DNA of 61,105 nt, counting the filler, from Globobulimina sp. (taxonomy: Eukaryota), in assembly GCA_003354225.1 (NCBI GenBank). It is 11 parts of 11 records of this genome, joined end to end, with 100 filler letters (N's around TTAATTAATTAA, not from the genome) between each part and the next. Parts side by side here need not be neighbours in the genome. Positions count along the whole stretch, not along the records: positions 16,729 to 22,194 come from PIVH01000554.1; 10 more parts are not named here. One strand, written 5' to 3'. Shown piece by piece: positions 1 to 61,105 of the stretch (position 1 is its first letter; every line of letters starts with the position of its first letter). The notes below the pieces were generated by a model that saw only the letters and a program-made list of their open reading frames with translations, was not told the DNA's origin and searched no databases. The translations under genes were made by a program, and so were the position numbers.

Positions 1-1109
1 GACAACTCTTGACATTCTAACGCTAGTTCAATGACATTTAAATTATCTCCGCGTACAAATGTACGGGTTAATGTTGGTAACAATTTTATTTTATGATCCA
101 TACTGAGCTGGAACGTAGATGCTCGACTTTGTAACTTGTTATTATGTGTCAATAAATCAGCTACTTTAATATTAAAATCCATACAACTCTCATCAAAAAA
201 CGATAATATTAACGCTATAATGCTCTGTGGGATGTCTTGACTTCGATTTCTTAAATATCCACATACCAAATATTCTTTTGCTGTTTGTAACATATATAAT
301 GTTGCTGTGTGAGCTGTGCTTAACTCTTTAATTTTTTCCTCATGATCTTCATAACAAACATCGTCATGATAGGTCTGTGAATATTCAATATCACTTTTTG
401 CATCATCTAAATCTCGATTAATAGTCGTTGTGTTATAATCAGTGCTGACACAATTATAATCGGCATCAGATATACACTCCTCATTACAGCGTATTGTGGC
501 ATGATTTGCGTCACTGTTTGGTGCATTATTGGGAGACATTATTGTTGCACATGGCGGATTACGTGTAAATGCACCATATTCATATCCATAGTTATTATAT
601 GACAATGAATCCGGTGTACATATTACATCTCCGTCTAAATATCTCGTACCAGCACCGGTATTGGACGAAATATCGTCATTTTCTACGATTGATGGCTTAT
701 AATTATAATAATTACAAGAATCTATATTATACACATTAATATTGTAACTTTGTCCATTATTAATGTGGTTATATTTTTTCGTGTTGCATTTGTTAGCACT
801 TTTCTGCGCACCTTTTAATGGAATGGTATACAAATTATCGTCGGTATCGAGTAATAATGTTTTCACAGATCGTGATATTAGTAATCTGTCACCGATCGCG
901 ATACGCATACTCCGTAATCGTTTATTATTTTTAGAAATTGATATTAAATCGTTTCCATTAACTTTATGTTTTTTTAATATTATTGCTGCAGACTTAAGTT
1001 CGCCGTTATCGACTGTCGATAACCAGGCATACACATGAGCTGATGTCCAACGACGTACGTTTACATCCCAATAATGTTCTTTTGGTGCTCTGGTGCATTG
1101 GTTTCCCAT
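1..1109 (-). CDS. SAM-domain protein with predicted N-myristoylation (3' end cut by contig edge); not in ORF track
   Basis: Manual translation from ATG at 1109 is open to position 1: MGNQCTRAPKEHYWDVNVRRWTSAHVYAWLSTVDNGELKSAAIILKKHKVNGNDLISISKNNKRLRSMRIAIGDRLLISRSVKTL (SAM pattern W..HV..WL...H.V.G..L......L..M.I..G.R..I); later YLVCGYLRNRSQDIPQSIIALILSFF. Confidence 0.8.
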   Translation of the reverse strand, partial: MGNQCTRAPKEHYWDVNVRRWTSAHVYAWLSTVDNGELKSAAIILKKHKVNGNDLISISKNNKRLRSMRIAIGDRLLISRSVKTLLLDTDDNLYTIPLKGAQKSANKCNTKKYNHINNGQSYNINVYNIDSCNYYNYKPSIVENDDISSNTGAGTRYLDGDVICTPDSLSYNNYGYEYGAFTRNPPCATIMSPNNAPNSDANHATIRCNEECISDADYNCVSTDYNTTTINRDLDDAKSDIEYSQTYHDDVCYEDHEEKIKELSTAHTATLYMLQTAKEYLVCGYLRNRSQDIPQSIIALILSFFDESCMDFNIKVADLLTHNNKLQSRASTFQLSMDHKIKLLPTLTRTFVRGDNLNVIELALECQEL

Positions 1110-1181
1110 CCTGCTTGCAACGAAGTAGTACTGGAGTCTAAGTTTTGTCTAAAAATACCAGCATCCGGCCGAGATCAGATC

Positions 1182-3095
1182 ATGTTGCTGTGGTTATCAT
1201 TTATGCTTTATTTGGTGCATTGCACTGAATTGAATGCAATCTATGATTATATAGTGGTTGGGTCAGGGACTGGTGGTGTTGTAGCATCGCGCCTGGCAGA
1301 AGCAAAAAATAAAGTGCTACTGATTGAAGCTGGTCACGATGACCTGACCTATTCATGCAAATACAATGATACATGCATTGCTTCACCTTTTGGCAATCTT
1401 ATTGCGGGAACACCGTTGATTCCACTTAAAACTGGTTGGTGGCTATCTGGAGTGCAAGATTTTAAGTGGACTGATGCTGTCTCAATGCAAACCAGTTGGA
1501 ATTATAACAAAACCTCTTTAAATTTTTCATCAGATTTGCTTAGGGCCAAAATGTTAGGTGGCTGCTTATCGCATAATGGAATGGTTTGGACGAGAGGAAG
1601 TGTTCGTGATTTTGATTATATTTCACAAAAATATAATTTATCAAATTGGTCGTTTCAAAATGTATTGCCATATTTTCAAAAGGCAGAAAGATATTTTGGT
1701 GAAAATAAAACATTGCGTGGCGAGAATGGGCCAATACATATCATAAAAAGAAATATATCTAAATGGCAATATCAATCTAATGCATTACTAAAAGCAACAA
1801 TGCTTTCTGGTGTTCCATATAACAATCATCAAAACGGTGATTATCCACAAACTGGAATTGGTTTACTTGAATATAACATTGCAAAATATGAAAACAATAC
1901 ATTTGGTTTATTCAACACCACTCATTATCGCTCATCCGCAGCACAATCATATGTCCGAGATATTGGATTGAAATCTGGATATTTGACAGTTTGGTACCAT
2001 ACAACCGTTCAACGAGTATTATTTGACAATAAACTGGCAGTTGGCGTGGAATATTATGATGGAAACACGTTACGTTCGATATACTGTAGAAAAGAAATTA
2101 TTTTATCCGCTGGGGTTTACCAATCACCACAAATATTAATGCTATCAGGTATTGGCCCGATTGCTGAATTAAACAAATTTAATATTACACCCATTCAGAT
2201 TAATAATAATATTGGTAGATATGGTCAGAATCACCCACTTATTTCATATAATGCGCATCTCAATATGTCATATTTGGATAATCAGACATTGTCATTTCGG
2301 AGATCTGCGAATCATACAATTTGGAATTCATTATTAAATAAGACAGAATATTTGGACATTCCTGGAGGATTTGTGATATTTTTATCATCCGGAAAATATG
2401 ATCGATTAGGAACGGATTATAATGATATTCGATTGGTACAATACATGGTTCCTGCACTCAATGATACGTTGGTCATTACTGTTGATCCACAAATTTATTC
2501 CAAAAATCTGACGGTGAAATTAAAGAGTTTGGATTCGCGAATATACCCAGATGTTTATCCAAATTTGTATGCAGATTCCAGGGATTATAGCCAAATGATG
2601 GAAGGACTAATTGCGTTAAGAAAAATATTATATGGTGATGAGAATATATTTATTGATGATGCGTTTTGGATGAACCTATCCACTGTGGAAGAATGGAGAG
2701 AGTTTATTTGGAAAAATAGTGGCGCTCAGGGTCATGCCTTAGGAACAGTAGCAATGGGATCGGATTCTATTTATCCCGTTGATAGCAAATGTTGTTTGAA
2801 AGGTGTGGCTAATTTACGCGTTGTTGATGTGTCAATATGGCCGGAATCAACAAACAGTGGTACTATGTCTTTGGCGCATATGATTGGTGAAAAATGTGTA
2901 AAATATATTATTGATTATGATAAACAAAAGGAAGAAAGAAATTGGTGGGATAAAAATCAAACTTATGTAATCGTTGTAGTTGTTGCTATTTGTATTGGTT
3001 TCGTGATATTTGGCGGATATAAATGTTATTCCAGAAATAAATGGAGAAGCAAAGATAAGCAGAGTGAAACAATTCCATTGGTCAAAAGCAAATAA
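1182..3095 (+). CDS. GMC oxidoreductase (FAD), signal peptide and C-terminal TM anchor
   Basis: YDYIVVGSGTGG Rossmann motif, RAKMLGGCLSHNGMVWTRG, EIILSAGVYQSPQILMLSGIG, GHALGTVAMG, GVANLRVVDVSIWP. Hydrophobic N-terminus starts at ATG 1182; TM YVIVVVVAICIGFVIFGGY near the C-terminus. Confidence 0.9.
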   Translation: MLLWLSFMLYLVHCTELNAIYDYIVVGSGTGGVVASRLAEAKNKVLLIEAGHDDLTYSCKYNDTCIASPFGNLIAGTPLIPLKTGWWLSGVQDFKWTDAVSMQTSWNYNKTSLNFSSDLLRAKMLGGCLSHNGMVWTRGSVRDFDYISQKYNLSNWSFQNVLPYFQKAERYFGENKTLRGENGPIHIIKRNISKWQYQSNALLKATMLSGVPYNNHQNGDYPQTGIGLLEYNIAKYENNTFGLFNTTHYRSSAAQSYVRDIGLKSGYLTVWYHTTVQRVLFDNKLAVGVEYYDGNTLRSIYCRKEIILSAGVYQSPQILMLSGIGPIAELNKFNITPIQINNNIGRYGQNHPLISYNAHLNMSYLDNQTLSFRRSANHTIWNSLLNKTEYLDIPGGFVIFLSSGKYDRLGTDYNDIRLVQYMVPALNDTLVITVDPQIYSKNLTVKLKSLDSRIYPDVYPNLYADSRDYSQMMEGLIALRKILYGDENIFIDDAFWMNLSTVEEWREFIWKNSGAQGHALGTVAMGSDSIYPVDSKCCLKGVANLRVVDVSIWPESTNSGTMSLAHMIGEKCVKYIIDYDKQKEERNWWDKNQTYVIVVVVAICIGFVIFGGYKCYSRNKWRSKDKQSETIPLVKSK

Positions 3096-3174
3096 CACAA
3101 ATTGTGTTGTTCTTAACTAGAATATTAAAGTTTGGGATGAATGTTTGTGTAGAAAAAAAACAAACTTTTATAGC

Positions 3175-4191
3175 ATGTCACTGGCAACAGACATCAAAGA
3201 GGATTCATTGGCAAAAACAACAGCCATGACAATAATCCCTCCCTCAGAGCATGCAAGTGCTGTATCTCTGAATTCGAACGGATCCAAATCATTGGAATTA
3301 TCATCACAAAGAGATTTATTGTCACCAATAGAATTGCACACATTGGATACTGTATGGCATCATGTAATTCCATTGGCATATAAAATAGTACGTCGCTGTG
3401 CTTGTCGTTCTAAAAAAGAATTCCACAAAACAAAAGTGGATAAATTCATTCGTTTCATCTATCATAAAGCTCATTTATTCTTTCTCACATTGTCAACAAT
3501 GTTGTACATAATATGGATTGTGTCCGGAGCCTATGAAATTAACCATATATTAACATCATTGGTATATTGGCTATTTATAATTCCTCAAATATTATTATTA
3601 TATACGGCAAATTACAGAATGTTCAAGTACTATTTGTGTAATTTCACCTTTTGGTATAAAATAATATCCATTACAATCGGCGTGGTATCCCGACAGCTTA
3701 TATTTGATGGTTCTGCCAGATTTCTGACCTCCGCATTCCATATGATTAGCGCCGTCTCGTTTATTATCTCATACTTTGTTGCCTCACAAACCGTGGCCGG
3801 ATTAAAGGCATATAAATGGCCGCCACAATTGACTGTCGTCTTTATTGTGTTGCTTAGTGTGTTGAATGTAGTGCAAATATGGCAAATCTATAGCAGCCAT
3901 CGTGAATATTTGGTTCTGTTTTTAGGACACCCGATATCATTAAGGAATGTGTCCATGTCTGCCTATACCAATGCGACTGTATTTTACATGAAACAATTGT
4001 TCAATCATTTATATCACAGAGATTGCATGTTGCAAATGGTGAAACTTGATTGGAAGGAAGACGTCACGTCACATGATTTATACTATTCGGATCAATATAA
4101 TTTTGATAAATCATTGTCAAAATCACGCTCTATTGTCATTGGAATCATGTCTAAAACACGTAAAAGGGGCTGTGCTTCTTGTATTTGTTGA
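3175..4191 (+). CDS. Multi-pass membrane protein of unknown function, related to 29814..31913
   Basis: About 6-7 hydrophobic segments; NFTFWYKII and ISLRNVSMSAYTNATVFYMKQ match both halves of 29814..31913. Confidence 0.7.
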   Translation: MSLATDIKEDSLAKTTAMTIIPPSEHASAVSLNSNGSKSLELSSQRDLLSPIELHTLDTVWHHVIPLAYKIVRRCACRSKKEFHKTKVDKFIRFIYHKAHLFFLTLSTMLYIIWIVSGAYEINHILTSLVYWLFIIPQILLLYTANYRMFKYYLCNFTFWYKIISITIGVVSRQLIFDGSARFLTSAFHMISAVSFIISYFVASQTVAGLKAYKWPPQLTVVFIVLLSVLNVVQIWQIYSSHREYLVLFLGHPISLRNVSMSAYTNATVFYMKQLFNHLYHRDCMLQMVKLDWKEDVTSHDLYYSDQYNFDKSLSKSRSIVIGIMSKTRKRGCASCIC

Positions 4192-4333
4192 CATTATGTA
4201 CATATATGTACGTTGAAAAGCAGTTTTTTTGTTATTTATATTATAGTTTTCAATGATTGTGTGATATCTCTTTTTGGTTCAACTCAAGAGTCAAAAAATA
4301 GAATAATTTATAATAAACAGTTTATTATCTAAT

Positions 4334-5065
4334 TTAGGTTCGTTTGTTGTATTTAGTTATTGAGATTACTCGAACTTGATCAGTATTATAAACGACAACT
4401 TCAGCACGACTTAATGCAGTAAATCTGTGACCGCGTGGGTCTTCACCATAAACCAACCGAGCATTAATGTTTTCAATAATTAATGAATCTTTGCCTTTGT
4501 CTCTCAATATTTGCGGCCATGAAGGTGCCTTACTCTTACGCTCCATTTTTTCAATCTCGTCAGCTGTCAGTGAAGCCACTCCTGCTTTAAACAATTTCAT
4601 CAGGATTTCAGCGCAGTCCGCATTTGTTCCACATTCTTGTGCTATCTCAGCTTCGTTACTTGTTGCATATTCCAATGGAGCACCAACCAATACATTACAT
4701 TCTACAATGTAATTATCTTCACCCTTTTGTAAAATGTTTGTTTCGGGTACAGCAGATTCAGGAGCCTTTGCAAAATAAACACCAGGACCAAAATATTTAG
4801 CACTGTTACTTGTCCTCACCGCTCCCTGACGTTTCCTGTCATCGCCTGAATACTGTGAAGAAATCCCATCAGCTCCACTCTGATCTGTAGCATGGAATAA
4901 ACGCATTACACGACGTCCGTGCAATTCTTGCATTCTTTCTGGGGCAAATACAAAACCAGAATCAGATAAACTCAACGTCTCAGTCTTACTCTCACCAGTA
5001 TGACCATCACCGAATTGAGTCAAATCCAAAATCATTACACATAAAACGAATAAATATACAGCCAT
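4334..5065 (-). CDS. Signal-peptide PARP-fold (H-Y-E) ADP-ribosyltransferase-like protein
   Basis: Hydrophobic N-terminus MAVYLFVLCVMILDL; motifs RLFHAT, YFGPGVYFA, IVECNVLVG, GKDS, AEVVVYNTDQV in PARP catalytic-domain order. Confidence 0.75.
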   Translation of the reverse strand: MAVYLFVLCVMILDLTQFGDGHTGESKTETLSLSDSGFVFAPERMQELHGRRVMRLFHATDQSGADGISSQYSGDDRKRQGAVRTSNSAKYFGPGVYFAKAPESAVPETNILQKGEDNYIVECNVLVGAPLEYATSNEAEIAQECGTNADCAEILMKLFKAGVASLTADEIEKMERKSKAPSWPQILRDKGKDSLIIENINARLVYGEDPRGHRFTALSRAEVVVYNTDQVRVISITKYNKRT

Positions 5066-5478
5066 TGTGATTGTGTCTATGTCTCTTGTGATAGTATCAA
5101 ACAGATCGAAGCTTTTATATTATGAGTCATTTCTGCGATTATGAGTCTATACACTGAATGATTTCACCATTACTGATTAGTGAACGGTGCAGTGGATCGA
5201 TAGCGTATTCTCAAAGACAGGGATTGATTTCTGATCTGAATCCAATGCGGAGACTGTTTCAGGTGTGCATCAAATGATACGTATAATACAATTATACTAT
5301 TCAATCAACAATCTTCTGCGTTTTGTTTACGGTTTAATTCTTGGTATTGTGGTTAGAATTGTTGGGGAAGTAATTCGTAATTTGACTTTTTAGGCTTAAA
5401 CTTCTAAACACTTCTTTTGTGATTGGCAAGGTTTTTGGGTTAGCTAGAGTGGTTTTCAACCTAGTATTCGAAGTTGAC

Positions 5479-5578
5479 NNNNNNNNNNNNNNNNNNNNNN
5501 NNNNNNNNNNNNNNNNNNNNNNTTAATTAATTAANNNNNNNNNNNNNNNNNNNNNNNNNNNNNNNNNNNNNNNNNNNN
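5479..5578. other. Artificial contig linker. Identical linkers at 11055-11154, 16629-16728, 22195-22294, 27759-27858, 33322-33421, 38882-38981, 44440-44539, 49997-50096, 55552-55651
   Basis: Each is exactly 100 nt (N44-TTAATTAATTAA-N44) with a six-frame stop cassette; contig lengths decrease monotonically. Confidence 0.99.
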
Positions 5579-5730
5579 TATAATGATGAGGCACAGGCAC
5601 AACGACTATTGGTGAGGTGTTTGATAAGATCAGTACTAAAAAAAAAAACCTTTTCAAACAGGAAAAAAAATCAGTACTTATCGGACACCCCTAATTATCC
5701 GGCTTTTTAGATAAACATCAACAATAAGTC

Positions 5731-6552
5731 ATGAATCAAAGCAAAAGCAAAGAAGTCAGCAGTTATTACAGCAATTGCAACACAGCAGATATTTATGATA
5801 AATTATGGGGATTTGGTAACATTCATCTTGGTTATTTTCCGCATTTGGAAGATGCATCGCAACCAAAACTCACATTCATTGAAGCAGCACCACGTTTAAC
5901 TCAACATATGATGCACCAAAGTGGCATAAATTGTAAATCAAAAGTGATTGAATTTGGTTGTGGCAAAGGTATGGCTGCTTTAGATATTGCAAAAAAAACA
6001 AATTGCGACGTAGTTGGTATTGATTTGACATTTTCACACATTGAGCAAGCACAGAAAGCATTGGATAAATTAAAATTGAAACAAAATGTTGGATTGCAAT
6101 TTGAACAAAGTTCTTTTTTGGATCTGGAACATAAACATTTCAATAAATATACACATGTGTTCAGCCAAGTTGCCATCAATCATTGTCATGATCGGTTTGA
6201 TGAAGTTTGTAAATCTGCTCATAAAATTTTAGCAAAAGGTGGTCGTTTGGTGTGGTGTGATTTTGTGGGTTCAGACAAGGAGATATCCAAAGAAATGCGT
6301 GGTTTATTAAACAGATTAATATTACCACAGTTATTATCACACCAGGCATTTTATAAAAAAATTGAAGAGAATGGGTTCATTGTTGAATCATATCAGAAAT
6401 TAGATCATCATGCATTTTATGGATATGTTTTGGTTGCAGAAAATGCAAAAAAATTTGGTAAACACGATTGGGCACAAAAGTGGGCTCAAACTGCTGAATT
6501 AATTAAAAATGAAGAATTTGGCATGAATTTAGTGATTGCAAAAAAGGTTTAA
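5731..6552 (+). CDS. Class I SAM-dependent methyltransferase, sarcosine/dimethylglycine N-methyltransferase-like
   Basis: Motif I VIEFGCGKG, post-I VVGIDLT, LAKGGRLVWCD; N-terminal YY...IY..LWG..NIHLGY pattern. Confidence 0.8.
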   Translation: MNQSKSKEVSSYYSNCNTADIYDKLWGFGNIHLGYFPHLEDASQPKLTFIEAAPRLTQHMMHQSGINCKSKVIEFGCGKGMAALDIAKKTNCDVVGIDLTFSHIEQAQKALDKLKLKQNVGLQFEQSSFLDLEHKHFNKYTHVFSQVAINHCHDRFDEVCKSAHKILAKGGRLVWCDFVGSDKEISKEMRGLLNRLILPQLLSHQAFYKKIEENGFIVESYQKLDHHAFYGYVLVAENAKKFGKHDWAQKWAQTAELIKNEEFGMNLVIAKKV

Positions 6553-6684
6553 TGATTAACACTACTTTTGTAATACGTCGATTTCAATCTTCTTTTTGTG
6601 TGTGGTTTATCTATTTGTTCCTGACTTCCCCCCACAACCTACAAATATTACATTTTTCTCAGTCTTGACACTAAGCTTATAACA

Positions 6685-8766
6685 ATGTTACAATATTCAG
6701 GTGACACAGAATACATAACTCGCTTAAATGATGAGTCTGAAATGGTAAAGAAACGGTTGTTGTCTCGTGAGAAAGTGTTGGGATTTGGTTGTGAGTGGCG
6801 TGGTGATAATAAAATTGGCGTTATCTCCATCGCGACGCCATGCTCTGTCTATATATTCCATGTGGCGGCCTACAAAGAAAGAATGGACTCGGACTCAGAT
6901 AATACAGATTCGTCATCAGATTCGAATTCCGATATGGACTCAAATAATGAGATAAAAAAAAGGAAAAAGAAATTATTTCTGCATAAAAAAAAAACAATTC
7001 CTCCATTCTTATTGGTTGGCGAAGCAATGTTTAACTTATCGACTCAGAATAATGCGGATGACATATCGCATGAATTGCGATATTTATTGGAATCAAACAA
7101 TTATTTAAAAGTAGGCGTAAATATCACTGCGGATTTTATGAAATTATCACAAGATTATGATGTTCAATGGGATCCAAACTCTATTTTAGATTTAGGAGAT
7201 TTTTATAATTTGAAAAAAGATGCAAATAATGATTGGAATGTATGCAGTTTATGTTCGTTATTATTTGAAGGCGAAATTGATAGAAATCGAGATATTGCAA
7301 AGTCGGAATGGAATAAATATCCATTGGATGATGAACAGATGCGATATTGCTCAGAAACTGCGTATTTTTCATTGAAATTATTCTTTAAAATCAATCAAAT
7401 ATTAAATATGAATAACAGTGATAATGAGGATGAGAGTGATGAGGACAGCGACATTATTGATATTGATACAAAATATAATGGAATACATGAATATGAGTAT
7501 GAATATGAGGAAGGATATGATAATGATATTGAATATGATCATGATTTCGAGAACAAATTAACTGAGGGAACACTATGCGAATTACAACAAAATATTATTG
7601 CTCAGAATAACGAGAAGAATGAGAGTGCATCACCGGAGAATGACGATTATTTTGCAAATATTTGTTGCGATGAATGGCCATTGCAATCCAATGATTTTAT
7701 GTCGATGTCGCCTGTCAATGCTTTGATGAATACATCCAACTCATCTTTGACTCAAATGCAAATATCAACGCATAACGAGCCTTCATTGAAACCATTGAAT
7801 TTGATAAATATGATTGAGGAGGAAATAAAAAGTGAGAATGAGGATATTGAGGTTGTGGAGAGAGTGAGGATTGAAATTGAAGGAAATCTGGCAATAAAAA
7901 TAAGGAAACATGAAATTGAAAACTTGAAGAAAATGGATGTCATCTTATCGTCGTATTGGATGTGGTCTTACCATGACTTAATATTTCCAAATCGGAAAAG
8001 AACGGATTTCAAACACAAATATATGGTCTATGGCACCGGCAATGTAAATACAAATAGAAATGCGTTGTCATTAAAGAAATATGATATTTATACATGTTTT
8101 CATACATTCAATATGTCCTTTGATACAATTATCGCATTCCGAGCCTATTCGCTGAGCTATAAACAGATTGAGATGGCGCTGAGTGATTGCATTAATTTGG
8201 GATACGAATATAATTGGAAGTGGATTAATAATTCGATATTCAAAACATCCAAATATTGTAAAAGCGAGTTAAATGAATGCGAGTCTCAATTGAATGCAAA
8301 CTCATTTTATATCGATTTCATTTTGTTGCAAATTAAAGTGATTGAATTGTTACAAAAACAGTTGAATCAAATATTTATAAAATATCCGGAGCTCAAAGCA
8401 AAATTATTAACCTGTTATAACGAGGAAGGAATAAATCCGAATAAATTACAAAAATTAAAGAAAAATCTGGTAAATAATAAGCAGAATTTTGTGAGTATAA
8501 TCCCCGATAATTATGAGCAAAAATTGAAAAAAGTGCGTGTAATCTTTGAGGATATTTGGATGTTCATCAAGTTGAAACCATTAAGAGTGGAATTAATACG
8601 CTTCTTTCTGAAACAAGAAGAAATGCATAAAAACAATAATCAAGCAAAGCATTTGGAGAAAAGCGACATGAAAATTGACTTATTATTGATAAGATACTCT
8701 CTCATTCGGATGATTGTCTTTCATATTAAACGTGTTGTGTGGATGAAACATTTTATATTTCATTGA
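6685..8766 (+). CDS. WRN/EXD2-type DEDDy 3'-5' exonuclease-like domain (degenerate), acidic linker, C-terminal HTH (WRN/RecQ C-terminal type)
   Basis: VLGFGCEW, LKVGVNITADFMKL, SEWNKYPLDDEQMRYCSETAY; later IYTCFHTFNMSFDTIIAFRAYSLSYKQIEMALSDCINLGYEYNW and LKPLRVEL...IRYSL. Confidence 0.75.
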   Translation: MLQYSGDTEYITRLNDESEMVKKRLLSREKVLGFGCEWRGDNKIGVISIATPCSVYIFHVAAYKERMDSDSDNTDSSSDSNSDMDSNNEIKKRKKKLFLHKKKTIPPFLLVGEAMFNLSTQNNADDISHELRYLLESNNYLKVGVNITADFMKLSQDYDVQWDPNSILDLGDFYNLKKDANNDWNVCSLCSLLFEGEIDRNRDIAKSEWNKYPLDDEQMRYCSETAYFSLKLFFKINQILNMNNSDNEDESDEDSDIIDIDTKYNGIHEYEYEYEEGYDNDIEYDHDFENKLTEGTLCELQQNIIAQNNEKNESASPENDDYFANICCDEWPLQSNDFMSMSPVNALMNTSNSSLTQMQISTHNEPSLKPLNLINMIEEEIKSENEDIEVVERVRIEIEGNLAIKIRKHEIENLKKMDVILSSYWMWSYHDLIFPNRKRTDFKHKYMVYGTGNVNTNRNALSLKKYDIYTCFHTFNMSFDTIIAFRAYSLSYKQIEMALSDCINLGYEYNWKWINNSIFKTSKYCKSELNECESQLNANSFYIDFILLQIKVIELLQKQLNQIFIKYPELKAKLLTCYNEEGINPNKLQKLKKNLVNNKQNFVSIIPDNYEQKLKKVRVIFEDIWMFIKLKPLRVELIRFFLKQEEMHKNNNQAKHLEKSDMKIDLLLIRYSLIRMIVFHIKRVVWMKHFIFH

Positions 8767-8865
8767 GATTCAAAGTGAATTTAGATAAATCATTCAGAGA
8801 ATAAACAAGATATTATTAATTAAACAACATTCCAAAATTGTGTCTTTATTACAATGCTTGCATAG

Positions 8866-9816
8866 CTACATAATAGTATCCACGAGAACATGCCCTTGGC
8901 CATAATGAACTCTTCTGTTGCGTCTGTATTGACAAAATATAAAACTGGACAATGCTAAAACGATAATCACCAATAATGCAATGATAAAATCTGACAGTGT
9001 AATTATCCAATGACATTTCGGAATTGTTGCTTCTTGATTCTTCTGCTTCATCAGTGATGCTAAAGTAGGATGTTTTGTAGGCTGAGGAGTTGGATGTTTT
9101 GTTGGCTGAGGAGTTGGATTTGTGATTGCAGCTTCATATTCTATTTCCATTATAAAAGTATCAGCTTCAACACCTACAGATTCTAAAGTATGTGATCCTA
9201 AAGTACTGGTGTTTGAGTATAATATTCCAAGCTTATTTTGCTCTCTCCCCCATTCGCGACAAAAACTATATGTTGAATGAATTAAAAAAAATGCCTGCCA
9301 GTCGCTGCATGAGGTGGCTTGTGTCATAATAGCAAAACTTTTGGCTCGCCATGTTGTATTAATACCAACCCAATCAGGTTGATATGGTATTGATGAGCTA
9401 AGATCTGTCCATGATGAAGAGATAATGTTTGGTACAGATAACCATGAATTAAAAGTTGATGAAGAAGCATCAAATATAATTTGTTTTTGAGTAACATTGT
9501 CTTTGCAAATATTTAATCGAACTCGATCCACAGTAATCAGATTATACATCCACGCGATGATCAAAATTGATTTAAAATTTGTGTTGTCAATGCTCAATGA
9601 TTGCCCAGCTGCAGTCGCTAGAAACGTTTCTTCAGCAGCAAAAGATGCAAATGTAGTACCACCTCTTTCGTTATACCAATTGTTTGGTAGATCAGGTGTT
9701 GCTTTGTTTTTGTTCAGTTTGAAGACTCGTCTCCAAGTTTGGGAATATGTCACATGAGTGGATAAAACGAGTGCCATCAATACACGTAATGAAATATAGT
9801 TGATGCGTTTCGCCAT
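8866..9816 (-). CDS. Type I membrane protein: signal peptide, globular ectodomain, Pro-Thr stalk, TM
   Basis: Hydrophobic N-terminus; repeat (PTPQPTKH)x2 encoded by a 24-bp tandem repeat near 9067-9118; TM FIIALLVIIVLALSSFIFC followed by RRNRR. Confidence 0.8.
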   Translation of the reverse strand: MAKRINYISLRVLMALVLSTHVTYSQTWRRVFKLNKNKATPDLPNNWYNERGGTTFASFAAEETFLATAAGQSLSIDNTNFKSILIIAWMYNLITVDRVRLNICKDNVTQKQIIFDASSSTFNSWLSVPNIISSSWTDLSSSIPYQPDWVGINTTWRAKSFAIMTQATSCSDWQAFFLIHSTYSFCREWGREQNKLGILYSNTSTLGSHTLESVGVEADTFIMEIEYEAAITNPTPQPTKHPTPQPTKHPTLASLMKQKNQEATIPKCHWIITLSDFIIALLVIIVLALSSFIFCQYRRNRRVHYGQGHVLVDTIM

Positions 9817-10064
9817 TTATAATAACACTTTTTTAGATTCGACTGTACTTTTGAGGAGCAACTGACAATGACGACAAAAACATTGATTGAACACAATCAT
9901 AAGTATAAATTAATGTGCATTCAAAAGTTGCTACTGATATGGTAGGCGAAGTAATGAAGACACAAATTAGAATAATTTTAATTGCTAACAACCATTGGAA
10001 AAAGAAAAAGTGAAATGATATATACATACACATATATTATAAACTTAATATGATTAATTTAATA

Positions 10065-11054
10065 TTAATGATTGCTGTTATTAGATTGCGATGAGAGAGA
10101 CGGTGATGTTGTATTTGTATTTGTGGTCGGCACAGATATTGAAGATATCATTGGATATGACTGTGTATGGCAGGTACTTGCAACTGGAGAATTGTTACAA
10201 ATCTGATTACATCTCATCCTATTCTCCAAATTCTGCACTTTTTTCATTAAATCAACATTTTGCTCCATCAAATCATTATTTTTCTTTTCCATACAAATTA
10301 CTTTGTCCTTCCAATCCTGATTTCTTTTTTGTAAATCTTTTATTTTATTTTTATCAACGTCGGGATTCCCAATCACCAAATCATTCATTGTCGAGGCAAA
10401 ATCATCCAAACATTTACATTCTTCATTATGTTCCCGACATATCCACGCATGCTGTCTTTGAATGCAATCCTTAATAATATGAATACCCGCCACTTGCACA
10501 GCATTCTCATTGTAAATCAAAGCAATCCCAATATTAATATTTGCACAAATTCTAACTGTCAACACATGTTCAACTCGATGACCTGCACTAAAAAACAATA
10601 AAATTGGCACTAAATTGATATTATTATAACAATTCAATTCTTGTAAATCTTTAATAAACGAATTCTTTGCAATCGATAAAGTTTTTCGTCGCTCATTATC
10701 TGGCTTTGCAAAAACCTCTACTTTATGCCATGCTGTCTTTGTAAGCAATGTCTTCAAATGTTCCTCACTTTGTAACCATGCCTCGATATCCTTTGCATGT
10801 TGCATTTGCTGCACAAATATCCAATATGTTCTCGGAGATTCAGGTAACTGATACTTTTTCATTCCAAATTGGCTCATTACGTCTTGTTCTGTAAATAGTT
10901 TCTCGATCATTTCCCATGCAGTTCGTTTTGTGCCTTTGTGTTTTGTAATAACGCAATACAAACACGATCCAGTTTCCTTATCATGAAAATCAAAATTTAG
11001 TGCTTTAAAATCGCACTCATTATCATTGCCACCTTGCAACTGATTGAATTGCAT
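10065..11054 (-). CDS. Hypothetical protein (probably 5'-truncated) with C-terminal coiled coil
   Basis: 329-codon ORF abutting the contig edge; heptads KIKDLQKRNQDWKDKVICMEKKNNDLMEQNVDLMKKVQNLENRM. Confidence 0.6.
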   Translation of the reverse strand: MQFNQLQGGNDNECDFKALNFDFHDKETGSCLYCVITKHKGTKRTAWEMIEKLFTEQDVMSQFGMKKYQLPESPRTYWIFVQQMQHAKDIEAWLQSEEHLKTLLTKTAWHKVEVFAKPDNERRKTLSIAKNSFIKDLQELNCYNNINLVPILLFFSAGHRVEHVLTVRICANINIGIALIYNENAVQVAGIHIIKDCIQRQHAWICREHNEECKCLDDFASTMNDLVIGNPDVDKNKIKDLQKRNQDWKDKVICMEKKNNDLMEQNVDLMKKVQNLENRMRCNQICNNSPVASTCHTQSYPMISSISVPTTNTNTTSPSLSSQSNNSNH

Positions 11055-11154
11055 NNNNNNNNNNNNNNNNNNNNNNNNNNNNNNNNNNNNNNNNNNNNTT
11101 AATTAATTAANNNNNNNNNNNNNNNNNNNNNNNNNNNNNNNNNNNNNNNNNNNN

Positions 11155-13319
11155 CGGTTAAATAGATGATTTTTGTTGAATTCGCTCATCGAGGATCGGG
11201 TCGAAGTTCGTGGCGACGACATGCCATTAAATGAGGGGTAGGACACATGCGATAATGCATCGGTGGAGGTGTTGCTTACTGTTATTCGGCCGTCATAATC
11301 ATCGCTAAAAAATCGAGCCTCGCAGCATAACAATATATTCCTTTTTTGTTTGTACATGTATTTTTTTTATAGCAACGTTCGTTTTTGAGGTGTTTTTGTA
11401 TAAAAACGCTCAACTTTGCAGTGGTAACTAAGGGATAGGTCAATAATAATACGTCTTCGGCGTCATGATCGTCGTTGTTATTATGGGTGATGCTCCATAT
11501 TAACTCATGGATTTGTACGGAATCTGCGTCGCCGACACCGATGGCATGTTTTCTTTCGTACTCGTCATCGTCCATAAATGCCAGCGACTGCTCAAAGGAT
11601 TGCGACTGTTGTATGGTAGTTAAAGCCGGCGGTTCTGGCGAGAAACGCAACGAATGTTTGCTTTTTTTAGTGTTATGGCGGTGTTGGGAGACCAAATCAT
11701 TTATGGATTCGTGTTTCTGGATCTCTTGTAAACATTTATGGCATTCTAACACACCACAATCAATCAATCGATTCTCTGCTCTTCTCTCTTTATAGCAAAT
11801 CCATTGCTGACTCTTTTTATTCTTCACAAATCCCAATAACTTCAAAAATGACTCAACGTGGTCGTACTTCAATATTTTCGCTGCAAACTCGATAGTATAC
11901 GGCAACGATTCGTCTTTTTTTAGTGTGATGCACATCGTACGCAAAATGGCAAAGACTTCCCTCGAATCGCCACATGAGACCATCAATGACTGCGCAGTGG
12001 TCGCAAACACCTGTATACAAACGGTATAATTTAGTATTTACACACATGTAATGAATGAATGGTGCTTAACTAATTCAGCTTGCTTCGGATCAATATGCTT
12101 TTCATCATCGTCCAGATCCGTCACAACAACATCGACGTCATCAGAATCTGGCGAATCACTGGCATTCATATCAGGGTCGTTCTCCTCTACACTTCCTCGA
12201 AACCCGTGTGGCCGAAGGCTGCTACTCCTAGCTCGGGTGGCAAATGCCAGTGAGTTGGAACCGCCAATTAATTGGAAGGTAGTGTCGCTCAGAAACGAGT
12301 CTGCTGACACACCAATACGCATTGCGGGCTGTCGCGGCAAGAACCTATCACAGGGCAGCTGTGCCCGTTGTGGTGGAGAGGGAGCACACAATTCACGGTC
12401 TGACTCGGTGTCATCGTTGCAACTGTCAGGCCATTTTTGTCTATGCGTTGGTACCGGAATGGATATGTTTGAGTTCTGTAATGCATCAAAGCAGGAGGTA
12501 CTTTTACTACTTTCTACGTCTGCGAACTGGATGGTGTCCGCTCTGCGTTTACGGGTTGGTACGGGATTGGAGGTGGACGCGATTGGTATGAGGCTGTTAT
12601 GGGATACGCTCTGTAATGGAGTCATAGGGAAATGTGATAAGGACAGACGGCGTTTATCCGGTCGAGATTCTTGGCGAGAGACTGTGTATAAAAAGAGGTT
12701 ATTTGTAGCAATTTTGTATATCATTTGGGCACTTGTGAATATTTTAAGAGACACAAAATGTATAAACAGACATATTGTGTACATGCATTCAATTGTGAAA
12801 GATTTACATTGGTAAAAACATTAAGAACGAATCAAAGTATGTTGTTTGTATTTTGCTACAGTAATTTGTGAGTACTTAACGTGATAATAATATACGATTA
12901 AAATTGAGATCGTCTGGGTCGCATTCATTATCTTCGTCGCCTTCATCATTTTGCTCAACCAGTATTTGATAAATATGTGTTTTTTTATGTTCTTGTGAGT
13001 CTTTATATAATTTTGCGATTTTTGATTCTGAAAAAGAGTGCGATGATGAACGGGAACGGGAACGGGAACGAGATACAGATCGGGAACCGAAACGTTTACT
13101 ATCTGCTAACGTCATGGTTTCAGGTCTAACGAATGCATTTGCGGGACTGTCATAATCGATGTCTGTATCGCTTGTCACGGAGAGTGGGATTGATGGTGAT
13201 TTAGTATAGAATGAAGGCGAGAATAGTTCTATAGATAATGGACGAGGTTGTTCAGATAATGTATACGTCTCTGATGGTTGACGATATATTGATTTGTCAG
13301 TTAGTACTGTATTTGACAT
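11155..13319 (-). CDS. RasGEF-type protein fragment (Ser-rich region, PUB-like domain, REM motif). Exons 13319-12881, 12681-12071, 12010-11415, 11340-11155 (truncated)
   Basis: Three GT-AG introns (12682-12880, 12011-12070, 11341-11414) join the separate ORFs in frame, giving LIWSIT...DVLLLTYPLVTTAKNILLCCEARFF (REM) and AAKILKYDHVESFLKLLGF (PUB-like). Confidence 0.65.
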
Positions 13320-13380
13320 TATTTGCGATTTGAATATTTATAATAGTTATAACTTTTTTTTTGAGTCGCTTTGGTCAATA

Positions 13381-14865
13381 ATGTCGTTTGTTTGGAATAT
13401 CCCTTCGATATCAAAGAAGAATCAGACGTTGTTATGCAATGGGTATATTCGACGAAATTATGACGGGTATATAGCTGATGATATTATGAAATTGTTTGCA
13501 AGTTTCTATTCGCCACTGTTTTATACATTTGATGATGTCAAAAATGCGCAGCATTATCGTAAATATGTGTCGCCAGTGTTTGCAGTCGAACAATTTAAAT
13601 GTTATTTAGGTATGAAAAAAAAAATATCATTTCAATGACAAAAACACCACAATATATTTACAGAGTTTTGGCCCAATGGAAGCAATCAGAAAACTATCGG
13701 ACAAACGCGATTATTTTTTTGCTTTTTATTAATACCACCAAACGTTGAAGACATATGTGCCGGATTCACATTAGAGATCAAGGAAACCAATACCAAGTTT
13801 GTTAAAACAAGAAAATATTTCAACAAACTCGTAAAATATTGTCCTTGGAACTCCGACCTTTTACCTTTTGAAAAGCTTAAAAATGTGGATAAATTGACCA
13901 TATTTTGTACTATACACACGCTTAAAATTACGCGACGACATAAATTTCGAAATCCAACTACATATATTCCAGACACTATTACTCTGAATGTGCTAAATAC
14001 TCTGCCAACGCAAAGCTACACTTGGGAGATATGTTCAGCAGAAACGGTGAGTCTAATACATAACGCTCCCAATGTTTTTAGTTTAGCAAGTCCTATATTT
14101 CAGTTGTTTGGCTTGAAGTTTTATTTAACATTTTGTCCTAATGGAAGTCGTACCACTCGCAAGGGAGAAGCTAATATATACTTACATTTAGCATCCGTAC
14201 CATTTGCAGATATGTCGGTATGGGTGAAACAGAGATTATCCTTTTTCGATTCTGTGGATGAATCCATTTTGAAACATTGCATGAATTCAGATGGCTGGGG
14301 AAAGGATTCCAGTGTAAACACAGAGGAGTTAAGGAAAATGGATAGGTTTTGTTTTGGTGTGGAATTAATGTTAATTGATGTGGTTGGAAAGAATGGATTG
14401 ATGACAGAAAAGTTTATAAATGCAGAAAATAAAAAGGTGGTGTTTCTGGAAAATAGTTCATGTAATTTTGAATGGATTGTGCCGGTGTTTAAGTTTGCGG
14501 AATTTGAAAATAAAGATTGTAATATGTCTGATAAAATATTGAGGAGTGAGATATTTACCATGTTTAAGTTCCAATGGTATATACAAATGGATGTAACAGG
14601 CAAAGTTAGCTTGCATTTATTGAAAAAGAAATGGAAATCAGTGGATGTTTTGTCTGTGCGGTGCTTTGTTGTTGTGCCTGAATTGAATATAAGATATACA
14701 TTGAAAGGGATATTTGGGAAAAAACATGTTTGTGTAAATTGGGGAGATGAGAGGATGGATATGGACGAGTTTAAGAAATTTGGAGAATGTCATGTCATTT
14801 TGGATATGGAACTGATTGATGTGTATTGTAATGGGAAGGATGTGACACAGAAGTTTGTGAAATGA
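13381..14865 (+). CDS. Triple MATH/TRAF-like domain protein; intron 13610-13663
   Basis: Splicing gives SPVFAVEQFKCYLEFWPNG; further repeats SPIFQLFGLKFYLTFCPNG and SEIFTMFKFQWYIQM. Confidence 0.8.
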
Positions 14866-14983
14866 TAGATTTATATATTGATGACATCCCATAAATTAAA
14901 CTCAAAAAAAATAAATTATATAGATACAGTGCCGCAATATTCAGTAAAAAAAGTTTCTGTTTTGGTAAATGAGAGAAATGAGT
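14863..14983 (+). repeat. ~120-bp element after the first MATH gene, repeated at 16179-16296
   Basis: Exact 23-mer ATATATTGATGACATCCCATAAA at 14873-14895 and 16189-16211 with collinear similarity around it. Confidence 0.85.
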
Positions 14984-15094
14984 AAATCCATATATTGACT
15001 GCAATACTCCGCAGCTGCTGACTTTCAGCGTGAATTCGCAAAAAGGAACATTAATAATAAAGTTATCTCGTGACAAAACAGTCAATTACAAACG

Positions 15095-16165
15095 ATGTCT
15101 TTCCGCAAGAAGGAGCCTGGTAACGTCAATCCGAAATACATAGAAAGACATGAATGGAGAATGTCCAATGTAGATAAAATACATTCCATTCAAGAAGCAT
15201 ATCCATATCAATTTTTTGTAAGTCCAGTATTTAAATTACATCATCTCAAATGGTATAAACATTCATCATTCATTTTATTTTATCATTTATAATAAACACT
15301 ACTTTTTTTTTGTTTATAAAGGTTTCTAAAATTCCATCCAAATGGAAAAGGTGAAAAACAAAACAAAGGTCATGTCGACTTTGATATTTTTATGGAAGGT
15401 TTAACTCCGAATTTATCCGAAGTATCCGCCAAATTTCGAATCTCATTAAACGCACAAAATGCATGCGATGAACCACGGATTTTTTCAACGCCAAGAATTT
15501 GTTACGGCGAATTATTTGTACCTTTGGTTGCAACAAAACAATTACAAAATTTAGCTCGCATTAAAATTGTGGTTGAAATTGAATTAATTCGGGTTTTAGA
15601 TATTAATGGAAATGTTACAGTTGACAGTGAATGCCAACACTCATTGCATTTATATCCGCAATTAAGTCAAATAAAAGAAAGTTCAGTGGCCATCACAAGT
15701 GGTGCAGATAAAAAAAATGATGAATTAACGTTTTCAGATAAATTAGAAATAACCGATTCTATTTCAAAAATGGCAGAAATGGAAAGAAAACTGACAGCCT
15801 TATCTGAGAGGGTAAGAGCATTGGAGTTATTTATAAAATGTGGCAAATCAGACCAAGATAATAATAATGAGTTTGTTGCAGATGAAATGAGAAAAATGTC
15901 AAAAAAAAATAAATTAAATTCATGGTTGGTTGATAAAGTAAAACTTGCTGAATATTATCATTTATTTGTTGAACACGGATATAATACTTTGGAGGCAGTA
16001 TCCTTTGGAATTACGGATGAGATATTATTATCGATGGGAATTGAATTGGTTGGGCATAGAGAATTGATTATGTTTCGTGTGATGCAGTTGAAGACACGGC
16101 AACAGCCAGCAAACCAATTGCAATGCAATGAAGAAGAAGGTTTTGCTGCATACACTCATCAATAG
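15095..16165 (+). CDS. MATH - coiled coil - SAM protein; intron 15253-15321
   Basis: Splicing gives SPVFKLHHLKWFLKFHPNG; SAM WLVDKVKLAEYYHLFVEHGYNTLEAV...DEILLSMGIELVGHRELI. Confidence 0.8.
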
Positions 16166-16365
16166 TTTGCATGTAATGTGATAGAGTGATATATTGATGA
16201 CATCCCATAAAGTAAATTCATAAAATGTAAATTATAGATGCACTGCAATATTCACTAAAGAAACTATTTTTCCTTTTTTAGTTGAGCTAAATGAGTCTAA
16301 CTTGTTGTTTTATTAAATGAACGCTCCATACACCGCACTCCACCACAAAAAAAAACCTCCTCAAC

Positions 16366-16628
16366 ATGCATTCCTCAAAACTGTTGCCTCATGCCGTTAC
16401 TCGTCACAGTCATCTTACCAAAAGTCAGCAACTACTCACAAACATATGGCACCATCAATTCCATTCCTCCAACACTTCTCATTTCCCAGTCTCTGACTAC
16501 AACGTATTCTGGTTACGGCAGCCACGAAAATGGGATTTTATTTCGTGTGGCAACCATCCGGAAATGCATCCAGGTCAAAGCGTGCCTAATCAAGAAGCAC
16601 GTGTCTTATTTGCGCGCCACACTCCGCA
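16366..16628 (+). CDS. 5' fragment of a hypothetical gene (possible transit peptide)
   Basis: ATG-initiated frame open to the contig end; His/Ser/Arg-rich N-terminus without acidic residues. Confidence 0.35.
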
Positions 16629-16728
16629 NNNNNNNNNNNNNNNNNNNNNNNNNNNNNNNNNNNNNNNNNNNNTTAATTAATTAANNNNNNNNNNNNNNNN
16701 NNNNNNNNNNNNNNNNNNNNNNNNNNNN

Positions 16729-17305
16729 GTGTGCACCATCCACTAAAACAATAAACGAAATATTAAAATCTGGACAAAATATTAAAAAAGTTTATATTGA
16801 TCCATTTGCGTATAATTTAATATCTCCGTCACCACAGCATTTAAAAAATATTATTCCTCGGATTTTTGAATGTAAATCACTCGAATATTTTGGAATTGTG
16901 GTAAATGATGAAAATTATATGTCAATATTGGATGGGATTGAAGTTGCTTTATTTCAAAACAAACAAATAAAAAGAAAACAAATTAAAATTAGAATGAATG
17001 GGGCGATAAAATTAAAAATTGATTTGAAAGGTATAATTTTTAATATTTCTCGAATTGTGTTATTGTTGGAATCATCAGAAATAAATGATTTTATGTTTAT
17101 TTGTGATATGAATAGAATGAATAAAAAAGATGCAAAGGAATTGGATGCAAATGATATTGTAAATGATTTAAATAAGATTTCAAGAAACATCAAAACAGCT
17201 GTAAATGGATTTTGTTTTGTAATTACAAATAGAAATTGTAACATATGCGGATGGAATGGACGTTGGTTATTTCCACTGTCGGCTATATGGAAATTTCGAA
17301 CTTGA
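16729..17305 (+). CDS. 3' fragment of a hypothetical protein (LRR/F-box-family-like C-terminus)
   Basis: Frame open from the contig start (CAPSTKTINEILKSGQNIKKVYI...) to TGA at 17305. Confidence 0.55.
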
Positions 17306-17405
17306 TGAGATAAGTTTTATTATTGAATTATTGATATGCCCAAAATAATATTAAATTGTTTAACACATTTATTTTTGACAAGCAAAAAAAACTCTAAAAG
17401 CAAGC

Positions 17406-20400
17406 ATGACAACGCAAAAGAGCAGAAACAAGCAAAGTACACGCGATGCCTTATCAACCTTTGTGCCGCAAACAATGAAATGGATCCTTCAGCAAGAAAC
17501 CAACTTAACAGTGCCATATAGCAAACAGTTCCCGTCCGTCGCCTTATTTGCAGACATTTCAGGCTTCACAAACTTAACCGAAAAATTGTCCGCCTTACCC
17601 GGCACATTGGGAGTGGAAACCTTAGCGGATGAAATCAATAATTATCTGACTCAGATCATCAAACAAATAGTGGGCAGTGGCGGCGACATCTTCAAGTTTG
17701 CGGGCGATGCCTTATTATGTGTCTGGCCGCCAAACCAACAGGAAATGAACGACATGATCATGGCCTGGAAGAATCTGAGCAAAACTGTGTTGCGCGTCAT
17801 TCGCTGCGCTTTGGATATCCAGAAATCATTGGGCGAAATGAGCAAATGTGGCGTGCCCGAATTGATACTCCGCGTAAAGTTAGGCATTGGCGTAGGGAAC
17901 GTCGACGTGTTGGTGGTTGGCGGCGTAATGGGTCGATTTGAAAACTTGCCCGCTGGACAGGCTTTTTTTGAGGCATTTAACTGCGAAAATGACTGCAAAC
18001 CGCAACAAGTGATAATATCCAACAAATGCTACCAAATGTGTAAGGCGCAAATTGGTGACTGCGAAGCCGTGGGGCCACTCGGAAACTATTTGGTGAAATC
18101 CATCAAATATCGAATAGGGAAACGCAGGAATATGAATGCGGACTCCTTGAATTTGTCCACTATGTCTGACCAAAACGACAGTTTATTTAAGAAGTTCTCG
18201 CGGTACATCCCGTCCGCGGTGGTGCCGCATCTACGAATGCCCGAACAAGCGTGGGTCGGCGAGCTGAGACAGGTCACCATCATGTTTTTGTCGCTGCCCT
18301 TCAACTCGACGGACATAAAGAACATCGGCAGCAACAAAGGCGAGAACATATTGAAGGAGATCCATGACAGCATCCGGCAATTACAGACCATCATATATCG
18401 GTATCAGGGCTCGTTGAATAAGTTTCTGGTCGACGACAAAGGCTCCACTGTCATGGCGGTGTTCGGATTGCCTCCGGTCGCTCATCGGAATGACCCCGAA
18501 CGCGCAGTGATGGCTGCTTTGGATTTGAGGAAGAAGTTCAAGGCGCGTTACACGAAGAAACTGTTGTCTTTGCTGGGCGGCGCCACATTGGACGTGAATA
18601 AGACAAAGGAGCAATATGACCGCGACAAAGACAAAAACAAAAAGAAAAAAGACAAAATGAAGCACAAAGCCAAAGAAAAGACAGTGAATGGAAAGAAAAA
18701 GAACATCATCGCCATTGGCATAACATCGGGCATTGTGTACCTGGGACTTGTTGGCGGTGCAGGCAGTCGGAGGGAATATTCTGTGTTGGGCGATAAGGTG
18801 AATTTGGCCGCGAGACTGATGGGTCTCAGCAAGAAAGAGCCGCATATTTATGGCGAGATTGCCGTGGATGAGAGCATAAAATCAAAGGTGATGACTGGCG
18901 AAATTCGGCATGAATTGGACTGGAAGTTCATTAAAACCACCAAAGTGAAGGGGAAGAAGCAAAATATCAATGTCTACAGTCCGGTGCCGAAGATATTTAT
19001 CCATCACGTGGCCATTCCGCCGATTGCATGGCTGACGGACGCGTCCGATAAGTCGTACATTACCGAATGCAGCCGCGTCATTGAGAGGTTACACAAATAT
19101 GAGACAGGCAAAGTGGTGTTTGTCGAAGGCGAGGCCGGTTTGGGCAAAGCAGCTTTGATCAGCAGAGTGATGCACCAAACTAAGAATCGGATCTGGTGGC
19201 TCTGGGGAAAGGGGTCGTGGCTGCATGAAACCAAGGAAGCCTTGAAATTCCCGGTCTGGAAACAAATCTTATTGTCCTTTGAGATAAAATATCCGTTCTG
19301 GCTCTCCAAAAACCGCAAATCCTTTGAACATTACATCGAGAAACGGCGGCCAGATTTGCATCAATGGCTATTCTTATTGTCGTATTTCAATTTGTTATCC
19401 TTTGTAAGTCCGACTGAGTATGATCCAAACATTCACATTGAAAAAGACAGAAAAGATTTGATATTCGCGAGACTGCGCAATTCGGCGTGGCAGCGGAATG
19501 ACAAATTAGTGCAAGAGTTGAAAGACAAGATCCAGCTCAGAATGAGTGTGGACGCCAAACGGTTCGAGCAGCAATTAACGGAAATCAAAGATGACGAAAC
19601 TCGCAAACTAACAAAGCGAAAAAAGGAAGAAGAATGGCGGCTATCTGCAGAGTTGAAGGTGAATAAAAAAATAGGAAACTTCATCTACGACATTGTGTTT
19701 TGTTTATTGGAGTGGGCCGGCGGTAAGTTGGCCGGCACGAAGCCGATTGCCATTGTCATTGACGGATTGCAGTGGCTGCGGACATGGGACTGGTCGCTGA
19801 CTCGCCGCTTGTGTCTGATGCTGGAAAATAACATCTTGAAACATGTCACTTTGTTCATCTCCTCGACGCCGATGGACATTCGGCGGTATACACCGCATTA
19901 CATTCGCAAATATTACACGGCGCAGTATCAGGAGATGCGCGATGGCGAGTCGTCCATAGTAATATTGCCGGCGGCGTGGGGCATCCAGAAAACCAAAAAG
20001 TACATCAAGTCCTATTTCAAGCACGAGCACAACATCAATGTTCGCGATGTGTCGCCCAAATTGGTGGAGACGGTGCACAGTCAAAGTGGCGGCCGACCCG
20101 GTTTTTGCAAGGAATTCTTGGATATTTTGTTCAAATTACCGTCTTTGCTGACTTTTGGGCGACATGCGGTACAAAGGGGAGAAAAAGTTGTCTTTCAGTT
20201 TGGAATTCGAGCAACATTTATCTTCGCGGACGCAATATTCGAGCATCCCGATCCCAGCGAGCGTCCAAGCCATCACGGCGCGCCATTTGGATGTCCTGAA
20301 CCCGGAGTCCATGCTCTGTCTCAAGACTGCGGCCACGATCTGCATCAGCAAAGGAACGCGCTGCCTCTCCTTTCTCAAGTCGACGTTGCGAGGCTCGCAT

Positions 20401-21723
20401 CCCATCAAACAATTTGTGGAACCCATCTCTGTGTTGGACAATACGTTGGAAAAGCTGTGCAAAATGAAGTTTATCGCAAAGCTGCCGTCGAAGCAGGACA
20501 TTTCCAACGCGATCGACGTGAATGAGAATGGGAATGGGAATGGGAATGCGGCGCAGTCGGAGCTGCAGCCAAGGAAACGGACTCTGCCCTGCCAACTATA
20601 TAAACAGTCGTCGATGTTGAACCATACACAACACGGACATCTGGAGAACCATTACCACTCTGAGTTGGTGCACCATCACTCCTCAGTTTCGTACCAGAAA
20701 CACGATGAGAATGTCATCAAAGACCGGTATGGCTCGGCTGCCAACAATGTGGTGGCGAGGAACAAGATCCATATCAATAACAACAACAACTCGTTGGCCG
20801 ATATGTCGCGTGGAACCATTCACCATTTGCGGAATTTCAGCGGTGTCTCGGATCGCAGCGACCAGACTTTCTCTGACCGCAATGGCTCTGACCAGGAAAT
20901 GCAGAAAAATATGAAGATGACGGACGACGAAAATAAGCATAAGAGAGATGTGGAGGACATGCCGCTGACTTCGCAGTTAGTGGTGGAGCCGTTGCATGCG
21001 GTGGCTTGGAAGAAGGGCATTTTGTGGAAGTCCAAAGGCGGGCTTTTGTCGACTGGCTCTGACCGCGTCTTTGTGTTCAAAAATAAGACTCTGTACTGGT
21101 TCCGAGACAGCATCGCCGACAAATATCCGCTGGGCAGCATCAAATTTGGCGAATCCATTTTGCGGCTTCAGCTCAACGAGAAAAAGAAAGAAACTCTCAT
21201 CAAAGTCTCCAGAAAGAAATACATTTTGCGCGCCAAGAGCTTGCCTGCAATGCAAGAATGGTTCAAATTGTTTCAGAATGCCATGAATTCGACGGATAAC
21301 TCGATGAATAATTCGATGCAGAACATGGAGAACATGGTAATCAACGAAGAAAAGTCTGTGGATCCCGGCCCCGATGCGGACAATGAATATTTGAGTAACA
21401 CTCACGGCGAATGCTACGAATTCACGCATGGTTTCCTAAGGGACGCCATCTACGAACAAATGTTGTCGACGCAGAGGATCCGAATACACAAAACTGCGCA
21501 GGAATACTTACGCAAAGTCCTCAAAGCCATCTCGTATTTGCCCAAATATTTGAACAAGGACTTGGACACAAAAGATTATACTTCGCTGCTACAAAGACAC
21601 CAATCCATTGCCCAAAACTACCAGAAACAGCAGAAAAATATTGGTGAGATGGTGGCTGAAGATGGCAAAAAAAAGCACAAGAAAAAGAAACACAAATTCC
21701 CGGGTTTTATCGGTTTAGATTAA
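17406..21723 (+). CDS. Soluble adenylyl cyclase (ADCY10-type): C1, C2, STAND P-loop, winged helix with inserted PH domain; +1 frame break near 20155
   Basis: C1 ALFADISGFT and DIFKFAGDA; C2 LNKFLVDDKG and RREYSVLGDKVNLAARLM; Walker A GEAGLGKA. The second frame continues with IPASVQAITARHLDVLNP, PH KKGILWKSKGG...RVFVFKNKTLYWF...LRAKSLPAMQEWF, then YEFTHGFLRDAIYEQM. Confidence 0.9.
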
Positions 21724-21966
21724 ATATTAATAAATCTTAATTGTAGCTTGTTGCAATCAGTGTGTATATGTTTATTTGTGTGCTGGTGTTCAATTTATAG
21801 TTTTAAATTGCAATCTTTTTATGTTGAACTTAATGTATATCAAACCTTAATGTTGTGTCTGGCTGGCAGTCTTGGCTGGCGCGGCTGGTATACCAATCAA
21901 TTAATATATCGAAATTTTAAGGAAGGACGTTGAGTATTAATTTGTGTAACACTAAAATCTCTAATC

Positions 21967-22194
21967 ATGGCCACGTTACTTGCTAAAGCAGTAATATTTA
22001 AATCACTCATAAAACAATTATCAAAACAAGAATTTCTGACATCAATGGGTAAAATATATGATATGGATCAGTTCGACTTACTATCAACAGCATTGTTTAA
22101 TTATTTTATTCATCCGCCATCAGTTACAAATCCGAATCCTCATCATTTGGCTAAGATTAATTCCATTTTGTCTCAAATTATGCAATCCAGAGAA
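21967..22194 (+). CDS. 5' fragment of a hypothetical gene
   Basis: ATG-initiated helical ORF (MATLLAKAVIFKSLIKQL...IMQSRE) open to the contig end. Confidence 0.5.
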
Positions 22195-22294
22195 NNNNNN
22201 NNNNNNNNNNNNNNNNNNNNNNNNNNNNNNNNNNNNNNTTAATTAATTAANNNNNNNNNNNNNNNNNNNNNNNNNNNNNNNNNNNNNNNNNNNN

Positions 22295-22991
22295 CCGCAA
22301 ACAGATTAGATTTTGATCAGAATTTCAAAAAACAAATAAAAACAACATATTCAAACATGATCAGTTCAATGATTAATGGAGAAATAATAGAATATCATGC
22401 TCGGTTCGGCCCGTATTTTTTAGAATTAAACAATAAAACGTATTTAAATCAAGAGGTGTTCCAATATTTGGAAATTGCTGACAATGCATTTGAAATTCCA
22501 GCATTCAATCTCGTTGGATTAAAGACAATAATTTAAATTCATTACAAAAGTTTTTATTTGATGGTTGTATTGAAGTTTTATCAATTACTAATAATAAGTT
22601 TACCCGTTTAGATGAGGAAACATTTGGTCTGCCATTCGCTTTGAAGAAAGTTGTTATTTCTAATAATCCAATCCAAGGAGTTATTGATTTCAAGGCATGC
22701 AATGCTACTCTTACAATGACAGAGTACTTTGATATGGCAGGATGTAAATATGTAACAAGACTGGTAAACATACCCCAAACATTACAAGAGCTTATCATTA
22801 TTGACTCAGGGATTACATCTCCAAATCAATTAGAATTTGAGAATGGAATGGGATTAACAAAAATTAGAACCAATCGTAATCAAACAAAAGAGTGGGAAAC
22901 GTTTTTGCATGAAACTGGCAGAAGTATATGTGTTTATGAGTATAATGATAAAGTATATGTGTTTATTGATAATTCTGTCCCTTTGTTGTAA
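22295..22991 (+). CDS. 3' fragment of a leucine-rich repeat protein with a frame break near 22493
   Basis: LRR-like IQSRWIKDNNL, IEVLSITNNKFTRL, LKKVVISNNPI; one extra A in GAAATT at ~22493 would join the upstream frame. Confidence 0.5.
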
Positions 22992-23722
22992 TTGAACGAT
23001 CATCCTTTTTATAGGTAAAACAATGCAAAGTAAAACTAAACAATTAACTTTTTTGGCTTAGTTTCGTTTCATTTCATTTCAACGATTAGCAAAGTTTTTG
23101 GTTTAATAGTATTCATTGATTGACAATCAGCGTCAGATACATCTTTATTTCTTCTTTTCTTATTATGATTATCGTTTTTAATTAATATAATTACTATTTT
23201 CTTTATTTGCATTATTATTTTCTTTTGTTGTATAATATATTTTGATAATAATTTGTAATCTCGTTGCCGCCGTAAACATTTATGTTTTGTGGAATCATAT
23301 CCATAGCCGGTAACTTTACTTATTGCCAATTCCAATATTATCTCTCTTCCATTTGTTCGGTCCTTCCTAAAAATATCACGTTTCCATACACATTGAAACA
23401 GTGTTAATGCCATTATAAAAATTTAAAATGCAGGTCACACTTCTTCGTGGATCATAATCTGATAAAATCGGATTGTTTTCATTTTTAAATTTCACAGAAA
23501 TTTTAAGATTTGCAAGACAATGTGATATTATTTATGTGATTTCTATGAAAACCTTTGAGTTGCCGTAATTAATCCTTTTGTTCAATCTGAAACGAAACAA
23601 ACTCAAACTGAACAAAGCCGTTTTTTGCACCAATTGCAATGAAACCTATACACATAAAATAATTTAAATTACAACCAAGCAAAACAAACATGAAGAAAAT
23701 GAAAAAGTTGTGGGATATTGCA

Positions 23723-26334
23723 TTAATTTTTTGTATGTTTAATAATTTCGTTTTCTTCTTTCTCTTCTTTTACATCATAACCACTTTGCAATTTTATTTC
23801 AGATTGAATCAATTCGTTACATCCGTTAATTAAATCTTTGACGCCATCCCATTCCGTAATGCCTAGTCTCCGCTTATTTGATACATCGAAAACACCGCCT
23901 TTTGATTCAGAATTCTCGCCATCAACACCACGAATTTGTAAATTATTTCTCTTTGCAATTGCATCAAATAACTGCTTCTTTCGTGAAGTGAGTGGTATTC
24001 TGATATGAACCGAGGCTCTTTCGCCACAACCAATATTTGTTGGGCACGCTGTTAAATATCCCAATTGTTTATGATATGCAAATTGCAATTTATTATTGAT
24101 GGCAGCCACTGCTTTCTCTAAGCGACCAAACACTGATTTAATATTTGCGCCTTGTTCCATGGATATTATTCGTAGCTGATCCTCTTCGTTCAGCCACACT
24201 AAAAATGTTTTGCTATTATTAAAGAAAATGCCTCTCCCATTGGGCCAGAAGCGATTAATGCCCGCCGACTCTAAGAATTCATCTCCTTTCTTAAATAAAA
24301 AGTGATCCGCAACCAATTGCTTTCGTGTTGCCTCATTCATATTACCTAACGGATAATATTTGCCTAATTTGTGGAATCAGAGTGTTAATTTATCAAATGC
24401 AGTATACACAAATCGATACCTTTTAAATCATCATCTTTGAATTCTTCTAAAATGCCTTTAATTTTCTCCTCCAACTCCATTGTTTGCGTTTCGTTCATAC
24501 CGCCTCTCAATGGATAGCCCTCCACATTCCTGGCAACACGAACTCGCGTCGAAATTATAAATGTACCCTCGGGATCTAAATCAGCTGGGAACGCATCGTC
24601 AAATTTAAAATTTTGCTTTGGATGTTTGAAGCCTTGCAATGAGGGCAACTTATGATAATCACTGATGATCGGATTGAATAAATCAGCAAACACAGCATAT
24701 GCATCAGCATCGCTTGCATAGACACCAATCTTTGCTGAGCGCATATTGTCCATTCCTGACATTACACACGATCTCAAATCGCATCCTTGTTTTGTTTGTT
24801 TATCTTTTAATGTTTCAAAGGTTTGCCGCGTCAAATACTTTTTCAACAACGAGGTAGAATTTGATTGTTCCAATTTGGTAAATAAACTTTCGAGCGACTC
24901 TATTTTGTGCAAATTATATCCTTTTATTGACAGTTTGTCGCTGGATTCTTTTAATTGAACCGGCCATCTTTTTGTATCAATTAAATACGGCCCGGCCACA
25001 TCAGCCAAGCTGCCATTATATTTCTGCTCTGCTTTTAATCCAAAGATCTGAACTCGATCACCAATGTTAAACAAAGCAATATCGTTATTTACTAAATCTA
25101 TTTCCATTTTATTGAGCGCATTGACGCCGTCACACATAAATTGCACCAACGTACGCTCAGAGTAACCCATTCTAAATTTATTGCTTATGTCCACAATGCA
25201 ATTTTCTTCAATTTCTGAATGTTCGCCATACAAACCACGGATTTGCATTTTATATTTGATGCCGATATCATTCAATTTGTCTAAACCTTTCTGGCATAAA
25301 CGAGGCAGTGAGATATGAACAGATGAACGCAAACCTGTTCCTAAATTGGTTGGGCAACACGTTACATTTCCATATTGCGCATCGAATAAGAAACCATTAT
25401 GTTTGCCATTTGTGACCAGTTTTATTCCTTTTTCGATTGCTGACACTGCTTTTTTTAAGCGATTGAATACAGCTTTGACATTATTTGATTTTTGCATCGA
25501 AATAAGCCGCAAATGGTCGCCTTCATTTAGCCAAACAATAAATGTTTTCGCCTCATTCAAATAAATGCCTCTTCCTCTTGGAAACCATAAATGATATCCG
25601 CTGTCTGTCTGCATTGCGTCGTCATTCCCTGAAAATAAAAGATGATCATCGACCAATTTCTGACGAATCTCTTCCTCCATTCCATGCAATGCGTAATATT
25701 CACCTTTTAGCTCATTGTCATATTGCAACGAATCAAATACTTTTTTCATAATTTCCTCAATTTCCAATTTAATATCAACACTTCTTTGGGACGGAGCTAA
25801 TGGGAAACCGTCGATATTTCTCGCCACCCGAATTCGTGTTGATTTTATATTTTTAAAATGAGCAATATCGCCTTCCTCAATCTCCAACCATTTCTCATCG
25901 CAATCCGCAGAAAATGATGATTTTATGCCTGAGTGATATGTCTTTGTTTGATGGTAATCTCGAATCACTGCACCAAAAATGTCATTAAATAATGAATATG
26001 ACTCAATATCACCGGCATGAATACCAACCAATGATTGCGGGTTTTTCACGCCTGTATTGATCGCATTTTTAAGCATAAAACCATTTTTTGTTTGTCCATC
26101 TTTTAATTTATCGAATAAATCTTTTGTTAAATATTTGGCCATTAAACTGTTGCATAATTTCAATTCCTTTGCTGGATATTCATTTTTTGCTAATGTTTCA
26201 TTTAAAATGATTTCCGTTTCTTCTTTCTCTTCTTTTACATCATAACCACTTTGTTCTCTTGCCGCAACATCTACGTAAGTGTGGTTTTGTGAATCAATCA
26301 CTGATTGATTTAACAAATGCTTTACGTGATGCAT
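23723..26334 (-). CDS. Two-domain phosphagen (arginine kinase-like) kinase with SH3-like linker; intron 24364-24419
   Basis: Domain 1: SLMAKYLT, STRIRVARN, WLNEGDHLRLISMQ, CPTNLGT. Domain 2: SLLKKYLT, STRVRVARN, WLNEEDQLRIISM, CPTNIG, DVSNKRRLG. The 56-nt intron restores LKGKYYPL. Confidence 0.93.
23752..23788 (-). repeat. Exact 37-bp direct repeat, second copy at 26217-26253
   Basis: TTTCTTCTTTCTCTTCTTTTACATCATAACCACTTTG; encodes QSGYDVKEEKEE at both ends of the kinase. Confidence 0.95.
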
Positions 26335-26756
26335 AATTAAAAAAAAACTTGCACTGAACAGTAACTTTAATTAAATTAAAGCAATCATGGAAAATGAAAA
26401 TTGACATAACATATTCTGACGCGATTAGTGATGGGAATGTTCTACAAAAGATATCCTCGCACTCACTACGTGCAAAAATATGAACCAAATTAATTTAGGT
26501 ACACAAATAAAATGCAAACAGATTGCGATACCGTCAACATTAATTCAACAACGTTAATTTATGATCTTAGCCAGAAACACATAGTTTTAGTTTTTTTTCA
26601 ATATAACAGCATGCTATAAAATTATTATAAAATAAGTAAAATTAACGACGTAAAACGATATGATATATACGTGTAATTAATATAATATTAATAAAATACA
26701 ATGAATGAACAAAAACACAACATACAATATAAAGTGCTATTTAATTATTTAATTAG

Positions 26757-27734
26757 TCACGATCTCGTAATGGACAGCTCCAGTTCGATTTCGGTACGAC
26801 TGTGGCGCCTTGCTTTTTTTTTAACATTTCTCTCGCAGCATTTGAGCAAAATGTCGTTACAAACCCTACACAGTGTGATGTATAACATATGATTGATTTT
26901 CATCGACAGATAGAGCACAGTCACATTGCCCAAATTCTCCAACGATCTCAATTGATACATAATTCCTACCAAAATGTTATTTGCCGCCGGATAGAATGAC
27001 ACAGCAAAGGCTGAGGCATAAAAGAACTGATTCGACAGAATGGCACTTCCAAATAATATGCTATGCCGCACCACCACTTCTAAGGTTTTCTTTGTTTGTG
27101 TGGTTAAACACGAATTGTAATCGGCCAATGTTTCTGTTTTGATTGTACATTCTCGCAGTTTGTAGATGAACAAAATGAATAATACCACATTGAGGAATGC
27201 GTCGGAGAGCATTAATAGTATAAAGGCCGGCTGTTTTAAATCGGATTGGCGACTCAGGTTTGGCGCAAATAGCATGACAAAGACGTGATAGATTGAGGTG
27301 AAGATAGACATTGCAATTAAAAACCACAGGAATATATACATAGATTTGTTCAATTCGTAGATGGTGCTTTTAAAGCAATAATACACTCTCATTACCAATA
27401 TCACATAGAACATAATGCAGCCGATGTAATAAAAGATGTTTGCAAGCAACACAATCACAGTGATTACAGTCGCATTTGAGAGCAAATCAATGTCCATTAT
27501 CATAGCAACGAAGAAATGAATCAGGTCGGCAAATATGCACAGAGTGCAGGCTAACATTGAAATGAGTGTAGTGTAGCGAAAAAATGACGACATTGAGATC
27601 TTGGCATTGGAGTCCGCAAATTTAGAGGCCAGGCTGATGAGCAGTATTAGCGATATTAGAGCGCAGAGTGATGTCGCTGTGATATAACCACAATAAAAAG
27701 CATGTTCTTTGTTGGCTTGGATGAAATGGTCCAT
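26757..27734 (-). CDS. Orphan seven-transmembrane (GPCR-like) protein
   Basis: Seven hydrophobic segments; YVILVMRVYYCF after TM3, LFIYKL after TM5, Cys-rich tail LCRVCNDILLKCC. Confidence 0.75.
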   Translation of the reverse strand: MDHFIQANKEHAFYCGYITATSLCALISLILLISLASKFADSNAKISMSSFFRYTTLISMLACTLCIFADLIHFFVAMIMDIDLLSNATVITVIVLLANIFYYIGCIMFYVILVMRVYYCFKSTIYELNKSMYIFLWFLIAMSIFTSIYHVFVMLFAPNLSRQSDLKQPAFILLMLSDAFLNVVLFILFIYKLRECTIKTETLADYNSCLTTQTKKTLEVVVRHSILFGSAILSNQFFYASAFAVSFYPAANNILVGIMYQLRSLENLGNVTVLYLSMKINHMLYITLCRVCNDILLKCCERNVKKKARRHSRTEIELELSITRS

Positions 27735-27858
27735 TCAATTGAATAATTAGTGTAATTTNNNNNNNNNNNNNNNNNNNNNNNNNNNNNNNNNNNNNNNNNN
27801 NNTTAATTAATTAANNNNNNNNNNNNNNNNNNNNNNNNNNNNNNNNNNNNNNNNNNNN

Positions 27859-29171
27859 CAACGACTTATGTGCCAACGACATCTGCGCCAACCACTGAAA
27901 ATCCAACATCCGCTGCGCCGACAACCGCAAATCCAACATATGTGCCAACCAGAAATCCAATAACATTTATCCCAACAAACAATCCAATACCGGCTCCAAC
28001 AGATGCTCCAACAACATCTGTGCCAACCACATCTGTGCCAACAACATCTGTGCCAACAACATCTATGCCAACGACATCTGCGCCAACATCCGCTGCGCCA
28101 ACAACATTTACATCAACAACCGCTACGCCAACATCTGAAAATCCAACATTCACACCAACAACATCTCAGGCAACAACCGCTGCGCCATCAAACACTGAAA
28201 ATCCATCATCTGCACCAACAACATTCGCTGCGCCGACAACCGCAAATCCAACAACATTTGCACCAACAAGTTATGTACCTACAACAGATCCAACATCTTT
28301 ACCTACAGCAAGTCAGCCAACACATGTAGCCACAGACAATCCTACCTCAATACCCACAGAAATGACTGTAACACCAGGTTTCCCCACCGAAGCACCCTCA
28401 GATGTTTCACTTCAACCTACCATATCACCAACACGCTCACTATCATGGAATACCACAATATTTCCAACAACATTTCCTCCAAATGTTTCTCCAACAACAC
28501 AAAATCCGACAACCTCATCACCTTCAACATCGCCAACAAAATGTGAAGATAATGAAAGTTTGCAAAACAATGATTGTACAGATAATGGTTGCATTTCGGA
28601 ACCGTTTTTAGATTTTATTTTATCATTCAGCGTTTGCAACAAACATCCATTCAATGGGAATAGATATGGTTTATGGAAGGCAATTGTTGACTGTTTGTGT
28701 GATTTAGCTGAAAATGGAAAGGATTATACATATCATCTACATGGTGGTACTAATAATAATTGTGATTTTAATGTGGTAAAATATGGTATGGAGAGTTTAG
28801 ATGTAACCGAAGCGATATCAGCTGATTGTGATAGTAATGGATATCGATTCCTTTTTGGGATTGAAGGGTGTGGTGATTGTGTTGAGATTGCCCAAACTGT
28901 AAATATGATGAGTAAGATGACACAGATTGAAAGAATTGGTGTGATTTCTGAATGTGCGAATTGGTTTGCTAAGAAAGCAGACACCATCGGATTTGGGGAG
29001 ATTGAAGCGTTTAAGTTTAATATCAAAGAAGAACTTGGAACAAAATGTGATATGATGACTGCCGGCGTTTATAGTAAATTTTGCAAAACATATATGTTTG
29101 CAACAATTAGTATGAGTGTGTTGTTTTGTGTTTTTTTTTGTATAATAGTTATTTCAATTCATGTATATTAA
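27859..29171 (+). CDS. Mucin-like Pro/Thr-rich surface protein (5'-truncated), Cys-rich domain, hydrophobic C-terminus
   Basis: 15-bp PTTSV/PTTSA tandem repeats at ~27860-28540; Cys-rich region; terminal hydrophobic tail (TM or GPI signal). Confidence 0.8.
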
Positions 29172-29410
29172 CGATGAGTTCCGAGAGAAACCTGGCACTG
29201 TTCAACAATACCAGATTGAAGCCACGCAACTAATTTTTAATTAATAAGGTGATAATTTACAGTCATTCAAGAAAAAAAGCAAATAACAATTTTTTATATT
29301 TAAATTAATTATTCAAAACAGTATATGTTTTCGGTTATGTTTATCTAAATCCATATGCACTTTGTTTATCTGAATCCGTTTTGATAGCTACATCAGATGA
29401 ATAAATTGTG

Positions 29411-29641
29411 TCACGGTGATTTTGATTCTTTACTCAATGAAGTATAGGTGTGCTCTGCCTCTGTTTGATCTGTTGTTGATGGGGAAGTAGCAATGTACCA
29501 TGCTGGTTCTGTTGCATTTGCGATTGCAAATTCCTTCATCAAATCACCAACAATATCATCATCTTTATCCTTGCTATCATTCTTTCTTCGGCTTGTATTT
29601 GTTGTGGGTGAATCCGCTGCGGTTTTGCAACAAGAACCCAT
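29411..29641 (-). CDS. Small predicted dually acylated protein
   Basis: MGSCCKT N-terminus (Gly2 myristoylation, Cys palmitoylation pattern); 76 aa. Confidence 0.55.
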   Translation of the reverse strand: MGSCCKTAADSPTTNTSRRKNDSKDKDDDIVGDLMKEFAIANATEPAWYIATSPSTTDQTEAEHTYTSLSKESKSP

Positions 29642-29813
29642 TGTGAATCTAAAAATGCAAAAAACAGTAGTTCAGTACATTTATTTTCCTTTTCCGTCCA
29701 GAAAATTATAAATATATGAAAAATAATAATAATTTTGATAGAAAGTACAATGAAAAACAAATTTAAAATATGATATCCAAACAATTTATAAAAATATAAT
29801 AAAAAAATTAAAT

Positions 29814-31913
29814 TTAGGTAGGTGTAGAGGATGGCGTAGATTTATTGTCATTGTTATTTGTAATTTGTGATAATTGCATTTGCTTAACTTTTGTGTTGCA
29901 ATTGCCCTCATTTCCATCTATCCATCGGATATATGGTGATTTTGCTATAATATCAGATCTATCTTTATTAATAATAGTATACGTTGCCTGTTTCAGCATA
30001 AATAATGCAACAATCCTCCAACTCGATGCATATAACGAATTAACAGAAACACTGAACCCAAATTCCTTTGAGATGTGGATAATACTCAAATCATCCTCAT
30101 TCCATAAGGTTAGACTTGCCGTTATTGCTCTGGCTGTCACTCCCAGCGAAACAATAATAGCAGCTGCCATTTTAAATGATTTTTTAAATTCCATTGTATC
30201 GATCACAGAGAAAGCAATGGTTAACAAAGTATTATACAATAAAAATATAACATCACTTACCATCCAACCAACACGTATGGCCATACTCGAATAAGTGCTG
30301 TAATCTCGCAAATACATTCCACATAAAATCGCAATTATTGTATATAACACTTTGATCCAAAACGAAAATGTCTGAACAATTATTTTCAACCCATTAATAT
30401 CCGCAGTGGCCGTCATTAATAAACATGCGAATGTCGACAATATGCATAGCAAAACAGTTGGTATCAATGTAATATTACCCGTCAATATGCCCGTGTCAAT
30501 AGTCACAAATCCAATGGTCATTATCGTAGCATAGGCCACAAACCATCCACTATATACAAACTGTCTTACTTTAACACCAAGTTTAGGCCCAAAACATTTC
30601 CATAAAATCGTGTCCTTAAAATTAAATTTGTAGGTAAGCGTTGGCAAAGAATCCGCCATATTATCTACATTAGCTTTGTCAGTGAATGCTAACGTTGCTA
30701 ATAAGTCACTGTTTAACAATTCATATATTTGTGATAATTGTGCTGATGTCAACAAGTCTGCAACAGACAAATAATTGTTTAACAACACCTTAATTCCACC
30801 AATTATAGTCAAAAATTGTTGTATTGTATGCACGTCATTGATGTCAGTAAGTTTATTGGAGTTAATTTGCAATGAAATCTTGGACACTAAAGATTTCAAA
30901 GTATGAGTTTCATGATGCCATTCGATATACGGCGAGTATTGGATTAAAGAGCAACGTTGCTTCCATAAAATTGAATAAATGTTTTGCTTCCATAAGAACA
31001 TGGATACAATGCGCATTGCGTTTGCTTTTATGGATTTCACTGAAATGGCTATACCAGCGGTTAAATAAATAACTGACTTTCCATCATTATCAGCTGCGTC
31101 AAAGGAAAAGAATGTGAATATAATTGCAAATGCACTCATTATCAAAGCTAATGATGTTCCAACCACCGCTTTGATGAGATTTGATATATGCAAACCATCA
31201 AAACACGCTACAAAGACAACATCTAAAACCAATATAATTGCAATTTGCGAATTCCATATGAATGCCATAGCTGTTTTGTTATCAGCTTCATATAAATAAC
31301 AGATAATAACCACAATCATATAAAATATTTGAACCCAGAATTGAAATGATTTACAAATATACGTTTTGAATGCGGTTCGGTTTACAGACATAATCACTAA
31401 CATAACGTATGGAATTGCCACCATTTCGTACACAATGTTGATTATTAAATATGGATTGAAATTGAGAGCAAACATACCAACGACAATAAAACCGACAATG
31501 TATTTGTTATAGATCAGATTGAATATTTTTGGACCTGTTTTTGTACCAAATACAGAGACCAGAAAGTTATTTGTTTTGTCAAATGTTAATGTACATTTTT
31601 GTTGTTCCGTAGAGTTTTTGCTGGTTTTATCAAACTCGACGAAGGTTGTTTGTGAGGAAATGGATAATAAGCTTTCTGTCGTCTGGATTTGAGTTGAATG
31701 CAATGCAGTGATTTGTTTAATTTCTTTTTGAGTCAATGATTCAGGAAATAATGAAACATAATCATGCAATACAGAGTCAATACCACCAATGACATTAATT
31801 ATTTTGACTGAATTATCGTCATAGGCGTTTTGTTGGTATTTGGACTGCACAAGTTTAAGTAATGCATCATTGTTCAATTCCGTTGCTGCAGATCCATGCT
31901 CTTCAGTGCGCAT
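29814..31913 (-). CDS. Internally duplicated multi-pass membrane protein of unknown function
   Basis: Paired motifs IGGIDSVL/IGGIKVLL, SFQFWVQI/TFSFWIKV, MFLWKQ/LFMLKQ, SPYIEW/SPYIRW. Confidence 0.8.
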   Translation of the reverse strand: MRTEEHGSAATELNNDALLKLVQSKYQQNAYDDNSVKIINVIGGIDSVLHDYVSLFPESLTQKEIKQITALHSTQIQTTESLLSISSQTTFVEFDKTSKNSTEQQKCTLTFDKTNNFLVSVFGTKTGPKIFNLIYNKYIVGFIVVGMFALNFNPYLIINIVYEMVAIPYVMLVIMSVNRTAFKTYICKSFQFWVQIFYMIVVIICYLYEADNKTAMAFIWNSQIAIILVLDVVFVACFDGLHISNLIKAVVGTSLALIMSAFAIIFTFFSFDAADNDGKSVIYLTAGIAISVKSIKANAMRIVSMFLWKQNIYSILWKQRCSLIQYSPYIEWHHETHTLKSLVSKISLQINSNKLTDINDVHTIQQFLTIIGGIKVLLNNYLSVADLLTSAQLSQIYELLNSDLLATLAFTDKANVDNMADSLPTLTYKFNFKDTILWKCFGPKLGVKVRQFVYSGWFVAYATIMTIGFVTIDTGILTGNITLIPTVLLCILSTFACLLMTATADINGLKIIVQTFSFWIKVLYTIIAILCGMYLRDYSTYSSMAIRVGWMVSDVIFLLYNTLLTIAFSVIDTMEFKKSFKMAAAIIVSLGVTARAITASLTLWNEDDLSIIHISKEFGFSVSVNSLYASSWRIVALFMLKQATYTIINKDRSDIIAKSPYIRWIDGNEGNCNTKVKQMQLSQITNNNDNKSTPSSTPT

Positions 31914-32011
31914 TGTCTGTATTATGATCGGGGAAACAAATTGTCAGTAAACACAGTTGCTCTGAGTTCAGTACAGCACCAATGTACCATACTATATCAA
32001 AGATTAGATGC

Positions 32012-32901
32012 TATTAAAAAAGAGAAAAAAAAGAAGCAATACAGGTGTCTTGGATCATCAATCAGACACTGAGATTTTTGTTGCACGGTCTTTGCCGGCT
32101 GTCATTATGTCTTTCCATAAAGTCATTGTGTCTTTCCACAACGCCAATGTATCTTTCTACAATCTGTCATTCTGTCTTTCCAGAATGTCATCCCAAAGAT
32201 GCGATTAATCCTATATTTATATATTGGGAAGTAATCAAGCATCAATAGAAGGTTTTGGATCTTTGATGTCAAGAACCAATGCCTGAAAGATTGCGTCCTA
32301 TATTGCTTCTTGTTTATTCAATACAACAATTAAGCATTTATAAACTGCTACAATTTAAACAATCTCACTTTATGGGAGGTATAGAAAAAAGTAACTGTAT
32401 ATAGTTCCATATAGGCAGTGTAAGAACAAATTATGCGGTGTTTTGTGTAAACGTTTTCCATGCACTTTTTGACAGAATAACCTGTACGGAAACCAATATT
32501 TGTTGATTGTAGATTTTTTGTTGAACAGTGCCACTTTAAAGGCACTTTTTTTTTTCCTCCCATAAAGTGAGAGTGTTTAAATTGTTGCAGTTTATAAATG
32601 CGTAATTGTTGTTTTCAACAAACAAGAAACAAGATAGGAGTTCAGGTCGCAATCTCTCAGGCATTGATTCTTGACATTGCTCTCTTTGATCCAATTCCTC
32701 ATTTTCAAATAATGCATACTCGGCACTGTCGTATCTTTAGGAAGCATAGAAAGATACTGTCATTTAATAATTGATTGATTTGTTTTTAAAAAATACAATA
32801 TTTTCATGTTGGACAGTTGAAATACGGCATTTAAAGATTCAGTGTCTGATTGGTGATCATTCAGAACATACCTGCATTGTTTCTTTTTGGCTATTTTAAT
32901 A
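32012..32901. repeat. Large imperfect inverted repeat (foldback) between divergent genes
   Basis: Inner arms 32255-32379 and 32556-32694 (e.g. CTCACTTTATGGGAGG / CCTCCCATAAAGTGAG); outer arms 32012-32072 and 32839-32901 (CAATCAGACACTGA / TCAGTGTCTGATTG). Confidence 0.85.
32100..32191 (+). repeat. ~21-bp minisatellite, about 4 copies
   Basis: GTCATTATGTCTTTCCATAAA, GTCATTGTGTCTTTCCACAAC, GCCAATGTATCTTTCTACAAT, GTCATTCTGTCTTTCCAGAAT. Confidence 0.75.
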
Positions 32902-32950
32902 TATTATATTATGTTTCTGCAGAAAAAACTTTTTTTTGCAGTCTAAACCA

Positions 32951-33321
32951 ATGGCATATAATATGAACACAGATGAAGATGATAACAAAGCATTGTCAGA
33001 TGACAGTACAAAAGCACAATACAATTATGATATGGATGAAGCACAAATTAATAAATTTATTCAAGATGATATCTCAGACGATAATGATCAAGACATTGAC
33101 CAAATTATGCAACAACATAACAACAATGATATAAATCATAACATATTTAGTTCCCTCGCAAAAATGTTCAAAAACAAAAACAAAAAAAGTAAAAAAAAAA
33201 TCAAAAAATCAAATAACAATGATATAAATCAATATAATATCGCACCACCGATACATCATAACAGCAACAACCACAATAACAACAATACACATATTCCCAT
33301 GGATTTTAATGGATATTCAGA
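32951..33321 (+). CDS. 5' fragment of an Asn/Asp-rich low-complexity protein
   Basis: ATG at 32951, frame open to the contig end. Confidence 0.5.
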
Positions 33322-33774
33322 NNNNNNNNNNNNNNNNNNNNNNNNNNNNNNNNNNNNNNNNNNNNTTAATTAATTAANNNNNNNNNNNNNNNNNNNNNNN
33401 NNNNNNNNNNNNNNNNNNNNNAAAACAAGATGCTTTTTAGGTGATATATTTGAAATAAAAAAACTTAAAAAGAGAATATAAATATAACAGCTAACACAAA
33501 TCTGTGCTTCACTCCTTCCGAAATATGGGTAGAAGTTTCTGGCATTAAAATGTGAAAGAGGTTTAATTCTTCATACTACAAAAAAAGATTATTAAACGTT
33601 TCAACGGTTTCAAGGTTAAACTAGTTCTTTTATCGTTGCATCATTAGGCAAAGCAAAAAAGGCTATTGTCTGACTCTGACGTCTGTCTGTTTTCCCAAAT
33701 TACCAAAATAAAATGTAAATAAATATAAAAAACCACCACAAAGTCCACACAAAATCATGACAACAATTCTCTTT

Positions 33775-34682
33775 TTATTTGGTGACAGTATCATCGACAA
33801 CATTTCCAGTTTGACTTACAACATCTCCAACATCTCCATTATCAAAGTCAAATACTCTCAAAATCATTTCCAATATTGATGACCAACCATTTTGTAACAA
33901 CCATAATATTGATTCTTTTCCTTGATTTATTGACTGTCCCTAATGCAATATTTATAAACAGAATAACAGTCAAAAAGAGATGAGATGAGAACATTACATA
34001 CAATCGGTGTTGATTGAGATTTTACAAAAGTAGCAATTTCCTCTTGATAACAAGCAAAAAAAACAGCAGTTAATATTGAAAATATTAATATAATTAACCA
34101 TCGAGATATTCGTTCTGCTTCTTGTTCATCATACATTTGTGGATGGGGAGACCATAAATGAGTCCCTTCATTATAAACGGGAGGGTATGCTGCAAGGTAT
34201 GCTGCTTCTTCTTTTTCTTCTGGCTGTGGTACGGTAAAAGGTACAGTCTGTGGCTTATCATCGGGACTTAATACGGCTCGAATCCTCTGTCGAATTTCGA
34301 ATGCGGCATCCTTTTGTTTTGGAGGAATTAAAAACTCCATTTCTTGGTTATCATCGTCACGAATTGTAATTCTTTCGACGCGCGGCGATGGTCCGGGATG
34401 TAGTGCTCTTTTACGCGGCAAAGATAAATCAGTCTTATTTGGACTATCCACTAATTATTATTTTCAAAATTTATGTATTTCCGATTCACAAAAACAAATA
34501 ATTACTAAACAAATATTTTTAACATATTTTCGAAATTCATCAACGTTTGCTTTGTATGAAGCTGCTTCTTGAGATTGTCCCTCTATTTCCGCTTTATTTG
34601 TATTTGTATTTGTTGCTTTACGACTTGTTGTGCTTCTTCTTGATGTTCTAGCCTTTCTTGTTGCTTTTCTAGGCACACTCAT
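33775..34682 (-). CDS. Single-pass membrane hypothetical protein; introns 34451-34510 and 33940-34001
   Basis: GTTTAG..TAG and GTATGT..TAG introns join MSVPRKATRK.. to LDSPNK.. to GQSINQ..; TM WLIILIFSILTAVFFACY. Confidence 0.55.
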
Positions 34683-34981
34683 TGTTACTGCAGCACCATT
34701 ACCACCATCCTTTTCACACAATCATGTTTTCAATCGGATAGGATCACAATCAATCATTATAAAAAGAAAGAAAGAAACATACTTATTAATTGTGCACAAT
34801 TGAATTATAATAAAAATTGATGATTCATAATTTATTATTATTAGTTGAGTTATTTTAAGAGATTTGATATTATGTACCTTCTTTTAATCTCTGTGCTCTT
34901 GTTTTTACTGGCATTTTTTAAATAGAAAGAAATTGAACTAACTGAAGTGCAACGTTTTTAGTTTATTTTGTTATTTAAATC

Positions 34982-36295
34982 ATGAACAACTGGCCATGGT
35001 TAAAAACAGGCAAAGGAATGGTATCACAGTTAATGGATGTTGTATCACCAACACCACAAGCAATGCCAATATCTAATAAAAGAAAGAAAGAAAATGGAAA
35101 TGTAGACACAACCGCTGTATTGTTTACGTCATTAAATCAGGATAGTTCTTATGTGTGCTGTGGCACAGACAAAGGATTTAAAATATTTCGATCATATCCA
35201 TTTGAAAAAGTGTTTGAATCGAATGATTTGATCCCTTTACGAATAGCAATGCTGTTCGATAAATCATTGGTTGCTGCATTAACACACAAAGAAGAGAAAA
35301 AGAGTGAAAATAATTATAAATTACAATTATATGATATTAAAAATCGAGAAGAGATCTGGAGAATAGATATTAAATTTGCAAATATATCATTTGCAGTAAA
35401 TAAGACCCGTTTAGTACTATCATTGTCATTATGTAGATTATGCATATTTGATATCACCAACAAAATGAAGCGTTTGCATCCAGAAATAATAACATATAAT
35501 GGAGCCATATTTGATTTATGCTCCGATTCAAATAATTGTTTATTAGCATATGAAGATCAATCCGGTAAAGGGAGAATTTGTATAATGGATGCGTATAATT
35601 TGCAAAAAAGATTAATTATTAAAGCACACGATTCGTGTATACAAATTATCAAATTTAATGAGAATGGAACATTGATAGCATCCGCATCAAAGCACGGCAC
35701 ATTGATCCGAGTGTTTTCACTAAAACTAAAACAAAATAAAGCCATTCAAATTGCAACATTTCGGAGAGGTACATTTGATTCGAAAATTAAGTGTTTAGCA
35801 TTTAATCCATCCTCTTCATTATTGTGTTGTTCATCGCTTGATAGTAATACAATACATATATTTTCTATTAATTTCAATCATGTTGTTACTGTGACTGATT
35901 ATTTGCCCATTTCTGTCAAAAATACTATCGAATATCCACGATCATGTGTTGCTATTCAAATAAAATCCATATCAAATAACAAGAACAACATTCAAATTCA
36001 ATTGCAATGTGGATTTATAAATGATAATTCCATTGTGATTGCCACACAAAATGGATACTTTTATAGATATTTAATAATAGTGAATAAAATTAATAAAACA
36101 AAACTATTAAGTGAGCATTCATTAAAACAGGGCAATATCGATCTAGATCACAAAACGAAAATATTTCATATTCAACAAGAAGAAAAACAAAATATAAAAC
36201 AAAACAAAGACGACAACGACGACAACGACAATAATAATAATAATAATAATGAATCGCCAGAATCTCAATCACCAGAAATATTTGCAAGAGATTAA
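34982..36295 (+). CDS. ATG18: PROPPIN family WD40 autophagy protein (Atg18/WIPI-like)
   Basis: SLNQDSSYVCCGT, IKAHDSCIQIIKFNENGTLIASASKHGTLIRVF, phosphoinositide motif FRRG, TIHIF. Confidence 0.9.
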   Translation: MNNWPWLKTGKGMVSQLMDVVSPTPQAMPISNKRKKENGNVDTTAVLFTSLNQDSSYVCCGTDKGFKIFRSYPFEKVFESNDLIPLRIAMLFDKSLVAALTHKEEKKSENNYKLQLYDIKNREEIWRIDIKFANISFAVNKTRLVLSLSLCRLCIFDITNKMKRLHPEIITYNGAIFDLCSDSNNCLLAYEDQSGKGRICIMDAYNLQKRLIIKAHDSCIQIIKFNENGTLIASASKHGTLIRVFSLKLKQNKAIQIATFRRGTFDSKIKCLAFNPSSSLLCCSSLDSNTIHIFSINFNHVVTVTDYLPISVKNTIEYPRSCVAIQIKSISNNKNNIQIQLQCGFINDNSIVIATQNGYFYRYLIIVNKINKTKLLSEHSLKQGNIDLDHKTKIFHIQQEEKQNIKQNKDDNDDNDNNNNNNNESPESQSPEIFARD

Positions 36296-36502
36296 TAATG
36301 TTATTATCAATTCAATTGTCCATTTTTCGTTTTTAATTAAGTTAAAGTCAATTTTGATTTTGGTCTCGATCAAAGTTTCGATAATTTTGTGTCTGGATCC
36401 TAAAATCCTAACATTAAGGTGCACAAAATTATCGATTAAATCCCTCAAAACTAAGACACTCTGATTTTGATAAAACAATTAAAAAAAAACAGATTGCCAG
36501 TT

Positions 36503-38881
36503 GTAGTAGTAGTGAAGCAACATTCAGCCAGGGTCTAAGTCTGGCTCCATACTCACCGATTGCTTAAACATCCCGGCGAGGGAATTAATTTGGTGGGGAT
36601 AGATACCCCAATGAAAGTGGAATGATTTGGTTTTGGCATATCGGATGGAGTTATAATTGGTGGTAATTAGGCTTGAATTACGAGGGTGCTGTCTACCAAT
36701 TTCTGCTAATATGTCGGCTACCTGATTAAAGGGTTGCTGCTGTGGTTTGGTATGCGATTTTACTTTCCATAATAATATTTTGTTCTTTTTAATGTAATTT
36801 TGGGTATTTTTAAATAGGATCGATATTGGATTACTACGATGTTTCTTTGGGGTTATGATCAATGGGAGGAAGTTGAAAAGTGAATCGGTGAAGATGATAA
36901 TTCTTCTATTTGTTATATTTAATTTATGGTAATTTATTAAGAATTTGGATTTGAATATGGCGTATAGCTCGCCGTAGTGGTTGGTCTGTTGCCCAATTGG
37001 CTGTGAAAAACAATGTATATTATTATTGTCTTGGATATATATGCCTATGCCGGTGGTATTGGTTTGGGGGTCATGGGAGGAATCAGTGGCTATAATTAGG
37101 TCCGTGCTATTTATTTTGTGCTGATACTGATGCCACTCATTTATTGTATCGTTTCTGATGTGAAACATGATCATTTTCGAGGGAACTATGTTGTGTTTGC
37201 ACCTGATTTGTCGGATGGTGCGATTGCCCGCGTTGATTTGTGTGATATTTAGCAGCCATCGGTGGGTTTGGGAGATAAGATCATTGTACAATGTATGTTT
37301 GGTTGTGTTTATGTTTATTTGTTTGTTTATGTAATAGAAAGTGCGGGAGTCATTATTGTAACAGTTCGCGCCACATAGTACCTTCCAGAAATGTGTATGG
37401 TTTAAATTGACATCTCTGCATAATTCGATCAGTCGTTGCATAAAAAGGTGATGGTGTATGTGATTTATTGCGGCTCCACTTTTTGCAAAGTTGGCAGTGG
37501 CGTGATTCCAATATTCATGCCGTATTACGTTTAGCTGTGGACATGAAACCGCTAAATGATGTTCAATCGGAGTGCGAGTTATGGTGCGGCAGAGGTTGCA
37601 GTAGTTATTATTTTTATTAAAGTTATAGAATAAAGCACGGTAATTCAGCACCATTTTATCGTTGACATAGCTGTCTAGCTCCTCTGGTTCGTATGAGTTC
37701 ATTGGCTCATAATTGTCAGTTATGTGGCCTAGGATTTTGATTGGATGATATTGGTTTAATTTATTTACGATTTGGATGTGTTGGTGCTTTACAATTATGG
37801 GTCGTAGTTGATGTGGGTATAGAACGGAGTCATAGGGATCTACCCATATAGTGCCACCTTGGGCTGTTTGTTTCTGCATTGGGAGCCATTTAAGTTTAAG
37901 GTCGGCATATTGTTTGAATAATTTATGGTGCTGGATATGTGGTAATCTGGCCCATCGATGCATGAGGGAGATGGGGTCTCCTTTTATCAATTTCCAATGG
38001 AATGCAAGTTTAAGAGAGGCCCACCTTTCAAACGGTGTAGGGATACCGGCCCAAAGGTAGAGCTGTGCTGGAACGAACTTTTTGATTTTTGTTTGTATAC
38101 TGATCGTTTTTAGTTGTTTGTCCGTTGCTTCTTGTAGTTTGATCTGGTCACAATCAAGGACCTGAGCAAATATTTCTGTGTAAACCAGATAAAACGTTTT
38201 CAGGATCCTTATTTTGTCTTTGAGGGAGATGAAAATGTGATTAAAATCCAAAGTGGATAAAATACGGGCTTTGGAGTCAAGTTTTCGCAAAAAAGCACTG
38301 TTGGTGTATCGGGTCGACACCAAATTGGTGTCGTCGTAACTGCACAGCATAGCGCCTAAGTAGCGAATGAAGGTTGTGCAGTGTAATTTTTCGCCGTTCA
38401 GCCGCAGTTTCAAATGCATAACAGAAGGCGTGAAATGTCGATCATAGCGTATATTATCCCACATTATCGGGTATGGTTTGTTGGCAATGTCTGTATAGAA
38501 TTTGACGTGATCCTGGAATCGATGAAAGTGTTTTTGCGGTATTTCGTTTGTGTTATATTGTTGCAGTTTATTATGTATGTTTATTGCCATTATTTTATTG
38601 CCGACTGGCTTTTGGATGAGGATCATTGGGGCTGGTTTGTTATTATTTATATCCATACTGCTGTGGTATTCGTGGTTTATTAATTGTATATCATCAATAT
38701 TATAAGTGTCAATGTTGTTGGTGTTAATGGTGTCATCATTGTATATGATAGTTTTACATTTGTTGTGGTTGAAACGGTATTTCCATTTATTGCTATGACT
38801 CTCGCATATATTCAAAAGCTTATTGAGGTGGGATATTTTGTTGGCAGTGAGGATGATGTCGTCTGCGTACAGTGTGCAGGC
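36503..38881 (-). mobile_element. 3' half of a non-LTR retrotransposon: RT C-terminus, CCHC-type finger, RNase H, short (TAC)n tail
   Basis: LYADDII at 38852-38872, WKYRFNHNKCK, FIRYLG, CNLC..EHHLAVSC, RNase H IATDSS / NHYGEL / IFTDS / KVKSH / NQVADILA; ends DPG-TGA then ATGTTGCTTCACTACTACTAC; no introns. Confidence 0.92.
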
Positions 38882-38981
38882 NNNNNNNNNNNNNNNNNNN
38901 NNNNNNNNNNNNNNNNNNNNNNNNNTTAATTAATTAANNNNNNNNNNNNNNNNNNNNNNNNNNNNNNNNNNNNNNNNNNNN

Positions 38982-41900
38982 GAGTCCAATGAATTGTTCC
39001 CCACTTTGAATATAAAACATGTGATTGAGGCCATGCCGTATTGGAATGTGATGAAAGCCGGTATTTTGAAAAAAAAAGGGGAGGGTTTCTATGCGAAATC
39101 ACATAAAAGGTATTTTGTGTTAACTAACGAGAAAGTGATAGATTATTATGATGAGATTGAGAAAAAGGGAAATATAAAATTAATGAAGATGCGGAGTTGC
39201 GGCGTTGTGAAAGGGTCAAATAAGGAATTTTATATCGAATGTAGTGATAGAAAATGGGAATTGGAAGTTGTGAATGAAAATATTAGCGGCGGCACTGCGA
39301 AGGAATGGGTGAGCAGTATACAGTATGTGTTTGAAGGTGAGATTGGTGGTGGCGATGATATGGGATTTGATGAATGGGCAGAAACCATCAAGTCGTCTGA
39401 AACCAGTGTCAGTATCACCAAATCGAGTGGCCACGGCATTGTCATTGAAGAGAAAGAATCTCAGCAAGAAAAAATTGTGAAATTGTTGACGAAAATGCTG
39501 AAAAGATTTGCTGAGTTATTAAAACACACTGCCACAGAAAACGAGACCACTGAGACTGTGGAAGCGGCCGTTAAATGGTATGAGGATTTGGAGAATACGC
39601 GCAGTGCCATCGATATATTATTAGCTAAATGGCCTCGAGGCACTATATGCCCACCAGGTAGTTTTCAAATTATTTTTTTTTTATTGAGATAAAAATAAAT
39701 GTCGACAGGTGTGGTCCGGGCACGAGCACAGTTAAAAGATCTGATGGAACAGTCCCGTGACGTTATACTATGTGATATCCGTGCTTTGGCCAATGAGAAC
39801 ATGAGCAATTTCACGGTATTGCGGTTACACAAAGCATGCGGTTTTATGAGTGATTTGGATAAAGGACAAAAGTTGATTTGTGAGCATATCACAGATATTT
39901 TGTTACGCAACGCAGCAACCGAATTTTCTGCGGGCGGTAAATACTGCGCTTTGCAACATATTGAGAGGAGATTCAATGAATATAGACGACAGATGAAGGA
40001 ATATGACAAAAGGTATAATTTGTTTATACCAAAATGGTGGGACTTACCCATCAAAATCGCCTCGCGCTTTTGCAGCTTAATGGGGGAGACTTTAGACGAT
40101 CAATTAACGCGTTTTCCAGAGAATCACGATTCGATCAGTTTAGCTAAGCAGAAATGTGTTTTATTTGAGCAGGAATTGATTGAAGACGCAATGCGCAGAA
40201 TATGCTGCCTTGAAATTGATGTACGTTCGTGGGCGAAATGGGATGATGGCGATCCGGTGTCGTACATTAAAATCGATGATGAAAATGTTATGTTACCCGG
40301 AGGCGGTTTGTGTGTGATTGCGATTGATTTGTTTACGAAAAAAATACTCAAAAAAAAGTTATTTCCGCTTTACAAATATTCTGCGTGGAAAAAATCAGAC
40401 AAACATAGAAAAATTATACGTGACTGGCTGCTATATTTGAATGACATCGACGAACAAACCTTAATTGTGATGGCCTCACATGAGTGGTGCGGGCAGTGTG
40501 AATTCAAAAAAGCTTTGGGTACTAAGGGACTGCCAAAAGAATTGCAAGCGTTAAATTTGACCGCTGCAGACATGGCGAATGAAAATAATTTATTTGAAAA
40601 TAAAGGAGCTTTCATTTATATTGGACGTAAAGGGCGGAAAGATTCATATTTTACAGTTTTAAGCAAGTCTAAAAGCGCCGGACCAATCATGGCGAGGCAT
40701 ATTATCTCTCCGTATATCCCCAAAAATAGACTGGCAAAGTTATGCGACATTGAGCAGATACCTTTTTATGAAGGTATAATATCACAAGTTTTGGAGCGAC
40801 ATTTGGATATTTTTGTAGGTGAAGAAGCAAAAAATGTGCAGCAGATATTGGGGAACGTATTGAATGAAGAAAGTATATCTGTATTAGAGGAGAAAAAAAG
40901 TTGGTTGTCCACTATCAATAAAATGGATCTAAAACAAAAATCCAGTGCGCATTTGGAGAGTGTGGCGAATATCGCAAATGCAATGAAGTTATCCATTGAA
41001 TCGTGTATGAAAATATCGACTGGCAAGCCCTTATTTGAATTGTTGCGGAAATATAGTCAGATGTTACAGGAATATGGCTCGCTTTTATTAAAACTAATAA
41101 CCGATGCTGGAGGCCACAAATTTGCAAATAAGTTGAATTTGAGCGAGGATGAAAAAGGGAAAATAACTTCAGAGAACGGACAAGAAACAAAAAAAAGAAG
41201 ATTCAGCAATTTCAGTTTGCCGGGATTTGGGAATAATATTATTAGCAATGTTAAAAAATTGAATTCACAGAATTGGAGTGATAAAGAAATTCAATTTTTT
41301 ATCATTTATTGTTGTATGATATATAACACTTGCAATAAAGCGCGTGATTTATTGAATGAATTATTGGAAATCGGTCAGAAGGATTTACAGAAAAAATATG
41401 CAAATGGATGCAAATCGGAGTTGATTGAATGCAGACAGTTATTTTTTTCGATGGAAGAAGAATGTTTGGAATTGATTGGAGTTTCTGTGATGGATAAGTT
41501 CGAATTCATATTTGAATTCGAGAAACATAGTAATTGGCAATTGGATAATTACAAAAAGGAATTAATGAATTCTTTCGATTTATATTTGTCAAATTGCAGT
41601 AAATTACTAAATCCATCGGCTTTGGAACATTTTTATAAAATATTTTGTGCTCATTTTGCATTGAAATTATTTGAAAAAATATTAGATTCGAATGCATTGA
41701 ATGCGTCAAGTAATGTTTTGATTGATTTTGCGCCGATTTTCCAAACCGTTGTGATTAAAAAAATCCCGCCGCGAATTATTAAGAAAATGCAAATATTTAT
41801 GAACCGCTGTTTGAATCCGGTGATTAAATTAATTCAGTTGGCATATGCCAATGCGGGGGAAAAATATGATAAGTTACAAAGTGTTAAAACTGAAAAAGAA

Positions 41901-42650
41901 ATCAATTCGAAAAATATATTTTCAAAATTCTTTGGTGGCGTTAATAAGAATAAAAATATTGAAAACAAAGAGAAAGAGAATGAGATTGATACTACAAAGC
42001 AAATGAAAACAAGACAAAAAACTGCGATTTCAAATACTGTTTTTGCACAAAAAGCAATTCAATTTTATACTGATAATGGCATAAAATTAGAGATATTAAA
42101 AAATATTCCATCATATAAGGAGATATTTGCTGAAGATGAAGATGAAAATATTGAGACAATTAATGAAACCTTAAATGATTGAAAGAAAGTTAATATTAAT
42201 ATTAACGATGTAAAACAAGAAAATGAAGAGGAGAAAATAGTAGATATTAATGAGTTGGATGGTGATTATTTTGGACGGAAAACAACAAAATCTGTATCTG
42301 GATTTACTGTGAAAAAAACCAAAAAAAAGAAAAAAAGAATGGCGCCATCGATGACTGCGCCTCGTGTACCGTTTATAGCAAATAATGAAATAAAAAAATC
42401 AAAGCCAATGATGTCAGTATCTATGTCAGAACCTGCACCAAAAGGAGATAAAAATAAAGATATCGCATCAATTGGTGTTGGTATTGGATTGAGTGCAATA
42501 TCATTAATTGTGCCAAAAGTAATAAAAGTGAATATGAAATGGAAAGTTATTCAAAAGGTTATGGCATTGCGAGGCTTTCATGTTTCAGATCAACAAACAA
42601 TACGGATTTTGTGTGAAGATGCACATGAAAATATTCAAAAATCACGATAA
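38982..42650 (+). CDS. Vps53-like tether subunit (5'-truncated) with PH domain, inserted ILEI-like domain and an in-frame TGA at 42180-42182; intron 39658-39708
   Basis: PH MKAGILKKKG..HKRYFVL..IDYY..KKGNI..AKEWV. Vps53-like LQHIERRF..FIPKWWDL..RFC, PFYEGIISQVLERHL, CMKISTGKPLFEL; after the TGA, IQKVMALRG..DQ. Confidence 0.75.
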
Positions 42651-43033
42651 CATATGTTTTTGTATATTTATTTTAATTGTAATTATAATTGATAATAACT
42701 ATTAATTCTCACTCTCATTCTCTGCTTAATTGAACCTATATGTCTTGTCAAGATATTAAGTATAGATTTTATTTTCGAAATCCGAGAATGAGATATCGCA
42801 AGTCAATAAAATCGTGCTTGGGACGTGTTTCTAAAAACGTTTTCTACGCCGGGCGTCCTGGGCGCTAATTAATAGATTACTATTTAATGTTTATCAATTA
42901 CAATGTCAAAAATCTAAATACAATTTACAAAAACGGAAAAGTAATATTTATAGCTAGGCATATATGATATATATGCCATAGGAGTTAATTCATTAGTGAG
43001 CAATATACAGAATTAAATGAAACATATATATCA

Positions 43034-44399
43034 TCAATTTCCTTCCCCAGAAAAATTAGGTGAGCCTTCCCCATAAATAGAATCTACACTCATCCGGTCT
43101 TTATTATACGTAGTATTATCATACGTATTCGTAGTGGTATCATCCCCCGTTGTTAACGTAGCTCCTTTTGTATTTCTTGTGTCCTCATCGTTATACATAT
43201 CATCCGACATTTCCTCAATATCATCATCACTCTGTATTCCATGTATATTGCCTTGCAATTGCTGTTGTAAGTTATGCACATTTAAACCAGTTTGTAATTG
43301 TAATTGCATTTGCACCTCATTCAATTTGTTTGTTTCTTGTGTGATTACGCGCATTTTCTCCATTTTCCTCATGTTTAAACATAAAATAATAACACAAAAT
43401 AAGCATAGAAATACTATTGTACCGATCATTAATAAATAATACCAATTTTTTGCCATATATTGACTGGATAAGACATTGTCATCTAAGCTTTGGTGGTTGG
43501 TGGTGGTCACAACAATGGTGCTTATCACATTTTCTACTACGTGATTTGATGCAACATTCGTTGGAATATTTGATGGAGTATTTGTTCCAAAATAAAGTAC
43601 ATGATTTGATGGAGTATTTGTTGGAATATTTGATGGAATATTTGTAGGGATATTTGTTGGAATATTGGTTGGAATATTTGTTGGAATGTTGGTTGGAACA
43701 TTGGTTGGGATATTTGTTGGAATTTTTGTTGGAATATTTGTTGGGTCATTTGTGGGCATATTTGTTGGATTATTTGTTGGAATATCTGATGGCATATTTG
43801 TGGGCATATTTGTGGGCATATTTGTTGGATTATTTGATGGAATGTTTGTAGGAATATTTGAGGGCAAATTTGTTGGATTATTTGATGGGTTGTCAGTGGG
43901 TGATGCCGTCGGTGGTTGTCCATGCAAATAAAGTTCATCAACATAACAAAGATCACCTGTTTCTGCAGAAACACCTTCAATTCGTATTGACAATGAATTT
44001 TGATTGCTAGCGTCGTTGTTCATGTTAACTACCATTTGATCGTATCTTATGTCATTGTCATTATCGTCATATTGCACCAACTCTGTCCAATCCACTTCAT
44101 TTATTGAATATGCAATTTTAAATAGATCAGTATTCTCATAGTCGCTTATTTGTATTGAATATTGTAAGTTGAATATTGTGATAATTTGTTGTATCTATCC
44201 CATCGTATTGGATTTGTGCGGTGCCATCAATCACAATACATAATGGACTGTAGCAGTTTGAGCTGCTGTCACCACGTGATTCACCTGTTCCACTCTGTGT
44301 CCATCCAGCGGTAGTATTCATACTGTGGTACCATATCTGATCGGTGCATGTCAAATGTAGAAATAAATGTAACACCAAGACAAGACTGGATGGTGCCAT
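43034..44399 (-). CDS. Type I membrane protein (signal peptide, ectodomain, PTNI-repeat stalk, TM) with +1 frame break at ~44165
   Basis: MAPSSLVLVLHLFLHLTC signal; NYHNIQL continues as QYSIQISDYENTDLF..DWTELVQY after removing one base; 12-bp PTN(I/M) repeats at ~43550-43900; TM YYLLMIGTIVFLCLFCVIILCL. Confidence 0.75.
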
Positions 44400-44644
44400 G
44401 TTGAAAACCATTTTCCAAAAAAAAAAAAAAATGCAACACNNNNNNNNNNNNNNNNNNNNNNNNNNNNNNNNNNNNNNNNNNNNTTAATTAATTAANNNNN
44501 NNNNNNNNNNNNNNNNNNNNNNNNNNNNNNNNNNNNNNNGTATATATTCGATTTGTATCAAGGATCTCAATGCTCAAATCACATCACAATAATATCAGAA
44601 ATCATTCTCACGAAAAAAAGTTTTTACTAAGAAAAAATGCACAA

Positions 44645-45565
44645 TCATTCATCATCAACAATTTCAACAACACAACGTATATTTCCGACAAATGATGATT
44701 TTGCATATTGTTTCATTTCGATATACCAAAATTGCTGTTTTGTTACACAATGTTGGAGCGGTATAATTTCTTCCAGTATTAATACTGTTTTGCAACAATC
44801 AAAATGATCGCTATCTATATACTCCCATGTTAGCATCCTGTTAAAACTGCCAATATTAATACTATGCGTAAATACGGCAACATGATCATAATCCTCATCC
44901 TCTAACATTTTATCATATGCAAAAAATAATTCTTTCTCTGTGGACCAGGAATATGATTTAATATTACATAATATATAATCATTACGGTGTTGACATACAT
45001 TTTGCATCACAATCGGTTGTAAACTTAGTGCAAATTTTTCATTTGCATTTATTTCAAATGATAAAAGATGGCGATATTCCTTTTTTATGCACAAATTGTT
45101 TTTTATTTCTGTCCACTCATCGACCTCTTCGCTATCACTCTCTGTATATTCATGTTCTGCATCTTCAGTGTCATTGTCTGTGTCTTCATTTTCTTCAGAT
45201 TCACTCGACAGCCATGGATATTCATTATCCGTTTCTCCATCATTATCTGCTGTTGATTCTTCTTCATCGTTTTCAGTGTTTTCATCTTCAGATTGATCAT
45301 CATCATCTTCCTCCTCCTCATCTTCTGATTCATTTTCGTTTCCAGTGTCATCAGTATCAGTATCAGTTTCATATTCTGATTCGTCATCTCCTTCATTGAC
45401 TGATTTTAAGTTTGATATTAATTCATCAAATATTAACTCACCGCTACATTGCAGAATGATACATATGAGATCATCTGACATTGACGAGAATTTCTGAATC
45501 ATATCACATTGATTGAGCAGTCGGATTGATTCAGCATAGTATTTCCTTGTTTGTTTGACAAGCAT
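44645..45565 (-). CDS. Hypothetical protein with a long Asp/Glu tract
   Basis: 306-codon ORF; acidic low-complexity centre. Confidence 0.65.
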   Translation of the reverse strand: MLVKQTRKYYAESIRLLNQCDMIQKFSSMSDDLICIILQCSGELIFDELISNLKSVNEGDDESEYETDTDTDDTGNENESEDEEEEDDDDQSEDENTENDEEESTADNDGETDNEYPWLSSESEENEDTDNDTEDAEHEYTESDSEEVDEWTEIKNNLCIKKEYRHLLSFEINANEKFALSLQPIVMQNVCQHRNDYILCNIKSYSWSTEKELFFAYDKMLEDEDYDHVAVFTHSINIGSFNRMLTWEYIDSDHFDCCKTVLILEEIIPLQHCVTKQQFWYIEMKQYAKSSFVGNIRCVVEIVDDE

Positions 45566-45664
45566 ATTTGATGAACTTTGAAATGTGTGAACAACTGAAA
45601 AGTTTTTGCTGTGTCACTTACATTTTCAACAACTCCTTTCTACCTTTCATTCTTTCCCCAAATA

Positions 45665-46945
45665 ATGTCCATGTTTAATAACCAAACTGCCAACAATAAT
45701 ATGAATGCCACAACAAACAAGGGAACAAATGTGAATGCAGCGACATTTGTTCCTCGATTACAAACAATCAACGAGGCAAAGACATCATTGTTGATTGACA
45801 TTCCTTCGACTCCAAAATCATATTCTAGCACATCACCTACTTCCATGCCATCCATATCATCGTCATCGTCATTGTCACCATCCATTATTAGCATTAATAA
45901 TAAATCAGTATCTCCACCGTTAACATACGCATTGCACACAAATTACACACTGACATTACCTAATTATAATATGCACACATTAGTGAATTGTCATTGGGGT
46001 TTAGCTAATAGTGTTAATACTTTTGCTCCAACAAATAACACACTCACAGCAGTCACAGCACATCACACAACAAACACAATGCCGCACAACATCACCACAC
46101 AACAATTTAAACCAAAACATAACAATCTCGCAAAAAGCGTTCATTTGGGCCGCAATATGACTTGTTTGATGATTATAAGCTGTGTGGAACAGTTCAATAC
46201 GAACATATTAAATGATACCAAATCGTTGTTTGCTTTTTTTAAGGAATCCTTAGCAATGCAAATTATCGATAAACAAATATTCATTCATACCACCTGCAAA
46301 GGTAAAATAATGATTATTAACATTGATTTGCATTTTAAATGCTATGGCCAACCAACAATGTATTTGATTGCAACATTAAATGATCCAAAATATATTCACA
46401 AAGTCGAGTGGCAAATTGTGAATATTATGCGAGCAGATACTATTTATGCAACATTTGGGATAACTACAGATAAATTACCAGTGAGTAGCAGAAATATGAA
46501 GCAATTTAAAGATGCGCTCAATATATACACACCTCACTTTTTTCATATTCCATCTTCCATTGTTGATACGACAAATTTTAAGAAATTGCCCAAGAAAGCA
46601 GACAAAACTGGCTCTGAAATAAATTTAACAGGCAATGATTTGAAGGAATGTTGCCACAAATCATGGAACAATGGCCTGTGTCTTCCAGTTGTGGTCATTA
46701 AAGGTGCCAAACATTGGATGGAATGGAAAAAAATTGTGCGCATATTTGGGGATAAATGCGTTGCAATTTCATTGAGATATTTTCCAGCTCAGAGTCAGAG
46801 GCGATGGAAAATTGTGTGCATGGATTACGATGCTGGGCGGGTTTTTTATCAGCACCGATTAGTTGGCAATATTAATAATAGTCATTATTGCTATTCATAT
46901 AACGATTTGGTCCAATTAATCAATGTAAAATTAAATATATTATAA
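45665..46945 (+). CDS. Hypothetical protein with PAM2-like motif
   Basis: TNVNAATFVPR near the N-terminus, Ser-rich region, globular C-terminal half. Confidence 0.6.
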   Translation: MSMFNNQTANNNMNATTNKGTNVNAATFVPRLQTINEAKTSLLIDIPSTPKSYSSTSPTSMPSISSSSSLSPSIISINNKSVSPPLTYALHTNYTLTLPNYNMHTLVNCHWGLANSVNTFAPTNNTLTAVTAHHTTNTMPHNITTQQFKPKHNNLAKSVHLGRNMTCLMIISCVEQFNTNILNDTKSLFAFFKESLAMQIIDKQIFIHTTCKGKIMIINIDLHFKCYGQPTMYLIATLNDPKYIHKVEWQIVNIMRADTIYATFGITTDKLPVSSRNMKQFKDALNIYTPHFFHIPSSIVDTTNFKKLPKKADKTGSEINLTGNDLKECCHKSWNNGLCLPVVVIKGAKHWMEWKKIVRIFGDKCVAISLRYFPAQSQRRWKIVCMDYDAGRVFYQHRLVGNINNSHYCYSYNDLVQLINVKLNIL

Positions 46946-47389
46946 AAGAGATGATACTGTTTAACATAAAAAATAATAAATATTACATTTGGAATAATAT
47001 TGATAAGATTCTTCATTAACTCAAAATGTATTTTGTTTCAAATACAGATAAACAATACATATATTTATAAAAGTCAAATGGATTATTGTCAATATACAAC
47101 ATTTCAAATGCTTATTTATATTACAAAATGAAAAATGTGTTTTTTTTTTGCCTTTTTTGTGATTTAATAATTAAATATTATAAGTGTTATTGCATTATAT
47201 GTACTCTAATAATGTACTCTAATAAACAAGAAATTGTTTTCGTTTCTATAATGTAGAAAAGGGTCCTATATATTGTTATGAATTCGGAGTTTTAGGTGGA
47301 ATACTTGGGAAATATGAACTTTCTACGTGAAGAGTGCGGCATATCATATATATACTTAAAAGCAAGTCAAAAACTGTACAAGTTGTGTG

Positions 47390-49840
47390 TTAAACGCATT
47401 TTTTCTTTTTCCGCTTCTGTCTTTTCTGATGTTTCTTCTTTGAAACAATGCACTTTCGCGGTAACCCACCATATCCACGCTTTTCTCGGCAAATACAATC
47501 GGCCAACTTTTTGTTTCTAACATATTTTGCATAAGAACACGAATGAACCATTTCGCAAAAACTCGACCACGCCAAATGACACTCATAAAATGAGGTTTGA
47601 TTGCATCGGATTAATTGCTTAAATCCGCCATGACGGTCAACCTTTGGTACAATGTCTCGTCTCGGTACAATAGTAATTGATGATTTATCCAAGTCATCGA
47701 TATTAAATTTAAATTTTTTTGATGAAAATGCGACTCCGGGACTTGACAAACCAAATGAAATCACATTCGCTTTATTTTTATTTGCAAATCTCGCAGCAAC
47801 TATTTCTGAATGATAATAGGATATAAATATAAATATAAATATAAATATAGCAACAAACAATAAGTATAAATACCGGCTATGCCGCCTCCCAAACTATGAC
47901 CAACCACAAAAACAGGATGAGAATTATTGTATTGATACTCTTCAATCAATTTATCAATATATTCATAAACAGGTTCGTCAAACAACTCACTTCCAACAAA
48001 ATCACGGCTGGTTAACTCAATAAAGTCCCTTTTTTGTGTTGTTGTTGCTGTTGAAAATTATTAATAATAACAATATAAAAATAGATGTACCTTAAAAATG
48101 TATTTGGGAGAAATGTCGTCAATGGAAAAATCCATGAAATTAATTGTAAACTCGCAACTTCAGTGAATAAGTTGATATCTTGTAATATGTCATGGCGCGT
48201 TTTTGTCCCACGAACTGCGATGATATCATAATTATTTGTTTTCGGAGCAATGTGAATAAAAGCTGGAGTGTCGTTGTTATGGAAGGTTCTCGGATAAAAT
48301 GGTTGATTTTCAACAATTTCTCCCCATCCACAGATTCCAAACCATTGATCCAATAAAGCAATGTGTTTCCACTTCTGACTCTTATATGGAATCATTGTCA
48401 ACAATATTAAATCCAACGAAGTCAAACCAGAGTCACCAAATTGAGTCTCACAGACTGGATACGGCGCATATTCCTTATCGAGGAATTGTTGCATGATCAG
48501 GTTGTCAGCATCTTCGTCATCATTATAATTATCGTAGGCCTCATTGGCGCCCAATATATTTTCCCCATCGTCAGATGTCATGTTTGTTACCATTGCATTT
48601 AAGCCATTGGCCATCATTGCGATGAATGCCACAGAGACTGCAAATAAAATATAGATTGTTAACCATGATCCGGACGAATCATTGTTGGACGATTTGCTCT
48701 GTTTTTTTTTATTTTTGCTTTTGTTTCTTATTAATTTCCAATATTCTAAGAAATTGCCAGTATAATTTTGTCGATATTTGCCAGTAAATAAACAATTCAT
48801 TGTTCTCCAAATTGGTGAATACCATTTGAAATATTTGACAATTATATACAATGAAAATGATATAAATAATGCAAGTTTATTGCTATTATAATCGACGCAT
48901 TTTGAAATGAAATATATTGAAAGAAATAAATCAAATAAATCTGTCGGATATAGTTTCCGTGAAATTGTTATATTTTGATCAGTTGCCGGCATTGCCTCAT
49001 TTTGTGCGGTTTTCTTGTTTGAATGAATTTTTTTCTGCTCGTTTCTTAATTTATATCCAATATAAAATGAACTTAAACTCGATACAATAAAATATAAAAA
49101 ACACCATATTAATCCCTGAATTGCCATTAATTGACACAAAACGCCAACGATTTCACTCATATTTGGCGAATGGTGCACACCGACAGCAACCACGCAAAAC
49201 AAAACTGTAGTGATTAAATGACAGGCTCTCCAAAAATGGGCAGTAAATATATTTAATTTTACTGGCGTGGATATTACAATTAATTTATGAATATCGCCAT
49301 AATTAAACCACAACAAACTGAGAGACTGCAACGCTATGAAACCAGTGCAAAAAACGGAGAAATACGCAGTTAATACAATCAATGCTACATCCTCTGATAA
49401 ACCAGAAACATCGTCCACAGACATGGTAATTTCTGGTTTTTTAGGATTCAATTGATTTAATAATATGATCATAAAAAAATCGACGAAGTCTAATATATGA
49501 GCCATCCATAAATTTATTGTGAAGACGCAAATCAGAGCAAATGATATAATTCCACTAATCAATGAATATACAGATAATAAAACAAACGGAGAGCGTTCGA
49601 ATCGCCAAACCTACATTTTTTAAGCCAACTCATTTAGTATAGAATTAATAAAAATTATTTAAGCACAGCACAAACCACTATTTGCCATCTTCCTTTGTTT
49701 TGATTATCTTTGTTATCGCGGGATTTAGGCAACACTGCGCGATTTGTAGTATCACTTGAAAAAATAATACGAATGAATAATAAATCAATTATTATCGTAA
49801 TGACGCAGTATAAAAACTCAGCCCCAAACTCCCTGATCAT
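47390..49840 (-). CDS. Class 3 lipase with multi-TM N-terminal half; introns 49611-49675, 48029-48090, 47806-47873 (start may be 49891)
   Basis: IIAVRGT..DILQD, nucleophile motif VVGHSLGGGIA, SFGLSSPG, DIVPKVD, ECH; the three introns keep the frame. Confidence 0.82.
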
Positions 49841-49889
49841 GCTGGTGGAGGATTTTAACTGCGAAAAAAAAAACTTCTCAGCTTTTTGC

Positions 49890-49996
49890 ATGGCGAATTA
49901 TATGGAAGCTGAAGGCCAAACAAGCGGCTCAAATGAAGATGGCACAACAAAATGGTTGAAACAAAACAGATTAGGCCATTTAGCACAGAAATTTGA
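49890..49996 (+). CDS. 5' fragment of a probable SAM-domain protein
   Basis: MANYMEAEGQ...KWLKQNRLGHLAQKF matches the first SAM helices; truncated. Confidence 0.45.
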
Positions 49997-50096
49997 NNNN
50001 NNNNNNNNNNNNNNNNNNNNNNNNNNNNNNNNNNNNNNNNTTAATTAATTAANNNNNNNNNNNNNNNNNNNNNNNNNNNNNNNNNNNNNNNNNNNN

Positions 50097-52644
50097 TATT
50101 GATGGAGAATATGCAGATTCAACATATTTTAAATTTGATTGTTTGTCATTAATGATATTAAATAACGCATTATCGCAAATTAAAATTTGTAGCAATATTG
50201 CAAATTATTATGGAAACGCATTAATATATTTTAATATTTCTGATAATGGATATTGTCACTGCTATACTTCCATAAATGGTGTATATGCAACGCCGTTATC
50301 CGATGAGATACAAATTCCTGTCATTATTAATCCAATTATCGATTATGTTGACATTATAATGCAATATCCATATATTGGATCAGAGGATACATTATTACCA
50401 TTTATAATAAATACAAGCACTGTGGATTTAATTAAACCAGATTTGTCAATTATAATTACATCAGACAGAGGCAATATTTCTACCATAACCACTATCAACG
50501 CAACGCAATCATTGCACTTATTACAGTTTAATGGAAATTGGTCATTGTGTTCAAATGTTTTGAAGAATTTAATGTATGCACCAGATTTAAATTGGAATGG
50601 ATACGATGTGAATTTATATATTTTAATAAATATAACAGAAACTGGACAAATAACAACAAAGCGATCCAGTGTATATATATCGGCAATAAATGATCCAATT
50701 TATATTTTAGGTCCGCTATATTCAAATTATACAGCTTATGAAGACGAACCAGTGAGAATTAGTGGGATGTCAATTTATGATATTGATGCTACGGAAGATC
50801 CATTGCAAATAATTCTGTGTAGGCTAGAGATTACAATGATAAATACCGGGTTTATATCATTGTCAACATTTGAAGGAGTACACTTTATTCAAGGCACTGG
50901 GTCTTATGATACAATCATTGAAATTGAAGGCGGCTTTCAACACATTAGTAATGCATTAAAATTAGTTTTATTTTATCCACTCTCCGATTGGTTTGGTAAT
51001 ACAAGTATTAATATATTTGTGTCAGACAAAGGATTTACAGGTTCAACCAATAAAAGTTATAATAATTCATTAAACATTCCAATAATAATAATCTCAACGC
51101 CTGATATTCCCATATTTTTTATTGGTGATATAGCTATAAATTGTTATGAAGATGCGATTGCTTGTTATTTTAATGCAGGTTCTATTTATGATTTAGATTC
51201 TGATTATTTCCAAATCGGATTATCTGTGAATTCTGGTTTATTGACATTAGTAACCAATTCTACATTTTTATCTTTTGAAATTGGAAATGGTACCAATGAA
51301 AAACTAATGTTATTTAATGGGAGTGGCATAAATATAAATAATGCAATATCAAATATTACATATAAACCAAATTTAAATTATAATGGACATGATACGGTTA
51401 TCATAACCTATACAGATTTCGATACGAAAATGTTTTCCAATCAAATAGATTTAAATGTAATTCCGATTAACGACGCACCAAATATTGTAATACAACAAAA
51501 TGAATTTCAAACCTTAGATTCAAGTCCGATTTCAATTGAAGGTGTTTCTATTTATGATTTAGATTTTTATCAAGATTCATCATTTAGAAATCAATCATTT
51601 TATTATAATTTATGTGAATTAAATATATCAGCCACAAATGGAAATGTTCATTTAGGTTCAATCGAATCTGTAAATCAATTAAATAATTCTGGTAAAATAC
51701 TCGTAATGTCATCGTTAAAGAATATTAATAATTATGTATTATTAAATTTAATGTATGAGCCAACACCGTATTTTGAAGGAATTGATATTATTACGATTGC
51801 AGTAAATGATTTAGGAAATACTGGTTTTGGTGGCAACTTGATTGACTTTAAAACAATTAATGTGACTGTGCTTGGAATAAATCATGAACCAGTTTTAAAT
51901 AAAAGTAGTGATATAATTGAAATGAATGAAGATGAAATGGGTAATTTTAGTTTAACTGTTTACGATGAAGATTGTTTGAACATCAATATTCAATGTAATC
52001 TTACTTTAATTATAAATACAAAAAATGTATTAATTAAATCGTCAAATTGTCTTTATTTAACATCAAACAAATGGACCCAGCAAATTATTTTAAATGGTAA
52101 TGTTTCTCAAATTAATTTATGCGTAATTAATATTTTAGTAATGATGGCGCCAAATTGGAATGGATTGTTAAATAATGATATTAAAATAGCATTAAATGAT
52201 AATGAATATTATATTTACGATTTAATTTCAGTAAATATATCAAATATGAATGACGAATTAAATATATTTACAACAACAACAAACATATATTCAGTTAAAA
52301 ACGGTTATTCTATCCCTTTAATCGGATTGCAAATTGAAGATATTGATTTAAATAAAACAAGTACGGAGTTATTATTAGTTAATATTACTGTCAATTATAA
52401 TAAGATTACTCTTTATGCATTAAATGGATTACATTTTATTAATTTTGAGCCATTTCAAAGAACTACAAGATATTCGCAATTAGAATTTTATGCCGATATT
52501 TATGCTATTAACCAAGCATTACCATATTTGTATTTTCATTCAACAAATGCATCCTTTTGTGGTAATGACATTGTTGCAATTAATGTTGCTTATAAACATG
52601 AAATTGTTAATATATCTCTTAATGTCAATGTTACTTGCTCTTAA
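50097..52644 (+). CDS. 3' part of a large protein with tandem cadherin-like/bacterial Ig-like repeats
   Basis: About 6 repeats of ~120-130 aa with L.Y.P..NWNG.D, I.V.D.G.TG and INDP/INDAP/INHEP/MNDE linkers. Confidence 0.75.
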
Positions 52645-52830
52645 CAAAAAAAACAAGTGCGTTGTGATAACGTTTTTAGTTCAACAGAGTTTTTGTTTTT
52701 AGTTCAACTGCAGTCTGTAAATAGAACATCGATCAACAGTCTGTAGAACCGCGTATTTATACAATGCTGTTCAGTATTTATGGGAAATAATTAATACTTA
52801 CATAAAAAACATATTACAAAATAATTAAAA

Positions 52831-54448
52831 TTATAATTGTCTTCTTCTTCTCTGTGTATAACAAGATCCCGGTCCCGGTGGAGCCGCCCTTTCTTGTGCA
52901 TTATTCGACGGCGATGCCGCAACACCTCTCTCATTCAATAAACACCGAAAATATTCCATCCTTGGTTTGGCGGCACTCGTCGAGTTCACCCTCCGTTCAC
53001 TCCATAATCTCTCCCCAATGGCCGCCGCAGTCGGCCATATCGTTTGTTGTATATCACTGACATCCACAGTCTCGCCCCACATACAGCCCTCACCGCCAAT
53101 CACCAATGCCTGTTGTGCTGCATTTGAGATATATTGCAACGGCTCCACCACATATCTTTGCTGCCAAGTCGTTCTCAATGAATCTAAGTACCAATTTGGA
53201 TCCGGACTAAATATACCACGAAAACCACCAGCCACAACATTGGGTAATATGGAATTGCCCGAATGCCACACTTGAATCACCACCTTTTGTGGATCCAATG
53301 TCTTTCCAAAATAAGTAAACACCTCATCCCAATCAATCACAGTCTTACCATTACTGTTTGCAATGTCAATCACGCGCTCATCAAAATATTCTAACGCTTG
53401 CAAGGCGGTGTAATGATTTGCATTCATCCAATCCACAATGGACTGGGTCTTGCTCCAACAGTTTGTATTCACTTCATCGCCACCTAAATGAATATGACTG
53501 TCGCTGAATAATTTCGCAGCTTCAGCGATGAGACCGGTCAATAAGTCCCACGTCTCATTGACGGCGGGGTTAAGTGGCGAGTTACAGGATGGAGAGGGAC
53601 ATATATTTGGATATCCGACACACCACGATTGGGCATGACCGGGCATGTCAAATTCGGGGATCACGCGGATGCCTAATTGCTTGGCGTAGTTTACGATGTC
53701 AGTCACGTCGTTTTGGATGAAGCGTTCGTGTGTTGAGTAGGCGCCGTCCCATAACTTGGGATATGCCAAGGATTCATAAGGGAATGACTGTGTATCTGTG
53801 ACATGCTGTATACAGTATACACAGTGCAGTATATATCAAATATGAAACTGAAATATAATAACATACCCAATGTAATACATTGAATTTTGAATACGACATA
53901 GAATCTAATACATTGAAAATGGACTGTTTGGATTGGAAATGTCTGGAAGTATCAATTAATATGCCACGGTGCGAGAATCGTGGCGAATCAGTAATGGCTG
54001 AGACGTAGGTTTGGTAATAATTGGCAGACACACTAAATATAACCAATTGACTGAATGTTTCCAGTCCGCGAAGTGCTCCCCAGATTGTATTGGAATTTAA
54101 TGAGGCGACGCCAGAGGATGTGAGTGATAATACATAGCTTTCATCCATACCGTAAGCTAATGTATTTTCTGAGGCATCTTTAATGGTTAATGATAATCCT
54201 GTAATGGTCGCGAATGAATTATATGCTCTCCCTTCTGGCGTATGAGGGAATGTTAATTTTGTATAGCGTGCAAATGCATTTGTTATAATCTGTGATTGAG
54301 AATTTTGAGTAAATGCAAATTTTGACGCGTCTACATTGAGATTTAATGAATTTGATACAGTATACTGCTTCGGTAGTGGCCATATAAATGGTTGAGATTG
54401 GCCATATGTGGTTGATAATGAACCAAGCAACAATACTATGGACAACAT
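52831..54448 (-). CDS. Beta-N-acetylhexosaminidase (GH20); intron 53806-53866
   Basis: Signal peptide from ATG 54448; IWPLP, DESY, GALRGLETFSQL, RGILIDTSRHF, NVLHW/HVTDTQSFP, PEFDMPGH, catalytic HLGGDEV, GGEGCMWGE. Confidence 0.95.
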
Positions 54449-54618
54449 GGCGGACTTTGAGAGTGGAATGAAAGCAGAAAACTTTGTTTGAAAGCAGAAA
54501 AACATTGATTTTTTTTGTTTGAATGGCCTCAATTAAAGCTAAATACAAATGGAATAACAATCATGCAAATGGAAGATTGGAAGTTGAATTATTTTTTCAT
54601 AGTTAAAGATGGATTTAT

Positions 54619-55003
54619 TTATTCAATGTCATATTCCACTGATTTAAGTTCATAAGATATTGGTGGCAATGACCGGTAAACCTTAATTTGAATAAATCTG
54701 TTATTTCCTACTTTAATTTTAATCATAAAGTTCATTCCCGCCACTACCTACATTAAATTTATTATATACATTGCTGAAAAATTAAATCTATTAAATTGTA
54801 CCTGCTTTGCTCCTAAATTAGATAGATTATTTCCTGAATATTTGAATAAAATTGATTTTGATATGCAAACCTGATTCAACTTGAAAGCAATCAAATTTTG
54901 CTTGATTGTCTTTCTCTGCTTTTACTTCAACATCGGCTCTTACACCACCTAAAGCTGCATTTAATTCATCTGCATCGGCAACTTTCCAACCACCAAAGGC
55001 CAT
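54619..55003 (-). CDS. Cystatin/stefin (90 aa); exons 55003-54871, 54812-54802, 54747-54619; not in ORF track
   Basis: Spliced product MAFGGWKVADADELNAALGGVRADVEVKAEKDNQAKFDCFQVESGAKQVVAGMNFMIKIKVGNNRFIQIKVYRSLPPISYELKSVEYDIE: N-terminal GG, QVVAG, LP loop; 273 nt in total. Confidence 0.9.
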
Positions 55004-55103
55004 TATAGAGTATAGACGAAAAACTTACACAAAAAATAATCATTTAAAAAACGCAAGTCCGACTCCAGCATCACAGATAGCATCACAGATAAAATGAAAT
55101 CAA

Positions 55104-55551
55104 CTAATTGTAAATTGGTGTTCCAAAAAAGTTTAAGTATCCCACTCCTAAATTATCTTTTTCTTCCTTGCCAATGTTGATTGATTCTGCTCTGATGTCA
55201 ATATTGATCGATTTAATTTCATTTTTTAATCCTTCTAATTTCATTACAACAATCGATTCTTTTTTCTGAGTATCATATGTCAACATTGCGCCATTCAAAT
55301 ACCACATTCCCCATTGTCCAGCATTATTGGTAACGGGTCCTATGTCAATGCGTGTAATATGAACCATACATTCGAACTCAGCTTTTATCCATGGATTAGT
55401 TTCATTTTATGTGCCGCATCCATGCGTTAAATCTTTATCTATTAACGAAGTAAATTCATTGCCTGCCATTTTTGTTGGAAGCTGAGATGACATTTTCAAT
55501 GAATATCTCAATGAATGTGTTTCTCTCAATGTTACATCAAAGCCACCGCAG
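55104..55551 (-). pseudogene. 3' fragment of a gene (galactose-binding/discoidin-like domain) with in-frame TAA at 55407-55409
   Basis: ..LIDKDLTHGCGT*NETNPWIKAEFECMVHITRIDIGP..WGMWYLNGA.. continuous in one frame apart from the stop. Confidence 0.5.
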
Positions 55552-55651
55552 NNNNNNNNNNNNNNNNNNNNNNNNNNNNNNNNNNNNNNNNNNNNTTAAT
55601 TAATTAANNNNNNNNNNNNNNNNNNNNNNNNNNNNNNNNNNNNNNNNNNNN

Positions 55652-55866
55652 TGGGCAACGATTTTTGCCTCGCGCATAAAACGCTGGCTAAACTCGCTAT
55701 CGCTTGAAAACGACGGCGACATCACCTTGATCGCCACCTCACGATCAAAACACTCCTGCACCGCCAGATAAACCGTTGCCATCCCGCCCTCGCCAATTTG
55801 GCCAAGAAGCTGATAACCCGGAATCCTGGGAGGAAGATCAACAATAACTGTCTGCTCGTTATTCAA
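55652..55866 (-). CDS. 5' fragment of a bacterial-type Hanks Ser/Thr kinase
   Basis: TTG start at 55866; IPGYQLLGQIGEGGMATVYLAVQECFDREVAIKVM...FSQRFMREAKIVA; visibly more GC-rich than the adjoining DNA. Confidence 0.85.
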
Positions 55867-55882
55867 ATGCTTAACCTGAAAC

Positions 55883-58800
55883 TTAACTGTAAGTTCTTGT
55901 ACAAAATATATTGCCACATTTGCGGCAATGATGTCTCCTTTCTAATACACCAAATTGTGAGTTGCATTTCGGACAATTACTAACATCGATGTCCTTTAAC
56001 CAATGATCTTCTGATCTATGCAACGACCATTGGCGAATCTCGCCATTGGATGACGCGGTCCATAAATGTTGATCTGTATAATGCGATGTATGTATCTTTG
56101 TTACCGAGGAGGAATGGATTTTTCTGTTATGTTTTTGTTTGAATCGCAGCGTTGTGTCAGTACGCAATTGTTTATTTGTGGTCGCTTGTTTGATAATGTT
56201 TTCATCAGTGTCAGCCGCGTCCATTTTCTTTTCGTCTTTTTCCAGCTGTTCTTTGTGGATATCATGCGATTCAATTTCATCCACCGATTTGTACTTCATT
56301 CTTCGGACTTGATACGGCGGCAATTTCGGCTTAAAATATTTCTCCAATGACTTCATTTGGTGCTTGAACTCATGCTCATTATTTTTCTCTTTCTTTGCTT
56401 TGGCTAGTTTTGCATTGTTATATATATGTTTATTATCCATGATTTCATTTGGACCGTTTGGAATGGTTAAGGTCCAAAACCGGAGGGATCCATCTCGATG
56501 TCCACTAATAACACAACAGGAATCTTCAGGTTGCCAATCAGATAAACAGGACACAGCTAAGGAAGTGATGGTATTTGTAATTAAGGATTGTCCGCAACAG
56601 ATCCAAGCTAACAATTCACCATTCAATGTCCAGGCAGATAATGTGACGCCGGCACAGGCAATCACGTCACCATTGTTACTATTAATCGCAACGCAAGTAA
56701 TGCCAGAGGTGTGTCCTTCCAATCTGTGGACATATTGTAACGAATTCAAATCCCATATAATTAGGGAATGGTCTTTTGAGCCAGACACAATGATTCTATA
56801 TTCTTTGCTGTACGCTAAGCAGGTTATTTCATCAAAATGGCCATACAATCTATTTTTAAGGGACACAGTGGCGTGGGGCGGCCGTCTCTTATCTTTGCGT
56901 GGTTCGGTTTTAATTTTCCATACATTCACCACTGAGGTTGTATCGCCAGTAAATACATTCTCCCCATCATCCGAGACCAACACGCATGTAATTTGTCCAT
57001 TGTCGGTGGCCACTAATTCTTCAAACACAGTCACTAACTCACTTTTATAAAATACGCGCAACGAACGATCACTAAATCCCCATTTTAAGGTATATTTATA
57101 TTCAGGACCAATGACGATTTCATTCTCGCCACGATAAATACATTTCAAATCTGGTGTGGTTTCTAAGAACTGGATGCCCCGATCACTCCCAGATATAATC
57201 AATATACTTTGCAATAACGATGGTTGCGAATAAACCGTAATAAAAGATTTTAGAACTTGCCTCTGTTTGTGCGGTTTGGTAAATAATTGATGCGGCGTCT
57301 GACCAAAATTGTCAATCATCGATATAATGGATGTTTTCTTGACTTGGTCCGTAATGGTATCCAAATCGATGGCATCTTCATAGGTCCACGGATAGAATAC
57401 ATTTTGTGCAGTCACTGCATCGGGGCCACGTTGTTTGTATCCAAATATTAAGTCGACCCATTCATGCAAATGTAAGGATACATATTCGGATTCTAAGGCA
57501 TTCCGATGCATTCGCACAAATCTTTCAGGATCGCCATAGGCCCATTTCGGTAATAAGACATCATCGATGGCCACCCCCTTTTCCGTGGTACCATAATCAA
57601 ATCTGTTTGTATTGGTTAAGAAGTTACTCAAATAAAAGAATTCAGGGATTAATTCTTTTACATCCTGCATCCCACCGGTCTCAGACGCTAATTTGTAGGA
57701 ATAGGATATGCTCGAAAATAATCTATCCGCATGATCGAATTTACCATCTTGCAATTCTAAGGCAATGCGTGTAAACGGCTCGAGGCGAATTAGAAAATAA
57801 CATATGATGCCACCACAGGAATAATGTGTGCCATAATGGAATTTGCTAACTTCGCCAGATGGATCTTCATAGGTTTCATATCTTTCTTTAAATTCCGATG
57901 CGCGAAGCTCGGTTTGTGCACCCATCGGTTTGCTCAAATCCCGATATATTTTCTCATCGCGTAAATCTAAGAGGGACGAATCATAATCATTTAAGACCCA
58001 CGGAAACACGGGATATTGCGAGATATCATTAAACGTACGGCCAGCCAAAGTATTTAAAAACATTAAATAGGCAAAATTACTCATTTCGCCTTTGACCCAT
58101 TTATCTGTTACTTTTTTCGTGTCATATTCGGTTCTCTCCAGGCCAACAATTCGTGAACCTAAGCCTTTTACGGCCCGTTGTAATCTATTTTCGTCAGTCA
58201 CTGTGGATATATGTTTTAATGTATCATTGGATTTTGATTCTTCATTTTTTAGTTTTGTTTTACTTTTTATTTGATCTTGCGTTGTTTTTACTTCTTCGGT
58301 CAATTTCTTGTGAAAATCATTACGATCGGATTGATTTGTAAAGACCAATAAAAAATTGCTGCCATTAAGCAAATAAAATTCCATCGCTATTTTCTGTAAT
58401 TGATAGCGACGACGATGAAATTCACGCAAATCTGTAAATTTCCATTGCTTCGGTTCTTTATGGGTGATTTCTTCCAGTTTGCTATCACTATTATTGTCAT
58501 TTTCGTTTTCGTTTTTGATGACTGGCGTTTTTGGGCGATACGGATTGTTGGGATCATAATAGGCGGATTGTTTAACTTTATCCACTGCAATTACGGGACC
58601 AATCACATCCGTTTTAAATACAAATCGTGTGGTAAACAAAGCTTTTTTGGTTGCATCATAGGGTATTTCCTCCAATTTACCTGTTCTGGCATCCACTTTA
58701 ATATTAAAGAAGAAATACATGGCATAGCGACACAATAATATCACACCACCGTGCTCGTTTAAGCCAGTAATGGTGGAACAATTATAGGTTTTATACGGGT

Positions 58801-61105
58801 CATATTCATCGCCAGGAGCTAATACTCGCGACATACGATCATGTAAACCCAATTCAACACCGGTTGATATGGATAATCTTGCCATCCGATCCGACACCGT
58901 ACTAAATGGTACATCCACATTTAACATGGATGCCTGATGCGAAATTATATGCATATCTGACAACATTAACATTTTATTTTCTGGTACACTGGAGATATTA
59001 TGCGGCTGTTTACTACTTTTATTGGATTGGCCAGGCCCTGATGCCGGTGTTATAGTAATACTATTTCTTTTCGATTCCGATTCAGATCCATCCATACTTT
59101 GTTGCAAATGGATTGAATCGTCAATCATATTCATAGGCGTTATAGGTTCGGCATTGTTTAATATTTTTTGTCTTCGTTTTTCTGCTTTATACATAGCCTC
59201 AATAGAGGTCGCATTATCCGTTTGCACAGTCAATCTCTGCAAATCAACAAATCTCGAATTCTCAATGACATGTTTACTGTGAACATCATTGCCATTGCTG
59301 TTATTAATTAAGGTGGAGAATTTCTCGTGCAATTTAGAGTCTGTTTTGGTTAGTTTGGGTATGGCTGCTGGGATGGCGTCAGCCTCATTGGCTGAATCAT
59401 TTTCAGTCTCATTTTCTTTCTCATCCGATGTCATATCATCATCATCTTCTTCATCTGCGGCATCGTACACACTGTCATCCTCTTCTTCCTCATCCTCATT
59501 TATTTTCTTATCATTGGTCATACTATTTTCAACCTCGTATGATTCGCCAGTTTCTGACAGCTCGGGTGTAGGTTCCCGCTCTGTCAGACTTTCTAAGACA
59601 GATTGTTGTGTGATGGAGCTTTCATTTTGTGATGGCTCAGGCTCACGCAATAAAGGTAACGTATTGCCGTTCATAACATTCCTAAGATTCCTATTGTTAC
59701 CGATAGACATTGAATGTGCGCGATCATGGTCGCTATTCGAACGGAGCTTGTTCGGTGCGACTGCGCCATCATTTATTTTATCTGCAATGGCCGGGGTTAA
59801 CTTTTTCGCGATCGTCTGCGTTGATGCTTTCCTCATTGGTTCTGGAATCATGGGGCTATCCTCATCCGACAACATCACTAATTTTACTTTGTCCGCATCT
59901 TCTTTCGTTTCTGCTGACGATTCATCCAACGGTGCCGCAGTAATAGCTAATTGTTGCTGGTGTGTGACATGAGAATAATATGTTGCAAACTTATTGGGAT
60001 TATCATAATATGAATTATATTCAAGATAATATTGTTGAAAGGCCGGATGTTGGGCCAATAAATCAAAAAACTTTGTTTTAGAGACTTTGTACATGCGATT
60101 AAAATCTCGATGCCGCATTAATTTTTTACGTTTCCTATGCGGCCCTTCCACAAAGTTAAGATACCAGGCATCATCCCATGGCGTACGGAAGGTGGCCAAC
60201 CATAATGGTGATTGTACCCGTAATTTGAAATTCAAATGAATCCAGGCCGAGGTGGCCCGTAAGTCCCTATAATATATGCGATGTCGGCGTGAATTCATGC
60301 GAGCATCTTCAATGGATTTAAGTTCAAAAATAGCATTATTAAAACTGGCTTGTTGCTGGATAACCGCAGAGGGTAAGGCGTCTGCATATTGTTCCGCTCT
60401 TTGATTGGATTCTTTATTTTTCTTTAAATCTTCCTCCCATCGCTGTCGCAGTAATGCTTTCTCAGTTTGCCAACAATCGTCCCATGGTTTTTTGGTCACA
60501 TCTTTCAGTGTTTGAGTGGTGAAAGTTAAGCCACCTTCCTTTTGCAGCCATTTTAAAAAGGCATTCCTATCTTGATCAATTAATCGCAATTTCTCATATA
60601 ACGAATGATTTTTATGCAAATATTTCATGAGAAAATTGGATTGGTAAAATAAAACACATTGCCACACTTTCAAACAATGCGTACCAATTCGTTGGTGTTG
60701 TGATGAATATTTACTACTTTGCGTGTGAGTGTGTCCTTTGCTGTCTCTTCTTTTTGATTTGCCTATTTTCGAAACTTCAGATAATAGCGGTAATAATACG
60801 TGCAGTAAGCCTAGAAAAAAGAAATCCGGCTCATTGCAATCTGTATAAAATAGAATCTCCTGAAATTCAGACACTAATGGCAGTATTTTTTCTAATTGCT
60901 TGTTTTTCAAATTGACATGTTCTAATTCTAAGGCGCCGTGAAGGAAAAAAGTGACTACAGATTGAACTGCTTTGCGTGAGACGGAATATAATGTTTCCAT
61001 ATCTTCTGCAGTGGGCATACTTGATTTCTTCTCTTTGGATAATCTATCTTCAATTTGTAATCTTTTGTCGAACGCCTCTTTGCAGGCTTTTAATAAAAAT
61101 TTATT
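55883..61105 (-). CDS. BEACH-domain protein, WDFY3/ALFY-like (PH-BEACH-WD40-FYVE); 5' end outside the window, FYVE truncated
   Basis: EGPHRKRKKL, RRYQLQKIAMEF, SNFAYLMFLNTLAGRTFNDISQYPVFPWVL, HYGTHYS, DVKELIPEFFY, FGQTPHQLF, WD repeats, HWLKD..C..C..F..RRHHCRKCG; frame open to 61105. Confidence 0.92.
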   Translation of the reverse strand, partial: NKFLLKACKEAFDKRLQIEDRLSKEKKSSMPTAEDMETLYSVSRKAVQSVVTFFLHGALELEHVNLKNKQLEKILPLVSEFQEILFYTDCNEPDFFFLGLLHVLLPLLSEVSKIGKSKRRDSKGHTHTQSSKYSSQHQRIGTHCLKVWQCVLFYQSNFLMKYLHKNHSLYEKLRLIDQDRNAFLKWLQKEGGLTFTTQTLKDVTKKPWDDCWQTEKALLRQRWEEDLKKNKESNQRAEQYADALPSAVIQQQASFNNAIFELKSIEDARMNSRRHRIYYRDLRATSAWIHLNFKLRVQSPLWLATFRTPWDDAWYLNFVEGPHRKRKKLMRHRDFNRMYKVSKTKFFDLLAQHPAFQQYYLEYNSYYDNPNKFATYYSHVTHQQQLAITAAPLDESSAETKEDADKVKLVMLSDEDSPMIPEPMRKASTQTIAKKLTPAIADKINDGAVAPNKLRSNSDHDRAHSMSIGNNRNLRNVMNGNTLPLLREPEPSQNESSITQQSVLESLTEREPTPELSETGESYEVENSMTNDKKINEDEEEEDDSVYDAADEEDDDDMTSDEKENETENDSANEADAIPAAIPKLTKTDSKLHEKFSTLINNSNGNDVHSKHVIENSRFVDLQRLTVQTDNATSIEAMYKAEKRRQKILNNAEPITPMNMIDDSIHLQQSMDGSESESKRNSITITPASGPGQSNKSSKQPHNISSVPENKMLMLSDMHIISHQASMLNVDVPFSTVSDRMARLSISTGVELGLHDRMSRVLAPGDEYDPYKTYNCSTITGLNEHGGVILLCRYAMYFFFNIKVDARTGKLEEIPYDATKKALFTTRFVFKTDVIGPVIAVDKVKQSAYYDPNNPYRPKTPVIKNENENDNNSDSKLEEITHKEPKQWKFTDLREFHRRRYQLQKIAMEFYLLNGSNFLLVFTNQSDRNDFHKKLTEEVKTTQDQIKSKTKLKNEESKSNDTLKHISTVTDENRLQRAVKGLGSRIVGLERTEYDTKKVTDKWVKGEMSNFAYLMFLNTLAGRTFNDISQYPVFPWVLNDYDSSLLDLRDEKIYRDLSKPMGAQTELRASEFKERYETYEDPSGEVSKFHYGTHYSCGGIICYFLIRLEPFTRIALELQDGKFDHADRLFSSISYSYKLASETGGMQDVKELIPEFFYLSNFLTNTNRFDYGTTEKGVAIDDVLLPKWAYGDPERFVRMHRNALESEYVSLHLHEWVDLIFGYKQRGPDAVTAQNVFYPWTYEDAIDLDTITDQVKKTSIISMIDNFGQTPHQLFTKPHKQRQVLKSFITVYSQPSLLQSILIISGSDRGIQFLETTPDLKCIYRGENEIVIGPEYKYTLKWGFSDRSLRVFYKSELVTVFEELVATDNGQITCVLVSDDGENVFTGDTTSVVNVWKIKTEPRKDKRRPPHATVSLKNRLYGHFDEITCLAYSKEYRIIVSGSKDHSLIIWDLNSLQYVHRLEGHTSGITCVAINSNNGDVIACAGVTLSAWTLNGELLAWICCGQSLITNTITSLAVSCLSDWQPEDSCCVISGHRDGSLRFWTLTIPNGPNEIMDNKHIYNNAKLAKAKKEKNNEHEFKHQMKSLEKYFKPKLPPYQVRRMKYKSVDEIESHDIHKEQLEKDEKKMDAADTDENIIKQATTNKQLRTDTTLRFKQKHNRKIHSSSVTKIHTSHYTDQHLWTASSNGEIRQWSLHRSEDHWLKDIDVSNCPKCNSQFGVLERRHHCRKCGNIFCTRTYS

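Follow-up and report, generated by a model that had tools for sequence, protein, structure and literature searches.

A soluble-type adenylyl cyclase of Globobulimina, encoded by a single gene, with a PH domain in its winged-helix region

One cyclase gene and a surplus base

The window, by which we mean the whole stretch of 61,105 nucleotides of Globobulimina sp. DNA that was analysed (11 parts joined with filler), carries on its plus strand two ORFs, 17406-20525 and 20155-21723, which belong to one gene. The whole coding region of this cyclase extends over 17406..21723 (+), as supported by homologues P0001-P0003 and by contigs, and contains 1439 codons including the stop after one surplus base is discounted, giving a predicted product of 1438 aa by length arithmetic once the frame is corrected. 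The surplus base is found in a TTTTGGG run (20153..20159, +), where it splits the frame, and frame 0 of ORF1 then ends at a stop at 20523-20525. In all four public runs compared, which came from four studies, contigs had one base fewer than the window at this run. Runs X1, X5, and X6 lack the base at 20157, whereas in X7 the omission was placed at 20153, and the bridging contig of each run carried it at its full depth. No joints were observed inside the cyclase gene in the four runs, the contigs being continuous wherever they cover. Two of the runs, X6 and X7, may be of RNA. P0001 (from Nonionella stella), P0002, and P0003 also run unbroken through the break ('...CKEFLD...DMRYKGEKKLSFS'), and 28 of the 34 in-gene differences listed were synonymous in the corrected frames, compared to 5 and 4 of the same 34 in the shifted frames (219 further differences lie outside these 34). 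The first-pass annotation had taken the two ORFs as one frame-corrected protein, which stands. An intron at the break was ruled out, because homologues align on both sides with one base removed and the runs show no joints; what separates the ORFs is a single homopolymer base that the runs lack. The ORF split is most likely an assembly error, to be corrected in the annotation.

Two other explanations of the split were considered. The window matches no compared run exactly, with X1 showing 6-10 other letters per 1.2-1.5 kb, and the surplus base could be real in the source strain because no compared run is identical to the window and none can be demonstrated as its source. With the extra base taken as it stands in the window, the locus would be either a very recent pseudogene or a truncated cyclase-NTPase without winged helix, PH domain, and tail, the gene remaining intact in related strains. 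We consider a genuine frameshift of this kind quite unlikely, since the 520 codons past the break remain fully open, TTTTGGG is a homopolymer run typical of assembly-error sites, the base is missing in four of four runs, and all six differences listed 3′ of the break are synonymous. Mechanical ORF calling does yield two ORFs, and some proteins annotated as 'PH domain-containing' in Reticulomyxa are fragments of 589-755 aa, as would be expected if the cyclase-NTPase and a PH protein beginning at or after 20155 each had a gene of their own. That explanation is highly improbable, however, as both parts are joined in full-length homologues of 1423-1553 aa, a conserved start is missing from ORF2 (TTG at 20155 comes after an in-frame stop), single contigs bridge the junction in each of the four runs, and separation would sever the winged-helix domain from its NTPase. 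The preferred reading, one gene interrupted by an assembly error, is used in what follows.

GC3 of the cyclase gene was 0.62-0.65, compared to 0.18-0.50 in 28 neighbouring ORFs. Foreign origin, considered on the basis of GC3, was unsupported, as an arginine kinase next to the cyclase gene finds its best hits in the same foraminifera and at a similar level of identity (78-79%).

Domain architecture of the predicted protein

Pfam assigned two stretches of ORF1 to Guanylate_cyc (E 2.4e-16), and the best solved match of this tandem class III cyclase core was human ADCY10 (4clf, E 1.4e-40 by HMMER), to which both C1 and C2 align. The C1 catalytic domain (aa 37-222, 17514..18071, +) aligned to ADCY10 residues 34-207 and contains the metal-binding Asp pair in FADISGFT (17547-17570, +) and KFAGD (17694-17708, +). 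The C2 catalytic domain (aa 288-519, 18267..18962, +), which is the best Pfam Guanylate_cyc stretch, contains a Lys in SLNKF (18411-18425, +) aligned to K334, and Ser, Asn, and Arg residues in REYSVLGDKVNLAARLM (18771-18821, +) aligned to T405, N412, and R416. A Lys-rich loop of about 58 aa in C2 (aa 375-432, 18528..18701, +) falls between blocks 257-374 and 433-472 of the ADCY10 alignment; it has no counterpart in human sAC and is shorter in P0003. Human ADCY10 (4clf, 4oya) likewise has tandem C1-C2 domains on a single chain followed by a P-loop NTPase-type region, and compared to it the window's protein kept the metal Asp pair (D47 and D99), Lys334, Asn412, Arg416, and the bicarbonate Lys95, and differs by Ser for Thr405, by Phe for Arg176 (FFEAF, 17964-17978, +), and by the Lys-rich loop. 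The catalytic set named in the first-pass annotation, two Asp in C1 and Lys, Asn, and Arg in C2, is therefore intact by alignment, and its reading by eye that the bicarbonate-site Lys in KFAGD is retained and the Arg replaced by Phe was confirmed in the same way. The mammalian bicarbonate pair of Lys95 and Arg176 is thus incomplete in the ADCY10 alignment, and P0001-P0003 also have the Phe. Roles of the residues of ADCY10 follow PMC12250328 and PMC12867704. The bicarbonate pair is a mark of mammalian regulation, not of membership in the cyclase fold. With Phe in place of the Arg176 'switch', the enzyme probably does not respond to bicarbonate as a switch in the way that human sAC does, and because the purine-selecting pair Lys/Ser resembles Lys334/Thr405 of human sAC, its predicted product is cAMP.

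The core is followed by a probable STAND-type P-loop NTPase (Pfam AAA_16, aa 560-808, 19083..19829, +), which scored in ORF1 with E 1.7e-7 and 32.3 bits, which is 0.3 bits under the curated Pfam cut-off of 32.6; relatives near and far carry AAA_16 at E 1e-5 to 1e-22. Its nucleotide-binding motifs are degenerate, as had been suggested from the sequence. Walker A, GEAGLGKA (19128-19151, +), departs from GxxxxGK[ST] in its last residue, which is A in 4 and S or T in 66 of 70 relatives matched by regular expression, and the GKA carriers are all in the window's immediate clade (P0001-P0004). Walker B, IAIVIDGLQW (19746-19775, +), has Gly in place of the second acid; the pair is DG in the window, HG in P0003, and DE or ED elsewhere. 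The module may have ceased to cycle by hydrolysis and could act as a static or ligand-gated scaffold.

Residues of the C-terminal part are numbered on the 520-aa translation starting at 20161. The N-terminal part of the winged helix, comprising its helices and first wing strand, was located at aa 26-108 (20236..20484, +) by the structure model and a block HMM (segA). In the model, helices at 33-44, 48-64, and 89-101 are followed by a strand at 105-108, and the LCKMKFI motif lies at 20455-20475 (+). A low-complexity linker (aa 111-265, 20491..20955, +) comes after it, predicted to be disordered (pLDDT 23-33) and weakly conserved according to the family alignment and the comparison with Reticulomyxa. 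Coverage in run X7 was absent at 20674-20840, which falls in this linker. After the linker come the PH domain and then the second wing strand with the next helix (aa 414-460, 21400..21540, +; strand 418-421 and helix 424-459 in the model, HMM segB), where the wing motif YEFTHGFLRDAIY is found at 21415-21453 (+). Strands 105-108 and 418-421 would pair into one wing hairpin, which places the PH domain inside the wing hairpin loop of a winged helix that follows the NTPase and a helical domain.

The unusual distance between the two wing segments, about 310 aa including a PH domain between LCKMKFI and the wing, had been pointed out in the first-pass annotation, and it was substantiated by searching 172 proteins with HMMs of the two flanking blocks. 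Both blocks were found in 52 proteins. In 26 of these the blocks were 13-79 aa apart and PH was absent, in 17 they were 234-527 aa apart with a PH block in between, and in the remaining 9 the spacing was intermediate. The spacing of about 310 aa in the window is made up of the disordered linker and the PH domain. Moreover, the window's wing block aligned by BLASTP to the wing block that precedes PH in the ciliate-type proteins P0032 and P0054, and the block HMMs matched the PH-less relative P0162 at E 5e-12 and 3e-10. The winged-helix fold was compared by means of a model of P0162 rather than of the window's own protein. That model (pLDDT 75, pTM 0.71) has the order helix-helix-helix-strand-loop-strand and matched CED-4 (Z 11.9), Apaf-1 (Z 11.3), MalT (Z 10.6, rmsd 2.5 over 117 residues), and the STAND-TPR protein 6mfv (Z 9.3). 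The model of the window's C-terminal part had a mean pLDDT of 51 and pTM of 0.29, with the winged-helix helices at pLDDT 50-71 only, and shows the expected winged-helix helices and two short strands. The VIA-align list for this model was filled by PH domains, and a Protein Atlas search with the C-terminal part gave best scores of 0.79-0.84, to be taken as leads only, including a MalT winged-helix cluster at 0.79. Neither WHD_MalT nor any other winged-helix family of Pfam matched ORF2 (E<=0.1) or 12 relatives (E<=0.05).

The PH domain (aa 280-378, 20998..21294, +) was delimited by Pfam, the model, Foldseek, and VIA. It scored above the Pfam cut-off in ORF2 (PF00169, E 1e-5, 26.4 bits against 25.1), and its model has seven strands (283-357) and a C-terminal helix (361-376) at pLDDT of about 80. 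It matched the PH domain of ARAP3 (7yir), with E 2.2e-6 and TM 0.82 by Foldseek and Z 14.4 with rmsd 2.1 over 98 residues by VIA, which bears out the earlier description of a clear PH domain. Inositol-phosphate-binding PH domains of ARAP3, DAPP1, and TAPP1 were the top structural matches, and the structural neighbours also included protein-binding PH domains, namely those of GRK2 with G-beta-gamma and of ARHGAP21 with Arf1. Most PH domains are not known to bind phosphoinositides specifically. The phosphoinositide signature, K-Xn-(K/R)-X-R, spans strands beta1 and beta2. Of the two core residues of the pocket, Lys in beta1 was present in 28 of 28 family segments and Arg in beta2 in 29 of 29, with the middle basic residue being Ser in the window (Ser-Asp-Arg) and Q, K, S, or T in the family column.

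Past the wing motif only 89 aa remain, predicted as two long helices. The last helix (466-507 in the model), a polybasic stretch, and a hydrophobic end occupy 21556..21720 (+), with the polybasic KKKHKKKKHK at 21667-21696 (+) and then FPGFIGLD, the end that is both hydrophobic and conserved, at 21697-21720 (+). This tail, which had been noted from the sequence, is kept in P0001-P0003. No TPR or other repeat family was matched by Pfam in ORF2 at E<=0.1, in agreement with the absence of a TPR tail that had been claimed. The C-terminus of ADCY10 is TPR-like, and the window's protein differs from ADCY10 in having no long C-terminal repeat region, in its degenerate Walker motifs, and in the PH domain in its winged helix. 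All sequence features named in the first-pass annotation were found at, or a few bases off, the coordinates given there.

Relatives and known systems

The form with an inserted PH domain was found in Nonionella, Elphidium, Bolivina, and Reticulomyxa. The Nonionella stella protein EP01083_P082342 (P0001) is 73% identical to the window's protein and is probably its orthologue; a member from Elphidium margaritaceum (P0293) falls in the cluster of P0003, and the Reticulomyxa filosa members, RFI_15964 (P0007), RFI_26751, RFI_31115, and RFI_23762, are public as hypothetical proteins. In all of these foraminiferal homologues the C-terminal module is collinear with that of the window's protein (winged-helix helices, linker, PH, wing, helices, and basic tail). 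The Reticulomyxa/Bolivina branch differs in having GKS and DE Walker motifs, compared to GKA and DG/HG in the window's clade P0001-P0004. The foraminiferal homologues are true members of the window's family, all of them uncharacterised hypothetical proteins. In P0154 and P0012, a PI3K-type Ras-binding domain (PI3K_rbd) adjoins PH within the same insert, as would suit a module through which signals from membranes enter. A word-index search with the C-terminal part returned P0001-P0003 only, and an exhaustive search of 1.84 billion representatives returned 51 at E<=0.001, of which many are fragmentary.

Outside foraminifera, bacterial cyclase-AAA_16-TPR proteins (such as P0100, P0107, and P0115) share their domain order with the window's protein: the two cyclase domains come first, then the STAND NTPase, the winged-helix block, and finally the wing block, which follows the pattern F-x-H-x-x-x-[QR]-[ED]-x-x-Y. 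Unlike the window's protein, they have intact GK[ST] and hhhhED motifs, long TPR tails, no PH domain, and winged-helix blocks only 13-44 aa apart. Cyclases of ciliates and oomycetes (P0032, P0044, and P0048 of Paramecium, P0061 of Saprolegnia, and P0068 of Aphanomyces) are like the window's protein in having a soluble-cyclase core, a STAND NTPase, PH, and little or no TPR, and are annotated merely as 'adenylate cyclase' or 'PH domain protein'. However, their PH is appended about 60-200 aa past the wing block in 13 of 13 locatable cases, whereas that of the window's protein is inserted. Lipid-binding domains are added repeatedly among these relatives; oomycetes also have FYVE, and P0103 has C2. 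The helical-domain/winged-helix region of the STAND NODs of CED-4, Apaf-1, and MalT superposes on the model of P0162, and for these matched structures no domain insertion in the wing loop is reported, unlike in the window's protein. The NTPases of CED-4, Apaf-1, and MalT are active switches.

The first-pass interpretation, a candidate for an undescribed signalling module, was upheld in part, its anatomy being correct. The domain set itself is not new, as cyclase and PH occur together in 47 of the best 120 hits, including named Paramecium and oomycete proteins, and the Reticulomyxa members are public; the position of PH inside the winged helix is distinctive, and among the sequences compared it is confined to a foraminiferal clade. 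The window's cyclase is a lineage-wide, uncharacterised variant of a family that often bears lipid-binding domains. No description of a soluble-type cyclase with a PH domain or a winged-helix insertion was found in the openly accessible full-text literature. PMC7546249 and PMC12223298, considered as accounts of such a cyclase, concern other proteins.

Possible roles of the inserted PH domain

The reading as a whole, which we regard as moderately probable, is that this one intronless gene encodes a cAMP-making cyclase of the architecture described above, with an NTPase module that no longer hydrolyses, held on a membrane by its PH domain and polybasic tail, with a signal possibly reaching the cyclase from there. 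The two long helices and the polybasic tail with its hydrophobic end stand where relatives have the TPR sensor arm. The PH domain lies on one side of the wing strand and the tail on the other, and the two may jointly anchor the enzyme to anionic membranes or to a membrane-bound partner. Since the winged helix is the moving element in STAND activation, engagement of the PH domain may reach the cyclase. Anchoring by PH and tail and the relay from PH to cyclase are the weakest steps of this reading. Recruitment to lipid by the PH domain, which in the first-pass annotation would couple phosphoinositides directly to local cAMP, is plausible.

The same architecture would also allow the PH domain to dock a protein partner, which could be a phosphoprotein, a small GTPase, or a different region of the enzyme itself, with no direct role of lipid. 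The phosphoinositide signature without its middle basic residue points in this direction, as do the GTPase input suggested by PI3K_rbd beside PH in the insert of relatives and the protein-binding PH domains of GRK2 and ARHGAP21 among the structural neighbours. On the other hand, the pocket Lys and Arg are invariant across the family, the closest structures bind inositol phosphates, and about 120 aa past PH there is a polybasic tail that has been conserved, so that we consider docking without lipid possible but rather unlikely, and favour membrane holding by PH domain and tail. A bolder extension is that foraminifera made the STAND switch membrane-gated and independent of hydrolysis, the PH domain in the wing of the winged helix, an element that rotates upon activation, together with the Ras-binding domain of paralogues, replacing the repeat-arm sensor, so that a phosphoinositide or GTPase would unlock local cAMP. 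This we hold to be doubtful; cAMP would then be synthesised at, for example, reticulopodia or the site of calcification.

In no organism is much understood of the long region that regulates soluble adenylyl cyclases, and the window's protein is a natural variant with three changes, i.e., decayed NTPase motifs, loss of the repeat arm, and a signalling domain within the winged helix, which is mobile. Should the PH domain control activity, the variant would reveal how the STAND part talks to the catalytic core, and lipid or GTPase would be linked directly to cAMP in Rhizaria. Foraminiferal calcification may offer a physiological angle: for a cyclase gene left unspecified, PMC10284544 places expression of soluble adenylate cyclase and PKA alongside Ca2+ export in this process.

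Reading frame, catalytic core and NTPase module

Mechanical ORF calling presented the cyclase as two overlapping ORFs on the plus strand, one of 1039 aa (ORF1, 17406-20525) and one of 522 aa (ORF2, 20155-21723), which lie one frame apart. Among its closest homologues, P0001 (1423 aa, the nearest of the set, 73% identical to the window cyclase), P0002 (1553 aa) and P0003 (1480 aa) read unbroken through '...CKEFLD...DMRYKGEKKLSFS...', and in the window the same stretch starts in frame 0 and, halfway, continues in frame +1. Removal of a single base in the TTTTGGG run at 20153-20159 restores the frame, giving a product of 1438 aa. Since this one-base removal suffices and the homologues are continuous, an intron at the break was ruled out.

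Four public sequencing runs from four studies, all taken as contigs, were compared with window positions 17000-22000. The bridging contigs of X1, X5 and X6 lacked one base at 20157 and that of X7 lacked one base at 20153, in each case at the full depth of the contig, and no joints were found within the cyclase gene in the contigs of any run over this interval. Of a sample of 34 base differences listed for the gene, with 219 further differences outside the count, 28 leave the amino acid unchanged once the frames are corrected, all 6 that lie downstream of the break among them; in the two shifted frames the synonymous ones number just 5 and 4. An assembly error in the homopolymer is the simpler reading of the split. 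The less simple one, that the extra base is a real frameshift carried by the particular strain of the window, draws on the fact that none of the four runs was identical to the window. Within the linker, 20520-20550 encodes a short GNGNGN repeat common to other loci, and at this position contigs of all four runs have loose ends that continue into unrelated sequence.

Pfam reported two Guanylate_cyc stretches in ORF1 (E 2.4e-16), and the best solved match was human ADCY10 (4clf, 4oya; E 1.4e-40), with both C1 and C2 aligned. ADCY10 residues D47, K95, D99, K334, N412 and R416 are identical in the window protein, T405 is replaced by S and R176 by F. According to two published reports, metals are held by Asp47 and Asp99, adenine is read by Lys334 and Thr405, and bicarbonate is bound by Lys95 and Arg176, of which Arg176 is the switch that frees Asp99; the same reports describe bicarbonate control as not universal among animal sACs (PMC12250328, PMC12867704). 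With its catalytic set intact by alignment to ADCY10, the window protein is predicted to be an adenylyl cyclase, and Phe in place of Arg176 suggests that the human-type bicarbonate switch would be inoperable. A Lys-rich loop of ~58 aa in C2 (aa 375-432) has no counterpart in the human enzyme.

The AAA_16 match in ORF1 (E 1.7e-7, 32.3 bits) fell 0.3 bits below the curated cut-off. Its Walker A, GEAGLGKA (19128-19151), shares the GKA ending with only 4 of 70 relatives having a recognisable Walker A, namely P0001-P0004, the immediate clade of the window, whereas 66 of the 70 end in GK[ST]. The second acid of Walker B, IAIVIDGLQW (19746-19775), is also lost, the motif being D-G in the window and H-G in P0003, compared to D-E in the next foraminiferal branch and E-D in bacterial relatives. 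Both losses are kept among sequences 59-73% identical and are therefore a stable trait of the clade and not damage. The first-pass annotation had suggested a degenerate NTPase, and both altered motifs are indeed present; we infer that the NOD has lost nucleotide hydrolysis.

A PH domain in the wing loop

The five motifs named in the first-pass annotation, LCKMKFI (20455-20475), the wing motif YEFTHGFLRDAIY (21415-21453), the polybasic KKKHKKKKHK (21667-21696) and the two Walker motifs, are all present, those with a stated position at it or within a few bases of it. Three HMMs built from alignment A1, segA for the helices that precede the insert, segPH for the PH domain and segB for the wing motif plus its helix, were run on 172 proteins, 52 of which had both flanking blocks. 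The PH block lay between the flanks in 17 proteins (gap 234-527 aa); 26 had no PH block and a short gap (13-79 aa), including bacterial cyclase-AAA_16-TPR proteins and cyclase-phosphodiesterase fusions, and 9 had no detected PH block and an intermediate gap (135-267 aa). With ~310 aa between its flanks, against 13-79 aa in the 26 PH-less relatives, the window cyclase bears out the proposed insertion of PH between winged-helix blocks. BLASTP matched its post-PH wing to the pre-PH wing of Paramecium sonneborni P0032 and the similar P0054. In contrast to the window cyclase, PH-bearing relatives beyond the foraminiferal clade have PH starting after the wing block, as seen in all 13 with both features located. 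Over its full length, the C-terminal module of the window cyclase runs collinear with that of Reticulomyxa filosa RFI_15964 (P0007; E 5e-41).

Pfam reported no winged-helix family in the C-terminal part or in the relatives searched. The AlphaFold model of the C-terminal 520 aa was poor overall (mean pLDDT 51, pTM 0.29), and showed three helices and a short strand (residues 33-108), disorder (111-265), a seven-stranded PH with helix cap (283-376, pLDDT ~80), a further disordered segment and, beyond it, a short strand (418-421) with two long helices after it. The two short strands flanking the insert may pair as a wing. As a fold test, the PH-less relative P0162 was modelled from alignment A2 (pLDDT 75, pTM 0.71), and its equivalent blocks formed helix-helix-helix-strand, a disordered loop (243-259) and a strand. 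This model matched CED-4 (Z 11.9), Apaf-1 (Z 11.3), MalT (Z 10.6, rmsd 2.5 over 117 residues) and a STAND-TPR protein (Z 9.3), followed by many ORC and Cdc6 winged helices (Z ~7). The matches to STAND winged-helix proteins place the PH insertion site, at the level of the models, in the wing hairpin loop of a STAND winged-helix domain.

Pfam detected PH in ORF2 with E 1e-5 (26.4 bits, cut-off 25.1), and Foldseek and VIA-align agreed in placing it among classical PH domains, with ARAP3 (TM 0.82; Z 14.4, rmsd 2.1 over 98 residues), DAPP1, TAPP1, PLEKHA7 and CERT as neighbours. The phosphoinositide signature of PH domains is K-Xn-(K/R)-X-R in beta1-beta2. By HMMER alignment to cytohesin-2, the window PH keeps the beta1 Lys and beta2 Arg and has Ser at the basic position two before that Arg. 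Among 34 distinct family PH segments, the beta1 Lys was found in 28 of 28 and the beta2 Arg in 29 of 29, and the middle basic position was variable. This pattern fits a conserved anionic-ligand pocket in the family, with the window PH apparently short of the full high-affinity signature.

After the wing motif just 89 aa remain, made up of the two long helices, the polybasic stretch and a hydrophobic terminus, FPGFIGLD, which is conserved, with similar ends in P0001-P0003. Pfam detected no TPR in the window cyclase, in agreement with the annotated absence of a TPR tail.

Distribution and possible role

Proteins of this form occur in Nonionella stella (P0001, P0170), Bolivina argentea (P0018) and, as hypothetical proteins, Reticulomyxa filosa (P0007, P0127, P0128, P0130), and the cluster of P0003 contains an Elphidium margaritaceum member. 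The arginine kinase next in the window has its best matches in Nonionella and Bolivina (78-79% identity), so the window is foraminiferal and the cyclase gene belongs in it. Exhaustive searching with the C-terminal part yielded just 51 representatives at E<=0.001 out of 1.84 billion, a narrow distribution for the module. Unlike this module, the bare domain set is common. Cyclase plus PH already occurs in 47 of the 120 best matches to the N-terminal ORF, among them many Paramecium proteins and oomycete proteins also bearing FYVE.

From the observed architecture and residue states, the cyclase would make cAMP with neither the human-type bicarbonate switch nor nucleotide hydrolysis by the NOD. The PH and the polybasic tail, on either side of the wing strand, could anchor it on anionic membranes or a membrane-bound partner, and their engagement may pass via the winged helix to the cyclase. 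Paralogues P0012, P0014, P0154 and P0171 have a 433-438 aa insert with a PH-like segment in the same wing loop, and in P0012 and P0154 a PI3K-type Ras-binding domain lies beside PH. These two paralogues support the idea of the wing loop as an input site. The same adjacency is also compatible with a PH that docks a protein and not lipid, a reading we consider rather unlikely. Seven other relatives (P0016, P0071, P0072, P0144, P0147, P0156, P0158; P0071 is named as cercozoan) carry PDEase_I after the winged helix, and are therefore single-chain cyclase-STAND-PDE fusions.

No description of a soluble-type cyclase with a PH or winged-helix insertion was found in openly accessible full texts, and the family is represented in public records only by hypothetical proteins. 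Soluble adenylate cyclase is expressed during foraminiferal calcification, according to one paper in which the protein itself is not described (PMC10284544). We regard the window cyclase as a variant of interest for research on cyclase regulation and the STAND switch, and not as a new system class.

Other features of the window

GC3 of the cyclase gene is 0.62-0.65 (overall GC 0.47), compared to 0.18-0.50 in the 28 remaining long ORFs; a foreign origin of the gene as the source of this difference was not supported, since the arginine kinase beside it shares its foraminiferal affinities. That multi-domain arginine (phosphagen) kinase (23723-26334, minus strand) best matches a 1120-aa Nonionella stella protein and falls into two ORFs (649 and 205 aa) with 44 bases between them, perhaps through a short intron or a further frame error. 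Similarly, a GH20 beta-hexosaminidase (52831-54532, minus strand) is broken into two neighbouring ORFs that differ in frame, and profile positions 38-51 are absent at the break; a further one-base assembly error or a very short intron could account for this. At intervals of 5555-5576 bases (5479-5578, 11055-11154, 16629-16728, 22195-22294 ... 55552-55651) the window has pairs of 44-base N runs separated by 12 bases, which cut several ORFs; their regular spacing looks like a masking or scaffolding artefact and not biology. A BEACH-WD40-FYVE protein of at least 1711 aa (55883-61105, minus strand; Beach E 1.4e-119) extends past the window end.
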